Virus record (IMG/VR): IMGVR_UViG_3300029288_007054 | Span: 26,446 to 90,445 of that record | From: a virus | Lineage: Duplodnaviria > Caudoviricetes | Strand: one strand, 5' to 3' | Length of the DNA: 64,000 nucleotides | In this document: positions 1 through 64,000 of the stretch, piece after piece | Numbering within the stretch: position 1 is the first letter of the stretch | How the letters are laid out: each line of letters starts with the position of its first letter | The notes under the pieces: model-generated | Told to the model about the DNA's origin: nothing | The model's database searches: none | What the model saw: the letters and a program-made list of their open reading frames with translations, nothing else | Made by a program: the position numbers and the translations under genes

Positions 1-279
1 ATCGCCACACCAATCTTGACTGGTCCATACGCCTATTTCTGGTTTAATGTCTTTCATAGGATCGCCCCAACAAGCAGACCAATAGTTTTTAAGTTCACTA
101 TCACTAGCAAATCTATGACCAGCCTGCTGAAGTAATCGAACTGCATGCGCCCTAGAATTTGCACAAACATAGGCGTGATCGCAATACTCTTTACCAGTAG
201 GGTCTGGAGTATAATTACCATCCTTATCGTATCTCCTGCCACCCCATCCTTTTCCATTCCATATCTTAAGCTGTTTCAT
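1..279 (-). CDS. hypothetical phage protein, 3'-truncated by window edge (MKQLKIWNGKGWGG...)
   Basis: Manual translation: open from ATG at 277-279 to position 1, with ATGA overlap with the upstream gene's stop. Replaces the listed 54..257 ORF. Confidence 0.7.
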   Translation of the reverse strand, partial: MKQLKIWNGKGWGGRRYDKDGNYTPDPTGKEYCDHAYVCANSRAHAVRLLQQAGHRFASDSELKNYWSACWGDPMKDIKPEIGVWTSQDWCGD

Positions 280-458
280 CTTTCTATAACCTCTTCGCTT
301 GAGTTACAAAAACACGCATGGACACTCCCGTCTATATCCCTGTAAATGACCTTTCTTGCTAAAACAAGTCTTCCCCAGCTCCATGTTATCGCTACTCCCT
401 TTTCTGCCGTACATGGGCAAAAAGAATACCAAATTTTACTTTTAGTTTTTGTAATCAT
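276..458 (-). CDS. small hypothetical protein
   Basis: ORF track; start moved to the ATG 6 nt after TGTATAAT. Confidence 0.55.
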   Translation of the reverse strand: MITKTKSKIWYSFCPCTAEKGVAITWSWGRLVLARKVIYRDIDGSVHACFCNSSEEVIER

Positions 459-472
459 GCAAGCATTATACA

Positions 473-877
473 CTATTGATTCTTCTTTGCAAGCTTTATT
501 TTAATAGAAGTTTCTTTCCAATTGGGAGGCACCATCATGTAATCAGCCAAATATACATCTGATTTGCTATGTTTTTTAGACCTAAGTGGAATATTAACTA
601 ATACCTTAATGATGCGCAAATCTCTTTTCTTTGTAAAACGACCCACATATTCTTTCATTTTTCCAAGGTCTAAAAGAACGTTGAAACCGGACAGATATTC
701 CTTTTGGCTAGACCCATCTGTAACCATTTTATGTTCTGCCTTAACCCAAGTTTTAATAGGTATCTTTCGTGAACGTTTTCCGTTATATGGTATTGCATGG
801 AAAAGAGTATATACTTCATCTCCCCTGCATTCGACTATTCGATAGGCGTGTAGCATCATCAAGGGTTGTTCGCTCAT
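473..877 (-). CDS. hypothetical phage protein
   Basis: 134-aa ORF in a tightly coupled run. Confidence 0.7.
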   Translation of the reverse strand: MSEQPLMMLHAYRIVECRGDEVYTLFHAIPYNGKRSRKIPIKTWVKAEHKMVTDGSSQKEYLSGFNVLLDLGKMKEYVGRFTKKRDLRIIKVLVNIPLRSKKHSKSDVYLADYMMVPPNWKETSIKIKLAKKNQ

Positions 878-1074
878 TATATTATAACCTTTTTTAGTTC
901 CTCATTTTTAAACCAACCACAAACTGTCCCTAAATAAGGCATGTTAAAATTGGAAACATGATACCCTTTTTCTGGATCGATTGCTCTTATAATACCATGC
1001 TTATTGAATTTATCGTTCTTATAGGGAAGAATAATAACTGCATCAAATAATTTAAAGATTGTCCTTTTCTTCAT
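877..1074 (-). CDS. small hypothetical protein
   Basis: 65-aa ORF with coupled overlaps. Confidence 0.55.
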   Translation of the reverse strand: MKKRTIFKLFDAVIILPYKNDKFNKHGIIRAIDPEKGYHVSNFNMPYLGTVCGWFKNEELKKVII

Positions 1075-1172
1075 GGCTTATTCCCTTTGTTTATTTCAAC
1101 TTCCAAATTCCTTATTACCTTTTTACGCAATTCTTCTGCCCATTCTTCCATATCAAAACTATAATCGCTCAT
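1071..1172 (-). CDS. 33-aa hypothetical protein (MSDYSFDMEEW...)
   Basis: Manual translation; ATGA overlaps at both ends fill the gap. Confidence 0.45.
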   Translation of the reverse strand: MSDYSFDMEEWAEELRKKVIRNLEVEINKGNKP

Positions 1173-1345
1173 CTATCCTCCCTATCGTATGTTACATCAT
1201 CCCAACTATCATGTTGTATTCTATTTATTATACTATTTTTCGAAGCGATAATGTCATTCAGTTTTATAATATGAGCCTTAAGTTTTTCATTCTCTTCCTT
1301 AAGTTTTTCTATGGCATCGCTCCAACTGTCTTCACTTTCACTCAT
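1169..1345 (-). CDS. 58-aa coiled-coil hypothetical protein (MSESEDSW...)
   Basis: Manual translation; ATGA overlaps at both ends. Confidence 0.5.
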   Translation of the reverse strand: MSESEDSWSDAIEKLKEENEKLKAHIIKLNDIIASKNSIINRIQHDSWDDVTYDREDR

Positions 1346-1701
1346 TTTTTCTTTCTTAGATATTTATGTACTGCATCCAAATCATAAGGTGAAGGAGGGG
1401 CAGAACAAAATTTTAAATCTGATGGTCGTTCGGCTATAACTCTTTTTACTGCGTCTCTTAGCTGCTTATTAGTAAATTGTCTTGGGCCACCAACAATTTG
1501 AATGTCTTCTCCTTTTTTAACAAGGGCGCTGAATTTTATAACTCTATTAATTTCATTAAGAACCTTTTCCTCAAGAGCTTGCAATTTCAACGCTAGTGAA
1601 TAAAATTTATAATTTCTGCCCATCTCATCAAGGCTATTTATAACATCCCAAAACTTTTCAGATTGCTTTCCAGAATAAAAAGGGATCAGCTTCTTTTTCA
1701 T
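1342..1701 (-). CDS. hypothetical protein
   Basis: 119-aa ORF, coupled. Confidence 0.6.
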   Translation of the reverse strand: MKKKLIPFYSGKQSEKFWDVINSLDEMGRNYKFYSLALKLQALEEKVLNEINRVIKFSALVKKGEDIQIVGGPRQFTNKQLRDAVKRVIAERPSDLKFCSAPPSPYDLDAVHKYLRKKK

Positions 1702-1940
1702 GATATGAACTCCAATGCCTTTAGAACAGCTTCTCTAAGCGATGGAGCCATGAATTCATTTGACCCCTTATCTGAAAGTATAGAGCAAGACCACTTATCG
1801 CCGGGATCAGATGAAACAGATGAAAATTGATTGGAAACAGCAATTGAAATTCCATGATATTCTAATAGCCCTCCGATTATTTCCAAATCAATTTGTCGAG
1901 CAGATGTAGCTTTTTCTAAAATGTGTTTTATAGGCATCAT
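1698..1940 (-). CDS. hypothetical protein
   Basis: 80-aa ORF, coupled. Confidence 0.6.
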   Translation of the reverse strand: MMPIKHILEKATSARQIDLEIIGGLLEYHGISIAVSNQFSSVSSDPGDKWSCSILSDKGSNEFMAPSLREAVLKALEFIS

Positions 1941-2018
1941 GCGAGTACTATTTGTTTAGAATTTTTAGATTTCATACAATAATTATAGCAAATAAGATAT
2001 TAAAATCAAGAATTATTT

Positions 2019-2213
2019 TTAGAGGCTAAACCAGCCTTTCTTCTTTTCGGGGGGCTTATTATCGGGAAGCAATCGTCTCCACTGTGTACTTTTAGAGTCC
2101 GGTATTTTATCTCCAATCATGAAATTAGGCACTTCTTTCCATGCTCCTGCAGCAGTCGAATATTCATCTCCCTGTCGCAATTTATCTCCTGCTTTGAGAT
2201 TTTCATATAGCAT
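2019..2213 (-). CDS. small hypothetical protein
   Basis: 64-aa ORF downstream of ligA. Confidence 0.6.
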   Translation of the reverse strand: MLYENLKAGDKLRQGDEYSTAAGAWKEVPNFMIGDKIPDSKSTQWRRLLPDNKPPEKKKGWFSL

Positions 2214-2229
2214 TTTATGACCGCATTCC

Positions 2230-4167
2230 CTATTTCAGCATGTCAAGGAATTCCTTTTCTGTTATTATCTTTATTCCTAATTTTCCAGCTTTTTCCTTCT
2301 TAGACCCACTATCTTCACCACAGATAAGATAATCCAGCTTCGAACCAACCGACCCAGAAATCTTGCCACCGTTGGACTCAATCATCTTCTGAATATCATT
2401 CCTAGGTTGACTAAGTGTGCCTGTAATACAAAAGCTTTTACCATTAAGGCTATTGCTATCAAGCTTAAGTTGGGCTATTTTTACATATTTAAGAAGCTCT
2501 TCAATTTCTTTCCTTTGTTCATTCCAACCCTCAAGGAAAGACATGGTTTTTGTATTAGCAAACCCCGGAATTTTCAAAATATCTTTAGGAGTAAGATTAT
2601 CAACGTCTTTAACGGTAGGAGCAATCGCCGTAATATCTTTAGCCATTGTTCCAATTTTACCAATTCCAAGTGCCTCAATAAATTTTGCAAGGGTTATTTC
2701 TCTAACTGAATCAATAGATTCATATATCTTCTCTGAAGCCCTATCTCCAAACATATCTGCTAGTTTTTGTTTTAAACCAGACAATTTATACATATCAGAA
2801 ATTGACTTGACCATATTTGATGAAGTGAGCTCTGAAATAATTCCGGGACCAATACCTTTAACGTCCAACTTTTTAAACCAGTTTTCTATAGTTCCGTCAA
2901 TCTGTGCAGAGCAAAATTCGTTATCACAGATTCTGCTAATTTTAGTTTCATCCCATTCCATCTGCTTACCACAACAAGGACATTTATCAGGATACTTAAT
3001 TAATGCGCCCGTACCGTCCTTAACCATTGAGATAACCTTAGGAATTATATCTCCAGCCTTTGCAACTATGACTTCGGCACCCAAACGAGTAATACCTAGT
3101 CTCTCAATTTCCCTGTAGTTATGAAGACTAACCCTCTTAACAGTCGTCCCTGCCAGTTGAATTGCTTTTAGTAAACCAACGGGCGTAGCGACCCCTGTCC
3201 TTCCCATACTGTCTTCAATACCTTCCAATATGGTTTTACCTTTTTCCGTTTCAAACTTAACTGCCCTATGTGCCTTAGGCCTCTTACCGCCATCTGATGT
3301 TCCCATTGATTCAGCCCATTCGACATCATTAAGCTTAAAAACAATTCCATCAACATCAAAAGGAAGTTTCCCCCTGTCAAACATACCCATATATTTTTTA
3401 ATAGCCCTAACAACGTCTTCGGTACTTCGACCCTTGCAATTAATTTTCTTAGTATATTCTTTCAACGTCTCAAACTTATTGTCAACAAGATACTTTTGTT
3501 TATCTTCTTCTGTCTTAAAGTCTATGCCTCTGACTTCATAAGCGATAAAATTAAGGCCTCTCTCTTTTGTAACAAGGGGATCTTTTTGATTAATGGCACC
3601 AGCTGTAAAATTTCTAGGGTTCTTAGGTTTCTTGCCGTTGATAAGTCTGTTTGCCCAATTCTTATAAAAATCTTGCCTATTCTTGTAAACCTCACCTTTA
3701 ACTTCTACGTAGCCCTTGGAATCTACCCTATGTTTAACACCGTCAATATGCATGGCATTAGGGGTAAAATCAAAACCAGATTCTCCGTCGCCTCTTGTTA
3801 CTGCCTGTATCAATTTCCCATCTTGATACTTCAAACAAAAAGAACTTCCATCTACCTTAAGTTCCAAAACTGCGATCACTTTATCAATCTCTTTACTAAA
3901 TGTCCTGTCAAACCAAATCCCAAAATCATCTGGGTTAGGATCTTTATTGAGCGATCCCATAATATACTGATGTTTTACCTTGGTTCCGTAAATATGTTCT
4001 TCGTCTATTCCACCAACCTGAGCGAAAAAGGGGTTATCTGGGTCGAGCTTTTTAACCTCCGCATATTCTTCGTCATATTGATCGTCTGTAAGAGGAGAAT
4101 CACCTGAGGTTTCATATAATTTAGCACATTTTCTAAGTAACGCAATTCTTTCATCAATTGACTTCAT
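2230..4167 (-). CDS. ligA: NAD-dependent DNA ligase
   Basis: KxDG motif (ELKVDG), TRGDG, VKGEVY, Cys4 zinc finger, HhH region, C-terminal BRCT (FCITGTLS...GSKKEKA). Confidence 0.97.
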   Translation of the reverse strand: MKSIDERIALLRKCAKLYETSGDSPLTDDQYDEEYAEVKKLDPDNPFFAQVGGIDEEHIYGTKVKHQYIMGSLNKDPNPDDFGIWFDRTFSKEIDKVIAVLELKVDGSSFCLKYQDGKLIQAVTRGDGESGFDFTPNAMHIDGVKHRVDSKGYVEVKGEVYKNRQDFYKNWANRLINGKKPKNPRNFTAGAINQKDPLVTKERGLNFIAYEVRGIDFKTEEDKQKYLVDNKFETLKEYTKKINCKGRSTEDVVRAIKKYMGMFDRGKLPFDVDGIVFKLNDVEWAESMGTSDGGKRPKAHRAVKFETEKGKTILEGIEDSMGRTGVATPVGLLKAIQLAGTTVKRVSLHNYREIERLGITRLGAEVIVAKAGDIIPKVISMVKDGTGALIKYPDKCPCCGKQMEWDETKISRICDNEFCSAQIDGTIENWFKKLDVKGIGPGIISELTSSNMVKSISDMYKLSGLKQKLADMFGDRASEKIYESIDSVREITLAKFIEALGIGKIGTMAKDITAIAPTVKDVDNLTPKDILKIPGFANTKTMSFLEGWNEQRKEIEELLKYVKIAQLKLDSNSLNGKSFCITGTLSQPRNDIQKMIESNGGKISGSVGSKLDYLICGEDSGSKKEKAGKLGIKIITEKEFLDMLK

Positions 4168-4194
4168 ATCTTCCCCTTTCTTTATTATGCAACC

Positions 4195-4223
4195 ACTCTA
4201 TCATAACCGAATGATGAAGTCAA
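4195..4223 (-). promoter_or_regulatory. sigma70-type promoter for ligA
   Basis: TTGACT-N17-TAGAGT, followed by GGGGA SD before the ATG. Confidence 0.6.
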
Positions 4224-4226
4224 GCG

Positions 4227-4592
4227 CTATTTTAAAGATTTTTCAACAGAATATTTGATGAAATTCTCTATATCTTCTTCGGTCAGGTCTTTCAAAGGAA
4301 CAGACATTTTCTTGGCTATGGCTGCTTTGGTTTTCTCATTTGGACAGAATTTCCATCCTAATCCATTCTCATTTGTAGTCGTTTCAATTTCTGGATTCCA
4401 TTCTTGGGACTCCATTAACGTAAATGGAGTCTGCGAAAATGAACAATGGCAGAACCCCTCCTCCAGTATATCTTTTCTAGCTATTTCGTCCTTAGCCTGT
4501 TTCATTGCCTTAACTTTATTTCTAGCCTCATTTAATATCCCAACCGTGATAACACTTTGAAAATATGAGACATAACGTTTGTTTTTATTCAT
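4227..4592 (-). CDS. hypothetical protein
   Basis: ORF track; likely start MNKNKRY. Confidence 0.6.
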   Translation of the reverse strand: MNKNKRYVSYFQSVITVGILNEARNKVKAMKQAKDEIARKDILEEGFCHCSFSQTPFTLMESQEWNPEIETTTNENGLGWKFCPNEKTKAAIAKKMSVPLKDLTEEDIENFIKYSVEKSLK

Positions 4593-4671
4593 TTGTAACC
4601 CTTTCTTAGTGACCCTATTACATCTAAGCTTAACATGGATATATGATAGGCTATTCCATTCTAAAAACAAG

Positions 4672-6366
4672 TTATTTTTTTAGAACAATCTCGATTACAT
4701 TAATGGCTGGATAAATAAACGACTGTGGAAACGAGAAGTAAATATCTGCCTTCTGTCCTGATATCTCTGTTCCCAAATCATCTGAAAACATCTTAAACTT
4801 GACATCTGTTCTGACACCATTTTTAGATACATAAAAAGATAATATTTTCCAATCGTCTCTTTCAAAAAGACTAGGCTCAACAATTGTAGCGTCAGAAAGA
4901 AGAAACACTGGCTCCGGGTTATGCTGATTGCAATAGGGATAAAGACTGTTTTTTAGCTTTTCTGCATTTACAAGCGTAACGGATTGAGGTTTTAATTCTA
5001 CATCATAATATTTAATTTCCTCAGGTCTTCCATGAATTTTATAGTAGCTTTCACACGCCTTATTCAGTGCGTCGTTTACGTTATTCAGTGCATGGGGCTT
5101 AATAGTAACACCAGCAGCCAATGCATGGCCACCATAATTTTCAAATACATGTTTACAGCTATCGAGAATTTCTTTTAGGTTGACGTTTTCCAATGACCTT
5201 CCGCTTCCTTTAATGACCTCTCCATTTTTTCCCATTACGATTGCTGGTCTGCAAAATTTTTCTACTAGCCTCGAAGCAACCAGCCCAACTAACCCTATAG
5301 GCCATTCTGGGTTATATATTGCTATAGCATTAGGAAATTTATCTATATTGGCTTCTACTTCTAGCATTGCCTCTTTCTCATATTTTCGCTGTTTCTTTTT
5401 CCTCTCGCTATTATGCTCATTTAAATTCTGAGCCATTAGATCAGATATTTCTGGACTTTGTTCTATCAACAGCTTATAGGCCATATCTGGTTTAGAGAGA
5501 CGACCAACAGCATTTATTCTTGGAGCTATCTTAAATAGAACATCTTCCTGACTTAATGAAGAGTCTCTTATACCCGAATTTCTAATCAAAGCATTAAGCC
5601 CCGATGCGACCACATTATTGAGGCATCCATTCTCTAATCCGTTTTTTACAATAATTCTATTATCTCCAATAATGGGGCTTACATCTGCCAATATTCCAAT
5701 AGCAGCATAACTCAGAAATTCAATTGGATTCACTTTTTTTGTTAGCCATCTAATACCACGAATAAAATGAAAGACTTCTCCACAGGCACATGTATCTTGA
5801 AAATCGCACAAATGCCAGTTGATAAGAACATCTGCAGATTTAGAAATCTTTTCTTTATCTACAATGTGGTGATCTATTATAATAACTTTCTTGATCCCCC
5901 ACTCTTTCAATTCTTTAATCTCTGATTCGTTATTAGATCCGCAATCCGTTATTATAAGCAAGTCGGGAGGTTCTGTAAACATTTTTTTAAAAGATATTAG
6001 TGCCTTATGATTTAAACCATAACCATGTTCTATACGAGAAGGAAGAAACGCTTTACATTCTAGTTGAAAAATATTACAGAGCTGTTTTATCATGGTGGCA
6101 GAGACTATCCCATCTGCGTCAAAATCCCCCATAATAGCGACCTTCTCTTTTTTAAGGGCCGATTGACAAAACATAAGAGCAGCTGCTTCTACACCCTTAA
6201 GATTATATGGATGGGATAAATCGTTATAATTAGAATGTATGAACTTTGATGCGTTCTCTAGTTTAATATTCCTTTGGGAAAGCAAACGTGCCAAAATCGG
6301 TGAATGCCCTTGTTTCAACAATTCTGCTTCTTTGGCTTTGTCATTTAATCTTCTTTTCCACTTCAT
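4672..6366 (-). CDS. recJ: single-stranded DNA exonuclease RecJ (DHH family)
   Basis: GDFDADG, ITDCG, IIDHH and GGHALAAG motifs; start set at MKWKRR. Confidence 0.95.
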   Translation of the reverse strand: MKWKRRLNDKAKEAELLKQGHSPILARLLSQRNIKLENASKFIHSNYNDLSHPYNLKGVEAAALMFCQSALKKEKVAIMGDFDADGIVSATMIKQLCNIFQLECKAFLPSRIEHGYGLNHKALISFKKMFTEPPDLLIITDCGSNNESEIKELKEWGIKKVIIIDHHIVDKEKISKSADVLINWHLCDFQDTCACGEVFHFIRGIRWLTKKVNPIEFLSYAAIGILADVSPIIGDNRIIVKNGLENGCLNNVVASGLNALIRNSGIRDSSLSQEDVLFKIAPRINAVGRLSKPDMAYKLLIEQSPEISDLMAQNLNEHNSERKKKQRKYEKEAMLEVEANIDKFPNAIAIYNPEWPIGLVGLVASRLVEKFCRPAIVMGKNGEVIKGSGRSLENVNLKEILDSCKHVFENYGGHALAAGVTIKPHALNNVNDALNKACESYYKIHGRPEEIKYYDVELKPQSVTLVNAEKLKNSLYPYCNQHNPEPVFLLSDATIVEPSLFERDDWKILSFYVSKNGVRTDVKFKMFSDDLGTEISGQKADIYFSFPQSFIYPAINVIEIVLKK

Positions 6367-6454
6367 ACCCCATATTATACAAAAAAGTATATTATCTATA
6401 ACAACTTTATAAAGAAAAAGATGTAGGTTTTTCAAGCATTTTTGTTGAAATATT

Positions 6455-6763
6455 ATGAATATGAAATACCCAGTAAAGAAAAAGATCAGAAAAGAAATGA
6501 ACAGATCTGGCGTTCAAATATGCCCCATTTGCTTAGAAAATCAGATATTAGTTGAACATCATATAAACGGAAGAGATATTCCAAATGCAAACCACCCTTC
6601 TAATGTAGCCTATATCTGTTGCAATTGTCATAACAAAATTCATCATGGCATTATCATTATTGAAGGATGGTTTACGACCACAAAAGGTAAAGAATTGTTA
6701 TGGCATTATGTTGAAGAATCATCTTTCAGTGGACAAAATGCTCAACCCCATATAATAGGATAA
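6455..6763 (+). CDS. small HNH endonuclease
   Basis: CPIC...EHHING...SNVAYICCNCHNKIH. Confidence 0.8.
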   Translation: MNMKYPVKKKIRKEMNRSGVQICPICLENQILVEHHINGRDIPNANHPSNVAYICCNCHNKIHHGIIIIEGWFTTTKGKELLWHYVEESSFSGQNAQPHIIG

Positions 6764-6767
6764 AGCT

Positions 6768-8624
6768 ATGGCTATCATTCCAGTAGTAAATGCATGTGCT
6801 ACATCACGAGCCAGTGGCCTGTCTTTAGACTTAAGCGAACTTTACCAATTTGCACCTTTTAATAGTTTTGACCCCTCGAAAGATTTATTTGGTCCACAAG
6901 AAAACAATCAGTGGAAATCAAAATTTACACCAGTACTTCCAGAGCATCCCATCAGACTTAACGCAGATCTGGGTGCTGAATATGACATAGCTTATATACG
7001 CTATGTCAACTCTCATGATAGGGGAGGAGAAACAATCTGGGGTATTAATCATTTAAGAGTATATGGCGCAAAAGATACCTCAGAAGGATTAACGGCATAT
7101 AACGAGGTTAGGGCATCTTTCTACGCTGGTTTAACCTTGCTCACAAATGGAACTGTAACTTTAGATAAACACGTTGACCTTAAAGATAACGCCAATGCTG
7201 ATTTGTTAAACACCTTTATTACTCTGTCATTGCCGAATCATGGATTATATAGATACTATATTTTTGAGATAGATGATGCATTCTATAGTCCTCCAATGTG
7301 GATGGGCATAAGACGAATCGAACTGATAAATGAATCGTCATCATCTTCCTCGTCAAGCATTAGCTCTTCATCAAATAGCTCTTCGGAAAGCTCAAGTTCT
7401 TCAGAAAGTAGTTCTAGCTCAAAAAGCGATTCTAGCAAAAGTTCAAGTTCATCGGAAAGCTCAAGCAGCTCAAGCAATAGCTCCTCTGAATCTAGTTCTT
7501 CATCTGTATCCTCAAGCTCTAGTAGCTTCTCAAGCTCAAGTTCTTCCGAAAGCTCAAGTTCTTCTGAAAGCTCAAGCTCAGAAAGCGATAACCCAAGTTC
7601 AAGTTCTTCTGAAAGTTCAAGTTCTTCTAGCTCTTCTGAAAGTTCAAGTTCTTCTAGCACATTTATTAGAAGCTCTTCATCTTCCAGTTCTTCGTCTTCC
7701 AGTTCTTCAAGTACATTTATTAGAAGCTCTTCGTCTTCAAGTGGTTCTCCCGGCTTTACATTTACTATTGCTACAACATCAAGTCCTCAAACATTTACCT
7801 TACCGCTAATAAATACTGGTAGTTTTAACTGTACTGTAGACTGGGGTGATAATTCTACTTCTACAATTACGGCATGGGATGATGCCGCTAAAGTGCATTC
7901 ATATGCTAATGCTGGAACATATACAGTAATAATAAATGGTGCTTGCGGTGGATTTGCATTTAATAATGGTGGAGATAAAACATTAATAAATACCGTTATT
8001 TCTTGGGGAAGAAATTGTAACTTTAATACGTTAAATTTTTATGGATGTAGTAATTTGACTACTTTACCTAGTGGGGATGAAGAACAAGGTAGACTAAGTA
8101 CTGTAACAACATTCTTAAATTGTTTTTATAATTGTTTAAAATTAACCTCAATACCATCGGGCTTATTTAATGATAATACTACCGCAACTAATTTTGCTAA
8201 TTGTTTTGTGAATTGCTGGCCACTAACCTCAATACCGTCAGACTTATTTAATGATAATACTACTGCAACTAATTTCTCCTATTGTTTTTATTATTGTACT
8301 TCTTTAAAAGCAATACCTTCCGGTTTATTTGATAATAATATTAGCGTAACTAATTTTACTGGTTGTTTTGCTGAAATTGGCAATCCGCTGGTTTCTTTAG
8401 CTCCTGAATTATGGACAAGAACTGGACCTACCCCAACTGGAACAGATTGTTTTGCAAATGACACTAAATTGGCAAATTATGACTCTATACCAGAAAGTTG
8501 GGGTGGACCTTTGGTTAGCAGCTCAAGTTCTTCTAATAGTTCCTCAAGTAGTTCTGAAAGCTCAAGTAGCTCTAATAGTTCTAATAGTTCAAGTTCTTCA
8601 AGTAGTAGTTCGCATCCTATATAA
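6768..8624 (+). CDS. Ser-rich modular surface/virion protein with BspA/DUF285-like LRR domain
   Basis: Globular N-domain, ~140-aa poly-Ser linker, VDWGD PKD-like segment, 27-aa LTSIPSGLFNDNTTATNF..CF repeats, poly-Ser tail. Confidence 0.75.
   Translation: MAIIPVVNACATSRASGLSLDLSELYQFAPFNSFDPSKDLFGPQENNQWKSKFTPVLPEHPIRLNADLGAEYDIAYIRYVNSHDRGGETIWGINHLRVYGAKDTSEGLTAYNEVRASFYAGLTLLTNGTVTLDKHVDLKDNANADLLNTFITLSLPNHGLYRYYIFEIDDAFYSPPMWMGIRRIELINESSSSSSSSISSSSNSSSESSSSSESSSSSKSDSSKSSSSSESSSSSSNSSSESSSSSVSSSSSSFSSSSSSESSSSSESSSSESDNPSSSSSESSSSSSSSESSSSSSTFIRSSSSSSSSSSSSSSTFIRSSSSSSGSPGFTFTIATTSSPQTFTLPLINTGSFNCTVDWGDNSTSTITAWDDAAKVHSYANAGTYTVIINGACGGFAFNNGGDKTLINTVISWGRNCNFNTLNFYGCSNLTTLPSGDEEQGRLSTVTTFLNCFYNCLKLTSIPSGLFNDNTTATNFANCFVNCWPLTSIPSDLFNDNTTATNFSYCFYYCTSLKAIPSGLFDNNISVTNFTGCFAEIGNPLVSLAPELWTRTGPTPTGTDCFANDTKLANYDSIPESWGGPLVSSSSSSNSSSSSSESSSSSNSSNSSSSSSSSSHPI
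7370..7745 (+). repeat. low-complexity Ser-coding repeats
   Basis: Recurrent GAAAG(C/T)TCAAG units; ACATTTATTAGAAGCTCTTC at 7659-7678 and 7713-7732. Confidence 0.85.
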
Positions 8625-8639
8625 ATAAGGAGGTATATT

Positions 8640-9344
8640 ATGTGGTTTAGTAAATACAAAAAAACAGATTTTAGCGGGGGCGATTTGCATAAAGATCCAG
8701 AACCACTAATGGAAAGTAGGGCTTTCTATGCATCTCCTCAATTTGTAGCTCCTAGAAGAATGGACTCAAGGGATATGTGCTTACGATCCTCTAATCAAGG
8801 ACAAACACCTCACTGCGCTGGCTATTCAACAGCCGGATTTATTGAAGTTTTTAATTGGCGCACAAAACATTACCCTGAACAATGCGATGGCGATCTAATA
8901 TACACAGAAGCAAAAAAATTAGATGGTATGCCCCAAGTTAACGGAACAATATTAAGATGCGCAGGACAGGGCGCTATAAATGCGGGTTTGATTAAGGGTG
9001 TAGTAAAACAGGTGCCTAAAACAGAAATGGATATACAATTTGCAATACATACTTACGGTGTGTGCGTAGCTGGGTTTATGATCACCGACGAGTGGAATTT
9101 AGTGGAGAAAACTACGGGAAAAATTAGTAACTTTGGAGATAAAGCAAGGATAATTGGCGGACATGCTTTGCTTTTAGCAGGATATTCTGACGAAGGAATC
9201 TACATACAAAACTCTTGGGGAGAGGAATGGGGTATTTATGGTTTCGGCATACTCTCATGGGAACAGTTTAATAAGCAAATAATGGATGCAATGGTCATAG
9301 TCCCCGAAGTATGGACACCGGAAAATTCAGTTAGAGCTGCGTAA
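8640..9344 (+). CDS. papain-like (C1A) cysteine peptidase
   Basis: NQGQTPHCAGYS (Q, C), GGHALLLAGY (H), QNSWGEEWG (N). Confidence 0.9.
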   Translation: MWFSKYKKTDFSGGDLHKDPEPLMESRAFYASPQFVAPRRMDSRDMCLRSSNQGQTPHCAGYSTAGFIEVFNWRTKHYPEQCDGDLIYTEAKKLDGMPQVNGTILRCAGQGAINAGLIKGVVKQVPKTEMDIQFAIHTYGVCVAGFMITDEWNLVEKTTGKISNFGDKARIIGGHALLLAGYSDEGIYIQNSWGEEWGIYGFGILSWEQFNKQIMDAMVIVPEVWTPENSVRAA

Positions 9345-10229
9345 TTTAAGTTTGCCCCATCTTCTTAAATTGTGGTCATCTCTAATGCCATTTTTGATTA
9401 AACATCTACTAACTGATGTTTGTCCACAACTTAATTTCTTAGCAATATCAATCTGTTTAAAACCTTTTTTATGCAGAGCCAAAATATCCCGACGCATTTT
9501 AGCCCATTTCTCTTTATTTTCTTGAACTCTATTTGGTTCAAGTTTACGCAACCTAAATACAACAGATGCACTATTATATCCAAGTTTTTTAGCTATTTGA
9601 ACGGAATTAAGTTTTTTCTTTCTTAATTTGATAATCTTCTTTATATCTAATTTTTGAACACCATTATAGTTAGCAACCTTAAAATCAATTTTATCCTTCA
9701 GCTTCTTAAATTTCTCCACGTCTATTTGTTCCGTAATGTGACAATTTTTACACAAAACGTCACATTTCTTAATTTCATCAAGAAGCTTTTGAGGTATTTT
9801 CAGAAAAACCCTTTTAGAATGATAAGATCTATATATATTTAATTGTTTATCCTTTCTATCTCTATGATGAAACTCTAAACTAACAGCACTTTTGCCCTTA
9901 TACCCACATCTACTACAACTATCCTGACCCTTTATTTTTAGCAACATTTCTTTATTGGGATTGCTTATAGGATAATGCTCTTCCATATGACAGTTTGCAC
10001 ATAAAAGAATACATTTTTTAACTTCTTTCAGTGCTACATCCCAGTGTTTATTAATCATTGAGTTAATTATGTCTTCTTTATCTTTCGTATGATGAAATGC
10101 CAAGACAAAGACATTATCATTTCCACACTTTTCGCATTTGCCTCCAAGCAAGTTTGTAGCCTTTATCTTCTTCGCCCATCTTCTAATAAAACTATCTTTT
10201 CTATCTTGGGCGTTAGACCTTTTCTTCAC
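9327..10229 (-). CDS. tandem-HNH homing endonuclease-like protein with C-terminal HTH repeats
   Basis: Two CxxC...FHH...C.LLC.NCH modules; IAKKL/SQ.SV HTH-like repeats. Confidence 0.85.
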   Translation of the reverse strand: MKKRSNAQDRKDSFIRRWAKKIKATNLLGGKCEKCGNDNVFVLAFHHTKDKEDIINSMINKHWDVALKEVKKCILLCANCHMEEHYPISNPNKEMLLKIKGQDSCSRCGYKGKSAVSLEFHHRDRKDKQLNIYRSYHSKRVFLKIPQKLLDEIKKCDVLCKNCHITEQIDVEKFKKLKDKIDFKVANYNGVQKLDIKKIIKLRKKKLNSVQIAKKLGYNSASVVFRLRKLEPNRVQENKEKWAKMRRDILALHKKGFKQIDIAKKLSCGQTSVSRCLIKNGIRDDHNLRRWGKLKLRSSN

Positions 10230-10390
10230 TTTACTACCTCCCCTAAAATACCCCTTAAAAGGTCTTCTATGTGTTCGGGTAGGGTTTGGTCTAGCTCTTC
10301 CTTTATAATCAATTGTGCGTCAAGGTGATGCATTCTTAAGTTTTCTATCATGGCTTTAGCTTCCTGCGTTATATTGACTTCTACTAACAT
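10226..10390 (-). CDS. 54-aa leader ORF translationally coupled to the HNH gene (MLVEVNITQEAK...)
   Basis: Manual translation; GGGAG SD; GTGA overlap with the HNH start. Confidence 0.65.
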   Translation of the reverse strand: MLVEVNITQEAKAMIENLRMHHLDAQLIIKEELDQTLPEHIEDLLRGILGEVVK

Positions 10391-10545
10391 GGCGGTTCAC
10401 TCCCTAGAAAAAGCAGACCCCTTAGCATTATTACTATCTGATGAACCGCCAAGCCCGACAGGTAGTTACTAAAGGGTCTACTTATTATTCTATTTTAATT
10501 TACTAATACTAACAGACTTTGGCGATTCATCTGTATATATTATAC
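10388..10545 (-). promoter_or_regulatory. structured cis-regulatory leader (long hairpin plus alternative pseudoknots) with TGTATAAT promoter
   Basis: Stem 10412-10425/10469-10482; loop segment 10441-10452 complementary to both 10389-10400 and 10519-10530; -10 at 10539-10544. Confidence 0.7.
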
Positions 10546-10557
10546 AAGAAAAATCAC

Positions 10558-11301
10558 CTAAAATCCTTTAATTATTTTAATTAAATCTGTTACCATTATC
10601 GAGATTTTAGTCTGTTGTTCTGATGCTGGTAATTCCTCTACTGCATAGGCAAGTTGAGTTAATCGCTCCAGCAACATATCCCTGTAAGTCCTTGCCATAT
10701 CAGCTAAGGCATTCTCTGTAGTTATTGACCCATCAGGATTGATGCAAATCTTTTTATTTGGGGCACCCAGTATATCTTCAAGTTCCGCAATGGTTACTTG
10801 ATTTCTAGCTGACTTCTCCACCTTTGGCTGTTGGGGTTGCCTTAAAACCCATTCTGAAAAATCCTCACAAGGTAAATCAAAATCGCAATCATCTTCTGTT
10901 TCTCCATCTTTAATTCTTGCGCAACTCTCGCAACTTCTCTCTTTTGGCTGTCGGGGTTGCCAGTATTGGCATGGTGAATGTATGTGGTCAGTTGCAGGAA
11001 TACAACCATTATGATTCTTTCCGCAACTCTCGCAACTTCTCTCCGCCTTTGGCATTGCAGGGGTGAACTTGGTGCAGCAACAAAATCCAGTAGGTTCTCG
11101 ACATTCTTGTTTACGAAAGTGATTGCCTTCTGTATGTCCACACTCGCACACTTCACTTTCTGCGGAGGGGGCGAGTACCCACAACAACGCCTGTTTTCTA
11201 ACCTCAAGGAAAAGTCTTACTGCATCTGGATTCTTATGTGAATCGCCAAACAGTTCTTCAATCTCTTTTAACTCTGCCATTATCTCATTCTCTGCCTTCA
11301 T
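10558..11301 (-). CDS. Cys-rich hypothetical protein with duplicated ERSCESC module
   Basis: 22-nt direct repeat at 10920-10941 and 11022-11043; many CxxC/CxC motifs. Confidence 0.65.
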   Translation of the reverse strand: MKAENEIMAELKEIEELFGDSHKNPDAVRLFLEVRKQALLWVLAPSAESEVCECGHTEGNHFRKQECREPTGFCCCTKFTPAMPKAERSCESCGKNHNGCIPATDHIHSPCQYWQPRQPKERSCESCARIKDGETEDDCDFDLPCEDFSEWVLRQPQQPKVEKSARNQVTIAELEDILGAPNKKICINPDGSITTENALADMARTYRDMLLERLTQLAYAVEELPASEQQTKISIMVTDLIKIIKGF

Positions 11302-11335
11302 TTTGTTCTCCTACATTTAGCCGTCTTCCTATCAC

Positions 11336-11686
11336 TCATTTTTCAAACACCCATTCCTTCATAATTGTTTTTCCAGTATATTCAAAAACTTTCTTTTTAT
11401 CATTGAGTTTATATTCTGCGGCCTCATAAGCCTTCCCAGTTTCAATAATTCGGTTTAAGGATAAATAAATCATATTTCTTTTAGGTTTCCCGTCCTTGGA
11501 TAATGCTAAAAGATATTCAGACCCGTCGTGTGGCCCATTAACAAATTTAAAAGCACCTGCCTTCCCTTCAGCCATTAAAGAATACATTGTGTCAACGGCT
11601 TCTTTTTTTTCGGCAGCAGACAAAGATTTATGAAATTTCTCAATATCGGCATCATTTTTGTCAAAGTTCATTTTTACCCTCCCCAA
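11336..11686 (-). CDS. hypothetical protein
   Basis: 116-aa ORF with GGAGG SD. Confidence 0.6.
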   Translation of the reverse strand: MGRVKMNFDKNDADIEKFHKSLSAAEKKEAVDTMYSLMAEGKAGAFKFVNGPHDGSEYLLALSKDGKPKRNMIYLSLNRIIETGKAYEAAEYKLNDKKKVFEYTGKTIMKEWVFEK

Positions 11687-11739
11687 AAAAAGGTCAATCG
11701 GCTATGGCTATAATTAACACAAAAATATCGTAGTCCATT

Positions 11740-11919
11740 TTATTCCTCTCTGTTCCTCTTTTTTAACTCTTTTTGCTGCTCTTTTGCTTTATCTGCGAAT
11801 TCTTGGCTTACTTCATCGATGTATTCAGATTGATTCTCTAAGATCCATAATTCTTCTTGGCAATTTGAGCAAACGCCATTACTTGTTCTACCACCGCAAT
11901 CTGGACAATAATTACTCAT
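11740..11919 (-). CDS. 59-aa zinc-ribbon protein (MSNYCPDCGG...CSNC)
   Basis: Manual translation; CxxC...CxxC. Confidence 0.6.
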   Translation of the reverse strand: MSNYCPDCGGRTSNGVCSNCQEELWILENQSEYIDEVSQEFADKAKEQQKELKKRNREE

Positions 11920-12068
11920 TTTGGTGTATTAGCAGGCACAAAATTAGTAAACGAGTTATTGTTCATTAGGGGCGGTCTTTCGTCTCCTACTATCGGATCA
12001 GGAGTAAAACAACCACCTAAAAATATACTACCACTCACGCATATCACGATCAGAGCTCTTTTTACCAT
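11916..12068 (-). CDS. 50-aa putative lipoprotein
   Basis: MVKRALIVICVSGSIFLGG-C: basic N-terminus, hydrophobic core, lipobox-like LGGC; ATGA overlap with the next gene. Confidence 0.5.
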   Translation of the reverse strand: MVKRALIVICVSGSIFLGGCFTPDPIVGDERPPLMNNNSFTNFVPANTPK

Positions 12069-12225
12069 CTGCATAATCAAATTCCCTCCTATCCACTCTT
12101 AACAACTCATAACATTGTTGACATAGCCATTCGTGTCCTTCGTCGTTCCATCTTAAATTACCTTCTGTAAAACAAGCATCGCAAACTTCAGGTCTAGGTG
12201 GCTTTGTAAATTTATTCTTTTTCAT
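12028..12225 (-). CDS. small zinc-ribbon protein
   Basis: CDAC...WLCQQC. Confidence 0.65.
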   Translation of the reverse strand: MKKNKFTKPPRPEVCDACFTEGNLRWNDEGHEWLCQQCYELLRVDRREFDYADGKKSSDRDMREW

Positions 12226-12425
12226 TTTCCCTCGTCATAGTCCTCATAATCTTCATCTAGCATTGCCTCAAATGCCTCTTGTTCCTCATATTCCCTTATT
12301 GCATCTTGCTCTTCTATATCAACTTGGCACAAATCGCAAATCCATTCGCCACAATCCTTATTCCAATGTAATCCATCTTCTTCTCCGCAGCATTCGCATA
12401 TCTTAGGTTTTGGGGATCGTGTCAT
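12222..12425 (-). CDS. small zinc-ribbon protein, paralog of 12028..12225
   Basis: CECC...WICDLC, acidic tail. Confidence 0.65.
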   Translation of the reverse strand: MTRSPKPKICECCGEEDGLHWNKDCGEWICDLCQVDIEEQDAIREYEEQEAFEAMLDEDYEDYDEGK

Positions 12426-12436
12426 TGATTAAAACC

Positions 12437-12652
12437 CTATCTCTTTCTGGGTTTCATCTTCTTCGTTTTTTTAGTCTTTGTTTTTGTTTTAACATAGCTT
12501 TCGAGAGCCGTATTAACTGCCCAATTAAGCAACGCTTTTTCATCATTAAGTATGTTTTTTTTAGCATAACGCAGCATAATCTGTTTTTCATCCTCAGGGA
12601 TTTCTACTTCAAACTCTACATATTTAACCGATCTTTCTTCTAGGAATTGCAT
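12437..12652 (-). CDS. hypothetical protein
   Basis: 71-aa ORF with AGGAG SD. Confidence 0.6.
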   Translation of the reverse strand: MQFLEERSVKYVEFEVEIPEDEKQIMLRYAKKNILNDEKALLNWAVNTALESYVKTKTKTKKTKKMKPRKR

Positions 12653-12664
12653 GTTTTTTTCTCC

Positions 12665-12982
12665 TTATTTTGTATTTTTGAAAGCATTGTAATCTTTCAT
12701 TATAATATCCTCTAGCTTTTCCATTACTTTGAAGGCATTTTTATAATTCATTTCTCTAATCCACACATTAACGTCTTTATCCGATGGGCATCCAAGTTCT
12801 GCTGCGCTATCATAGAAAGATATTATAACCGCCAACATTAAATCTTCTACATTTACTTTATTTTTATGTTTCATGGTTTTAATAATTTCCTTGTCTGTCG
12901 TTACATCCACCATTTTTTCCTTTATGACAGGTTTCTGGGCATGGTCTATCGCAACGAAATTGCGGATATTTTTTTCTATCAC
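12665..12982 (-). CDS. hypothetical protein
   Basis: 105-aa ORF; true start uncertain. Confidence 0.5.
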   Translation of the reverse strand: MIEKNIRNFVAIDHAQKPVIKEKMVDVTTDKEIIKTMKHKNKVNVEDLMLAVIISFYDSAAELGCPSDKDVNVWIREMNYKNAFKVMEKLEDIIMKDYNAFKNTK

Positions 12983-13070
12983 GCATACGTCTTATCGTGG
13001 GCTTAAAATATTTAAGTTTGCCATCGAAACCTAAGCCTGCAAAAATCTGATTACCATCCTTGTCTTTCAT
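12879..13070 (-). CDS. small Cys-containing hypothetical protein
   Basis: 63-aa ORF with GGAG SD; overlaps its neighbour. Confidence 0.45.
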   Translation of the reverse strand: MKDKDGNQIFAGLGFDGKLKYFKPTIRRMRDRKKYPQFRCDRPCPETCHKGKNGGCNDRQGNY

Positions 13071-13080
13071 TTATACTCCA

Positions 13081-13296
13081 TTAATAATGTCCAAATACCC
13101 CTTCTGAATAATAATCTCTTTTATCATCGGCAATCATTCTCTGTCTTATATCTTCTCTTAACGATTCTATCCACTTTTTTTGCCCAACAATAATCGCTTC
13201 CATCTCTGTAATTTCACCCGCAAGTTCTAATGGGTCGGCATCCTGAATATACCATCTTTTTTCTTCTATACTTTTACATTCTTTAAGGGTTTTCAT
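13081..13296 (-). CDS. hypothetical protein
   Basis: ORF track; likely start MKTLKE. Confidence 0.55.
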   Translation of the reverse strand: MKTLKECKSIEEKRWYIQDADPLELAGEITEMEAIIVGQKKWIESLREDIRQRMIADDKRDYYSEGVFGHY

Positions 13297-13300
13297 TATT

Positions 13301-14431
13301 TTAGTACCATCTTTCTTCTTCTGCCACAAATTCTGACAATTCCCTATACAGCTCTTCAATTTTTCCTACATTAACTGAATGAGGAATGCTAGAAGTATTA
13401 TACAATTTTTCTAGGTCTGCCATTCTTCTTTCTACCTCTGTCATTAGCTCTTCATATTTAAATTCGCCAGCCCTAATTTTCATTAGGTAATCTTTTTGTT
13501 CTCCTTCAAAACGAACAATAGGATATCCGTGAGTAAGAATATGCTCACCAGAAATTAAAAGTCTCATGCAATGCATCATATTTTTTTGATCATAATTAAG
13601 CTTACCTTTTTCCTGATCAACCCACCTAGCTTCATTCCTATTTTTCATCCAGTCCCAATATGAGTGCCATTCCTTACATGCCTTTTCATAATCTTGTTTA
13701 TTATAGATTAATAGACCAGCAAATTTTGCAATTTCATCATCTATGGGGATTGACTCACAAACCAACATATCATCTCCCCTAAAAATTCCCTTTGCTTCAG
13801 CGCCATAATAATATAACCGATATACATTGGATGTATGTTCAAGAGCAGAACAATGATATTTGCTCATGCTTGGAACGTCTTTAATATTTGAATAAACAGG
13901 CCATGGGACAGGTCTGCAAGGAAAGGTTTTATACTCTTCCATTGAAACCCTGTCAAATGAAAAATCTGGCACAATCCAGCAAAATTCTTCTTTTACAGGT
14001 CTATTTACAGGTTGAGGGTTATGAACCTTCTTATTCTGCCCTTTTGCCTTCTCAATTTGAGCATAAGCATAGCCAGAATGCGTATGGAAGCACTTCTTTG
14101 ATATGAATAAATCTCTATTTTCAATAAGCTTGGTCATGACAGGGGATTGGAACCTTACGCAATCCTGAGGCATCCAGAGCAATTCTATCATGTTCGGGTT
14201 GGCTGTTTGAAGCAGCTCAAATGCTCTTTTTAGTGAATAATAGGTAATATCATTCTTTTCGTCGCTAATCTGTCCCGCTGGATCAGAAAGGCCTAAATAA
14301 TCATGAGGAGGGTTAACATAAAACCCCCTAAGATCAGTATCTGATTTAGGCGTATTAGTCCCATACGCATGAGACCCGCTAACGGTCTCAAAAACGATTC
14401 TACCCGATTCTTTAAGTTCTTTAATATTCAT
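13301..14431 (-). CDS. Pol-beta-superfamily nucleotidyltransferase, RlaP/YcgL-like
   Basis: GSHAYGTNTPKSDTDLRG (GS...DxD), ANPNMIELLW, YDQKNMMHCMRLL; start set at MNIKEL. Confidence 0.85.
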   Translation of the reverse strand: MNIKELKESGRIVFETVSGSHAYGTNTPKSDTDLRGFYVNPPHDYLGLSDPAGQISDEKNDITYYSLKRAFELLQTANPNMIELLWMPQDCVRFQSPVMTKLIENRDLFISKKCFHTHSGYAYAQIEKAKGQNKKVHNPQPVNRPVKEEFCWIVPDFSFDRVSMEEYKTFPCRPVPWPVYSNIKDVPSMSKYHCSALEHTSNVYRLYYYGAEAKGIFRGDDMLVCESIPIDDEIAKFAGLLIYNKQDYEKACKEWHSYWDWMKNRNEARWVDQEKGKLNYDQKNMMHCMRLLISGEHILTHGYPIVRFEGEQKDYLMKIRAGEFKYEELMTEVERRMADLEKLYNTSSIPHSVNVGKIEELYRELSEFVAEEERWY

Positions 14432-14915
14432 TAATGTTTGTTCTACCTTTTCTAGCATAACCTTTACAAACGTTCCTATCCTCATTACATCTATCGCAAG
14501 GATGTTCCCTTTTATCCATTGCGATTGCCAGCACCAATATTGGATCAAGAGTGCACCCTGAAGGAACGCCTAATGTTGGTTCCGATGCCTGCTTTTCTTC
14601 TTTTGGCATCTCTTTTTCTATACCATGTTTCTTAAGCAATTCATTGTACTGAGAGTTGCTATGATCATACCATGAATCAGGCAACTCATATCCTTCCCCT
14701 GAACGAAAAATAGTCATTTTACAAGATCTTCCATGAAGATAGTCAAGACTTACTGCAATTCTCTTGTCCTTTGAAAACCTACCAATAATCTCTTTCACTT
14801 CTTGTTCTGGAATATCGCCATCTTTAAAATGAAAAAAACCCATTCCTTGAGGTGAACTAAGGGAATACACATCCTGAACAAATTTTACCAACTCTAATTT
14901 ATCTACTTTTATCAT
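14421..14915 (-). CDS. hypothetical protein
   Basis: SSPQGMGFFH and DYLHGR motifs; coupled. Confidence 0.65.
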   Translation of the reverse strand: MIKVDKLELVKFVQDVYSLSSPQGMGFFHFKDGDIPEQEVKEIIGRFSKDKRIAVSLDYLHGRSCKMTIFRSGEGYELPDSWYDHSNSQYNELLKKHGIEKEMPKEEKQASEPTLGVPSGCTLDPILVLAIAMDKREHPCDRCNEDRNVCKGYARKGRTNINEY

Positions 14916-15418
14916 TGTATGTTCTCCAATTCTATATCATTAATTGCATTCTGATTATCTGGTGACACCTTAAATAATTTTAGTTCTTCCCTAACTATCA
15001 TCAAAAGTTCACCCAAAACATTCTTCCCTTTCCCGTTACATTTATCACAGCTACAAACTCCAAAGTGATTGTCATGCCACATATTACCTTCAACCAAAAT
15101 CTTATTTCCAGTGGCTAACAGTTTTTTAGCCAAATCACTACCACCCTTAAATTTGATTCGAAGCAGATCAAGCATTATAGAATCCTTTACCTGTTCCCAA
15201 TCAGGTCTTAATGTTACTCTCCTACCCGCTCTTTTTGCAACTCCCGGAGATTCATCTGATCTTATCATTTCTCTTTCATCATCATTAGAAGTTTTAGCAG
15301 CCTGATATGCATGTTCAGAAGTCGCATACGTTTTACCCTCAAAATCAATTGGGCAACGATAGAAATTACTTAAAAACCTATGCTCTGTACCATCAAACCT
15401 TGTAATATAATCACTCAT
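14912..15418 (-). CDS. NADAR family protein (YbiA-like ADP-ribosylhydrolase)
   Basis: FLSNFY, TSEHAYQAAK, WEQVKDSIM, D..FG, GKNVLGELLM. Confidence 0.92.
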   Translation of the reverse strand: MSDYITRFDGTEHRFLSNFYRCPIDFEGKTYATSEHAYQAAKTSNDDEREMIRSDESPGVAKRAGRRVTLRPDWEQVKDSIMLDLLRIKFKGGSDLAKKLLATGNKILVEGNMWHDNHFGVCSCDKCNGKGKNVLGELLMIVREELKLFKVSPDNQNAINDIELENIQ

Positions 15419-15427
15419 CTTATTCTC

Positions 15428-15871
15428 CTATTCGCACTTATGTTCCAATATATACAATGCCATTTTATACTTCTCTTTTAACGACCCCTCTTGCAAACTT
15501 CTCAAATTATCCTCTATATCGGCTATTTTAATTTTGGTAGCATCAACGCTATTTTTAATTCTTAGAATAAAATTAAGATAGCTTTCATCTTTTGTCTTAG
15601 AAAGAGCAATCACTAAATCTACAGTACGAGGATCAACCCCTTCTTTTAACAAATCTTCTGCTGTTATTGCAGTGTCTTCTATTATATCATGGAGATACCC
15701 AGCAGCAATTATATAGTCATCACAATGTCCATAATATAACTTTTTGGCTACTCTTTCTGGATGAACGAAATAGGGTTTTCCTTTATCATCGCCCATCTTT
15801 CTAGTTTGCCCCATATGCCCCCTGATTGCGATCCCTCTTGCGATATCTACTGGTAACAAATCTTTTGGCAT
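15428..15871 (-). CDS. HD-domain small alarmone hydrolase-like (SpoT/Mesh1 family)
   Basis: H.GQ.RK, PYFVHPERV, LHDIIEDT, KIADIEDN. Confidence 0.88.
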   Translation of the reverse strand: MPKDLLPVDIARGIAIRGHMGQTRKMGDDKGKPYFVHPERVAKKLYYGHCDDYIIAAGYLHDIIEDTAITAEDLLKEGVDPRTVDLVIALSKTKDESYLNFILRIKNSVDATKIKIADIEDNLRSLQEGSLKEKYKMALYILEHKCE

Positions 15872-16047
15872 TATTTCTTCCTCAACTGTTTATTCTTTCT
15901 AATAGGATTAGCATTAGCTCCACATTTAGGGCATTTCTTAGTTGGCATTCCGTCGCCAGCATCCATCGGACCCATAGGTTGACCTGAATCATCGGGCCAC
16001 AATCCATATCCATAACATATTTTACATTTTCTTTTCTTATTTTTTAT
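15871..16047 (-). CDS. probable small zinc-finger protein without canonical start
   Basis: CKIC...CPKC open frame filling the gap; first plausible start is ATA. Confidence 0.4.
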   Translation of the reverse strand: MKNKKRKCKICYGYGLWPDDSGQPMGPMDAGDGMPTKKCPKCGANANPIRKNKQLRKK

Positions 16048-16340
16048 ATATTTTTCTCACACCAATCATATATTACACTTGCATTCAGTGTAAATGTTTC
16101 ATCAAGCCCAGCAACAACATCAAATTTAAAATCTTGATAATGAGCCTGCGCCTGATCTTTATCTAAACAAACTTCGAGCAAAAGCGCTAAAGCTAATTGG
16201 CTTGGGCCTGAACCACTATAGCCCCAACTAAACCCATCTGGCGAATGGTTCCTATATGCTTGAGAGAGACGAGGATCTAGCAATTTACCGTCGATGTAAA
16301 CATTGTGATTACTGCCAGTTATAATGCTATCTTTCCTCAT
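16044..16340 (-). CDS. DUF6166-like protein
   Basis: HSPDGFSWGYSGSGPSQLALALL. Confidence 0.75.
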   Translation of the reverse strand: MRKDSIITGSNHNVYIDGKLLDPRLSQAYRNHSPDGFSWGYSGSGPSQLALALLLEVCLDKDQAQAHYQDFKFDVVAGLDETFTLNASVIYDWCEKNI

Positions 16341-16369
16341 AATTCTTTCCCTTTCAAATTATCGGAAAT

Positions 16370-16397
16370 AGTATAGCATAAAAGAGGAAAACGTCAA
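16370..16397 (-). promoter_or_regulatory. sigma70-type promoter with extended -10
   Basis: TTGACG-N16-TATACT with TGn. Confidence 0.6.
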
Positions 16398-16404
16398 GAA
16401 AAAT

Positions 16405-16641
16405 TTACATCCAATATTTGTTCTTAGAAAAATGCAGCCTTTCTATCAACATTTGCAGTCTAAGTTTAGGTGCAGAAAACTCTATGTGACCGGGCATTTG
16501 CTTATAAGTTATTCCATATTGCTTACATATTTGTTCAACTGTTCCGAATCTTATTCCAACAAACCCTAAACGACGATCATGCAACACTTGATTAAGATTA
16601 ACCTTGGCACAAACAGAAATGTTTTGTTCAACTTCTTTCAT
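16405..16641 (-). CDS. hypothetical protein
   Basis: ORF track; start MKEVEQ. Confidence 0.55.
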   Translation of the reverse strand: MKEVEQNISVCAKVNLNQVLHDRRLGFVGIRFGTVEQICKQYGITYKQMPGHIEFSAPKLRLQMLIERLHFSKNKYWM

Positions 16642-16696
16642 AATATTTCTTTCTCTAAAAAAAGGATATAACCCTTCCTCAATAGAACAATTTATT

Positions 16697-17029
16697 ATGT
16701 CTAAGAGGAAAAACAGTATCAAATATAAAAAACGTAAAAAAGAAGCGTGTGTTATTCTCCATTCAGTTTATAAGTTCCTCAAAGAAAAATCAGACACAAT
16801 TATACTCAGGAAAATCCGAGGAATGGATGGTAAATATGAGCCTTCTGACGATGAAATAACCATAGATTATAGGAAAGAATTAATACCAACTTTAATACAT
16901 GAGATTATGCATTGTTTACATCCCGACTGGTGTGAGACTAAAGTGCTTACTAAAGAACGAGAAGTTGTAAACGCAATGTCATTGAGACAATGTAAAAACA
17001 TTCTTAGAAGATTCTCATCCTATCTTTAA
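16697..17029 (+). CDS. small HExxH metalloprotease-like protein
   Basis: PTLIHEIMH; start MSKRKN. Confidence 0.65.
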   Translation: MSKRKNSIKYKKRKKEACVILHSVYKFLKEKSDTIILRKIRGMDGKYEPSDDEITIDYRKELIPTLIHEIMHCLHPDWCETKVLTKEREVVNAMSLRQCKNILRRFSSYL

Positions 17030-17322
17030 TAAACTAATTCCACTTTCCCATTAGGATTACCATCTACACCCGTATAGTTCCCTGCTGGAGTCGATCCCAC
17101 GGTAAAAGCTTTTATGGCTTTTAAATGGCCTAACGAAGGTATTGCCTCTACTGGTTGACATACGTATCTACTGTTGCATATTTTCCAATTTTCAAAGTCA
17201 CGATATAAATAATAAGGACTTGCGGCATTTCCATTAAACCACATCCCCCTATCTATTTGGGTATATATGCCATCCCAAGCGGCAGAAAAATCATAGACAC
17301 GTATGTTTGTATATGCTCCCAT
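17026..17322 (-). CDS. hypothetical protein
   Basis: 98-aa ORF with AGGAGG SD. Confidence 0.6.
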   Translation of the reverse strand: MGAYTNIRVYDFSAAWDGIYTQIDRGMWFNGNAASPYYLYRDFENWKICNSRYVCQPVEAIPSLGHLKAIKAFTVGSTPAGNYTGVDGNPNGKVELVY

Positions 17323-17452
17323 GTTCCTCCTAAGGTTCTATACCTGAGCAATCCAGTATATCTTTATTCAAAAAAGTGTTCTTAATCTCCTCGTTTACCA
17401 TACTAGCTATTTCTTGATTTTCTTTTGATATTTTCTGGGGTTAAATAAATAA

Positions 17453-18040
17453 TTATTTTTTGTTACATTCTGAAACGTAATTAGGGTTAATATGCACCCC
17501 ATCGAAGAATAGCCACCGCTTCTTATCAGCATCACTAAAAATATAATTTGGATCTGAATCAATAACAGTTAAGTAGTTCTTCAGCAAATCCCATGATTCA
17601 AACATGTGATCTGGAGGAAATCTGCCATACATCCATTTAGGCATCTTCTTTCTATTATCTCCGATCATTAAAAGTACTGGTTTCGCTTGCCTATTTGCAT
17701 TAAAAATCTCTTCATGAGTTCCACAAGTAAAAATATTAATATCGTAATTAACGACTAGAAATGAGCTCAGGTCTACACAGCGCAAATCCCAATGGTTTAA
17801 CTCCTTAACTTCCGATCTAAGATCTTCAAATTTACCATCCCTTAATAGACCTTCCATTCTAGGTCTTTTATGAGTGTCCAAATGCTGAGTTCCATAAAAA
17901 CTATGCTTTAGAGGATTAAATACTCTAACATTCCTTTTTTGCAAGAATGGTTCTATATCGTTTCTCCATTTACATCCTTTGTTTTCTGCAAAATCAATTG
18001 GACCTGACAAATAAGCTGCTAACCCGTTTAATCGATTCAT
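17453..18040 (-). CDS. nucleoside 2-deoxyribosyltransferase-like / nucleotide hydrolase
   Basis: YLSGPID, FNPL, DLRCVDLSSFLVV, GTHEEI. Confidence 0.7.
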   Translation of the reverse strand: MNRLNGLAAYLSGPIDFAENKGCKWRNDIEPFLQKRNVRVFNPLKHSFYGTQHLDTHKRPRMEGLLRDGKFEDLRSEVKELNHWDLRCVDLSSFLVVNYDINIFTCGTHEEIFNANRQAKPVLLMIGDNRKKMPKWMYGRFPPDHMFESWDLLKNYLTVIDSDPNYIFSDADKKRWLFFDGVHINPNYVSECNKK

Positions 18041-19074
18041 TAAAATTTACTCTCCCTTTTACCACCATCGCTAATCATATACCACTTTACTTTCTCTTTA
18101 TATTCTTTCAAATTCCTAGCACCACTGTAAGATAAAGAACTTTTAAGCCCATCTTCTATCTCCCTAAGTAAATATTTAGCATGACCCTTAAATGGTATCT
18201 TTTTCATTTCGCCTTCAACAAATCTACCTTCTTGTCCATTTTTTCTCTTATTTTCTGCCGAAGCGCTTCCACCATACATTTTATACCATGTTCTGTTGAT
18301 TAAATTAGTTCCGGGTTCTGCATAAACATTACCCGGAGTTTCGGTGGTGCCAGCAAGAACGGCACCTATCATAACCGCATCAGTATATATTAAGGCCTTA
18401 GGAACGTCTCCAGCATTTTGAATACCTCCGTCAGAAATAGTTCTAACGTGTTTTATTCCATCTCTCTGCAGTGCCTCATAAACTTCTTTAATTGCAGAAA
18501 ATTGAGGTTTGCCTACTCCAGTATTAGATCGAGTGCGACAAACTGATCCGGGGCCAATCCCGATTTTAAGAATATTAGCGCCCCAATCTACCAAGTCCAA
18601 TGCTGAATCTCCAGTTGCGATATTCCCAGCCATGATTGTAATAGATTGCGTACCCACCCTTGAACATACCCATTTTAACATATCTTGCATTTGCTTACAA
18701 TGACCATGAGCAATATCAATACAAAATGTTTTTGCACCAGCTGCATAAAGCCTATCAAACCGTTCCTTCTCTTCTTCCTTAACACCGATAGATACTCCAC
18801 AGCAAAGTGTTTCCTGAGCTTTTTTAAGCTGATCAACATTTTCTTCTATGCTCATAAACCTATGCAAAATTCCGAAACCACCATTTTTATACATTTCAAT
18901 GGCCATTTTATATTCGGTAATATCAGGCATATTAGCAGATATAACAGGTAACATTAACTTAAATTTATTGTCGCCTAAAAATGTAGAAACATCCACATCT
19001 TTGCTACGGGAATCAACATCTGAATACTGATCTTCAATTTGAATATCTGAGAATGTAATTGCTGTTTCGTCCAT
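18040..19074 (-). CDS. IMPDH/GMP reductase family oxidoreductase (no CBS domains; probably GMP reductase)
   Basis: SANM, GILHRF, IDIAHGH, AGNIAT, catalytic KIGIGPGSVC, SDGGI, SYSGA. Confidence 0.9.
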   Translation of the reverse strand: MDETAITFSDIQIEDQYSDVDSRSKDVDVSTFLGDNKFKLMLPVISANMPDITEYKMAIEMYKNGGFGILHRFMSIEENVDQLKKAQETLCCGVSIGVKEEEKERFDRLYAAGAKTFCIDIAHGHCKQMQDMLKWVCSRVGTQSITIMAGNIATGDSALDLVDWGANILKIGIGPGSVCRTRSNTGVGKPQFSAIKEVYEALQRDGIKHVRTISDGGIQNAGDVPKALIYTDAVMIGAVLAGTTETPGNVYAEPGTNLINRTWYKMYGGSASAENKRKNGQEGRFVEGEMKKIPFKGHAKYLLREIEDGLKSSLSYSGARNLKEYKEKVKWYMISDGGKRESKF

Positions 19075-19100
19075 CTTTTTCCCTTTCTTGCAACATTGAT

Positions 19101-19128
19101 ATTATACAACAAAGAATGAAACAATCAA
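19101..19128 (-). promoter_or_regulatory. sigma70-type promoter
   Basis: TTGATT-N16-TATAAT upstream of the GMPR/IMPDH gene. Confidence 0.55.
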
Positions 19129-19131
19129 CAA

Positions 19132-19443
19132 CTAAACTGTTCTATCTTTTAGTTCTAACGGACCTTTCACTTCTATATCTGCTGAAAAATCTTCAACCCC
19201 ATAATGCATTTTATATGTAAGGGGTTTATGTCCATCTTTGGGATCGTTTGAAACAGCGTTAAATAAACCATTCATTGCATATCTTTCAACAGTTAAAATA
19301 GCAACTTCACCAGCCTCAATTTTTAATGTTAAACTTTTTACTGGATGCTCATTTTCCTTGCCATCTATAAATTTTACTTTATCCCAAGTCAATAACTTAA
19401 TAGGATAAAAATTATCTTCGTTACTTTTTATATTAATAGTCAT
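19132..19443 (-). CDS. hypothetical protein
   Basis: 103-aa ORF. Confidence 0.6.
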   Translation of the reverse strand: MTINIKSNEDNFYPIKLLTWDKVKFIDGKENEHPVKSLTLKIEAGEVAILTVERYAMNGLFNAVSNDPKDGHKPLTYKMHYGVEDFSADIEVKGPLELKDRTV

Positions 19444-19454
19444 GTGCCATTCCC

Positions 19455-20189
19455 TTATTGAGTTTTCTTATTTAGACTTCCAAGATCATCTAACACTCTC
19501 TTAATAGCCGCTCTTTCAGCCTGAGTTTTTGCCTCTATGATAGCCTTGTTAAAAACATCCACAAATGATTTCATAGGAATAATAATAAGCTCTCCGCTAT
19601 CTTTCATTTCTCCCATGATAGAGGCTTGAAGTTTAAGAAGATTGTTGAAAGTGCCCATGAGTCTTGCGGTTTCGGCGCTTTTTATTTGTTCAATTTCTGC
19701 AGCGCTTATATCATTATTGGGTGTAATACTATTTATCCCTGCTAATCTTTCAGTGATAGTAGAAAGCCCTAAATGAATTCTGTCTAAGGTAGTCAACTGA
19801 ACGCCGCTCAGTCGTTTAATCCTATTAGCATATTCAATTAGTTGTAACCCCCTAACACCTCTTTCGTAATGGAAACGCATATGGTTATCAATGACATCCT
19901 TAGAAACTGGAAAATCACTACGGCTTTTAAACAGCTTTTTAACTTCTTCGTGGTTAGTCGTATCAGCCCATTTCTTTTCTAGCTCTTCCCTGTGAGGATC
20001 TGAACATATCATGCAGGTAGGTTCATGATAAACATTTTTTTCATTAATATTAATTAACTGTGCCAATGCCTCATCAATATCTCCAGCTTCGGGGGGCGAG
20101 AAACTTTGAATTTCTTCTTTGGGGGGTGGGGTCATAGATTGTTCGAAAGGGACATCTTGTGATTTTTCTTCGGTCATATTTTCCTCCAA
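19455..20189 (-). CDS. hypothetical protein with CxxC...H...H zinc-finger/HTH region
   Basis: CMICSDPHREELE...IDNHMRFH. Confidence 0.65.
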   Translation of the reverse strand: MEENMTEEKSQDVPFEQSMTPPPKEEIQSFSPPEAGDIDEALAQLININEKNVYHEPTCMICSDPHREELEKKWADTTNHEEVKKLFKSRSDFPVSKDVIDNHMRFHYERGVRGLQLIEYANRIKRLSGVQLTTLDRIHLGLSTITERLAGINSITPNNDISAAEIEQIKSAETARLMGTFNNLLKLQASIMGEMKDSGELIIIPMKSFVDVFNKAIIEAKTQAERAAIKRVLDDLGSLNKKTQ

Positions 20190-20204
20190 TATTATTCCAC
20201 TATA

Positions 20205-20495
20205 TTATACAAGGTTTTTCTTCTGAGGCCTATTATTCTTTTTATCAAATAATACCACATCTTCTGCTATATCTTTGAGAATAGTAGTCAAGGTTAGTGG
20301 TCTGGCGTCTAGAAGAACAGAAAAGAAATTATCCATTTTATCATCGGGCATGGCAAAACGCTTATTCTTTGCATAAACCCTGACAGCAGAAAGGACTTCT
20401 CTAGCGGATTTTCTGTCACTGGATCTTGTAATAAGTTCGTTGGCGTTGTGGAGAAGGGTAATGATTGAGCTGGCAGTATCAGAAAGCTTTTGCAT
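20205..20495 (-). CDS. hypothetical protein
   Basis: 96-aa ORF. Confidence 0.6.
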   Translation of the reverse strand: MQKLSDTASSIITLLHNANELITRSSDRKSAREVLSAVRVYAKNKRFAMPDDKMDNFFSVLLDARPLTLTTILKDIAEDVVLFDKKNNRPQKKNLV

Positions 20496-20496
20496 A

Positions 20497-20931
20497 TTAG
20501 TTAATCCTATTAACGGATATCAGCTTTTGAGCTTCTACTTGAGATCCGTTTTCTAGGATTTCTTCGGCCTTTTCCCATGCTTCCTCATCAGTAGAGGCTC
20601 TTACAGTCTTGCCGATATCATATGAAGAGTTAAGTTTTCCAAATTCGTCTTCAAATTGGAATGTATACTCAGATAAATTGCTAGTGGTATCTTCTGCTTC
20701 GCTCTTAACCATTGCAGCGTAACTCTCAGCTGCTTCTCTTGATAAACCATCAATCATAAGAAGTTCTACGCATTCTGACTCTTCCAAACCGTCTTCTAAA
20801 TACGATTTGGCTAAGGAAGCATATTTCTTATGTTCAGCAATGGCCTTCGATGCCTGTTTCCTTAAAGAGTTGTGAAGACTCTCTACGAAGGTCACTCTCT
20901 GCATATCCATTCCTGTTGATGGTCTTGTCAT
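20497..20931 (-). CDS. hypothetical protein
   Basis: 144-aa ORF. Confidence 0.65.
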   Translation of the reverse strand: MTRPSTGMDMQRVTFVESLHNSLRKQASKAIAEHKKYASLAKSYLEDGLEESECVELLMIDGLSREAAESYAAMVKSEAEDTTSNLSEYTFQFEDEFGKLNSSYDIGKTVRASTDEEAWEKAEEILENGSQVEAQKLISVNRIN

Positions 20932-20996
20932 GTTATATTATTTCCTATTAGCCTTTTAATAATCCTTCAACTATTTATATTATTTTTTAGGCCTTA

Positions 20997-21791
20997 TTAA
21001 CTCTTCTCCTCTATCGGAAAATCGCCAACTTCTTCGTCTATATTATTCGGTGCAGGGTTTTTAACTTCCTCCTTTATTTCTGGAGTATTTTCAGTTTTCC
21101 CTGCTTCTTTGTTAAGATTAGATTCGTCGGTCTCAAAAAGCTCCCAAGATATTTTATAATCATCAGTGCCCCTATCGATCCACTGACCCTGAGCATTAGG
21201 AGTCTTAACAGCCATCCTACCTGATTCTGGAGAATAGATATAGTCAATAGCCTCATTGCCCATCCAAGTATCGGAAGCTGTCACCGTACCCACTGATTTA
21301 TAACTAATATTCCCTTGCTTACCTGTGAATATGATAGTTATAGTTTTTCCATCTTCTTCAACCTTAGCGTCCTCAATTTTTCCAAGGTTATATGCTTCCT
21401 TGGTATTTTCAATAACTCTTTGAGCACTCTTGTTTAATTTTGGAGATTGAAGACCGGAAACATTAGCCAAGGGGTCAAAATGATCAACTTCTCCGCCTAA
21501 TCCCTTAATGCATTTTCCAACCCTATTAATATTATCTACTAGCGTTTGAGAGGTCTTATTTAAACCCATTTCCGAGAAAGTAGCTATAAGCCCATCCCTA
21601 ACCTCATAGAGCTCCAATAGCATTCTTTCCGTGTTATAATCAGATGAAGCAGGAACTTTGATAGATCGATCAACTATTGTGGGAGCCTGTGCAGGCGGAA
21701 TCTTAACATTCCCCAAATTTTTAAGAAAGCTATCTTCTAACAAACTTTTAGTATCAAACTTACCTTCTTCATCTACATAATTATCACTCAT
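20997..21791 (-). CDS. hypothetical protein
   Basis: 264-aa ORF with GGAG SD. Confidence 0.7.
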   Translation of the reverse strand: MSDNYVDEEGKFDTKSLLEDSFLKNLGNVKIPPAQAPTIVDRSIKVPASSDYNTERMLLELYEVRDGLIATFSEMGLNKTSQTLVDNINRVGKCIKGLGGEVDHFDPLANVSGLQSPKLNKSAQRVIENTKEAYNLGKIEDAKVEEDGKTITIIFTGKQGNISYKSVGTVTASDTWMGNEAIDYIYSPESGRMAVKTPNAQGQWIDRGTDDYKISWELFETDESNLNKEAGKTENTPEIKEEVKNPAPNNIDEEVGDFPIEEKS

Positions 21792-21805
21792 GTTACACTC
21801 CTTTA

Positions 21806-22060
21806 TTATATGATGTCTGCCTTTGTTATTTCAGTGCTCAAGTCTTTAGATCCACAGGATGGACAACCTTCTGGAACTAAAAGGCTTGACTGTATTATAC
21901 AACAGTTAGTGCACTTTACAGCATCAATATCATAGTTTTTTTCGTCTTCTACAGCAGCAGAAAGAGCTTCTATGGCATAGTCTGTAATAGGTCTTCCAAT
22001 AGGAGTCCTTTTTAGCGCTATTTCGGCTTTTAAGGTATTCAAAACTTCGGATATATTCAT
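21806..22060 (-). CDS. small zinc-ribbon protein
   Basis: CTNC...CPSCGS. Confidence 0.65.
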   Translation of the reverse strand: MNISEVLNTLKAEIALKRTPIGRPITDYAIEALSAAVEDEKNYDIDAVKCTNCCIIQSSLLVPEGCPSCGSKDLSTEITKADII

Positions 22061-22140
22061 GACTATTATTATTCATATTAACCCATAAAAAACCCTTTTA
22101 AAAAGGTATTTTTTCGATATATCTTGTATAATATTAGTGT

Positions 22141-22710
22141 ATGAAGAAATCATCAAACACTAAGAAAGTAAAATTAGAATCTCTTCCGAAGATAAAACGA
22201 AGATTATTCAAGCTTTGGTCTGAGGCTGTCCGGGAAAGATCAGGATTTAAATGCGAATTTTGCGGTATTGAAAATAAAGCAATAAATATTAACGGTATAG
22301 CTACGAAAATTGACGCACATCATTTAATCTCAAGAAAGATAAAAGATTTTCCATTAAAGTTCGCAATAGATATGGGCGTTGCTGTATGTCCAATTTGCCA
22401 TAAGTGGGGAATTCCATCGTTTCACAGAGACCCTGTTACTACCATAACATGGCTCATAAAAAACAAACCCGAACGCTATAATTTTGTTCTAGAGAACGTA
22501 AACGTAAGAATCGATCTAGACAACAGGGCTGTTCTAGCTGAGATAGAAGCTAGATTAATAGCCAAAGAATCTCTTGACCTGAATAAACTTAAAGAAATAG
22601 AAAAACAATTTCCTAGAGAAATTAAACCTAAGAAAGAAAAAATAGTAGGAACTCTCTTTGAAGATGACGAACCATCTTTACCTGTAGAAACTAAATCAGA
22701 CGCTATCTAA
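22141..22710 (+). CDS. HNH/NinG-like nuclease
   Basis: WSEAVRER...CEFCG...AHHL...CPICH. Confidence 0.75.
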   Translation: MKKSSNTKKVKLESLPKIKRRLFKLWSEAVRERSGFKCEFCGIENKAININGIATKIDAHHLISRKIKDFPLKFAIDMGVAVCPICHKWGIPSFHRDPVTTITWLIKNKPERYNFVLENVNVRIDLDNRAVLAEIEARLIAKESLDLNKLKEIEKQFPREIKPKKEKIVGTLFEDDEPSLPVETKSDAI

Positions 22711-23973
22711 CTTATAACTTTTTAAGGCTTCTATAATCTCTTGTATTTGCTGAGAAGGATTTTTACCATATCTAATGTTTGCCAGCTTCTCTTGAACGAA
22801 TAAATAAACCCTTATAGCCCTGTTTAGCACTTTCTTTTTTAATTCTTGTTCCGGGACATCTGAGTTGGGTGCTACGATATGGTTTCTTACGGTATTGACA
22901 TATTGATCTGCCATAAAGGGCATCGGGATTATTTCCGCTCCCTTTCTAGTCATGGTCGTTTTTATCTTGGCTTTTTTATCTTCAATAATCTTTAGATATC
23001 TTCTTGGAATTCCTTGTTTACTGGTAAGGAAGTCTATAATCCCATCTGGAGACTGATACTGTTCTGCTATACTTCTTTTTTCATTTTCGTTTATTTCTTC
23101 ATTATACCAAATAGCTGAAGGAAATCTACCCATACCCATTAGTTTTCCAGATATGCTTCCCCAAGGCATTCCCATAGCCCACAAATGCGCTACTACCATC
23201 TGCCATCTCGCTTTTTTAGCAAATATTTCGGCTATTACGTTCCCATTGATCCCATTGTTTAGGAATTGTTCGGTCATATTTATCGCATCTTCATAGGTTC
23301 CTGTATCTAAAACGTTACTTAGTTTATATAAGACAGCTTCCTTGCTAGTAGGAAATGCGTTATCCAGAATAAATTGAGCATCAATTTTGTTAGGACAGGT
23401 GATGCACATTTTGCTAATATCCGAATCTAATAATCCACGATCATATCCAACAATATTAATCAAGATTCGGGCCTCATAAGACGAGATCTCTTTTCCATGC
23501 TTTTCAAAACATTTGATAACAAAATCTATACATTCGTCCATCTGTTTTTCAGTAAGCAAATCTCCGCTGTTGATTATCTTTGCGCCCTTGATTCCCCTAA
23601 AGGTTTCTATAAACTCTTCCCAAGTTTTTTCCATTATTCTGGTTTTAGGGTCAAGCTTAACATGATTTTCGGAATCCCAAATTATAAGCTTAGTAGAATC
23701 GGCACAAGAAGAAGATAAGTCTATGAGAAATTCCCTAACTGCTTTTTTATCTGGAATTTCCTTAATTAGCAATACCTTTTCTGAGTCGTCCCAACTAAAT
23801 AACCCAGCTTCCATTCTAATGCTTTCTAATGATTCAGTGGATGCCGATTTAACAACCCATTTGAGCTCAGGATATTTCTTTTTAGCTGAAGTTATTGTAT
23901 TCTGAGCGACATACAAGTCTCCATAAATAAATATTGGCGATGGGAAGGCCATGTTAGTTTTCAGAATCAGCAT
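22696..23973 (-). CDS. DNA polymerase III delta-like clamp loader subunit
   Basis: Size and adjacency to the beta clamp; VGYDRGLLDSDISK helix motif; no intact Walker A. Confidence 0.6.
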   Translation of the reverse strand: MLILKTNMAFPSPIFIYGDLYVAQNTITSAKKKYPELKWVVKSASTESLESIRMEAGLFSWDDSEKVLLIKEIPDKKAVREFLIDLSSSCADSTKLIIWDSENHVKLDPKTRIMEKTWEEFIETFRGIKGAKIINSGDLLTEKQMDECIDFVIKCFEKHGKEISSYEARILINIVGYDRGLLDSDISKMCITCPNKIDAQFILDNAFPTSKEAVLYKLSNVLDTGTYEDAINMTEQFLNNGINGNVIAEIFAKKARWQMVVAHLWAMGMPWGSISGKLMGMGRFPSAIWYNEEINENEKRSIAEQYQSPDGIIDFLTSKQGIPRRYLKIIEDKKAKIKTTMTRKGAEIIPMPFMADQYVNTVRNHIVAPNSDVPEQELKKKVLNRAIRVYLFVQEKLANIRYGKNPSQQIQEIIEALKSYKLDSV

Positions 23974-25249
23974 TATAATGAGCGTTGGTCTGGATACCCA
24001 TTGAAAAATATACTAATGCTTCATCATGGTTTTTGCCTGTAATTTTTACCGTTTTAAGGTTTTCTGGGATTAACAAATTTACCTCTTCGGATTTAAATAC
24101 CTTAAGACCTTCCATCAAATGATTTACAGCCCATACTAATTTTGCATCTTGGGCTATATTCGGAATATTAGCTTGTTTAATGTTCGGTTTGTATTTATTT
24201 TTCTCAGAAATGGCCTTAACAGTAAACGTACCATCCGTTTTATTAAAAATGAATAAGGCAGCAGAGTTATTAACTACAGAAGCATTAATAAGCATATCAA
24301 TAAATAATGCCTTTGATATTTCTGCCAATTGTTTATAATCTTTGTCAACTAGTTTTTGAATGCTTGGAAATTTACTTATTTGCTCCTTTTCCGTACTTAC
24401 CATGCGAATTTTAAGATTAGGCTGGCTAATAAATATCTTTTCGGTTTCTTCATTATACGCAAAGATAAGTTGTTCTGTTTTGTTTATGATTTTAGTAATC
24501 TGGCTTAATATAACAGAAGGCGCAAGAAGAGGTTTATCCGATTTGACATCTATTACGTTTTCCTTAGGAACCTTATAGAGTGCACAACGAGCCTTATCAG
24601 TGGCTGCAAAATAAAGGTCATTAGCATACGTTTGAATATCAATAGCGTCCCATACGTGTTTATCATCTTTAGAAAGGGCCGCAAAAGAAACGTTTTCCAG
24701 CGCCTCTGTCAATTGCCCACCTTGCATTTCGAAATATTTTTCTGCTTTTTGATCATAATCGATTGCAACCATGTGGGTGGGATCGAAACAATCCAGCTCC
24801 CACTTTCCGCTTGTTTTAGAAGTGTCTTTTGAAATAAGTTTAACGGTCCCTATTCTTTTAATCATAAATTTAGAGAGATCTTGGTTGTCATTGACCTCTC
24901 CGTCAAAAGTGTTTATTACGTCTGGAACAGGAAGTTTATTCAGAGTGAGACTGATTGTAGAATCTGGACCCTGAACCTTAGCCCAAAGAATTAGCTCTTT
25001 AGCTGGAACCAAAACGCTTCCTTCTTCTTTAACTATTATCCCATTTTGTTCTGTTACTGGAATTGAATATTTTACTGAAAGCAAATCAGTAGATGATTCA
25101 ACTATGAAGTTCTTATTAACAGTAATCCTTATGCATTTGTTAAGCATTGCCATTACCGTAATTTCAGACTGAACGTTTTCGGCAATAGCAGCTAAAGAAC
25201 CTTTCTCCAGTGCTTCTATCAATATTTTTTGACGGATTCCTACTTTCAT
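23954..25249 (-). CDS. dnaN: DNA polymerase III beta sliding clamp
   Basis: STDL, EGSVLVPAKEL, AATDKAR and FPSIQKLV segments typical of DnaN. Confidence 0.85.
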   Translation of the reverse strand: MKVGIRQKILIEALEKGSLAAIAENVQSEITVMAMLNKCIRITVNKNFIVESSTDLLSVKYSIPVTEQNGIIVKEEGSVLVPAKELILWAKVQGPDSTISLTLNKLPVPDVINTFDGEVNDNQDLSKFMIKRIGTVKLISKDTSKTSGKWELDCFDPTHMVAIDYDQKAEKYFEMQGGQLTEALENVSFAALSKDDKHVWDAIDIQTYANDLYFAATDKARCALYKVPKENVIDVKSDKPLLAPSVILSQITKIINKTEQLIFAYNEETEKIFISQPNLKIRMVSTEKEQISKFPSIQKLVDKDYKQLAEISKALFIDMLINASVVNNSAALFIFNKTDGTFTVKAISEKNKYKPNIKQANIPNIAQDAKLVWAVNHLMEGLKVFKSEEVNLLIPENLKTVKITGKNHDEALVYFSMGIQTNAHYNADSEN

Positions 25250-25299
25250 TTATTGCTCCTTTGGTTTACTACATCTTCTTAAAGTATATTATACAACTA

Positions 25300-26268
25300 T
25301 TATACACTTTTCGGCAAGAATATTGGAAGATCCTCTATCTTACCATATTCAAACAAATGCATAGCTTTTTTACGAATTCTCAATAGCGCATTATCAATAC
25401 TCTTAGTGTTATACCTTCTATCAAGTGAGATAGATATGTTTTTAGATATTTCTCTATAGGAAGAACTTGACAGATATTCTTTTAGCACCACTCTTTCAAA
25501 ACTAGATAAGGCATTTAATAACGTAGTTTTGGTTACAATATATGCTTCATTTTTTTCCAGCGTTTCGTCGCAAGAAGCCTTATTGTCTGCAATAATATTA
25601 GCATAGGTAGTTTTATGTTCATCATCATCGTTTTTGCCAATCGGTGAGCTGTCTAAGGAAATCGCTTGATTAATAGATTGATCTTTCTTTCTATTCTTTG
25701 ATGCATTCAATAGCGTTATAAGATGTCTTCGTATACACATCTTCGCAAAATTCAAGAAACTCATACCTTTACCTCTTTTAAAATTAGGTATTGCTTTTAT
25801 TTTTAAGGCAATCAATGTCTCCTGATAGATATCTACCGTTTGCAGCCCTTTGATGAAAGGGAATTTTTTTAAGCAAACGTTTATGAGATAACCATGCATA
25901 TAAAGGTGTATCTTATTAAATATTTTATTCATTTCTTCTTCATCAGGATTTTGTTGTTTTTCTATATTCTGCATTTCTATTGCTAAAGAATCCAACTCTC
26001 TTTTAACCTGCTTAGGAGATCCCATTAACGGTTCTTTAACGCATGGAAGCTTAAACATAATTTGTTCAAGCATATCTCTTGAGGGAGCCTCTGGAGTTTC
26101 GGGGGCATCAGGTGCATCAGCAGTGTTCTCAATCAGGCTTGTTCCTACACCCTTCAGGATTTCAGATTCCAAAGCCCTAATCACCGGAATCTTAGACAAA
26201 CGAGTTTCTTTAATTAACTTCTTATCTTTTTTACTTTTTCTGTTCGCTAACTTTTTTGGTCTTGCCAT
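25300..26268 (-). CDS. SigH-like RNA polymerase sigma factor with N-terminal extension
   Basis: FLNFAKMCIRRHLITLL, ISLD, LSSFERVVL..YL...SYREIS, KSIDNALLRIRKK. Confidence 0.88.
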   Translation of the reverse strand: MARPKKLANRKSKKDKKLIKETRLSKIPVIRALESEILKGVGTSLIENTADAPDAPETPEAPSRDMLEQIMFKLPCVKEPLMGSPKQVKRELDSLAIEMQNIEKQQNPDEEEMNKIFNKIHLYMHGYLINVCLKKFPFIKGLQTVDIYQETLIALKIKAIPNFKRGKGMSFLNFAKMCIRRHLITLLNASKNRKKDQSINQAISLDSSPIGKNDDDEHKTTYANIIADNKASCDETLEKNEAYIVTKTTLLNALSSFERVVLKEYLSSSSYREISKNISISLDRRYNTKSIDNALLRIRKKAMHLFEYGKIEDLPIFLPKSV

Positions 26269-26322
26269 TTTTATTCTCCCTGTTTAAGGAGACTAAAAAG
26301 GCGATTTCATTGTTATAAAACT

Positions 26323-27432
26323 TTATTTAGATCGAAGGAGTTCAACACAATTAATAATTGTCGCCTCCATAATCCACCTATCATTTATATTAAATGTTTG
26401 TTTCTTATCTACTTCTATAGAAGCAAATAATCTGGCCAATTTAAGTAACTGAGCCATTGTTAATCCACTACCTATTTTTTTAATTTCCTGAGTTTCATTA
26501 TCTGGTAAATCAACCAGTTTTGTGTCGCCATTCTGTGCCTTGATCACCATTGCGTTTCTAAAGACTTCAGAAATTTCATCAATAATCTCTTTCGGTTGGA
26601 CAGATGCCATGATCAAATCGTTAATTTGGTCAAGAATTAACGAGATATTGCTATCTAAAATTGCATTTGCGATATTCAATATACCTTGACGATCTGCCAG
26701 TCCGAAATATTTTTGGGCATTAGAAGCTGTTATTAATTTTTCTCCCGCAAGCGTCCCAACTTGTTCGAGATATCCAATTGCATCTCTCATACTACCTCTT
26801 GCCATTTTTGCAATTAGAAACAACGCATCGTTTTCGATATTTATATTCTCTTGTTTTGCAATGATAGACAACCTTGCTACAATATCCTTAGAGGGTATTT
26901 TTGAAAAGTTAAATTTTTGGCAACGGGATAAGGAAGTGGTTAATATTTTGTCAATCTCTGTTGTACAAAGAATAAAGGATAAATAAGACGGCGGTTCTTC
27001 TAGTGTTTTTAATAAGGCTGAAGCTGCAGCGTTAGTTAATCTATGAACTTCGTCTATAATGTAAATTTTTCTATTGAGCTCTTGAGGAGACCATTGAGCG
27101 GCATCTATAACGTTTTTCACATTTTCCACTCCGCTATTAGAGGCTCCGTCAATTTCAATAACATCCGATGCCACGCCCTGATGGATAGTAGAACATGCCC
27201 TACATTTTCCACAAAGTTTGCCATCAACAGCGTTTTCGCATTCCATTAAATTAGCTAAAATTCTAGCCATAGAAGTTTTTCCGCTGCCATGATTTCCACT
27301 AAATAAATAGGCATGGGCAAAACGCTTATTGATAGATGCTTGTTTCAAAGTGGCCACTACATGACGCTGACCAACAATATCTTCTAACTGGAAGGGTCTG
27401 TATTTTCTATACAATACCAAATCTTTAAACAT
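26323..27432 (-). CDS. dnaX: DNA polymerase III gamma/tau subunit (gamma-sized)
   Basis: YRKYRP, Walker A GSGKTS, Cys4 zinc module, IDEVH, LLKTLEEPP, SRC. Confidence 0.95.
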   Translation of the reverse strand: MFKDLVLYRKYRPFQLEDIVGQRHVVATLKQASINKRFAHAYLFSGNHGSGKTSMARILANLMECENAVDGKLCGKCRACSTIHQGVASDVIEIDGASNSGVENVKNVIDAAQWSPQELNRKIYIIDEVHRLTNAAASALLKTLEEPPSYLSFILCTTEIDKILTTSLSRCQKFNFSKIPSKDIVARLSIIAKQENINIENDALFLIAKMARGSMRDAIGYLEQVGTLAGEKLITASNAQKYFGLADRQGILNIANAILDSNISLILDQINDLIMASVQPKEIIDEISEVFRNAMVIKAQNGDTKLVDLPDNETQEIKKIGSGLTMAQLLKLARLFASIEVDKKQTFNINDRWIMEATIINCVELLRSK

Positions 27433-27547
27433 GAAATCTCCTACTCTCTATAACGTATATGTCTTTTTCCTTCTTAGATGTATCACATTTATTATACATT
27501 TTTTACTAAAAAAGAGGAAGGAAATTTATCAAAAGGGGCAAAAAATA

Positions 27548-27991
27548 CTATCTAATGATTTTCTTATATAATTGATTGATTTTTTCGATGAATTCTGGAA
27601 GAGAACCGTTGTTTTCTATAGTTTCTATGTTCGGCAGATTAATTGTAGAAACACCGGGGCGATATATCTGAAATGTTGTGATTTTGTTAGTTTCAGCCTC
27701 GTCCATAGATATGTCATCAAATACTATCATTGTTTTATCATCTGGAACCGTGATAAGAACAAGATTTAACCAGTATTCTTTACTTACTTTAACGCCCCTT
27801 CTTCTAACGTTATTCAAAGTAGACTTATCTTGTTGGATCTCTTTATTCGGAAATAGATACTTAGCAAATTCTCTTACTTTATCATTTATGCTAGCTTTAT
27901 GGAAACCTTTTCTTTTAAAGAAATCAGATGCTGTTGTTCTTCCACTGTTATGATCCCCTATAAAGCCTATAATTATTTTTTTCATTTGCAT
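27548..27991 (-). CDS. degenerate dNMP-kinase-like P-loop protein
   Basis: IIGFIGDHNSGRTT (R in place of K), WLNL, IVFDD, IENNGSL. Confidence 0.55.
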   Translation of the reverse strand: MQMKKIIIGFIGDHNSGRTTASDFFKRKGFHKASINDKVREFAKYLFPNKEIQQDKSTLNNVRRRGVKVSKEYWLNLVLITVPDDKTMIVFDDISMDEAETNKITTFQIYRPGVSTINLPNIETIENNGSLPEFIEKINQLYKKIIR

Positions 27992-28860
27992 TAATTAAAA
28001 GTTCTACCGACACCTGTGAATGGAATTTCGCAAACAATCGGCCCCACCATTCCTTCAACCTGAGAAGTATAGAATACAACATTCATTTTAATACTCAACC
28101 CGCCAGCAGCTATAAAATTTATTGAATTGACAGTGCTCGTTTGTGTAGGGATAAAACGCTGGCCTTGATCTAAATAACAAGAAATAGACCCTGTGACTTC
28201 CTGCATTCCTATCCTCAAGTCAGCTGGAAGTAAACCAGCGTTCTCTCCTGAACCCGTACCACAAGTATAAATATTTTGGATGTTGTTATTAATTTTCATC
28301 GAGAAGCCTCTGATTTGAGTGAATGAAGGATCTGAAGAAATGGTTACTTTATCCCATGTAACCATTTTTTCGGCTGTTATATATGATAATCCAGCGCTGC
28401 CTTCTTGTGTAGCATTCTTAGCAGCAATGTCAACTGTTATGTTTAATATATCTCCAGCTTGGATATTAACATCATAACCATTTACTCTACATTCCGTAAA
28501 TGAAATTTGACCATTACTTCCTCCAGTACCACCATCCTTGCAATAATATTGATAGGTTAGAGTTGGGATATATGTTCCACTAACTGCTTCGTCAAAAAAA
28601 GCCGATGCAGAATTTTCTGTGGCCGGGAATGATAGTGACCCACCTAAACGAATAACAGACGGTCTCCATATGCGCCTTTGAGTATTGACAGTTCCTACAG
28701 ATTCGCCCTTAGTAGTATTACCACTGGGGATGGTATCGTTTAATCCTATAACGTGATTAAAAAACTGCGCATCCTGAGTCGTATTCAAACCAAAAGAAGT
28801 GCATCTTATCTTTCGGCCTCCAACACTCATTAATCCAGTATAACCGGGTAATACATTCAC
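27991..28860 (-). CDS. possible tail tube / virion structural protein
   Basis: 289 aa, G/T/S-rich beta-type composition, alternating patterns resembling tube proteins. Confidence 0.4.
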   Translation of the reverse strand: MNVLPGYTGLMSVGGRKIRCTSFGLNTTQDAQFFNHVIGLNDTIPSGNTTKGESVGTVNTQRRIWRPSVIRLGGSLSFPATENSASAFFDEAVSGTYIPTLTYQYYCKDGGTGGSNGQISFTECRVNGYDVNIQAGDILNITVDIAAKNATQEGSAGLSYITAEKMVTWDKVTISSDPSFTQIRGFSMKINNNIQNIYTCGTGSGENAGLLPADLRIGMQEVTGSISCYLDQGQRFIPTQTSTVNSINFIAAGGLSIKMNVVFYTSQVEGMVGPIVCEIPFTGVGRTFN

Positions 28861-28875
28861 TACATTTACATCAGA

Positions 28876-30981
28876 TCAAAGTGTATCCAAATCATCTGTT
28901 GCGTCAGCGTTACTTTCGTCATTTCCTGTACCAGTGTCTTGTTCCGAAGCCTCCTTCTTAGGATATTTTTTGAAACTCTTTTTGTTACTTGGCGTACCGT
29001 CTAATTGTTCGCTATACGTGCATTTGGGGTACTTACTACACCCATAGAACTTATCTCCGCTACTCTTATTACTTCTTTCTACAAGCTCTCCATCCCTTCC
29101 TGCTTTTTGACAATCAGGACATTTTTTCCCGGTTGTTTTAAACTGCTTCTTCTCTTTTATAGAAAAAGTTCCATCCTCTGCCTTAGTGTAAACAGTCTTA
29201 CAATCAGGCCATTTATTACAAGAATAGAAAACCCCATACTGTCCTCTTTTTTCTACGATTTCGCCTTCTTTACAAACGATACATTTACCCATGACTTTCT
29301 GCTCCTTTTGCTGTGTTTCCGAATTACTCTCAGAACTCTTTATATGTTTCTGTAGAATTTCATATACTGACCCGACTACATCTAAATATGTCTTTTTACC
29401 ATCTGCTATTTCATCAAGGCTTTTTTCCAACATGGATGTATATTTTATATCCATAAAGAAATCCTTGAAATTGGGTTGCAAATAATCATTGATTCTTAAA
29501 CCCAAATCAGACGCTATTAAACCCTTACCTTTTCCCTTCTCAATATTCACATACATCTTTTTTTGAATAGAGGTAATAATTGAAGCCCTAGTAGCAGGTC
29601 TACCTACCCCATCCTTTTCCATTGCATTAGCTAATGTTCTTTCATTATACCTAGCTGGCGGTTCAGTAGTGTGCTTTGTTCGTTTAATATCCTTCAGATC
29701 AAGACACTCCTTTTCTGAAACTGGCGGCAATACTGCTTCTTTTGTTTTTGAATAAGGATAAATCTCTGTCCATCCTGCAAACTTTATACTCTGTCCTCTA
29801 GCAATCAGCGAATGTCCAGTATCAGTACTAACATAATATGCAACCGTATCAATGATCTGAGGAGTCATCTGACATGCTATAAATCTAGCTCTAATTAGCT
29901 TATACATTTTTTGTTCATCTGAGGAATCAATATCATTTCCTTCATCTTCAAGATGGGTTGGTCTTATACATTCATGAGCTTCTTGTGCTGCTGCGCTAGA
30001 TTTCTTAGCATAAACATTTGCACTAGCCGGGAGATATTCTTTTGAGAATCCATTTTGAATAAATCTTCTTACTTCTGTAATAGCTTCTGGTGCCACACTG
30101 AAAGAATCAGTTCTAATGTAAGTTACTTTACCTGCCTCATAAAGCTTCTGGGCGATAGTTTGAGATTTACTAAGACTCCATCCAAAAACAGAAGAGCATG
30201 ATCCCTGCAATGAATTTGTGTCAAAAGGAGGAAAAGGATTATTTCTCTTTTCTGCCTTTTCGATCTTATCCATCTTGTACTTTGCAGTTTTAAGCTTTTC
30301 AAGATCCTGAGCAGAAATTTTATCGTCTACGTACCTATTTTCTTTTTCTTTCGTGATAACTTTAGCCCAAAATTCACCTTTTTCGCACTTTAACAGAGCC
30401 TCTATAAACCAGTAATCTTCCGGTTTGAATGCGTCTATCTCTCTTTGCCTATCGCATACAAGTTTAAGGGCAACGCTTTGAACCCTGCCTGCTGAAGACT
30501 TGTTTATATGGGCCGAATACCATAAAACAGGAGAGACCTTATATCCGATCAGCCTATCCAAAACCTGCCTAGCCTTTTGAGCGTCCACAAGATTTTGATC
30601 TATATCTCTAGGGGATTTAAGGGCATTTAAAATATCTGTTTTTGTAATCTTGTCAAAGGCCACTCTTTTACATTTCTTCTGTGAGGCCTTGTCTAAAACA
30701 TCATAAATGTGAAAGGCAATTCCTTCGCCTTCCCGGTCCATGTCAGTAGCTAGAAATATTTCATCTGCTTTTTTTGCTGCTTCTTGTATTTTCTTAACTA
30801 CATCCTTCTTATCCTTGGAAATTTCATATTTCGGCACGAAACCGTTCTTAACATCTATATTTATTCCTTTTTTAGGGATCTCCCTGATATGTCCAACAGA
30901 TGCCATTACGTTATAATCAGCCCCAAGATATGATTTAATCTTAACGCATTTATTTGGTGATTCTACTATAAACAATTTCAT
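28876..30981 (-). CDS. topA: type IA DNA topoisomerase
   Basis: [22 protein letters not shown], catalytic [18 protein letters not shown]-terminal zinc ribbons. Confidence 0.97.
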
Positions 30982-31547
30982 ATTTTACTCCCACAGCATT
31001 TTTTATACTTCTTGCCACTACCACATGGGCATGGATCGTTTCTGCCTATCTTTTCATTCTCTCTTTTTGTAGGAATTGCTTTTATATCATAATCGATAAT
31101 TAGCTTCCCCTCAAAGTGATCAAGCTCATGTTGAACCGCTATAGCAATCAAACCATCGTTTCCGGGTTCATCTTCTTTGGAGTAGTAAAAAGACAATTTT
31201 TCATCTTCAAAATGATCATTTTCTATCCTTCGATTCTTAATTACAATCTGTCGATATCTTTTAGTATCTCGAAAGATGTCAGGGAAGGAGAGGCATCCCT
31301 CCCTAACAAATATCATTTCATCTTCTGCTTCAATCAATTCGGGATTTATTAAATGGATAAAGCTTTCTCCCTTTTTAATAACCCCCAATCTTTTATTTTG
31401 TCCAATTTGGATTGCTGCAAGTCCAATGCCATGATCTAGCGGCCTGAGCGTGTTTTCAAGCGCTTCAATTAGAAATTGAGCCTCACCAACAGAAGTAATC
31501 GGTTCTGATTTTTTTCTAAGAGCATCTATATCTTGGACAATTTTCAC
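30978..31547 (-). CDS. def: peptide deformylase with C-terminal SEC-C motif
   Basis: [21 protein letters not shown]; [18 protein letters not shown]. Confidence 0.93.
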
Positions 31548-32419
31548 TTATCTCCTCTCAAAAAATAAGTTCCACTATCATTATCAAAACCCACAATATT
31601 TTTCTTGTATAATTCGGCTATACATTTAGATAGGGACTCATGAATCATCTTATGCTCAGATCTATTACATAAATATAAATTATTTATTGAATTGTTAAAC
31701 GTATCTCCATCTATATGATGAACTACTTCGTTTCGATATAAACTTCTTCCTATTATTTGTTCAATAATATACATATGTATTGCCCTATTTTCTCCTTTTT
31801 TAGAGATATAGTTGCTATTTCTATTAGCCTTTTTAAAAATCTGAGGAATAATACTAGTTAAGTCAGCTTTTAAAACCGCCCCACCATATTTGTTAACAGG
31901 ATTAAAAACAGGACAGACGATGGTTTGATATATACCTAAAAATTCATTGAACCAAACTCTTTTATTTAGCATTGCCATTGCTATTTGTTCCATTTTATGA
32001 TGACATTTTCTATGTTCTTTGCAACTAGCAAAAATAAATAAGTTATCCATTGAATTATTTAACTTCACACAACTAATATGATGAACTTGTTCCCCATGAA
32101 TAAGTTTTCTGCCAAGTTTTTTTTCAGCAATAACTCTATGCTCAAACTGGTTCTTCCCTTCATAATAAATTCTACGATACCCATCTGGAGATATACCACC
32201 TTTGAACTTCTTATTCTGATCACCTATAATTATCTTTTTATATTCTCTAGCATTAGCACACATTAAGCACAAATGTTTTCCGGGATGACGTTTTTGACCT
32301 AGTTTAAAAGAAGAACTAAACATTTCAAATTCCTCTTTGCATTTATCACATGATAGCAATATTTTTTTATCATGTTTATCACATTTTTTTCTTTTGACTC
32401 TAAACGACCTAATAATCAT
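31544..32419 (-). CDS. tandem-HNH homing endonuclease-like protein
   Basis: Two HR/HM...GR.L...E.VHHI....NN...NL modules. Confidence 0.85.
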
Positions 32420-32420
32420 A

Positions 32421-32471
32421 TTCCAATCCCTCCAATGTTTTATATGATATAATTCAATAGAGGGATTGGAA
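32421..32471 (-). promoter_or_regulatory. SD-sequestering hairpin upstream of the HNH gene
   Basis: Perfect 12-bp inverted repeat 32421-32432/32460-32471 covering most of GGAGG (32429-32433). Confidence 0.75.
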
Positions 32472-32485
32472 AACTTCTTTTTACT

Positions 32486-33088
32486 TTAAAATATATCTCC
32501 TTTAGATTCGTCTACCGCATCTGTGGCGGGGACGGTTCCTTTATTATCTAATACCTTTTTGGGACGACCTCTTTTATTTTTTTCTATTTCATTCTCAGGT
32601 ATTTCGTCCTTTTCTTCTAGTTCTTCTTCCATACTTGGCCTAAGTTCTAAATTGAATTTAACATCTTCTAAAATTAAATTAGGAAGATCCTTAGAGTTAA
32701 CCCAATTTACTCCAACTTTATCGAGTACTAATTTGAAATCTTCACAATCATGTTTAATGGTTTTACCTACTTCGCTATGAATATGAAGTAATTCATGCAA
32801 AAGAATCCATTGACGTTTCTTTTCATCCCACTCTTTCCAGTCCGACCAGTAAATTTCCAAAATATACCTAACCGGAATATTATTGTCCTGAAGCACTGCC
32901 TTTTCGCATCCTTTAACTGGTTTAATTTTGGCCAATGTAGTATTCTTTTCCGACCTTTCCTTATTTTCGATGCCATAAACGGCAATCATCTGAGGCCTGA
33001 CACACCACAATACATCAGGCTGTTTCTCACACAACTGCTTCACCATCTCTTCAGCTTCCTTTACTCTTGAATATACTTTTTCTGTCAT
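32486..33088 (-). CDS. putative phage metallopeptidase
   Basis: LLHELLHI...HDCEDF. Confidence 0.75.
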   Translation of the reverse strand: MTEKVYSRVKEAEEMVKQLCEKQPDVLWCVRPQMIAVYGIENKERSEKNTTLAKIKPVKGCEKAVLQDNNIPVRYILEIYWSDWKEWDEKKRQWILLHELLHIHSEVGKTIKHDCEDFKLVLDKVGVNWVNSKDLPNLILEDVKFNLELRPSMEEELEEKDEIPENEIEKNKRGRPKKVLDNKGTVPATDAVDESKGDIF

Positions 33089-33101
33089 TACCGTCTCCCT
33101 T

Positions 33102-33311
33102 TTACTTTGTTTTTTCCACTCTAAAATTAATGATATCGTCAACTGGCAAAATATCAATCTCTACGGCATGATGAGTTATAAATGGAACCCCTTCGGTGAT
33201 TGCCTTATTCAATTCTTTTTTTACCCAGTTTATATCAGCTTGACTTGCAGGCCTTTCATCAGTGCCAACTTTCACAATCATTAACTTCTTTAGTTTCTTT
33301 GATTCTTTCAT
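33102..33311 (-). CDS. small hypothetical protein
   Basis: 69-aa ORF with GGAG SD. Confidence 0.6.
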   Translation of the reverse strand: MKESKKLKKLMIVKVGTDERPASQADINWVKKELNKAITEGVPFITHHAVEIDILPVDDIINFRVEKTK

Positions 33312-33335
33312 TGCTGTTCTCCTTTTTGTTAATTA

Positions 33336-34091
33336 TTATACATATCTTACCCGAACATTCTTACAATAAGTTTTAGCTATCTTTAAAAGCTCGTCAACTT
33401 CTTCTGGTTCATATGGTGTAACATTATACGCATCTTCACTCAACATGTTTTTATTGTGCCTGAATTGTTGCAATATCCATGCGCAATCTGATCTCAACAT
33501 GGAACCTATTTCTTCGATAGCCTTTTTATCTATAAATAAAGGATAGAGAGTAGTCCTAACTTCGTAATCGAAATCCTTTCTATGTAACTTAGCCTCTATC
33601 AACTGAACATGTGATCTAATTAGACTCATACCATACGACTTATTAAATTCAGGTATCATATTTTCCGATTCTGAAGCTATTTGAGATATATCTTCTGATC
33701 TGGCGCATTTAAAATCCAAAGCTACATAGTTGACCAACGGAAGTACTTTTTTTAGTATTTCAGGCATATTACCATTAGTAGACATCCCAACCATGCACCC
33801 CCATGACTTTAACTCGTTTATAAGGGCAATAAGAGCTCCTACTGGGGTTACAGTGGGTTCTCCTCCACTAAGCATAATCCATTCACATCTTTCTTTTAAA
33901 ACATATTGCTTAATTTCCTCGATATTTAGGGGCGCAATACGCTCATTTTTAACAAGTCTAGCATTCATACAATATGGACATCTAAGATTACAACCTTTGA
34001 GGAATATAGACGGAGCAAAGACATTATGTCCAGCCTCACTCGTTTTATTAAATCCATATATGTTAGGTAACTTTTTCATAAGTCTTTTCAT
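33336..34091 (-). CDS. radical SAM protein, anaerobic ribonucleotide reductase activase-like
   Basis: GCNLRCPYCMN (CxxxCxxC), LSGGEPT, YEVRTT. Confidence 0.85.
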   Translation of the reverse strand: MKRLMKKLPNIYGFNKTSEAGHNVFAPSIFLKGCNLRCPYCMNARLVKNERIAPLNIEEIKQYVLKERCEWIMLSGGEPTVTPVGALIALINELKSWGCMVGMSTNGNMPEILKKVLPLVNYVALDFKCARSEDISQIASESENMIPEFNKSYGMSLIRSHVQLIEAKLHRKDFDYEVRTTLYPLFIDKKAIEEIGSMLRSDCAWILQQFRHNKNMLSEDAYNVTPYEPEEVDELLKIAKTYCKNVRVRYV

Positions 34092-34518
34092 TCCCATGTA
34101 GATAGATAAGGTTAAGCTCTTCGCTATATTTCCTACTTTTTTGAAGCGCATCATATAGCAATTTCCTATGACAATGGGCTCCTTCGGCAGTGTTTTCCCA
34201 ACAGCATAGATAATAGTCATGTGATAAAGCTAAATTTTCTAACCATCCGGTAACTGCTGGTTTTCTAGTTCTCATAAGAGACATAAACGCATCAGTATAA
34301 CTTTGCCAATCGTTATCTTGTTTATACTTTTGCAATATTTCCCATGTGGGGCAAAAGAAATCTAAACGTGGAATATTTTCATCGACATAAGGAAGTTTGT
34401 CTCCAGAAGGTTTTTTTAAAGCGATAGAATAAACCGTAAAAGGAATAGTTATTACTTCCTTCTGCAAAAAATAATTAACTTGCCAAAAATTCGTAAACAC
34501 CAATGTCGGTTTGCTCAA
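34063..34518 (-). CDS. DUF488-like protein
   Basis: CPTWEIL, W..Y...F, LCCWE...HCHR. Confidence 0.65.
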   Translation of the reverse strand: MSKPTLVFTNFWQVNYFLQKEVITIPFTVYSIALKKPSGDKLPYVDENIPRLDFFCPTWEILQKYKQDNDWQSYTDAFMSLMRTRKPAVTGWLENLALSHDYYLCCWENTAEGAHCHRKLLYDALQKSRKYSEELNLIYLHGNEKTYEKVT

Positions 34519-34778
34519 TTTTTTGCTGCCTTTTTAATTGCTTCGTTTAATTCTTTTTCAGAACAACTTTTAACAAATACGCTATTCCCTATTACAACTC
34601 CGGGCAGATCGTTTATTCCCCGATTAATAGCTAGGGTTATAGCCTCTTTAGTATCATAGTGCATTTTGTGCAGTTTGCAATCTATTTTTTTACAATTAGA
34701 GATGGCATTTTCGAGGTTGTTTAATACTTCTTTACAATGAGTACAGTCAGCAGCATAAATAAAGAATATATGGACCAT
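34515..34778 (-). CDS. thioredoxin/glutaredoxin-like protein
   Basis: CTHC near the N-terminus, DLPGVVIG cis-Pro segment. Confidence 0.7.
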   Translation of the reverse strand: MVHIFFIYAADCTHCKEVLNNLENAISNCKKIDCKLHKMHYDTKEAITLAINRGINDLPGVVIGNSVFVKSCSEKELNEAIKKAAKN

Positions 34779-34785
34779 GTTAATC

Positions 34786-35247
34786 CTATAGTCTTTGGGC
34801 CGTAACGGGAAGACGTTTCATTATCCTCTTTAGACGACCATATGGCTTAACATCAAGTATTAAACACTTAGCAATATCTCTCTTATCTACCCAACCAACG
34901 TCAGAATTATTAACGTAACCAAGATATTCCTTATACTTGCCTAAATTCTTTAATGTAGGAACAAGCATCTTAACCATTTCCTTATAGTCATTGCGATGGT
35001 CCATCTTCTTAGCTATCAATCCATCTGAATCCTGCGTAGCCTCTATTACTCTCATAAACAATAGCCATTCTGCCTTGGTCATTTTAGCTGTGTCTTTCTT
35101 GTATATCTTAGAATACTTTGAGAACGTTTTTTTATCAAGAATAGGTCTAAGGCTTTCTAGATCTTTTTTCGTCATTTGACAATATTTTAAGCCGTCTCTT
35201 GTTATTACTGTGCATTCTGGGACTTTCGTTTTTTTCTTCATTATCAA
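34786..35247 (-). CDS. hypothetical protein
   Basis: 153-aa ORF. Confidence 0.6.
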   Translation of the reverse strand: MIMKKKTKVPECTVITRDGLKYCQMTKKDLESLRPILDKKTFSKYSKIYKKDTAKMTKAEWLLFMRVIEATQDSDGLIAKKMDHRNDYKEMVKMLVPTLKNLGKYKEYLGYVNNSDVGWVDKRDIAKCLILDVKPYGRLKRIMKRLPVTAQRL

Positions 35248-35251
35248 CTCC

Positions 35252-35545
35252 TTAGTATTTTAGTTTTGCATGATCTTTAATTTTATTGTTCAAATCCGGG
35301 TCAAAAACAGCATAAATAAATTTATTCTCTTTTCCCAAGTATGTATATTTTAAAATGTCAACGTATTTTTCCATTTCCCTTACTATGTCATCTTCTGTTC
35401 TGTTACCAAAAGATGCGATAGCGTTTCTATGAATTTGACTCCTAAACCTTCCTTGTTCGCATTCTAATAACAGCAGAACCGATTGCGCCTCTTTAATATA
35501 TTCGGCGTCTATTAATCTGGCCTTAATTTTTTTTGTTTCTGACAT
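35252..35545 (-). CDS. hypothetical protein
   Basis: 97-aa ORF. Confidence 0.6.
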   Translation of the reverse strand: MSETKKIKARLIDAEYIKEAQSVLLLLECEQGRFRSQIHRNAIASFGNRTEDDIVREMEKYVDILKYTYLGKENKFIYAVFDPDLNNKIKDHAKLKY

Positions 35546-35557
35546 GTTATTGCCCTA

Positions 35558-36382
35558 TCAATAATTTTCCAAATTAGGCATGTCTTTTGCGAATTTCTGT
35601 CTGATTACATCTTTTAAACAGGCTATTTGGGCTTCTATCGTTTGGAAGCTAGCTGCCATCATGAAATCCGTTAATTTCACCAACCAATCTTCACCGAAAA
35701 TCTTAAGCAATAGCCAGTCATGAAAAGTTCTATAGTTTGCCTTTTGTCCTATCTGTGCTTCAGAAAAATTGCCGACCCTACTATCCAGCATATCTAGCTG
35801 TTTAAATAATTCTTCTATAACTTCCTTAGTAAGGGGTTTGCTTTCATCTTTCATTTTTACATAAGGGCATTGAGTATTCAGTGGAAGCTGCTCTCTTTTG
35901 AGCAAACCGTCATAAGCTTTTTCAAATTTATCTACCCTCTCTTTATACATCGTACTAGGCCATAGACCATATAGTCTACAATTTAACGGTCTGAATTCAT
36001 ACCATTTACACCTATTCTTTTCTGACAAAAGCATGCAGGGTTTAATTAACGTTTTCATTCCAAATTTTTCAAACTGATTATAAAAGAAATATTCGACACT
36101 CTTACATATTATTTCTATCTTTTCAGATCTGTCCGTAGTCTTCCATATTTCGTTAATAAGCTGAGAAAACTCACAATAATTCATACTTGGGCATGCAGTT
36201 TTACAGCATTCACAAGTTCCGTTACAAGTACTATCCAAATTAATAAACCCATAATAAATATCATGAAGTACTTGTTTGAGCTCTATCTTTTTTGTCGGCT
36301 TCTTGCTATTATTAAGGAATCTTTTGATCCTGTATTTGTTGTTTTTAGTTCTGCTGCTATTCTTATTTTTGGACATTTCCAT
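35558..36382 (-). CDS. YkgJ-family Cys-cluster protein
   Basis: C..TCECC, PCMLL...C..YEFRPLNCRLYG. Confidence 0.8.
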   Translation of the reverse strand: MEMSKNKNSSRTKNNKYRIKRFLNNSKKPTKKIELKQVLHDIYYGFINLDSTCNGTCECCKTACPSMNYCEFSQLINEIWKTTDRSEKIEIICKSVEYFFYNQFEKFGMKTLIKPCMLLSEKNRCKWYEFRPLNCRLYGLWPSTMYKERVDKFEKAYDGLLKREQLPLNTQCPYVKMKDESKPLTKEVIEELFKQLDMLDSRVGNFSEAQIGQKANYRTFHDWLLLKIFGEDWLVKLTDFMMAASFQTIEAQIACLKDVIRQKFAKDMPNLENY

Positions 36383-36398
36383 TCTCCCAGCTGTATTT

Positions 36399-36632
36399 TT
36401 ATAACTTCATTTCTATGTTTAATTTAAGTTCAAAATAATCATCTGTTTCTTTCCAGACTTTTTCTCTTGGAATATGCAATACGTCAAGCGTTATCTCAGC
36501 CCCTTCCTGTGTCATCCAAGGATCACCATCTGGATGTGGTTCAAATTTCATATACTGAATTCCTTCGTCGTCTTCTATATATGCTTGAGGACTCCGCTTG
36601 TATAACCTGACTTTATATGGATAAACAATCAT
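36399..36632 (-). CDS. hypothetical protein
   Basis: 77-aa ORF, coupled. Confidence 0.6.
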   Translation of the reverse strand: MIVYPYKVRLYKRSPQAYIEDDEGIQYMKFEPHPDGDPWMTQEGAEITLDVLHIPREKVWKETDDYFELKLNIEMKL

Positions 36633-37273
36633 TTATCAACTTCGAGTTTAGCTACTGCATAATCATTAATTATACAGATTCCAATCTCTTCCGTAACAGT
36701 CCATTTTTTACAAAATTCGTCAGCCATTTTATTTCGCCTCTTTGCTTCTTCTACTTTTTCTTCGTAAGTCATTTCTTTGGGTGGATCTAGATAATAATGG
36801 CCGTTCTCACTTTCAACACTAATGCCACAACTTTTACACTTAAAAACAATTTTATAATGATTTTCCCATACCCCGTTTTTATCAGGGCCGCTACTAAGGC
36901 ATTCTAATGGCTGATTTGTCACCTTATCTAATTCTTCTCTAATTACGTCACCGCCACACTTGCTACATGTATAAATATAACCCTCAAAACATCCCGGTAT
37001 TCCTTTTAAAATTTTACTGTCCTCAGAAACATACCATGCTATATATTTTTCCCTTTCGCCCATCTCTTTAACTTGCAAGGTAAAAGTTTTGTGACATTTT
37101 TCACATTCACATTGGGTCGTTAAATGATTATTGTACCCGCCCACTAAAGTTTCAAAGGTTCCGTTATTCTTAACTTTTTCAGAATTACAATAAGGGCAAA
37201 TGAGCTTATCACGGTGGATTTTGGGATCATGCCGTTCTTTAACGATATCTAAAAATGCGTTGTACTTTGCCAT
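36629..37273 (-). CDS. multi-zinc-ribbon hypothetical protein
   Basis: CPYC, CEKC, CSKC, CKSC. Confidence 0.7.
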   Translation of the reverse strand: MAKYNAFLDIVKERHDPKIHRDKLICPYCNSEKVKNNGTFETLVGGYNNHLTTQCECEKCHKTFTLQVKEMGEREKYIAWYVSEDSKILKGIPGCFEGYIYTCSKCGGDVIREELDKVTNQPLECLSSGPDKNGVWENHYKIVFKCKSCGISVESENGHYYLDPPKEMTYEEKVEEAKRRNKMADEFCKKWTVTEEIGICIINDYAVAKLEVDK

Positions 37274-37281
37274 TGCGTCTC

Positions 37282-37446
37282 CTAGTATGTTTTCCAGTAC
37301 ATTCTAATATCATCATTATCAATATAATACTGTCGTCCAAGTGCCCTATATTCATCTGTATCTTTCTTGCCCTCTTTTTCTAATTCATCCATCTTTTCTC
37401 TAATTTTCTGATCCTCTTCCAGTCTTGCATCAGTTACATTACTCAT
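37282..37446 (-). CDS. 54-aa acidic hypothetical protein (MSNVTDARLEED...)
   Basis: Manual translation; AGGAG SD; its TAG overlaps the next gene's SD. Confidence 0.55.
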   Translation of the reverse strand: MSNVTDARLEEDQKIREKMDELEKEGKKDTDEYRALGRQYYIDNDDIRMYWKTY

Positions 37447-37574
37447 TTTATTCTCCTATTGAAAGGATTACATTTCCAATCTTGATACGACTTGTTAAGT
37501 ACCCAATTCCTGTAGCACCACAGTTTCCATCCTTCTTTCATACCTTTTAGAAATTTTAAAATTATCTCTTTCAT
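37443..37574 (-). CDS. 43-aa hypothetical protein (MKEIILKFL...)
   Basis: Manual translation; ATGA overlaps at both ends. Confidence 0.45.
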   Translation of the reverse strand: MKEIILKFLKGMKEGWKLWCYRNWVLNKSYQDWKCNPFNRRIK

Positions 37575-38092
37575 GTTGTTTTCTTTATTTCATTGCCGCT
37601 AGGATCTATCTCCATCCATTTTGTTCGTTCTTTATCCAACGACTTAAAGAACTTGAAAATATTTAACGGACACCTAAAAAACGGTTCGTTTTTAGTATTA
37701 ATATTAGAACACCTACAATCTTTATTTTTGGGTTTTATTCCATGGATTTCTTTCATTTTAGTAACCGCTATCGTATCCCAATGCTTATTAGACATGACAT
37801 AAACATCTGCTTCGCTTTTGTTTTTTCTAAATGGCACATCTAATGTAGGCCATCCCTGCCATGCCCCAGATACATCCCAACAATCGATTTTTCTTTCTGC
37901 TTCTACCAAAATAGTTCTATTTAGCAACAGATGAAAAATCTCAAAGTCTAATCGCTTAAACTTTTCGTGCTGTTCTTTTATGGGAATATCTAATCTATAA
38001 TATCCCTTCGACAAAAGAAATCTAGAGGCTAAAATTTTCGCCTTCAAATCATTCTTGTCATAATCTTCTTGAGAAAAAGGTTTATGGTTCAT
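37571..38092 (-). CDS. hypothetical protein, possible PD-(D/E)XK fold
   Basis: D...VEAERK pattern. Confidence 0.55.
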   Translation of the reverse strand: MNHKPFSQEDYDKNDLKAKILASRFLLSKGYYRLDIPIKEQHEKFKRLDFEIFHLLLNRTILVEAERKIDCWDVSGAWQGWPTLDVPFRKNKSEADVYVMSNKHWDTIAVTKMKEIHGIKPKNKDCRCSNINTKNEPFFRCPLNIFKFFKSLDKERTKWMEIDPSGNEIKKTT

Positions 38093-40572
38093 GTTATTCT
38101 TCTTATCTCACTTAAACCATTAATACCCGGCTGTTTCTCTATTAATATCTGATGTTTAAGCATTTTGTTAATAGACGGTTTGTGTGATATAACTAACACT
38201 CTTCCAAAATCGTTCTGCAATTTGTTAAGTAGCCTAAACACCCCCTGAGTATTTGCTTCATCAAGTGGACCAAACACTTCGTCAAGGCATATAATTTCAG
38301 GCTTCTGAGCACATCTGGTAAATGACAATCTAGCTAATCCAATATCAGTAGCCAATCTGATTATCATTTTTTCTCCACCGGACAACATAATAAACGTATC
38401 GGCAGTTCCACCACTAACATTAATATCAACCTTGGATTTATCATTAATCAGAACTTCTACACTAACCTTCCCATTAGTCAAAATATCTAGACACTCCTTA
38501 ATATAAATATTGAGAAGAGGTAAATACTTCTTGACCATCCTAGTTTGAATACCTTCCAACCCCAATACGTCTTCAATAAGTAGCAACCTATTCAATAGTA
38601 ATCGTTCTACCTCTAAGCTATCCTGAGTTTCTTTAAGAGTAATAGTTTCTTTTTTGATATTATCTATTTCCCCAGTTAATGTCCCAATCTGAGAATCGCA
38701 ATCAGACTTCAGCCTATTAGCTATCTCTATTGCCTTTTTATGCGCAGCTATCTTGTCTTGAATTCCCTGAGCATCCTTCATGGCCTCTATAAGTTTAAGT
38801 TTAATACTGTCAATCTTTTCATTAAGCTTAGTTATTTCACCGTCATACTTTGCAGATATTTCGTCCTCCTTAACCTTGTATGAGTCCTTCTGCTTATTAA
38901 ACTTTTCTATTTCCTTTTGGATATCCTTTAGCTCTGTTTCCTTTTCGGCAATGAGTTTAGCGTTATCGTCTATCTTAACCTTGTTATTCTCATTGTCCCT
39001 AATCTCAGACTTGATTTTTTCTTCTTTTATCAAGTAGTCATTGATTATATCAAGCTTCTTCTGGGCATCTTCTAAATTTTTAGTTATTTCTTCTTGCGAT
39101 GCCAAAAGCTTTTTAACGTTATCAGTATGAATACTTATCGAGTCATTGCACTTTTTGATTTCTGATTCAATATGTTTTCTGCTTACGTTACTCTTGCATT
39201 TGTCGCATATAAACTCTTCTTTAGTTCCGGCTTCCTTAAGTTGATCTTCTAGAGGCCTTTTCTCACCAGAAATACGTTTACATTCAAAAGACTCAGTGGA
39301 CATTTCGGACGTAACCTTTTCTTTTGCATCCTGAAACGATTTAACTTTTTCTACATATTGGGGCTTAGCTTTCTTGGCTTTTTCAACTTTCGCCAGCAGA
39401 TCTTCTCTAATTTTTAAATCAAATTGATCTACTTTGACTTTGGTAGCGGTTATGGTTGCCTGAAGTTCCCTCTGCTTGGTAGCTATGTTGGTTAATTTTG
39501 TCTGATCATTTGCTAGCATTTTGTCGGATTCTTCAAAAAGCAATTTCCACTGTTTAACTTGGGTTTCCTTTTGCTCTTTCTGAGAGTTAAGCTGTTCCTT
39601 AACGCCTCTACCCTCTTCCTTCATTCTCTCTATTAATTTTAAGATTTCTGATTTAGACAGCGTTTCTATGGCATCGTTATTTTGCTTAACCTCAATATCA
39701 ACATCCTTAACAGAATCTTTCAGAGCCTTGATCTTGGATTCTATGCTTTCAATGGTACCTTTGTTTTTAATATTACTAGAAATAACCTCAACCTTGGCAT
39801 TTAACTCCGTCAGTTTCTTTTCTTTGGCGTTCTTCTTCTTCCTAATATGTTCCAAGAAGCCTTCAATAGTATCACCTAGTTTTAGAAGGCTAATAAACAT
39901 TTCTTTCTTAACTTTATCCGTTCCCATTAAGAACTTACCTGCATCTGATTGACCGAACATAGCAGACGAACAAAATAAATCATAATCCATGGGAGTTATA
40001 CTAGCCAGAAATTCAGATGAGTCAGGTTTTCTATGCCCAGAAAGATGATCTACTTCGACTTTATTAAAGCATTCTACTTCCATTACTGGGCTATGATCTT
40101 TCTGATTGGCAGATAAAGTTCTTCCCCTCTTTGCCCTATAAATTTTGCCACCCTCTTCAAAAAATTCTTCGACATAGGATTCTCTAAGACCCTTGGGAAA
40201 TTTGCCATTAATCTTAGTAACCACAGAAACTCCAGCGCCTGCTATTTTATCTGTATTTGCATTTCTACGAACAATTTTTTCATAATGGACATAACAAATA
40301 CCCTCAAGGATTGTAGATTTTCCGACTCCATTACTTTCGTCATAATTATCGCCTACAATTCCAGCTATTCCAATAAGATTAGTTATGCCCCTAGCCTTAG
40401 CCTTGTTAATATAATCTAACGGATCTTTAGCCAAACGATCATAGAGAGCATCTGCCGTTAACTTACCTTGATTAACAAGCTCTTGGTCTTCTGGAGAGAT
40501 ATCAAACACAACAGAGTTATTCTTATTCCCAAACCGCATAAAATTATAAAGTCTTATAGCGTATATTTGCAT
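38089..40572 (-). CDS. sbcC: SbcC/Rad50-like SMC ATPase
   Basis: Walker A NGVGKST, long coiled coil, CDKC hook, LSGGE signature, ICLDE, ISH. Confidence 0.93.
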   Translation of the reverse strand: MQIYAIRLYNFMRFGNKNNSVVFDISPEDQELVNQGKLTADALYDRLAKDPLDYINKAKARGITNLIGIAGIVGDNYDESNGVGKSTILEGICYVHYEKIVRRNANTDKIAGAGVSVVTKINGKFPKGLRESYVEEFFEEGGKIYRAKRGRTLSANQKDHSPVMEVECFNKVEVDHLSGHRKPDSSEFLASITPMDYDLFCSSAMFGQSDAGKFLMGTDKVKKEMFISLLKLGDTIEGFLEHIRKKKNAKEKKLTELNAKVEVISSNIKNKGTIESIESKIKALKDSVKDVDIEVKQNNDAIETLSKSEILKLIERMKEEGRGVKEQLNSQKEQKETQVKQWKLLFEESDKMLANDQTKLTNIATKQRELQATITATKVKVDQFDLKIREDLLAKVEKAKKAKPQYVEKVKSFQDAKEKVTSEMSTESFECKRISGEKRPLEDQLKEAGTKEEFICDKCKSNVSRKHIESEIKKCNDSISIHTDNVKKLLASQEEITKNLEDAQKKLDIINDYLIKEEKIKSEIRDNENNKVKIDDNAKLIAEKETELKDIQKEIEKFNKQKDSYKVKEDEISAKYDGEITKLNEKIDSIKLKLIEAMKDAQGIQDKIAAHKKAIEIANRLKSDCDSQIGTLTGEIDNIKKETITLKETQDSLEVERLLLNRLLLIEDVLGLEGIQTRMVKKYLPLLNIYIKECLDILTNGKVSVEVLINDKSKVDINVSGGTADTFIMLSGGEKMIIRLATDIGLARLSFTRCAQKPEIICLDEVFGPLDEANTQGVFRLLNKLQNDFGRVLVISHKPSINKMLKHQILIEKQPGINGLSEIRRIT

Positions 40573-41870
40573 TATTTATTCTTCTTAGCTTCTTTATATT
40601 CTTCATACTCTTCAACGGTTAGATCTATCGTTAGTTTTTTCTCTTTCTCATCCTTGATTCTTTCTTCAAGCATTTCTTTTACGCAATCGATAACATCTTC
40701 AGCTTCCAAGTGTCCTTTTTTCAGTATTTCTGTTTCCAGCTTGGTAGCTGCTTCCCTTTGTTCTTCGTCGATTACATCATTCTGGTTATAAACATGGATT
40801 GGGTTTAGCGTGTCTCTTATCTCACGTTTCAGAGTCTCTAAACCAGATGAAAAATCTATCAATTCATCTTTCGTCCCATGAAATCCGAGTTTGACAATTG
40901 CACCTTTGTATTTGTCGGGATCTAACTTCTTAAAATTTTCCCTAATTTTACTTAGTGTACCATTGATTTCTATCATGGGCCTGCAATTTGGATACACTAT
41001 GAATTGACATTTTCCCATTTTTTTATCTGGTTTTGCTTCGCTATCAAAAACCACGAACCCCTTTTCCAAATCGGCTTCTAAGGCATTGGTTTTTTCAAGA
41101 CTGCCGGGATACATCGCAATACATTTTTTTGTGGGCAGCACCTGATGTTTATGATAATCCCCTAGCATGACATATTCTGCACCGATGCCATCCAAATCAT
41201 CCAAGCTTATATCCTTAGGATTATTGTTAATAAACTCATGCTTCACTTCTGCTGTAATCTTAGTTACAGTATCAGTTAATTCTCCAACCTGCCCCATTTG
41301 ATCAATAACCTCTTCTTCGGTATATTGGTTCATCGATGCACCCTTAACACCAAAATGTCCAAAAAATATTGAGGGCATATCTAATTTTTGTTTATGAATT
41401 TCATCAACAAAATCAGTAAAATCCTGTTTAATCGTTTTCTTCTTTTGTTCTACTTCCAAAGAATAAGGAAATAACAAAAGCTTTACCCCCTTATACGTAT
41501 TAATGGTTGGCTTTTCGATGACCACTGTCTTCGGCAACTGAAGTTCAAATATATCACTTATAGCATGTTCCCTCTTAGATACATCGTGATTTCCAATTAA
41601 GATGATAACTGGAATATCTGCCTTATTCAGTTTTCTGAGTTGTTTACTAAAAAAGCGTCGTACCTTATTTGATGGATCTGGATGATCATAGATGTCTCCG
41701 GGGATGACAAATAAATCGGGCTTAATCTCACTTATATTTTTATCCACCGCCCAAGCAAACGCTTTCATAAAATCTACGTTGCGGAAAGGAAGATCAGATA
41801 TATCTCTGTCCATGACGCCTTTGAATACCGTTTTGTTTAAATGAATATCTGGAACAACAGCTATCTTCAT
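40572..41870 (-). CDS. sbcD: SbcD/Mre11-like nuclease
   Basis: PDIH, GDIYD, GNHD, GH, LGDYH, YPGS; coupled to sbcC. Confidence 0.92.
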   Translation of the reverse strand: MKIAVVPDIHLNKTVFKGVMDRDISDLPFRNVDFMKAFAWAVDKNISEIKPDLFVIPGDIYDHPDPSNKVRRFFSKQLRKLNKADIPVIILIGNHDVSKREHAISDIFELQLPKTVVIEKPTINTYKGVKLLLFPYSLEVEQKKKTIKQDFTDFVDEIHKQKLDMPSIFFGHFGVKGASMNQYTEEEVIDQMGQVGELTDTVTKITAEVKHEFINNNPKDISLDDLDGIGAEYVMLGDYHKHQVLPTKKCIAMYPGSLEKTNALEADLEKGFVVFDSEAKPDKKMGKCQFIVYPNCRPMIEINGTLSKIRENFKKLDPDKYKGAIVKLGFHGTKDELIDFSSGLETLKREIRDTLNPIHVYNQNDVIDEEQREAATKLETEILKKGHLEAEDVIDCVKEMLEERIKDEKEKKLTIDLTVEEYEEYKEAKKNK

Positions 41871-41872
41871 TT

Positions 41873-42496
41873 TTATCCTATTATTTGGTTCATTGTTTTT
41901 TCGTAGTAATCGTAATCTACCTGACTAAAACACACAAACGTTACTTTCTCAATGTTAGTAGCAGCATTATTATACAGATATTCCAAAGTAGAATTAATAG
42001 CTATTAGACAAGCCACTTCTATGGGATATGCATGCCCTCCGGTCCCTAATGAAGGAAATGCAATAGATTTTAACTTATTATCATCTGCAAGCTTGATACA
42101 GTTTTTATAGCAATTAGCCATTTCAATATCTCTCTCTGGATGGGCATTTTTAAAGATGGGTTCAAGTTTACCATTAACTTCCCTTCTTATAATACCTCCG
42201 ATAAATTTCGGAGCCACAGTATGAATAACATGATTAGCGATAAGATTATATGCACCAGTAATACGGGCTTCCCCTGTCGGACATCTAACGCCATTCTTAT
42301 CTGCTGGCATTTCCCGACATTCTCTTAACAGAAACGGCCCAGCAGCTTTATGTATAGCCCCATCAACGCCTCCTCCACCTAATAGGGCTTCATGAGCAGC
42401 ATTTACGATAGCGTCAGCCTTAACTGCTGTAATATCCCCAAGAATGAGGTCTATAACTATATTTCGACTATTAACCTTTAGTGATTTGCTAATCAT
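41873..42496 (-). CDS. macrodomain ADP-ribose hydrolase (YmdB/MacroD-like)
   Basis: GDIT, IVNAA, GGGGVDGAIH, IAFPSLGTG. Confidence 0.93.
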   Translation of the reverse strand: MISKSLKVNSRNIVIDLILGDITAVKADAIVNAAHEALLGGGGVDGAIHKAAGPFLLRECREMPADKNGVRCPTGEARITGAYNLIANHVIHTVAPKFIGGIIRREVNGKLEPIFKNAHPERDIEMANCYKNCIKLADDNKLKSIAFPSLGTGGHAYPIEVACLIAINSTLEYLYNNAATNIEKVTFVCFSQVDYDYYEKTMNQIIG

Positions 42497-42858
42497 TTTT
42501 TACCTTTTAAAATTTTGATATGCTTATCAAGGTTCTTTAAGGCTATCTGATCCTGTGCAATGGTTTTTACCAACTTTTCCCGTTGTTCTTCAAAGTCTTT
42601 TAACATATATTCATTTAATTCAAGCTCTTCTTTCCGCACCTCTGCTTCCGTCATGCAGGTAACGCAAATACCTTCTTCTCCCATATCTATAAGACTTTGC
42701 GTTCCCGGAAAATTACACCATGTATCATTGAGGTTGTGACTTCTAACCCCACATCTACTTTTCATAGGCTTGTGAAGCTTTCTATGTTTGCATTTTCTCT
42801 CTTCGCATTTATGACTAGCAGGATCTCTTACTGCACCATCGCAGATTACCATTTTCAT
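42493..42858 (-). CDS. hypothetical Cys-rich/coiled-coil protein
   Basis: 121-aa ORF, coupled. Confidence 0.6.
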   Translation of the reverse strand: MKMVICDGAVRDPASHKCEERKCKHRKLHKPMKSRCGVRSHNLNDTWCNFPGTQSLIDMGEEGICVTCMTEAEVRKEELELNEYMLKDFEEQREKLVKTIAQDQIALKNLDKHIKILKGKK

Positions 42859-42884
42859 TTTTTGTACCCCTTTTCTGAATTATA

Positions 42885-43466
42885 TCATTTTTTAAAAGAA
42901 AATCCAGCTTTATCTGCCACACATTGTATGTCATCCTCAAAAGCGTTTCTGATCTGCTCTCCCTCATCCATATATTGTTTCCTAAGGACGTAAGAGGGAT
43001 GAAAAGTTGGCATGCATGGAATCCCGTTGTATTCAAACCATTTGCCCCTTAGCCTTGTTATCCCAGATTGACTAAGAATGAATTTTAGGGGCGTTGCGCC
43101 AATAAGCAAAATATATTTTGGTTTAGTTATCTCTATCTCTTGCCTTAACCAATCATAAACGCACATATCAACTAATTTACTATCTTCTGGAAATTTGTTA
43201 TTTTCAGGTCTGCAGGGAAGGGTATTTGTGATAAGAGAATTCCCCTTGTTATATCCGAACTTATTTAATGTGGCACGTAATAACTTTCCCGCCTTACCTA
43301 CAAATGGCTTAAGCTGTTCCAGTTCTTCACTTCCGGGCGCTTCGCCGCAGATTAAAACTATAGGGCTAGTTTTACATCCATCAGACGGTACAACACAATT
43401 ATATACCTTCCCGATAGCACATGCTCTACATTTCAACTTTGCTTCTTCAAACGATGAGTAATTCAT
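42885..43466 (-). CDS. uracil-DNA glycosylase family 4
   Basis: CRAC, GEAPG, PFVGKAG, CRP, HPSY. Confidence 0.93.
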   Translation of the reverse strand: MNYSSFEEAKLKCRACAIGKVYNCVVPSDGCKTSPIVLICGEAPGSEELEQLKPFVGKAGKLLRATLNKFGYNKGNSLITNTLPCRPENNKFPEDSKLVDMCVYDWLRQEIEITKPKYILLIGATPLKFILSQSGITRLRGKWFEYNGIPCMPTFHPSYVLRKQYMDEGEQIRNAFEDDIQCVADKAGFSFKK

Positions 43467-43493
43467 AAGATAATTATACAAAAAAGAGGAGAT

Positions 43494-44456
43494 TTAAGAG
43501 AACATATTGTTTCTGATTAATTGATAATCATTTTTAGTCAATTTATAATTAATAAATTTAAAATTAGCATGCAAAACATCATGAACATACCTTCTTTTTT
43601 TTACGATATTCCTAAGATAACTGATATAGTTTATTTTTGATTTCTTATGAAAACCAGTTACCTCTACATAGGTATTATCTAGTGGAAAGTAAAAGTCATA
43701 GCGACAATAACCAATTCCGGGGCCATATCTTTGATCATGAATAAAAAATTTTCTTTCATTTTTAAATTTTAAATACCAATAAGCTTCAACTTTAGAAGAA
43801 CAAAGGGTGCCATCCCTTAGCACTATTTTTTTACATTTAGGACAACTATTGCCGTTAATTCGACTATAAACCGCTGCCTGCCATTCATAATCACATTTTG
43901 AACATTTCCACCACATCTTTTGATGAGAACTATAGGGAACCTCGCATGCACCTATCTGATTTTTAAACAAGTGAAATTCTTTAGCTAAATCAGGGTATTT
44001 TGTTTGAAGAGAATTACACTTGGGACAATTGCCATGCCCCAGAAGTCTATTATAAATTGATGCAGACCATTCATAAGAACAAATGGAGCATCTCCACCAA
44101 TATTTATTAATAGAATGACCTACTTCGATAGGATCGATTTTGTTCTTATCGTAGCTCCATTCTTTTAACAGCTCTGGACGTTGTGATACGAAAGATTGAC
44201 AATAGGGACAATTAGCGCTATTTTTTATATTTCTAAGTCTAGATTTAATGCCATTTTTTAATGTTTTAATATATCTAAATCCGATTTGAGCCATCCATTC
44301 AAAACCACACTTAGAGCATCTCCACCATACTTTTTTTCTACAATTTATTGCAACATCGTTGGGAGTTAAGGTATTCTTATTTTGATTCCACTCTTGGGTC
44401 AACAACGGCGAGTTAAGAGAAAGTCTATTTTTATCTGTTATGACATTAGATCCCAT
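43494..44456 (-). CDS. zinc-ribbon-repeat protein with C-terminal PD-(D/E)XK-like nuclease (homing endonuclease-like)
   Basis: Three WW.CS.C..EW.A...CP.C repeats, then RYDFYFP..NTYVEVTG. Confidence 0.75.
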   Translation of the reverse strand: MGSNVITDKNRLSLNSPLLTQEWNQNKNTLTPNDVAINCRKKVWWRCSKCGFEWMAQIGFRYIKTLKNGIKSRLRNIKNSANCPYCQSFVSQRPELLKEWSYDKNKIDPIEVGHSINKYWWRCSICSYEWSASIYNRLLGHGNCPKCNSLQTKYPDLAKEFHLFKNQIGACEVPYSSHQKMWWKCSKCDYEWQAAVYSRINGNSCPKCKKIVLRDGTLCSSKVEAYWYLKFKNERKFFIHDQRYGPGIGYCRYDFYFPLDNTYVEVTGFHKKSKINYISYLRNIVKKRRYVHDVLHANFKFINYKLTKNDYQLIRNNMFS

Positions 44457-44587
44457 ATCTCACTTTTAGACAACAAACCCTTAAACGACTATAAGTTAGA
44501 TTCATTGCCATGAGATCTAGTTAGGAAATCGAATAAGGGTCTGTCTTAATATTTTTTACTAAATCTCATGGCATATATATTATACCA
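44457..44587 (-). promoter_or_regulatory. pseudoknotted 5' leader with extended -10 promoter
   Basis: TGG-TATAAT at 44579-44587; helix 44506-44520/44559-44573; crossing helix 44474-44483/44534-44543. Confidence 0.65.
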
Positions 44588-44613
44588 TAAGAACCTGTAA
44601 AATTCCTTCATTT

Positions 44614-45351
44614 TTATGATTCATTTGTAAAGGCATACCAAGCAATTCCTGTTCTTTCATTACCATTCATGTCTGTCACTATAAACATTGGGAAACAATA
44701 CATGTCTACGCCTCTTACTGCGACATATCCCCTAGCAATAGCCATAGCTTTAGCTGCCTTACCGATGGTAGCATTGCCAAAACATCTTATAACAACTTCT
44801 TTGTTCTCTTCCAATGAGTGCGCAATGGCTCCAGCCAGTTTTTTAACATTACGCTTCCTATCTTCTGGAAGGATATCTTTCGGATCAGCTTTTACCATTA
44901 AAATACTTTTACATTTATCAATATCAACGCTCTTTTTGTCTACCATCTTTTCCGAAGCAAAAGCGACAAAAGATATTCCGGTTAATTCGTTTTCTCCCAT
45001 TTTTGTGGTGATAAACGCTGGAGAGCAATCAAGCTGAAGATTTTGAACCTCTATATAGCTTCGTGCAATAGCAAGTGCCTTAGCTGCCTTACCAATAGCG
45101 GCATTACCAAAACATCTTACATTAATTTCTCCCTTGGCCCTAAGGGAATGGCTAATGGCCCCAGCTAGCTTTTTAACGTTTCTCTTACGTTCATCAGGAG
45201 TGATATCTGGCGGATCTGCCTTAACTTTTAAGCAATTAACAATTTCTCCTTCGTTAAGATGTGATTCGTCCACTGGCACTTCGTTGACTAATTCTTTGCT
45301 AATTTCTTGTTCATCATTACTTACATTTATTTGTTTATCGTTTGTGTCCAT
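44614..45351 (-). CDS. tandem SpoVS-domain protein
   Basis: Two copies of VKKLAGAI.HSL...FGNA.IGKAAKA.AIAR.Y...C.P.F...G.E.TGI. Confidence 0.88.
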   Translation of the reverse strand: MDTNDKQINVSNDEQEISKELVNEVPVDESHLNEGEIVNCLKVKADPPDITPDERKRNVKKLAGAISHSLRAKGEINVRCFGNAAIGKAAKALAIARSYIEVQNLQLDCSPAFITTKMGENELTGISFVAFASEKMVDKKSVDIDKCKSILMVKADPKDILPEDRKRNVKKLAGAIAHSLEENKEVVIRCFGNATIGKAAKAMAIARGYVAVRGVDMYCFPMFIVTDMNGNERTGIAWYAFTNES

Positions 45352-45471
45352 TTTCCCTTGCTCCTTAATTTAGTGTATGTACAATTATTGCTACACTTAT
45401 ATTATACATTAAATAACAAAAATACACTAACTTTTTTTTAGTGCATGGAATATTATTCTATTGAGCAAAGA

Positions 45472-45505
45472 AAAAAGCCTCTTTTTTAAAAAAAAGAGGC
45501 TTTTT
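45472..45505. terminator. bidirectional intrinsic terminator-like inverted repeat
   Basis: AAAAAGCCTCTTTTTT / AAAAAAGAGGCTTTTT just downstream of the sigma gene. Confidence 0.7.
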
Positions 45506-45520
45506 ATCTACTGACAGAGA

Positions 45521-46450
45521 TTAAACCGTTATTCTATTCGCCATTATTTCTTTATTTTTCCTAAGTTTTCTTATCGCTTTCAAAATGGTATTTGCCTCTT
45601 GGGTTTTTCTCATTTCTATGGTATAACAAAGTTTATTGCTTCTCCCCATATGATAATCAACCAAGACAAACCGATCTAAATTAGTCTTCCCCCTAATAAT
45701 ATCCTTGACTAGATTTTTACAATTCTTCTTATCTTCTATTTTTTTTGCAGTTCTGCGGCCAAGGGTAATAAACCCTGTCTTAGTCTTATATTCCTTTAGA
45801 GCTGACGCCAAAGTACTTCCAGAGCCGATCTTCTTTAAAAAACCTCCTACGGTTGGACAACCATGAGATAAATATTTTACAGTTTCTTCGAGGTCTATTT
45901 TTCTAAGAACATTATCTGGCCTGTTTTTAGAATCTGGAATAACATCTTTTAGTGTATTTTCTGAACCATCTTTATTGTTATATTTATATTCGAGTGATAA
46001 CATAAAATTGTATTTGTTGATTTCATTATCCATAAACTGCGGGAGTCTCTTCTTAGCATTCTTGCCGATATGAAGGTTCCTAATATGATTAATGAAATAA
46101 GTGTACAGGCAGGTGTTAAAAGACCCTTTATCCTTCTTATAATTCATAATCGCTTTATAGAAGTAGTGGCTTAGCTCTCCAAACATGTCCTCTTTACTAT
46201 CCATAAGATAATAATATTGCCTAGCCCAAATCTGTAAAGTTGGTATTCGACTTTTATACAGCCTTTCAAAAATTTCATTATCGCCTGTTTTTTGAAAAAG
46301 AACCACATCTTTATCTTCCTGTGCTCTATCTATTTCAACAAAATTAGATTGTTCCTCTATCGGTTCCGTTGTGAAGTCTCCCTCTGTTTTTATTAGATTA
46401 GGACAAACTATCTTTAAGCATTTTTTTTGTTTCATTCTTCTCTCCAGCAT
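45521..46450 (-). CDS. sigma-70-family sigma factor-like protein
   Basis: Region-2-like IFERLYKS...EDMFGEL...KAIMNYKKDKGSFNTCLY..FINHIRN; LSLE...TLKDVIPD. Confidence 0.7.
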   Translation of the reverse strand: MLERRMKQKKCLKIVCPNLIKTEGDFTTEPIEEQSNFVEIDRAQEDKDVVLFQKTGDNEIFERLYKSRIPTLQIWARQYYYLMDSKEDMFGELSHYFYKAIMNYKKDKGSFNTCLYTYFINHIRNLHIGKNAKKRLPQFMDNEINKYNFMLSLEYKYNNKDGSENTLKDVIPDSKNRPDNVLRKIDLEETVKYLSHGCPTVGGFLKKIGSGSTLASALKEYKTKTGFITLGRRTAKKIEDKKNCKNLVKDIIRGKTNLDRFVLVDYHMGRSNKLCYTIEMRKTQEANTILKAIRKLRKNKEIMANRITV

Positions 46451-47124
46451 TTATTTAAAAACTCACAGCACTTACATTCCTTAGCCGTTTTAACTTTATA
46501 GGGCTTTCCGGGTATTTCTCCTTTTATTTTGCATTCTGATAGCGTTAAGCATTTGCTTTTTACAGCCATGATAATCGGTTTATATGGCTCAATGTCAAAT
46601 AGCTCATACTCATGTGTATTCTCATTTTCATATATTGCTAATCCGTGTTTCAGTTCTGCAAGCCACATATAAATAATAGTTTCTATTACATCTTTTTTCG
46701 AAGCTCCTCTTTTTTTGACAGTTAAAAATCTATCTTCATTAACCGGAAATATCTTCACGGCAAAAATAACGTCATTTACGCTAATAACGGCATCTATCGT
46801 TCCAGACATATTGTAATTACAATCGCCTACTACCAGATCAGACTCCAATAGCTTTATCGATTTGAACTTTGAAAAATATTCTTGCCATTTTTTCTTCGTA
46901 TAAATGTCGCTGGTCGTTTTAAGATAAGATGCAGATTCTTTTTGTTTGCCATCCCCCATAACCCTATATATTAATTTTCGAGAACATTCAGTAATAGTAT
47001 TGGGATTAAAAGTTGTTTTAAGCGATTCCTTAGATCTAGCGGAAACCTCGCTGTCAATTATTTGTTCAAGTTGTGCAGTAATGTGATCTTTCTTAACAAA
47101 TATTGGGGCTTCTATTTCTAGCAT
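46432..47124 (-). CDS. Cas4-like/RecB-family PD-(D/E)XK protein
   Basis: N-terminal C.RK.IY, SGTIDAV, C-terminal CKCCEFLNKC (4-Cys staple). Confidence 0.75.
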   Translation of the reverse strand: MLEIEAPIFVKKDHITAQLEQIIDSEVSARSKESLKTTFNPNTITECSRKLIYRVMGDGKQKESASYLKTTSDIYTKKKWQEYFSKFKSIKLLESDLVVGDCNYNMSGTIDAVISVNDVIFAVKIFPVNEDRFLTVKKRGASKKDVIETIIYMWLAELKHGLAIYENENTHEYELFDIEPYKPIIMAVKSKCLTLSECKIKGEIPGKPYKVKTAKECKCCEFLNKCWREE

Positions 47125-47912
47125 ACAGCCTCCTTTTTGTCTTCAGAAACCTTTTTGCGAATCTCCAAAATTTCCTTTTCACTCAATGTCTTTTCTAGTT
47201 CTAAAAAGGCTTTTAATCCATTTTTAATAACGAAAACATCAGGATCTTCACCTATTGGCAAATCATTAATCACCGATATCGACTCGCAAAAACCAAGATC
47301 CTTCAAAGCACATATAAATTCCCGCTGAGCTTTTTGCCCTGAGTTATTCTGATCAGAGTCGAGACATATGCAAACATTAGTGCAATATCTAGCTATAAGT
47401 CCTATTTTTCTATGAGACAACTTGGTACCCATAACTGCCACAACTTCAGCTAGCCCCTCTTGCATTAGAATCAACGCATCCATGTATCCTTCTACTAAAT
47501 ATATCTTATTACGTTTGAAGACGTTTTTTCTAGCCTTGTCAAGTAAAAAAAGATGTTGATTCTTTTTGAAAGATATATTCCACCATGAATACCCCTTTTC
47601 AAAAGATGGTTTTCGTGTAGCAAAACCGACAAGCTCATCGAATTCAGAATAGATTGGAACTATTATTTTGTTTCTGATGTAATAGTCGAATCCTTGCTTG
47701 TATTTTTCCTTTTTCTTAGCATCCATACCATAAAAAAGAACCTCATCAGGAATTGTATCTTTGCTACAGCAATAACCTATTTTATGTAAATCAACGGTAG
47801 CTGGTTTGACACCTCTGCGATCAAGATAACCTATGGCTGCTTCAACCTCTAAATTCTTATTGAGGGCGATATTGTTATAACATTGTAGAATAAATTGCTC
47901 TAATTGAGACAT
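47118..47912 (-). CDS. DnaG-type primase catalytic core (TOPRIM), lacking zinc-binding domain
   Basis: YLDRRGV, IIVPIY, GFATR, LVEGYMD, VMGT, CLDSD, EDPD. Confidence 0.88.
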   Translation of the reverse strand: MSQLEQFILQCYNNIALNKNLEVEAAIGYLDRRGVKPATVDLHKIGYCCSKDTIPDEVLFYGMDAKKKEKYKQGFDYYIRNKIIVPIYSEFDELVGFATRKPSFEKGYSWWNISFKKNQHLFLLDKARKNVFKRNKIYLVEGYMDALILMQEGLAEVVAVMGTKLSHRKIGLIARYCTNVCICLDSDQNNSGQKAQREFICALKDLGFCESISVINDLPIGEDPDVFVIKNGLKAFLELEKTLSEKEILEIRKKVSEDKKEAVC

Positions 47913-47927
47913 AGGCTCCTCACGATT

Positions 47928-47965
47928 AACAATAGTGGCACGAAATATCTCATGCCACTATTGTT
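47928..47965. other. 13-bp inverted repeat between recA and primase
   Basis: AACAATAGTGGCA-N12-TGCCACTATTGTT. Confidence 0.65.
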
Positions 47966-47979
47966 GTATATCAGCCTAA

Positions 47980-49182
47980 TTAAATTTCTTCTGGATTAGA
48001 TTCGTCTTTAGCTTCGTCTCCAAGTTCTTCTTCGGTAGCGTCAACGGCTTTATCCGTGCTCACCGATGCAGACTTAGGAGATATTATTTTGGTTGGGTCT
48101 TCTTTCATTTCTAAAATAGCACCGTCAAGTTCTCCCAACTCTTTATCATCATCATACGCTTCTATCACTTTATCCAGCAACGGCAGCACTAAATTATTAT
48201 CTATCAAATAATCTGCCAATTCAAGAATTGAAGCAGCACCAGTTTCAATTTTCTTACTGTTCAAGACATCTTTAGGAATATTGAATAACTGGTTATAGGT
48301 CTTAATGAGTTTTGCTGTCTTAGCAGCATTGCATAGCATTACTACAGGATTCAAAGCTGCAGCATCAAAGATAATCTTAAATGTTGCCCTTCCAAACGGT
48401 CTAGCAACCTTATTCTTAACAAACGTTGCTTCGCTTATCTGTCCTACAATAACATCTTCTCCAGCTTCTTTTACCTTAATTTTTTCTTTCTTAGAAGTTC
48501 TGATTCTCTGGTGGCAATAAAACTTCAAAGCATTACCGCCGGGAGTAGTTTCAGGATTGCCATACATTACCCCAATCTTCATTCTCACCTGATTAATAAA
48601 GACACAGGTAGTGTTTCCAGCTCCACAAGCAGCCACTATCTTACGACATCCTCTAGAAAGAAGCTGTGCTTGAGCTCCAATCCTAGCATTATCTTCCAAA
48701 GACCCCTCAAGTTCTGCTGCTGGTATAAGTGCAGCAGTAGAATCAATTACAACAACTCCAAGCGCACCACTTTTACATAACAAATGTGCATATTCTAGCG
48801 CCTGTTCTCCACTTTCAAACGTATTAGAATAAATAAGCTTTTTAACATCAACACCTTTGCTTGCTGCCCAAATAGGATCAAATGATTGTTCAATATCTAA
48901 TAAGGCGCATTCTAATCCCTGTCTCTGTGCTGAAGCGATAAGATAAAGAGTTAATAGGCTTTTGCCGCTAGATTCAGGCCCATAAATTTCAATCATCCTT
49001 CCCCTTGGCACACCGCCGCAATAACTAGCCGCATCTATATCTTTAAGTCCAAATGGAATTACGGGGATATTATCTACTTCAATATCTCCAAACCTAGCTA
49101 AAACTGGTTTAGCTTTATTGCCCATTTGCTTTTCTATATTTGCAAGAACCGCATCCATTGGATTTTTTGTTTTGCCAGCCAT
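47980..49182 (-). CDS. recA: RecA recombinase
   Basis: GRMIEIYGPESSGKS, IDSTAAL, FINQVRMKIGVMYGNPETTPGGNALKFY. Confidence 0.97.
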   Translation of the reverse strand: MAGKTKNPMDAVLANIEKQMGNKAKPVLARFGDIEVDNIPVIPFGLKDIDAASYCGGVPRGRMIEIYGPESSGKSLLTLYLIASAQRQGLECALLDIEQSFDPIWAASKGVDVKKLIYSNTFESGEQALEYAHLLCKSGALGVVVIDSTAALIPAAELEGSLEDNARIGAQAQLLSRGCRKIVAACGAGNTTCVFINQVRMKIGVMYGNPETTPGGNALKFYCHQRIRTSKKEKIKVKEAGEDVIVGQISEATFVKNKVARPFGRATFKIIFDAAALNPVVMLCNAAKTAKLIKTYNQLFNIPKDVLNSKKIETGAASILELADYLIDNNLVLPLLDKVIEAYDDDKELGELDGAILEMKEDPTKIISPKSASVSTDKAVDATEEELGDEAKDESNPEEI

Positions 49183-49203
49183 ATCTATTCTCCTTGATTA
49201 AAG

Positions 49204-49244
49204 AAAATGGAGGACTAATGTGTGCTACATTAGTCCTCCATTTT
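49204..49244 (-). terminator. intrinsic terminator
   Basis: Perfect 18-bp inverted repeat with 5-nt loop and U-tract after the SSB gene. Confidence 0.8.
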
Positions 49245-49246
49245 TG

Positions 49247-50125
49247 TTAGAACAATTCTTCCGACTTGCCTTCTGCTGTTTTAGGGGCCTCTTTACCCTC
49301 TTTTTCAAACATATCGTTGTTTTCTGCAGGAGCGCCAGTCATACTTTCTTCTGCTGGTTCTGCTCCACCAGCTTCTTCGGGTGTAGGAGTCTCAGTCTTT
49401 TCAGCTCCGTCTTTAGCCTTTTTCTTAGGAGCGATTTTCCTATCTGCAGGTAACTCATTCCACATTTTCTGCATAACCTCTGCAGAAGTAGATTTGTAAA
49501 TCGTCCTGAGCGGCCAAAGATTAGAAACTCTCTTTCCATCTTCTCCCTTTATGAATTCGCCTTTTTCATCTACCTTAAAGATTTTTTTCAATTCTTCAGG
49601 TGTGAAAGGTGTTTTGTCAAGGGGCATAGCTGTATATTCAGTCTTTAACTTGTCAGGATTGCCATCTTTATCCAATGGGATTTTCCCCGATTTGTCTTTG
49701 GGAATTTTAACCGTAATAGACCAATCCGGGCCATCGTTCTTAGTGGGATCAATTTTAGTTGCATCCCTATAGGCATAAAAAAGCTTAAAAAGAGAATGAG
49801 GTTTTTCAAGCACTTTTATTTTACCATCAGCCCTGTCAATAACGTTAATGGCATATCTCTGTTGTGGCCAGAAGCCAGCTTGCCATGCAGGATCAATATC
49901 CCTTTCGCTGTCCTGAACAGTAGCCCTGTAAGGTCTAAAATGTTTGCGGAACTTAACAAACTGCCCTACCAACCTAATCTTATAAGTCCCCGGCGGTTCC
50001 ATCTTCATATATTCTGTTTTGGGAAAAGAGTTATTACCCTGTTTCCCTTTTTCGCCCTTATCCCCTTCACCGTTCTGATTGTCTGAGAAATCAGAATCCC
50101 AATTACCCACTGCTGCTTCTGTCAT
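49247..50125 (-). CDS. gp32-like single-stranded DNA-binding protein
   Basis: YKIRLV, RYAINVIDRADGKIKVLE, D..I.V...TEY pattern; acidic tail ending ELF; next to recA. Confidence 0.65.
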   Translation of the reverse strand: MTEAAVGNWDSDFSDNQNGEGDKGEKGKQGNNSFPKTEYMKMEPPGTYKIRLVGQFVKFRKHFRPYRATVQDSERDIDPAWQAGFWPQQRYAINVIDRADGKIKVLEKPHSLFKLFYAYRDATKIDPTKNDGPDWSITVKIPKDKSGKIPLDKDGNPDKLKTEYTAMPLDKTPFTPEELKKIFKVDEKGEFIKGEDGKRVSNLWPLRTIYKSTSAEVMQKMWNELPADRKIAPKKKAKDGAEKTETPTPEEAGGAEPAEESMTGAPAENNDMFEKEGKEAPKTAEGKSEELF

Positions 50126-50159
50126 GTTCTTCTCCTTATTTGTTTTACTTACCCTATAT

Positions 50160-50927
50160 TTAAAAATCCCTTAATTTAGGATTTCCATCTTCATCTTTGT
50201 CATCTTCTTTATCTACGTTGAATATATCTGTCATACTTTCAGGCCTATGAAAATCTGTATCTGGCAAAGCTCCCCTACCAACATCTCTCAATTTTAGCAT
50301 TAACTGCCAAATAGTAATCCTTCGAGATAAGTTATCGTGTAAGCTGTCAAGATTTTTCAAGACGTGATTACAAACTTTTGATAACGCTTCTATTTCAGCA
50401 AAATCAGCTAAAAAATTGCTAAGACGGTACACTGCATCTCCCTTTCGCCCTTCTGTATTCTTTTCAGTAGTGAATTTGCCCCAAGAATCCTTAAGGATGT
50501 CAACAACTCTATTTTTGTGATTATAGCATTTTATTACGTTAATTAGTATTTCTGACAGTCTGTCTTTTGACCCCTGAATTTTATGTAGTTCGTCGTTTAA
50601 TACTTGCAATGTCGGAGTCGGAGATGACTTAACAGAAAGTTCTCCTAGTTCTTTATAGATAGCATCGTAGTTAATCTTAGGCAAGAGTCTATAGGTTGCC
50701 TTTAGCCTGTCTGCCATATCTATAAATTCTTTTGGGAAGTCTGTTCCTCTTAATTCTGGGATTCCGCCGCTTTCATCTGCTGTAGCACCTTGAGATGAAG
50801 CAGGTTTAGCGTCAGATTTTTCTGAAACCTCAGAAGCTGGAGCTGAAGTTACCACTGATGATGGTTTTACTTCGCTAGACTTACCAAAAAATTCTTCGTC
50901 GTCCAGTGTAATATCTTTTTCAGCCAT
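50160..50927 (-). CDS. hypothetical protein, possible UvsY-like recombination mediator
   Basis: Long helical body; adjacent to SSB and recA. Confidence 0.4.
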   Translation of the reverse strand: MAEKDITLDDEEFFGKSSEVKPSSVVTSAPASEVSEKSDAKPASSQGATADESGGIPELRGTDFPKEFIDMADRLKATYRLLPKINYDAIYKELGELSVKSSPTPTLQVLNDELHKIQGSKDRLSEILINVIKCYNHKNRVVDILKDSWGKFTTEKNTEGRKGDAVYRLSNFLADFAEIEALSKVCNHVLKNLDSLHDNLSRRITIWQLMLKLRDVGRGALPDTDFHRPESMTDIFNVDKEDDKDEDGNPKLRDF

Positions 50928-50951
50928 ATTTAAACCGTTGCTTGTGTTTTG

Positions 50952-51305
50952 TTAGATAGCTTTATAAACTGCCAAATAGTCGTTGGTATTTAAGGATATG
51001 ACGCTCTTGGGATCAAGAGTAAACCTTAAGCTGCCCCGATCTTCTCTGGTAATAGTTACAGACTTGGAATTTTTAACCTTCCCAGCCTTATAATCATCTA
51101 AGGTAGGAGTACCAGCCATACCAATAATAGTTACTTCCATCGTAACCATAGGTAATCCTGTTTCCCTCTTACAAATGCATTCAAAATTATCAAATGCATT
51201 TTCTTGGGCTACCTGTTTTTCATATGCTTCTGTGAACATGTCTTGTATATCTTCGTCACTGAGTTTGCTAACATCCATTTTATCTATCTTGCGTTTAAGT
51301 GCCAT
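50952..51305 (-). CDS. hypothetical protein
   Basis: 117-aa ORF. Confidence 0.6.
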   Translation of the reverse strand: MALKRKIDKMDVSKLSDEDIQDMFTEAYEKQVAQENAFDNFECICKRETGLPMVTMEVTIIGMAGTPTLDDYKAGKVKNSKSVTITREDRGSLRFTLDPKSVISLNTNDYLAVYKAI

Positions 51306-51362
51306 GACTTTTCTCCTTGTTTTATTTATTATACATATATTCAGAATTTTTAGACAACATTT

Positions 51363-51812
51363 TTAATTATTAAAAAGATCGTCATCGTCGTAACCAATAT
51401 TATCCAATTCCTTATCAAGCGTACTTTTGTCCACTACAGTATTGCTTTGAGCGCCGAGGGCTTCTTTTTTAGCTTCTTTTTCAGCGTTGTCTTTACTCTT
51501 GTCATTTTCATGAGTTTTCTTAGCTATGTTTGGTTCTGAACCAGCTTGCAACCATTCGGGTATTCTTTTCGCTATCTTTTCTTCGATCTCCGTTACCGAA
51601 TCTGTTTTCTTCCCAAGCCTACCGGGGAGAGCCCTCATCGTTCTAATTATATCATTTGTTAGCTCTTCAGTCAATACGTCTTCTTGCTTTATCATATCTT
51701 CTTTTGAGCCGTATTCTATATTCTTTTCGCCGTATTTATTAATCTTGATATGTTCAAACTGCCCTACATGAATCATTATTTCTACCGATGTCGCTATCTT
51801 TTTCTGCTCCAT
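51363..51812 (-). CDS. hypothetical protein
   Basis: 149-aa ORF with GGAG SD. Confidence 0.6.
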   Translation of the reverse strand: MEQKKIATSVEIMIHVGQFEHIKINKYGEKNIEYGSKEDMIKQEDVLTEELTNDIIRTMRALPGRLGKKTDSVTEIEEKIAKRIPEWLQAGSEPNIAKKTHENDKSKDNAEKEAKKEALGAQSNTVVDKSTLDKELDNIGYDDDDLFNN

Positions 51813-51813
51813 T

Positions 51814-52167
51814 TTATACTCCTTCGTTTTCTATTATTTTTATCACTTTAACATAACTTTTGCCGACGTTATCTTCTTGATATGTTTTAACCAATCTAAG
51901 TTTTTTATTTCCCATGATAGCCATGCCTAAATCCTGATGAGATCCAGTAGATGTTTTATCCCAAAAAATATCAACCCTTTCAGCTTCTTTCATAGCTTTC
52001 AAATGAGATCTGATAATATTAATTCCAGTTTCATCATCTTGATTAACGTCCCTTGGAGGATAATGAACCGTATGTCCCTCTCTCTCTAACCCAAAAACGT
52101 ACTCATCCATTTCTTCTTTTTGTTCCTTAGTAACATTTCTAACAGGGCATATGATATATATATACAT
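51814..52167 (-). CDS. short nucleoside deoxyribosyltransferase-like protein
   Basis: IYIICPVR, HYPPRD, WD..STGSHQDLGMA. Confidence 0.6.
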   Translation of the reverse strand: MYIYIICPVRNVTKEQKEEMDEYVFGLEREGHTVHYPPRDVNQDDETGINIIRSHLKAMKEAERVDIFWDKTSTGSHQDLGMAIMGNKKLRLVKTYQEDNVGKSYVKVIKIIENEGV

Positions 52168-52179
52168 AATTATTCACCT

Positions 52180-55092
52180 CTATATAGTGATTCTTTCTGT
52201 CGCACCAAACTCATCCATTAAAGATAATCCACCAAATTTTTCCATTTCCTTTTCTTGTTTCTGTTTGATCTTCTTATCTTTTTCCATGCTTTTTTTAATT
52301 TCTGGATATTTCGTAAGCATAATCGCCTGTGGAACTCCCCATGATCCCATACATCCTGATTTAACCATCGTTTCAAAAACCCTACAGTTCACCACTCTGG
52401 CATCTGTCCTTGCCATAAAATCTTCTAAGTCTTTAAAAGGTTGATTTTTAACGATACTTTCCACGGCTTTTGATCCAACACCCTTCAACATAGTTAACGG
52501 TTTAATGAGCCCTTCCCTCTGTTGACCATTTTTGAATGTTAATTTTCCTATCTTAAATTCTAATTCACTGTTATTAACATCAAAATGAGAGCATGTTATC
52601 CCCATCCTTTCGGCAGCGTGGATATACATATTGAGCTTTTCGTTTTTATCATTGTTATTAATTTCACTAGTTAGAAGATTACACATAAATTCTATCGGAT
52701 AATAGCATTTTAGCCAAGCCGTCTGATAAGCAATAAATGCATAGGCAGCTGAATGAGACTTATTAAATCCATAGTCACCAAAATATTCGATCTGCGCAAA
52801 AACCTTGATAGCTATTTCTTCCTTGATATCATTTTTTACACAACCATCTACAAACTGTTTTTTCGTCTGCGCTAAAAGATCCTTATCCTTTTTGCCCACA
52901 GCCTTTCTAAGGGTATCTGCCTGACCGCCAGTAAATCCTGCCATTTTTTGTGACACCCTCATAATATTTTCCTGATAAACCATAATTCCATATGTCTCTT
53001 TAAGCGCCTCGCCCATTAATGGATGCAGATATTCAACTTTCTTCCTGCCATGTTTATAATTGCAATACATATCATGCATTCCAGCACCCAATGGCCCCGG
53101 TCTATACAGCGCACATGCAACAATCATATCTTCGAATCGGTCCACCCTTACAGCTTCTAATAATCTTGACATACCATCTGCTTCAAATTGAAAAATTCCC
53201 AATGTATCTTTAGTCGGATCTCGACCATTTAAGATCTTGAAGACTTCCTTATCAACAGGATCTAAGGTGTCTACGTTTATGTCTCTATTGTATCTTAACT
53301 TGATCATCTTAACGGTTTTATCAATAACGGTTAGGGTCTTAAGCGCCAAAAGATCGAATTTTAATAATCCTAGCTTTTCCACTTCTGGCCCGTCAAATTG
53401 AGACGCTATCACACCTTTGGATTCCCTTAACGGTACTCTTTCAATAACTTTATCTTTACATATTAATATACCTGCAGGATGAACACCAGCCGAAGCCAAT
53501 GTCTTTTCTATTCGCCTACTGCAATCTAAAAGTTTTGGAAATTGACGCATCGAATCCCTAAAATCAGAACTTGATTTTAATGCTAACTCAATAGTCATTG
53601 TCGGTTTAAACGGGATCTGCTTAGAAATAGCGTCAGCCATGTTTAGACTATTTTTAGTCATTTCTTCTTTGGTGTCAGGATCTTTTTTTAATTTTTCCTG
53701 ATAATCTTCCCAATCATTTCCTATGTCCAAGGCCTTAGCTGTACCCCTAATGGCTGCTCTAGCCTTTAATTTATTATATGTGCCTATCTGACAGCAATAT
53801 TCTTCTCCATATTTTCTTACAATATAATTGAAGACCTCATCTCTCCTATCATAATCAAAATCAACGTCTACATCAGGAGGGCTTATACGTTCTGGATTTA
53901 AAAATCTCTCGAAAATAAGGTCATATTTTAATGGGTCTAACCCAGTTATGCCCAATACGTAAAGGCAAAGAGAACTAACTGCCGAACCTCTTCCAACACC
54001 GATTCTTATTCCTTCTCTTCTTGCAAAATTTATTATATCCCAAAGAACGAGAAAATATTTGGTATATTTACATCCAACAATTACGCTCATCTCATATTTA
54101 ATACGCTCCCGGTACGCAGACACGTTGAATAACCCCTTTTCTTTCATCCCATTACTAACTAGGGTTTTTAAAAAGGCTTCTTCATCCTTAAATCCTTCTG
54201 GAACAATAAACTTTGGCAGCAGGTCTTCTCCAAAAGAAAGAAGGTTCGTTTCTATCTTTTCTGATATTTCTACCGTATTAACAAGAACGTCTGGCGCTTT
54301 TTTATACAACTCTAACATTTCTTCGTATGGTTTCAAATAAAAATCTTTACTATCAAAAGTAAATCTCTCAGGATTTTTAATGACATCTATAGTCTGAATA
54401 GATAGCAATACATCATGGGCTTCCCAATCTTCCTTACGAGCATAATGAGTATCTTGGGTGGCAATAACTTTGATGCCTAATTTACGCCCCAACTTATAAA
54501 CCATATTGGCAATCTTCCGTTCTTTTTCCTCTTGTTCTTTACCAGCATCGTTATAAGCATGAATCATGATCTCTAAATAAAAATCGTCCTTAAGCAATTC
54601 TTTATATTTATTTGCGGTTGCTATTGCGGCCTCTTCATTTCCTGTCCACAATAAATTTGGTATCTCACCCTTCCCACAAGCGCTAGAAATGATTAAACCC
54701 TCGCTATGAGTCTGTAGCTCATTAAAATCTATTCTTGGTTTATAATAGAAGCCTTTTAGATATCCAAAAGAACTCAGATATATAAGATTTTTGTACCCGA
54801 TCTTATTCTTGGCAAGAATAACCAAATGATTCATCTGCGCCCTAGAGTCTTTATCTTTTACGCTATGATCCTTGCAAGTGTAGGCTTCCATCCCCAAAAT
54901 TGGCTTTAGATTAAATTCCTTACATGCCTTTGTAAATTGAAATAGCCCTGCACAACTACCATGATCTGTCAATGCTAAAGACTTATACCCCATACTACTG
55001 GCACAAGAAGCTAGGGTTTTAACAGAAGACAAGCCATCTAGCAAACTAAAGGACGAGTGGTTATGAAGATGTACAAAATTTTCGTCAGTCAT
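52180..55092 (-). CDS. dnaE: DNA polymerase III alpha subunit, C-terminally short (970 aa)
   Basis: PHP HLHNHS.FSLLDG, GRGSAVSS, catalytic PDVDVDF, KFDLL, YGFNKSHSAAY. Confidence 0.97.
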   Translation of the reverse strand: MTDENFVHLHNHSSFSLLDGLSSVKTLASCASSMGYKSLALTDHGSCAGLFQFTKACKEFNLKPILGMEAYTCKDHSVKDKDSRAQMNHLVILAKNKIGYKNLIYLSSFGYLKGFYYKPRIDFNELQTHSEGLIISSACGKGEIPNLLWTGNEEAAIATANKYKELLKDDFYLEIMIHAYNDAGKEQEEKERKIANMVYKLGRKLGIKVIATQDTHYARKEDWEAHDVLLSIQTIDVIKNPERFTFDSKDFYLKPYEEMLELYKKAPDVLVNTVEISEKIETNLLSFGEDLLPKFIVPEGFKDEEAFLKTLVSNGMKEKGLFNVSAYRERIKYEMSVIVGCKYTKYFLVLWDIINFARREGIRIGVGRGSAVSSLCLYVLGITGLDPLKYDLIFERFLNPERISPPDVDVDFDYDRRDEVFNYIVRKYGEEYCCQIGTYNKLKARAAIRGTAKALDIGNDWEDYQEKLKKDPDTKEEMTKNSLNMADAISKQIPFKPTMTIELALKSSSDFRDSMRQFPKLLDCSRRIEKTLASAGVHPAGILICKDKVIERVPLRESKGVIASQFDGPEVEKLGLLKFDLLALKTLTVIDKTVKMIKLRYNRDINVDTLDPVDKEVFKILNGRDPTKDTLGIFQFEADGMSRLLEAVRVDRFEDMIVACALYRPGPLGAGMHDMYCNYKHGRKKVEYLHPLMGEALKETYGIMVYQENIMRVSQKMAGFTGGQADTLRKAVGKKDKDLLAQTKKQFVDGCVKNDIKEEIAIKVFAQIEYFGDYGFNKSHSAAYAFIAYQTAWLKCYYPIEFMCNLLTSEINNNDKNEKLNMYIHAAERMGITCSHFDVNNSELEFKIGKLTFKNGQQREGLIKPLTMLKGVGSKAVESIVKNQPFKDLEDFMARTDARVVNCRVFETMVKSGCMGSWGVPQAIMLTKYPEIKKSMEKDKKIKQKQEKEMEKFGGLSLMDEFGATERITI

Positions 55093-55181
55093 GCTTTTCC
55101 TCTAAGTAAACATGTTCTTATCGATTAAAAATACATCAGTATCTTTAAATCTTTCGAACTATTACAACATTATACAAACAT

Positions 55182-55724
55182 TCAGTTTTTTTTGCTTTCA
55201 TTCTTTTTCAATATTTTTAAGTCATCTTCTGGAGGGGTATTCTTTTCAAATAACCCCTGCAATCTGGCTTCTACCGCAGATGTTCTTTCATAAATCGCTT
55301 TGTGAATGTAATCTAGAAGTTCCCTAGAAAAATCTGTCCAATTAAAGTTATCCAGATTGGCATCATAAATTTTATGCTTTAAAGATACATTATCTGAAGA
55401 AAAATCTGAAGTATAAGCATATCCTTGTATAGTTATGTCTTTTCCATTGGTGGCGATATCTATATAATTATTACAGTTACTTTTAGATAGGGTTAACCTC
55501 TTGTATGGTCCCATTTCAGAAATTCTAATATCATTAATAATTCCCTCTTGCTTAAAAATCAAAACTATGCGATATAATTTAGTAAGCATAATATCAGCAA
55601 ATAGGCTATGATCGGCCAACACTTTTTCTATTTCAGAACCATATTCCTGTAAAAAAGCTTTGTGTTTCTCACTGACAATTTTTTGAATACCCGGAACATC
55701 TAAGATATACTCTCTTTTGTTCAT
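55182..55724 (-). CDS. hypothetical protein
   Basis: 180-aa ORF, coupled. Confidence 0.65.
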   Translation of the reverse strand: MNKREYILDVPGIQKIVSEKHKAFLQEYGSEIEKVLADHSLFADIMLTKLYRIVLIFKQEGIINDIRISEMGPYKRLTLSKSNCNNYIDIATNGKDITIQGYAYTSDFSSDNVSLKHKIYDANLDNFNWTDFSRELLDYIHKAIYERTSAVEARLQGLFEKNTPPEDDLKILKKNESKKN

Positions 55725-56278
55725 TTCTTTTTTCTCCTATCAACTAATTTGTCTACCCTATTATACAGATCTTCAATGCTTCCGTCATTGATAATTTTAA
55801 TATCACCCTTGAGATCATACGCTTCACTAGCATGCCCCTTCAACCCCACATTTCCAGTATAACCCGGCCTAACTACCTTTACGCATAAAAATTCACTCTT
55901 TTTGGCGTGTTTTTTAAAGAACTTAAGTTCATTTGGGAAGCGTATATCAGAAATAACATATCTGTTTTTAGGATCATTTTGAATTTTATACCATAATGAC
56001 TTAACCCATATTGCGTCATCTATATTTTCTCTAAATAACTCAGTACCAATGAATTGCAACAATTTTCTAACAGTCCAGTTAGGCCAATTCTTTAGTGGCT
56101 GTTCTCTAGCAACCCTATCATATACTGTGTGATCATCCAATGCAAAAACATCTTTAACCAACCGTTTTATCGGATCAGCCAATGCAATTTTCTTAAATCC
56201 ATAATTCTTAATTAAGTAATCCCCAATTGTATCTTTTCCTGATCCTGCCTTACCACAAATTCCAACGAGCTTCAACAT
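55721..56278 (-). CDS. deoxynucleoside monophosphate kinase
   Basis: GKAGSGKDT, LADPIK, RKLLQFIGTE, SDIRFPNE, HASE. Confidence 0.9.
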   Translation of the reverse strand: MLKLVGICGKAGSGKDTIGDYLIKNYGFKKIALADPIKRLVKDVFALDDHTVYDRVAREQPLKNWPNWTVRKLLQFIGTELFRENIDDAIWVKSLWYKIQNDPKNRYVISDIRFPNELKFFKKHAKKSEFLCVKVVRPGYTGNVGLKGHASEAYDLKGDIKIINDGSIEDLYNRVDKLVDRRKKK

Positions 56279-56288
56279 ATTATGCCTC

Positions 56289-57095
56289 CTAGACTTTTCT
56301 AGTATTATACATAATATATTTTTTAAGCTCTATAATTTTTGCATTTTTTATGTCGTCTGTAATTTCCAATTTTGAAGGAGCGCCGATCAGAAAATGACAA
56401 AGCAATTTATGAACGTCAAATGGTTCCCTATATTGTTTTAGCGCATACAACATCAGCGCATATGGATTAGTGAAACCCTTTAAACAGAAAATATTGTCTC
56501 CGAATTTAGTCCTTATAGTGTTAACATGGGAAAAATAAGACGGGTGGATATTGCACATATTGACTGCCAAAATTCCATCTTCCTTTAATTTAAAAGAAAC
56601 AAATTCTGTGAATTCTAGAGACATAATATGCGTTGGAATATAATGTTTATCAAAAGCATCAATAAGTATAACATCGTATTCCTTGTCTATTTTTTGTATA
56701 ACATTAAATGCATCGCCTATATAAACCTTAATTTTATCCGTCTCTTTAAAAAAGAAAAACTTCTTAGCTATACTTACTACTTCGCCATCTATTTCTATGA
56801 TATCAATATTAGCTTTGGGAAAATAATGAGAAACCAACCTTGGACATACTCCAGCCCCAAGGCCTATAATCAATACATTAACTGGCTCTGGAACAAATAG
56901 AAAAGAGTGCATAAATAATGAATAAAAATCATAGACAGGAGAATCTGGTTTCTTAATATCTACAGCGCCTTGCTCCTGAGACAATCCATACCCAAATATT
57001 AGTCTCCTAATATCCCCTTCTTCAATCACTTTAATATCATGATAATGGGTCTGAACTCTATATATCGTTTTAACGTCCATTTTTTCCTGAATCAA
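56289..57095 (-). CDS. spermidine synthase-like class I SAM/dcSAM transferase
   Basis: VLIIGLGAG, IEID.EV, IGDA, YDVILIDAF. Confidence 0.8.
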   Translation of the reverse strand: MIQEKMDVKTIYRVQTHYHDIKVIEEGDIRRLIFGYGLSQEQGAVDIKKPDSPVYDFYSLFMHSFLFVPEPVNVLIIGLGAGVCPRLVSHYFPKANIDIIEIDGEVVSIAKKFFFFKETDKIKVYIGDAFNVIQKIDKEYDVILIDAFDKHYIPTHIMSLEFTEFVSFKLKEDGILAVNMCNIHPSYFSHVNTIRTKFGDNIFCLKGFTNPYALMLYALKQYREPFDVHKLLCHFLIGAPSKLEITDDIKNAKIIELKKYIMYNTRKV

Positions 57096-57889
57096 GCTCT
57101 TAATCTTTTAGCTAATCTTTCCTTAGCATCAGGATTATAATACTTAGCCTTCCGAATTGTTTCTTGCGCCCCGTTAATGTCATAATCAAAATCCTGAATA
57201 TTGACCGTCCTAGTCTCACTATCAAAAATAGCAAATGAGGTTTTGCCACCACTTCTAGGTTGACCTATAGATCCCGGATTAATTAAGCAACAATCCAAGT
57301 CAATTTTATAAGTATCTCCACATAGATGAGATCCCATATCTAAATGAACAGCTAATGGGTTAGATTTCATACTACTTATAAATGTGGGTAGGTGAGTGTG
57401 TCCAAAAAATCCCAATTTCATTTTATACTTTCTTAGTGCCGCAATACCAATCCATGCATCGCTGTTATTTAGAATGTATCCCCAATTATACTCATCTCCA
57501 GCAGGTGATTCATGACTAATATAAAAGGGCAAACATGGGTCTTCTATGACCATTTCCTTGGGATGAGAAAGCAACCATTCTTTATCTTCATCATTCAATA
57601 CCGAATAAGAATAATCTAACCCAGCCATAGCATCACTGCTCAATGCAGAAGATTCAGTATAACTTAAATTAGGAATCCTAACCCCCATGCTGTCATGATT
57701 ACCAATAATAATATGCCTGATCAAGGGATGATTCTTTACAGCATTAATACACTCAATAGGATTAGCATTGTAGCCTATTATATCTCCCAAACAGATTATT
57801 GAGTCAATCTTCTCTCCGCTAATAATATCTAGGGCAGTATTAAGAGCATGAAGATTAGAATGAATATCTGATATGATTGCGTATCTCAT
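57092..57889 (-). CDS. calcineurin-like metallophosphoesterase
   Basis: SDIHSN, LGDIIGY, GNHD, GHTH, NPGSIGQPR. Confidence 0.9.
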   Translation of the reverse strand: MRYAIISDIHSNLHALNTALDIISGEKIDSIICLGDIIGYNANPIECINAVKNHPLIRHIIIGNHDSMGVRIPNLSYTESSALSSDAMAGLDYSYSVLNDEDKEWLLSHPKEMVIEDPCLPFYISHESPAGDEYNWGYILNNSDAWIGIAALRKYKMKLGFFGHTHLPTFISSMKSNPLAVHLDMGSHLCGDTYKIDLDCCLINPGSIGQPRSGGKTSFAIFDSETRTVNIQDFDYDINGAQETIRKAKYYNPDAKERLAKRLRA

Positions 57890-57909
57890 TGCTTTAAATT
57901 ATTCTTGGG

Positions 57910-58728
57910 TTATACAGCCTTCCACTCTTTAGTGTCAAAAACAAACCCCTGTGGAATAAATCCATAGTTTTTTCCATCCCAACTAGTAAACCCAGCTCCC
58001 TTAGCGCTTTCTTTCCATGCATCTGCCTGATCAATAACATTATCCTGATAGTGTACTAACATCATCTTTTTCTTTGTGTCATCAGGTAACGTAATCAAAT
58101 CTAAATAATTAGCATGAACCCCAGATTTAAAAGACGACGTTTCACAATCATTGATAATTATATCGGCTTGTTTATAAAAATCGCTTATTTGATTAGGACA
58201 AAATTGTGTATCACCAGTATAATAAATCTTTTTACCAGTATCAGGATCAATTATCATAAGCCCAAACGAGAGAACAATAGAATACTCATCCATGATATGT
58301 ATTGACTGCACAATATGAAACTCAATATCTTCCCAAAAAAACTTACCATTTTTCTTTATCATCTGAACATCATAGAAATCTTCAAGAGTGGTTTTTTGTC
58401 CTTGTAGAGATTTTAAACCAGCCTTCCAACAATTATTCCATCCTTCTCTAATCAAATCGCTATTTCCAATCATGGTAATCTTTTCACAACCGGGAGTAAA
58501 ATGGTTAGTAAGCCCCAGCCATTCAACCCCATGAGAATGATCTCCATGAAGATGGGTAATATAAAGAGCATCAATATCCTTGCAGCCTAGCCCTATCTTA
58601 TTAAGAGAAAATCTGATGTCATCCCCTGCATCGATAAGAAGATTCTTATGATTCCTAGTAATCATGAAATTTGTTTGATTATTCTTTAACGTACCCGACA
58701 TGCCTGTACCTACGAATGTTATTTTCAT
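57910..58728 (-). CDS. MBL-fold metallohydrolase, Apyc1-like phosphodiesterase candidate
   Basis: GTG, LLIDAG, THLHGDH, YTGDT, DC...GVHA.Y, VHYQDN. Confidence 0.85.
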   Translation of the reverse strand: MKITFVGTGMSGTLKNNQTNFMITRNHKNLLIDAGDDIRFSLNKIGLGCKDIDALYITHLHGDHSHGVEWLGLTNHFTPGCEKITMIGNSDLIREGWNNCWKAGLKSLQGQKTTLEDFYDVQMIKKNGKFFWEDIEFHIVQSIHIMDEYSIVLSFGLMIIDPDTGKKIYYTGDTQFCPNQISDFYKQADIIINDCETSSFKSGVHANYLDLITLPDDTKKKMMLVHYQDNVIDQADAWKESAKGAGFTSWDGKNYGFIPQGFVFDTKEWKAV

Positions 58729-58988
58729 TATTTATTCTCCTTTGTGTTTGTTAGTTCATTTTTTATGTCTGGCCCTACCATCGTGGGCAAAAGTAACGCT
58801 GAGAAAACGATGCCATCCATTATCATATAATCAATGTCTTGCATATTAAAATAATAAACCAAAAGTGTTCGGACCAAAATAGCATAAGAATAAAATACGG
58901 CCAATGCGTTAGATATTTTCCAAGTCTCACCAAACCACCAGTCAATAAATTTAACTATTTTACTTTCCATCGCTGTCATTTTGTTCAT
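58728..58988 (-). CDS. small membrane protein
   Basis: Two hydrophobic stretches. Confidence 0.55.
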   Translation of the reverse strand: MNKMTAMESKIVKFIDWWFGETWKISNALAVFYSYAILVRTLLVYYFNMQDIDYMIMDGIVFSALLLPTMVGPDIKNELTNTKENK

Positions 58989-59371
58989 CCTCTTTGATTA
59001 TTTTTTTCACAATGTCTCTTTGTCCTTGCGTCCAGCTGCTTCTGGCATACTTTATTATATTTTAAGATCTTCTTCCAAGTCTCACCAGCTATAAAGTACG
59101 GCTTATCTTCGTCCTTAGAATGATATTCTCCTAGCTGAAGTTCAAAATCAAGTTTTATAAGTTTAAACCCTTGGGCCTGCAGATCAGATACGACTGCATC
59201 AACTATATCTTCTCCATAAATTTTATATACGCATTCCTCTTTAACCAGCTTGCTTACAACATTATCAATTGATTTTGACACCGCATTCTGAAATTCTTCT
59301 GCAGAACAATCGCATTCAAAATAATGGGGTTGATATGTCTCCCAACCAGCTAGACTTAGGGCATAGTACAT
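58985..59371 (-). CDS. hypothetical protein
   Basis: 128-aa ORF, coupled. Confidence 0.6.
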   Translation of the reverse strand: MYYALSLAGWETYQPHYFECDCSAEEFQNAVSKSIDNVVSKLVKEECVYKIYGEDIVDAVVSDLQAQGFKLIKLDFELQLGEYHSKDEDKPYFIAGETWKKILKYNKVCQKQLDARTKRHCEKNNQRG

Positions 59372-59805
59372 TATTCTTTCTCCGTATTTTTGTTAGCTTC
59401 TTCTAGAGCTTTTTTAGAGTCTTCTCTTGTTTTTTTAACCATTTCTTTCCAGTCTTCTTTCCCAAGTTTTTTTTCCATTTCAGATACCCACATTTTTTCT
59501 GCATAATGTTTATCCATCGCACAAACGGGACAAGAGCTACTGCTGCTTAAGAGGGCATCGACAAAGATATAGTATTCTTCTTCTTCCAGTAAGTCTTTAG
59601 GATCTCTTTTGATTTCCTCATTAAAAAACATGGCAAGTAGTTTCATTCTACGGGCTTCATAAAAATAATAAAAATAGACATACTTTTCTGCCTTAAGAAT
59701 TGAGTCAGGCTCTTCCTTATAAGCCTTTTCTAATCTATCAACAATTTCAGTATCTCTTTTCTGTTCTTCTTCAGGATACAAACTATCTTTTCCTATTTCT
59801 TGCAC
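59371..59805 (-). CDS. hypothetical protein
   Basis: ORF track; start moved to the GTG after AGGAGG. Confidence 0.55.
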   Translation of the reverse strand: MQEIGKDSLYPEEEQKRDTEIVDRLEKAYKEEPDSILKAEKYVYFYYFYEARRMKLLAMFFNEEIKRDPKDLLEEEEYYIFVDALLSSSSSCPVCAMDKHYAEKMWVSEMEKKLGKEDWKEMVKKTREDSKKALEEANKNTEKE

Positions 59806-60376
59806 TTCTCCTCCTTCTGCAAAGCCTTTTATACCTTTGCATATTTTCTTCTCCGGGCAAAGTAATTCCACTGTGGGCCTTAAATACAGGTACCATTCCA
59901 GCCTCTTCTCTTAGTGTGCGTAAAACATGAGGATTTGCGAATATATTAGAATTGTATCTAATGAATTCGACATAATCCAAACCAATAAAATCGCAAGCAA
60001 AAGTAGCAACTGCACCGCTCCTACTTATTCCAGCGTGACAATGAAGCACCAATGCGCTGTCTGCCAATAATTTATTAGCCTCTGTTATAAAATCGATTAT
60101 GTCTCTAGCATGCTTTCTATCAAAAATTACTGCCTCAGAATAGTCACGCTTTGTGTTTTCAAAATCTCTAGGAGTTACATCCCAAAATTCTAGAGAAAGA
60201 ATATCCATACATCCCATGCTCTTTAATTTATTTTCGACAAAAGGAGAAGCAAATATATCTCCACTATGAATTGAAATTAGATGCCAAGGTCGGTTTTTAT
60301 AAGGAAAATTTAAACCATCCATCCGTACAAACATTTCCATGTTAAAACGGTTAAAAATTTTTATCTCTTTGATCAT
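59783..60376 (-). CDS. protein-tyrosine/dual-specificity phosphatase-like protein
   Basis: HCHAGISRS (CX5R), F.DV loop. Confidence 0.85.
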   Translation of the reverse strand: MIKEIKIFNRFNMEMFVRMDGLNFPYKNRPWHLISIHSGDIFASPFVENKLKSMGCMDILSLEFWDVTPRDFENTKRDYSEAVIFDRKHARDIIDFITEANKLLADSALVLHCHAGISRSGAVATFACDFIGLDYVEFIRYNSNIFANPHVLRTLREEAGMVPVFKAHSGITLPGEENMQRYKRLCRRRRSARNRKR

Positions 60377-60417
60377 ACGGATATTATACAATAATAAAAA
60401 GAGAAAACAAGGGGAAT

Positions 60418-60978
60418 TTAAGCCCTATATTTAGCGACAGCCTTACAAAATTCTACCAAATCATTGTCTGTCATTATGTTTCTAGCATAATTAGCCATTA
60501 CAGAAACAAATCTAATATTCCCCTTGATGTAATCTTTTGAGTTATCAATCCTGTCAATGCTTGCCCGATGGCTACGATTTTCAGCATTTTTCCATCCTTC
60601 ACTTCCATATGGCAATAATAATTTCCAACCAGTAAAGGGGCACAATCCTTTTTGTTCTTGCCATAATTTTAAGAGATAATCAACGTCTATTTCGACACTA
60701 GGTCTACGTCCAGTATTTTTTAGAGTTTTTAAAAAATATTTAAACGGAGATCTTTCATCAACAGTGCGTCGTTTCTTTACCCATTTCCATGCAGTTAGTC
60801 TAACTTCATCTGACATTCTAGCTTTTAGTGTAGCAAAAGTGTTTACGGCAAGTGCACAACAACGCCTTGAACAAAACTGCTTTCTACCTAGTTTAAGGCT
60901 TCGAGTTACTTCTTTTTCTAATCTTTCAAACTCTTTTCCGCAATTCGCAAAATCACATTTTACAATCATTTTTTTCAT
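60418..60978 (-). CDS. HNH-like homing endonuclease
   Basis: N-terminal C..CGKEF...FCS..C; QKGLCPFTG, SIDRIDNSKDY..GNI..V...AN. Confidence 0.8.
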   Translation of the reverse strand: MKKMIVKCDFANCGKEFERLEKEVTRSLKLGRKQFCSRRCCALAVNTFATLKARMSDEVRLTAWKWVKKRRTVDERSPFKYFLKTLKNTGRRPSVEIDVDYLLKLWQEQKGLCPFTGWKLLLPYGSEGWKNAENRSHRASIDRIDNSKDYIKGNIRFVSVMANYARNIMTDNDLVEFCKAVAKYRA

Positions 60979-61022
60979 CTTTCATCTCCTTTTCCTATAT
61001 TGTTCTAGGTGGAGGTGAAGAT
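60977..61022 (-). promoter_or_regulatory. hairpin occluding the SD and start codon of the endonuclease
   Basis: ATCTTCACCTCC (61011-61022) pairs with GGAGATGAAAGAT (60977-60989); inner CCTA/TAGG. Confidence 0.55.
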
Positions 61023-61044
61023 ATCCTGCTTTTATATTCAAAAA

Positions 61045-61408
61045 TGGTGGAGATGCGGAAGAGTCGAACTTCCGGTCTTCAAAGTAATAACTTCAATCTT
61101 CTACATGTTTAGTCAGCACTTTCTTTTGCCCCGACAGGCCTCACCAAGATTTTTTACAAGGGCACCATCGTATCTTGTTAACCCTATAGCAACTAATCAG
61201 GAGCAGTTGCTAACTCCGTTCCTAGTAGTAATTAGTCGTACTCATCCCCGCCACTAGTATCCAGAGATTTTCCTATCGCCACTATTAGGCAGCGAGAGCT
61301 AGGGACTTTTCAGCACCTATATTTTGGAATGCTTTTATACTGGCCAACATTACCATTCCAGTACATGCCGCTTGAGCCATTTTTCTCTGAATCGAACCAC
61401 ACATCCCC
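61045..61408 (-). ncRNA. ssrA: transfer-messenger RNA (tmRNA), 364 nt, tag (A)AEKSLALAA
   Basis: 5' GGGGATG pairs with 3' CATCTCC (G3:U70), then A-CCA; T-arm GGAAG-TTCGACT-CTTCC; ATAGGT-GCT resume context; tag ORF 61285-61314 ending GCC-TAA-TAG. Confidence 0.95.
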
Positions 61409-61431
61409 ATTAAATTTTTAAAGAACAAGGC

Positions 61432-61881
61432 TTACTTCTTTTTAAAGCCCTTATTTTCCTCTTTATATTCTAAAGCTGAGCATATAGAACAAGATCCATC
61501 TCCCACCATCCCATGTTCACAGGTATGCGCCTGTTCGGGAGCAAATGCATCTTCAGGCTTATCAGGATAAATTTCTCTATAGACATTATACACTCTTTCC
61601 ATATTAGTGTCATTAACTTTTTCTGCCGTATTTTCATCAACCTTGCCACATTTCTTACAAACCTTAAAAATCAACAATGGAACAGGGAAACCACCTACCG
61701 AATCTTTCCATTCTTCATGAGGACAAACATCATAGCCATATTCTAGAGCTAAAAACTCCGATGGTTTTATTCCTTTAGCCTTAGCAGCATCACGAAAAGA
61801 AATTCTGTTACCTATCCTTTCGTCTCTAGCCTGCCTTCTTCTTGCAAGCTCATCATCAAGCTCTTTGCCATATAATTTCAC
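61432..61881 (-). CDS. hypothetical protein with HTH-like and Cys motifs
   Basis: 149-aa ORF, coupled. Confidence 0.6.
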   Translation of the reverse strand: MKLYGKELDDELARRRQARDERIGNRISFRDAAKAKGIKPSEFLALEYGYDVCPHEEWKDSVGGFPVPLLIFKVCKKCGKVDENTAEKVNDTNMERVYNVYREIYPDKPEDAFAPEQAHTCEHGMVGDGSCSICSALEYKEENKGFKKK

Positions 61882-62207
61882 GTCTGATTTTTCCTTTCGT
61901 TTGCTTCCTTAACCTTCTTAGCTAACATTTTTGTGCCCTTATCTGCCAATTGTTTCCAAGGCCCCTTAACAGCATAATAAAGAACAGCTGTAACTTGAGC
62001 TGTCTCCTCATCTTCTTTATTGGCAAGTAGACACGAAGGAAACTGCGTCTTCTCCAATGTATCCCAAAGACACTGACTCAACAAAACATTCAGAACTTCC
62101 TTTGCTCCGATTTTATCAATGGCCAAATTGATAATTGATGGAATATTAACAGTAGTTTCTATCTTTAGGGTTTTGTCAATAGGCTTTTTGTCAATAGGCT
62201 TTTTCAT
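61878..62207 (-). CDS. hypothetical protein
   Basis: 109-aa ORF. Confidence 0.6.
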   Translation of the reverse strand: MKKPIDKKPIDKTLKIETTVNIPSIINLAIDKIGAKEVLNVLLSQCLWDTLEKTQFPSCLLANKEDEETAQVTAVLYYAVKGPWKQLADKGTKMLAKKVKEANERKNQT

Positions 62208-62212
62208 ATTTT

Positions 62213-62311
62213 TTACCTTTCATGTCCACAATCCTGACATACCCATTTACATACTCTGGTTACAGGATCACAAACCTTAACCATCGTTCCACCGCATTTA
62301 GGACATTTCAT
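62213..62311 (-). CDS. 32-aa zinc-ribbon peptide (MKCPKCGG...WVCQDCGHER)
   Basis: Manual translation; GGAGG SD; CxxC...CxxC. Confidence 0.6.
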   Translation of the reverse strand: MKCPKCGGTMVKVCDPVTRVCKWVCQDCGHER

Positions 62312-62314
62312 ATT

Positions 62315-62575
62315 TTATTCCTCCGTATTATCTTCTGACAATGCTGCGAGTCCAAAATTAGCAGCGAACCTATTTAGCTGCTCCTCTACGGAAAGAAGAA
62401 TTCCGGGCAAAACAAATCCTTTTTCAGTCTTGTCTTTATCAGTGAGGACATTATCTAAAATATTTTCCCAAGCTTTTTCTAAAATTCTATCAATTTGTTT
62501 TTCTTGTTTAGGTGTTATTCCGTGGTAATCTTGATCTGATATCGCCCTCTTACTCTTTTTATTCTTTTTTTTCAT
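62315..62575 (-). CDS. hypothetical protein
   Basis: 86-aa ORF. Confidence 0.6.
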   Translation of the reverse strand: MKKKNKKSKRAISDQDYHGITPKQEKQIDRILEKAWENILDNVLTDKDKTEKGFVLPGILLSVEEQLNRFAANFGLAALSEDNTEE

Positions 62576-62594
62576 CTTATTTCCTTTTCTAAAT

Positions 62595-62670
62595 TGGAGG
62601 CTCTGACGGGAGTTGAACCCGTAACAGTCTGATCTAGAGTCAAACGCTCTACCAATTGAGCTACAGAGCC
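62595..62670 (-). tRNA. amber suppressor tRNA (anticodon CUA), 76 nt, encoded CCA
   Basis: GGCTCTG/CAGAGCC acceptor, GCTC/GAGC D-stem with GG, TTTGA-CTCTAGA-TCAGA anticodon arm (CTA at 62635-62637), ACGGG-TTCAACT-CCCGT T-arm, U73. Confidence 0.93.
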
Positions 62671-62687
62671 TTATTTTTTACAAGAGC

Positions 62688-62715
62688 ATTATACCTTATA
62701 TCTTATAAAATGCAA
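62688..62715 (-). promoter_or_regulatory. sigma70-type promoter for the suppressor tRNA
   Basis: TTGCAT-N16-TATAAT about 17 nt upstream of the tRNA 5' end. Confidence 0.6.
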
Positions 62716-62724
62716 GCGAAATCT

Positions 62725-63156
62725 TTACTTATTTACTGCCGAACCTCTAAACGTATGAAAGTATCTTAATGGCCTGAATTTCCTGTCGCCTATATAAAAT
62801 GCCCATTTATGATATGGCTTTCCGCAAATTAACAATGTCCAAGCCCCTTCCTTGGGAATCTCTAAGTAATGCCTCTGTAGGGCTCTAGAATGCCATATAG
62901 AAGGCGCTGAAACCTCAAACCTGCCATTAGGGGTCACATTCGCATATTTGCCCTTTAAAACGATGGATATGAATGAGCACGAATGGTCATGAAAGAACCT
63001 TGTGTCATCAGACCTTATCCAATGATGAATTCTGATTGAATAGTTAAAAAAGATAAACATCCACCTATAAAGGTAGGGGTCATTCTTATCTCCCATCGCT
63101 TCTTTCCAACGAATCTGAAACGGTCTAAATTTTCTATAAGGTTTCATTTTTTTCAT
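62725..63156 (-). CDS. cupin-like phage protein
   Basis: PYLYRW, IHHWIRSDD..FHDH...F.S.VLKG.Y, HYLE. Confidence 0.65.
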   Translation of the reverse strand: MKKMKPYRKFRPFQIRWKEAMGDKNDPYLYRWMFIFFNYSIRIHHWIRSDDTRFFHDHSCSFISIVLKGKYANVTPNGRFEVSAPSIWHSRALQRHYLEIPKEGAWTLLICGKPYHKWAFYIGDRKFRPLRYFHTFRGSAVNK

Positions 63157-63165
63157 CCTTTAAAA

Positions 63166-63323
63166 TGGTCAACGTAGGGGGTAACGATCCGCCCTCATTC
63201 GCAATCCGGTTGTACATTCCATCATGCCGACCGCAAACTAACTTACTTGCCTAGGCCATTCCTTTAGTTTGCATGTCTAACGCATTATGTTAAATAATGC
63301 CGCTCTCCTTGAGCTATACGTTG
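63166..63323 (-). ncRNA. 158-nt tRNA-like RNA with 88-nt structured insertion in the variable region
   Basis: CAACGTA/TACGTTG acceptor plus A-CCA; GCTC-AAGGA-GAGC D-arm; GCATTAT-TTAAC-ATAATGC hairpin; GGCGG-ATCGTTA-CCCCC T-arm. Confidence 0.8.
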
Positions 63324-63335
63324 ATATTTAATTTT

Positions 63336-63411
63336 TGGTCAGGGCTTGCGGAGTCGAACCACCATCTCTCTACGTGTTTTGTAAAGTGCTCTCCCATTGA
63401 GCTACGCCCCG
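63336..63411 (-). tRNA. 76-nt tRNA-Pro-like RNA with non-canonical anticodon arm (pseudo/decoy tRNA)
   Basis: 5' CGGGGCGTAGC, 3' CCCTG-A-CCA, normal D-arm and TTCGACT loop; 6-bp stem with AAAACAC loop lacking U33. Confidence 0.75.
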
Positions 63412-63419
63412 TTATTTTA

Positions 63420-63875
63420 TTACATAGATTTCAATACCTTATCGGCTCTTTTCTGAATCTCCACTTTAGTCAACTCTGTAATCTTATCTTCTACGGCCTT
63501 TTCAATATATTTATCTATTGCATCAGCCTGAATAAGTTTAGAAATTCGATCTTTAACCAAATCAATTATTATGTCGTTGACTTGAGTGAAAGCGTTATCT
63601 TTAATTGTTTTTTTAATATCTGACGACAACTCAAAACTATTGCGTTGTCCCCAAGTATCTACCTTTACCTTTCCAATTTCCTTCTCAATAATTTTGACAG
63701 ATGCATCCTTAGCTTCTTTGATCTGAGTCTGAAGAAACTCATCCTTCAAAAGGGCCATCATATGTTTATTCACAAAGTTCATAATGACACCTTGTTTAAG
63801 CTGAACCTCTAATTCATTATCATCTTTGAACAATCTTTCCAACGCAGGTGTATCTAGCGACATTTTAATACTCAT
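63420..63875 (-). CDS. hypothetical helical protein
   Basis: ORF track; start MSIKMS. Confidence 0.6.
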   Translation of the reverse strand: MSIKMSLDTPALERLFKDDNELEVQLKQGVIMNFVNKHMMALLKDEFLQTQIKEAKDASVKIIEKEIGKVKVDTWGQRNSFELSSDIKKTIKDNAFTQVNDIIIDLVKDRISKLIQADAIDKYIEKAVEDKITELTKVEIQKRADKVLKSM

Positions 63876-63877
63876 TT

Positions 63878-64000
63878 TTATTCTCCCCATAATTTAAGAC
63901 CAGAGAACATGTTACTATCAGTAAGACAAGCAATGGCCGTCATCTGATTACCAAGATCAGGCTCTCTGAAACCCGTCCATTTCATATTTTTTTTATTCAT
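63878..64000 (-). CDS. C-terminal fragment, possibly phage peptidyl-tRNA hydrolase (Pth2-like)
   Basis: ...WTGFREPDLGNQMTAIAC...LKLW; frame is open to the window edge. Confidence 0.4.
   Translation of the reverse strand: MNKKNMKWTGFREPDLGNQMTAIACLTDSNMFSGLKLWGE

Follow-up and report, generated by a model that had tools for sequence, protein, structure and literature searches.

What does a gene encode that has the acceptor stem, D arm, T arm and CCA end of a tRNA and, in addition, a large structured insertion between its anticodon-position hairpin and its T arm: a tRNA to be freed of its insert, a decaying relic, a processing signal for a neighboring gene, or an RNA with a function of its own? 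Such a gene, 158 nt long, lies near the end of the 64,000-nt stretch of phage DNA analysed here (hereafter the window), which is the terminal 64 kb of a 90-kb IMG/VR virus record estimated to be ~48% complete and which carries a large-phage replication set (DnaE, topoisomerase, NAD ligase, a RecJ-like protein and RecA). The final 3 kb of the window form an RNA district in which all genes are on the minus strand: (i) a 76-nt tRNA-like gene called by ARAGORN (63336-63411), referred to below as the partner; (ii) the 158-nt tRNA-like RNA gene, 12 nt downstream of the partner (63166-63323; RNA position p is 63324 minus the window coordinate); (iii) an ORF of 143 aa (62725-63156), whose ribosome-binding site begins 4 nt past the CCA of the RNA; (iv) an amber-suppressor tRNA(CUA) (62595-62670, 69.6 bits); and (v) a tmRNA (61045-61408, 84 bits with RF00023), which is the sole Rfam tmRNA match in the window. 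No ORF of at least 40 aa spans the 158-nt element; a spurious plus-strand frame clips its first 27 nt. The same pair of tmRNA and suppressor tRNA is present in the related contig L008, whose tmRNA encodes the tag AEKPLALAA.

Conservation of the 158-nt RNA in five phage lineages

Rfam 15 gave no match on 63166-63323 at the gathering score or at E values up to 10 (RF00005, YrlA, Y RNA and introns included), and ARAGORN at its default settings called nothing there, in line with the novelty that an initial annotation of this DNA had suspected. A blastn comparison with 50,697 cultured-phage records revealed no homolog of the 158-nt RNA or of the partner gene, and we found in the open-access literature no description of this RNA family, of a two-hairpin variable region or of the link to a cupin gene described below.

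Homologs were reached by synteny: close homologs of the downstream 143-aa protein led to the JGI contig L008 and to the Logan contig L019, and homologs of the RidA gene located behind the RNA in L019 led to L109/L110 and L111/L112. The same RNA is present in these four other phage lineages. Conserved-block scans of IMG/VR, JGI metagenomes and GTDB genomes returned the L008 contig as the sole true match (the metagenome pattern demanded GGTCGG and was blind to the L019 type), the remaining matches being chance occurrences in GC-rich coding DNA. The flanking 156-aa gene has no homologs in IMG/VR, the relatives of DnaE led to one distant locus lacking the 158-nt RNA, and the RNA is absent from some further contigs with cupin homologs.

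Model R1, a covariance model derived from the L019 and window copies, scored the window copy at 190.7 bits and three further lineages at 90-125 bits (E values of 1e-22 to 1e-33). With a model built from all copies (R2), the window copy scored 175.5 bits and the four other lineages 136-169 bits, the rest of 575 kb of related phage DNA staying at or below 37.5 bits. In alignment A7, which was fitted to the model's own structure and leans towards it, and over only five lineages, 97.4% of the pair cells are standard for the 40 proposed pairs, compared to 34-42% for slid partners, and 19 of the 40 pairs change on both sides: six in the acceptor stem, four in the anticodon-position stem, five and two in the two arms of the insert (H1 and H2, respectively) and two in the T stem. 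Double-sided changes are found in every helix except the invariant D stem. In 500 shuffles, the real values for pairing, for double-sided changes and for covariation were never reached; 8 of the 500 equalled the count of further pair types. The covariance search recommended by the initial annotation has thus returned homologs with compensatory changes, the insert included, and the covariation indicates that the 158-nt element is a genuine RNA gene that a few uncultured giant phages have conserved, with its structure under selection.

These data bear on the view that the element is functionless, i.e. a decaying tRNA pseudogene or a tRNA gene broken by a small mobile insertion. A T loop that is degenerate in three lineages and an aberrant anticodon loop could be read as signs of decay, but the RNA is conserved in five lineages whose neighboring cupins are only 55-84% identical, compensatory changes affect every helix but one and the insert is the most conserved part of the molecule. 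Nor does any repeat or duplication account for the insert: a tandem duplication, which had been considered as its origin, was rejected, the only direct repeat being the 5' part shared by the two tRNA-like genes. Altogether, a functionless relic is barely credible.

Architecture of the RNA

The minimum-free-energy fold of the window copy (-47.4 kcal/mol; z = -2.3 relative to shuffles, which is modest when taken alone) recovers the arms described here, and each homolog, folded separately, adopts the same six-helix layout. The perfect 7-bp acceptor stem with C1:G72, A73 and CCA and the D arm with its 5-nt loop, as initially annotated, were confirmed in the minus-strand sequence. The 5' strand of the acceptor stem (RNA positions 1-7, 63317-63323) begins with an invariant C1, and double-sided changes affect six of the seven pairs; pair 1:72, by contrast, is always C:G, in five of five lineages, and pair 3:70 of the window copy is A3:U70. 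The 3' strand (positions 148-154) is followed by A73 and the encoded CCA (63166-63176 altogether); A73 is present in five of five lineages and CCA is encoded in four, L109 having CUU. The D arm (63302-63314) consists of a 4-bp stem, 100% paired and nearly invariant, and a 5-nt loop containing GG, the loop length being 5-8 nt over the five lineages. In the anticodon-position hairpin (63282-63300), five conserved pairs, four of which change on both sides, close a 9-nt loop; two further A-U pairs, giving the 7-bp stem and 5-nt loop first reported, can form in the window copy alone. Finally, the T arm (63177-63194), which does lie next to the acceptor stem, has five pairs (two with changes on both sides), a bulged C in its 5' strand that recurs as a T-stem bulge in four of the five lineages, and a 7-nt loop, AUCGUUA, rather than the 4-nt ATCG loop assigned to it originally.

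The sequence between the anticodon-position hairpin and the T arm, given as 88 nt in the initial annotation, is 87-88 nt long, depending on the position assigned to the first T-stem base. According to the homolog folds and the covariation, this insert is made up of two conserved hairpins, H1 and H2, that take the place of the variable region. H1 (63229-63277) comprises 13 pairs, one bulged A and a 22-nt loop; five of its pairs change on both sides and 94.9% of its cells are paired. It includes the 9-bp helix with a palindrome in its loop already recognized in the single sequence, which the covariation supports and which the homologs extend at its base by 3 bp (GAC/GUC). The five-lineage alignment places in its loop a self-complementary 8-mer with the core CCUAGG (63249-63256). 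For H2 (63201-63227), the pairing GGTCGG/CCGGATT proposed earlier gives way to a two-part hairpin (GCA/UGC, then NGG/CCN, with a 9-nt loop) that both the homolog folds and the covariation favor: in the window copy, an outer GCA/UGC helix, a 3x3 purine-rich internal loop and an inner UGG/CCG helix carry the 9-nt apical loop AAUGUACAA (63210-63218; consensus A-N-K-GUACA-M). The middle pair of the outer helix is C:G or U:A, and the first pair of the inner helix A:U, C:G, U:A or U:G. In the homologs, a 4-nt linker precedes H1, a single G separates H1 from H2 and a conserved joiner of 6-7 nt leads to the T arm, the H1 loop ranging from 10 to 22 nt. The window copy and the four other lineages all display the six-helix layout, a CCWWGG motif in the H1 loop, a GUACA motif in the H2 loop and the conserved junctions. 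A tRNA-scaffolded RNA with a large structured insertion, as originally described, is therefore borne out by sequence, fold and covariation.

The distribution of variation over this architecture is uneven. Acceptor pairs 2-7, the anticodon-position stem, the length of the D loop and the sequence of the T loop are free to vary, whereas C1:G72, A73, the linker, the base of H1, the core of its loop, the H1-H2 joiner, the H2 apical loop and the joiner before the T arm are fixed; sequence conservation is higher in the insert and its junctions than in the tRNA stems. An identity element would be expected to behave as C1:G72 and A73 do, staying constant in a stem that otherwise varies. The T loop has a canonical sequence in L112 and L109 and a degenerate one in L019; the GG of the D loop and the UC of the T loop, which are partners in the tRNA elbow, are kept in four lineages and lost together in L019, which fits a real L-shape in most members.

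Neighboring genes and the wider class of tRNA-like genes

In all five lineages, a second tRNA-like gene precedes the 158-nt RNA family by 12-25 nt. It is 76-78 nt long in four of them and 137 nt long in L112. The window's partner has C1:G72, A73, CCA, canonical D and T loops and a 6-bp anticodon stem with the loop AAAACAC, devoid of U33, and its Rfam tRNA score of 28.8 bits is just below the 29-bit threshold. The corresponding loop is AAGACAC in L008, AAUGUACAC in L019 and GUAC-centred in L109. On the other side, the 3' end of the RNA is separated by 4-20 nt from the ribosome-binding site of the next gene in the five lineages, with no terminator between them. This next gene varies by lineage (a cupin, a RidA or an unrelated 92-aa ORF). 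In three lineages RidA separates the RNA from the cupin, and the link between RNA and cupin persists down to 55% protein identity. The 143-aa protein of the window has no Pfam match; the same cupin is also encoded on a contig of 148 kb. Its AlphaFold model (pLDDT 88.8) retrieved cupins such as TM1459 and DddK with Foldseek, and in its family a His, an Asp and a second His are invariant, as is typical of a metal site; the protein is confidently modelled as a small metal cupin. Note that, upstream of the tRNA-like pair of L019, a gene on the plus strand (L019:23-328) matches the peptidyl-tRNA hydrolase PTH2 (24.7 bits) only with an in-frame TAG read through, which fits the use of the neighboring suppressor tRNA.

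A profile of the 143-aa protein retrieved 76 giant-phage loci in IMG/VR (L033-L108). In at least 42 of these, a count obtained as the manual union of several scans, a tRNA-like gene that starts with C and ends with G-A-C(C/A/U)A is found on the same strand within ~1 kb upstream, directly before the cupin gene or before one intervening small gene, often RidA; the cupin is often followed by an amber-suppressor tRNA(CUA). A script searching for acceptor stem and T arm in these loci gave 105 matches on the gene strand and 10 on the opposite strand, and 29 of the 148 distinct tRNAs called by ARAGORN in them start with C, many of these being odd ones. The tRNA-like genes range in length from 74 to 231 nt, and their extra sequence is located in the D loop (L047), in the anticodon-loop region (L093, L094 and L104) or, as in the 158-nt RNA family, in the variable region. 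In the case of L047, a 173-nt tRNA-like gene (L047:1905-2077, plus strand) has a valine-type (UAC) anticodon arm and ~100 nt of structured RNA inside the D loop, so that insertion sites differ among class members. By these shared features the 158-nt RNA family is one subfamily of a wide C1:G72/A73 tRNA-like class of giant phages; the proposal of a new class of non-coding RNA, while consistent with the absence of an Rfam match, was thus too strong.

The class also includes insert-free sister genes, which occupy the same slot and have C1:G72, A73 and CCA. Their anticodon-position loops are 4-12 nt long, most of them with UAC, AAC or GUAC: UACA, GUAC, UUAC and GCAA among the 4-nt loops, the others being of 5 nt or 8-12 nt. 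As judged from these loops, the sister genes are non-decoding. The H2 loop of the 158-nt RNA resembles sister loops, e.g. that of L105 and those of the partner genes of L019 and L109.

L037 has three tandem tRNA-like genes before its cupin gene (L037:2106-2330, plus strand), two with a 7-bp stem and a GCAA tetraloop replacing the anticodon loop and the third with a 5-nt loop. Oversized members are found at L095:2334-2477, L098:2337-2477, L104:2268-2498 and L042:1403-1606; several of the oversized members have in common a hairpin with the palindrome UAGCUA in a 9-nt loop, on differing stems (e.g. L095 versus L098), and others share a hairpin around UUGCAA. In L002 (IMGVR_UViG_3300014208_000024), RidA and the cupin are preceded by 550 nt of non-coding sequence (L002:3009-3560, plus strand) with two oversized tRNA-like genes (189 and 148 nt), a tRNA that has a 2-nt 'anticodon' and two miniature RNAs of ~50 nt that consist of acceptor stem and T arm and lack the D and anticodon arms. 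One of the oversized genes has an H1-like helix with the loop palindrome CAGCUG. Homology between this helix and H1 was considered and set aside, the covariance models not connecting the two RNAs. The L002 genome also encodes TROVE/Ro60 (83831-84688) and RtcB (10068-11324).

Among the three complete genomes of the wider class (G001-G003), none has a class Ia synthetase gene, one has the RtcB ligase and one has TROVE; none of these proteins can therefore be a general partner of the class. In G001, the TROVE gene is ~7 kb from the genome's own oversized tRNA-like genes, and YrlA RNAs (Rfam RF02553) contain a tRNA-like module, which together would fit a Y RNA-like, YrlA-type mimic working with Ro60/TROVE in RNA quality control. 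The 158-nt element, however, matches neither YrlA nor any Y RNA in Rfam, its ends form an acceptor stem with CCA and not a Ro-binding helix, and TROVE is absent from the two other complete genomes as well as from the 90-kb record of this phage (~48% complete). We regard a YrlA-type role as very improbable.

The tight spacing to the next gene raises the question of a cis element, in which the tRNA shape would serve as a cutting signal (tRNA punctuation) with no job in trans, either setting or stabilizing the 5' end of the downstream cupin or RidA mRNA or gating its ribosome-binding site. This would account for a 3' end located 4-20 nt before a ribosome-binding site and start codon in five of five lineages without an intervening terminator, and for the presence of C1:G72 tRNA-like genes of many sizes in the same slot before cupin homologs at no fewer than 42 of the 76 loci. 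It does not predict that the directly downstream gene should differ among lineages and include an unrelated 92-aa ORF; moreover, a cutting signal needs acceptor stem and T arm only, which leaves the near-invariant loops and junctions of the insert, as well as the fixed C1:G72 and A73, unexplained. A purely cis-acting role is, in our opinion, rather unlikely.

The same neighborhood could also point to an off-ribosome amino-acid carrier, i.e. an RNA that would be charged by a host synthetase, kept from decoding and made to deliver its amino acid to the neighboring cupin and RidA enzymes or to have it modified by them, Pth2 and the suppressor tRNA belonging to one translation-related district with it. 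The intact acceptor end with its invariant 1:72 pair and discriminator, a cupin fold with metal-site His, Asp and His residues, a cupin link that survives at 55% protein identity, RidA between RNA and cupin in three lineages and Pth2 upstream in L019 are all compatible with such a role. To our knowledge, however, no cupin or RidA enzyme uses aminoacyl-tRNA; the neighborhood could simply be a tRNA array with interspersed small genes, and one lineage has no encoded CCA. A carrier function appears improbable.

The anticodon-position loop and the fate of the insert

If the RNA were to decode, either as it stands or after removal of the insert, then its anticodon loop should be conserved in length and context. 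The anticodon-position loop is 7, 8, 9, 9 and 11 nt long in the five lineages, and only AAC followed by a purine and a pyrimidine is conserved, on the 3' side of the loop. The base before this AAC is U in the window copy only and A or G in the other lineages; there is neither a U-turn context nor a fixed length. Such a variable loop makes normal decoding unlikely, and the UAA or UUA (ochre) anticodon assigned to the single sequence does not survive the comparison, since AAC and the two following bases alone are kept. Measured against a tRNA, the element has the acceptor stem, discriminator, CCA, D arm and T arm and lacks both a conserved anticodon and the 7-nt loop with U33 that would present it.

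An interrupted tRNA gene, the insert of which would be removed to give a working tRNA (for instance valine AAC), deserves consideration here, all the more because ARAGORN in intron mode calls exactly 63166-63323 as Leu(UAG) with a 63-nt intron, with a score of 99.7, just below its default level. The AAC triplet is conserved, and oversized tRNA genes of huge phages have been reported as intron-bearing (bioRxiv 10.1101/356790; PMC8346664). The ARAGORN solution was nevertheless rejected, as it would splice within H1 and the anticodon-position stem, both of which covary, and UAG is not conserved. More generally, (i) the loop is still of 7-11 nt, hence non-canonical, once the insert is taken out, and the U before AAC is peculiar to the window copy; (ii) the insert lies after the anticodon-position stem and, at 87 nt, is far below the size of the group I introns of bacterial tRNAs, which interrupt the anticodon loop, have a P3-P9 core and usually exceed 200 nt, and it gives no Rfam ribozyme or intron match at E up to 10; (iii) RtcB is absent from two of the three complete genomes of the wider class; and (iv) the insert-free sisters are themselves devoid of usable anticodon loops. 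An interrupted tRNA, which the initial annotation had put forward as a short-intron tRNA, is accordingly quite unlikely.

Two other readings were not retained. A tmRNA-like mini reading frame with a stop at its third codon in H1 fails in L109, the changes at these positions being structural covariation. A proline anticodon (NGG) displayed by the H1 loop is not matched in the insert-free sisters, which have the same acceptor features and lack GG loops.

A putative non-decoding tRNA mimic

What the RNA keeps is a tRNA-like frame, a fixed end of the acceptor stem and two extra arms. The explanation that we favor, tentatively and at somewhat less than an even chance, is that it mimics a tRNA without decoding, is stable and acts in trans by means of its extra arms, possibly as a dimer. 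The RNA would be co-transcribed with the upstream partner gene and the downstream protein gene and cut out by the tRNA-processing enzymes of the host (RNase P at C1, 3' trimming and CCA repair); an A/U-rich leader spacer upstream, the encoded CCA and, in four of the five lineages, a U just before C1 (position -1) are consistent with this maturation. The tRNA frame would provide maturation, stability and perhaps aminoacylation. Charging is possible, with indirect signs in the invariant C1:G72 and A73, in the ..AC loops and in the GG that ends the H1 palindrome. The conserved extra arms and junctions would form the working surface, the H1 loops of two molecules pairing into a kissing-loop dimer. 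The H2 and anticodon-position loops, which show ..AC motifs like the loops of the insert-free sisters, would probably bind a factor, of the host or of the phage, whose normal target is the anticodon loop of a tRNA, such as a valine-type aminoacyl-tRNA synthetase, a tRNA-sensing leader RNA or an anticodon-loop nuclease, and the RNA would titrate or divert this factor.

The possible dimer deserves comment. The core of the H1 loop is CCUAGG in three lineages and CCAUGG in two, and its flanks are G..C in the window copy, U..A in two lineages and U..U in two; two position pairs of the loop thus change and yet stay self-complementary. Since the bases of the palindrome cannot pair with each other inside a single hairpin loop, contact between the loops of two molecules is the most economical interpretation, and from these few data we infer that H1 loops may dimerise. 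The idea depends on two compensatory position pairs, and the U..U flanks of two lineages run against it. A crude class-wide test for palindromes in hairpin loops gave 23 of 26 against 20.4 expected, a value equalled in 24 of 200 shuffles and hence not significant.

Other elements of the mimic hypothesis also call for caution. The 'valine-type' reading of the loops relies on a motif of 2-3 nt in loops of odd sizes, and any long loop holds many triplets; under known identity rules, bacterial ProRS would be a better match than ValRS for C1:G72 with A73. Likewise, the tight position before a ribosome-binding site suits a cis role as well as a trans one. We give only a small chance to the most specific version of the hypothesis, that of a family of dimerising, chargeable, non-decoding mimics, always present as paired tRNA-like genes by a metal cupin (often with RidA), that would hijack a tRNA-sensing step or carry an amino acid. 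If it holds, then either use, i.e. a hijacked host step (synthetase, T-box-type leader or anticodon nuclease) or an amino-acid carrier for phage enzymes, would show DNA viruses putting the tRNA shape to a new purpose.

Giant phages are known for their tRNAs, tmRNA and translation factors, and annotation usually passes over their oversized tRNA-like genes or calls them intron-bearing. Extra arms that are the most conserved part of the molecule, together with an anticodon loop unable to work normally, suggest that at least some of these oversized genes are mimics with their own function. The link with the cupin gene and the recurrent pairing with a second, defective tRNA-like gene provide handles for experiments and for annotating an unlabelled class of RNAs in viral metagenomes.

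Comparison with known systems

The tmRNA of the same district is, like the 158-nt RNA, a phage-encoded molecule that combines a tRNA-like acceptor/T domain with a large structured insertion. It has neither D stem nor anticodon arm, and it has G3:U70 and a tag reading frame, whereas the 158-nt RNA has full D and anticodon-position arms, A3:U70 and no conserved reading frame, which sets it apart from both RF00023 and the permuted form RF04321.

A viral tRNA mimic is known from turnip yellow mosaic virus, where the 3' end of the genomic RNA is a valylatable tRNA-like structure with a CCA end and a ..AC anticodon-type loop that does not serve decoding. The 158-nt RNA resembles it in these respects (a putative viral mimic, a CCA end and a ..AC-containing loop), but the plant virus element is a genome end with a pseudoknotted acceptor stem and no extra arms, whereas the phage RNA is the product of a separate small gene of a DNA phage and has a plain 7-bp acceptor stem. 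For H1, the parallels are the dimerisation hairpin DIS of HIV-1 and the intermolecular loops of the phi29 pRNA, which form kissing-loop contacts. As in these, a self-complementary sequence of 6-8 nt is exposed in a loop and its complementarity is kept through changes; H1 has no homology with either, its loop is larger (10-22 nt) and its dimerisation is only inferred.

Among tRNAs proper, class II tRNAs and the allo-tRNAs with long arms, some of which are encoded by phages and have a bulged T stem (Mukai et al. 2017, PMC5389517), share with the 158-nt RNA a cloverleaf, an extra arm between the anticodon and T stems and a 7/5 stack of acceptor and T stems. Their extra arm is a single hairpin (~10-25 nt in class II tRNAs, up to ~25 nt at most), in contrast to the 87-88 nt, two hairpins and conserved junctions found here, and they decode with a 7-nt anticodon loop that the 158-nt RNA family does not keep. 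Also similar in appearance are the oversized tRNAs of Lak and other huge phages, described with 'enigmatic introns' (Devoto et al., bioRxiv 10.1101/356790; Crisci et al., PMC8346664): like the 158-nt RNA, they are overlong and missed by finders in bacterial mode, and their inserted sequence is highly conserved. The Lak genes are described as typable tRNAs with introns in the anticodon loop, found with tRNAscan in eukaryote mode, whereas the 158-nt RNA is set apart from these descriptions by an insert that is located in the variable region and supported by covariation, and by a remainder that is not typable.
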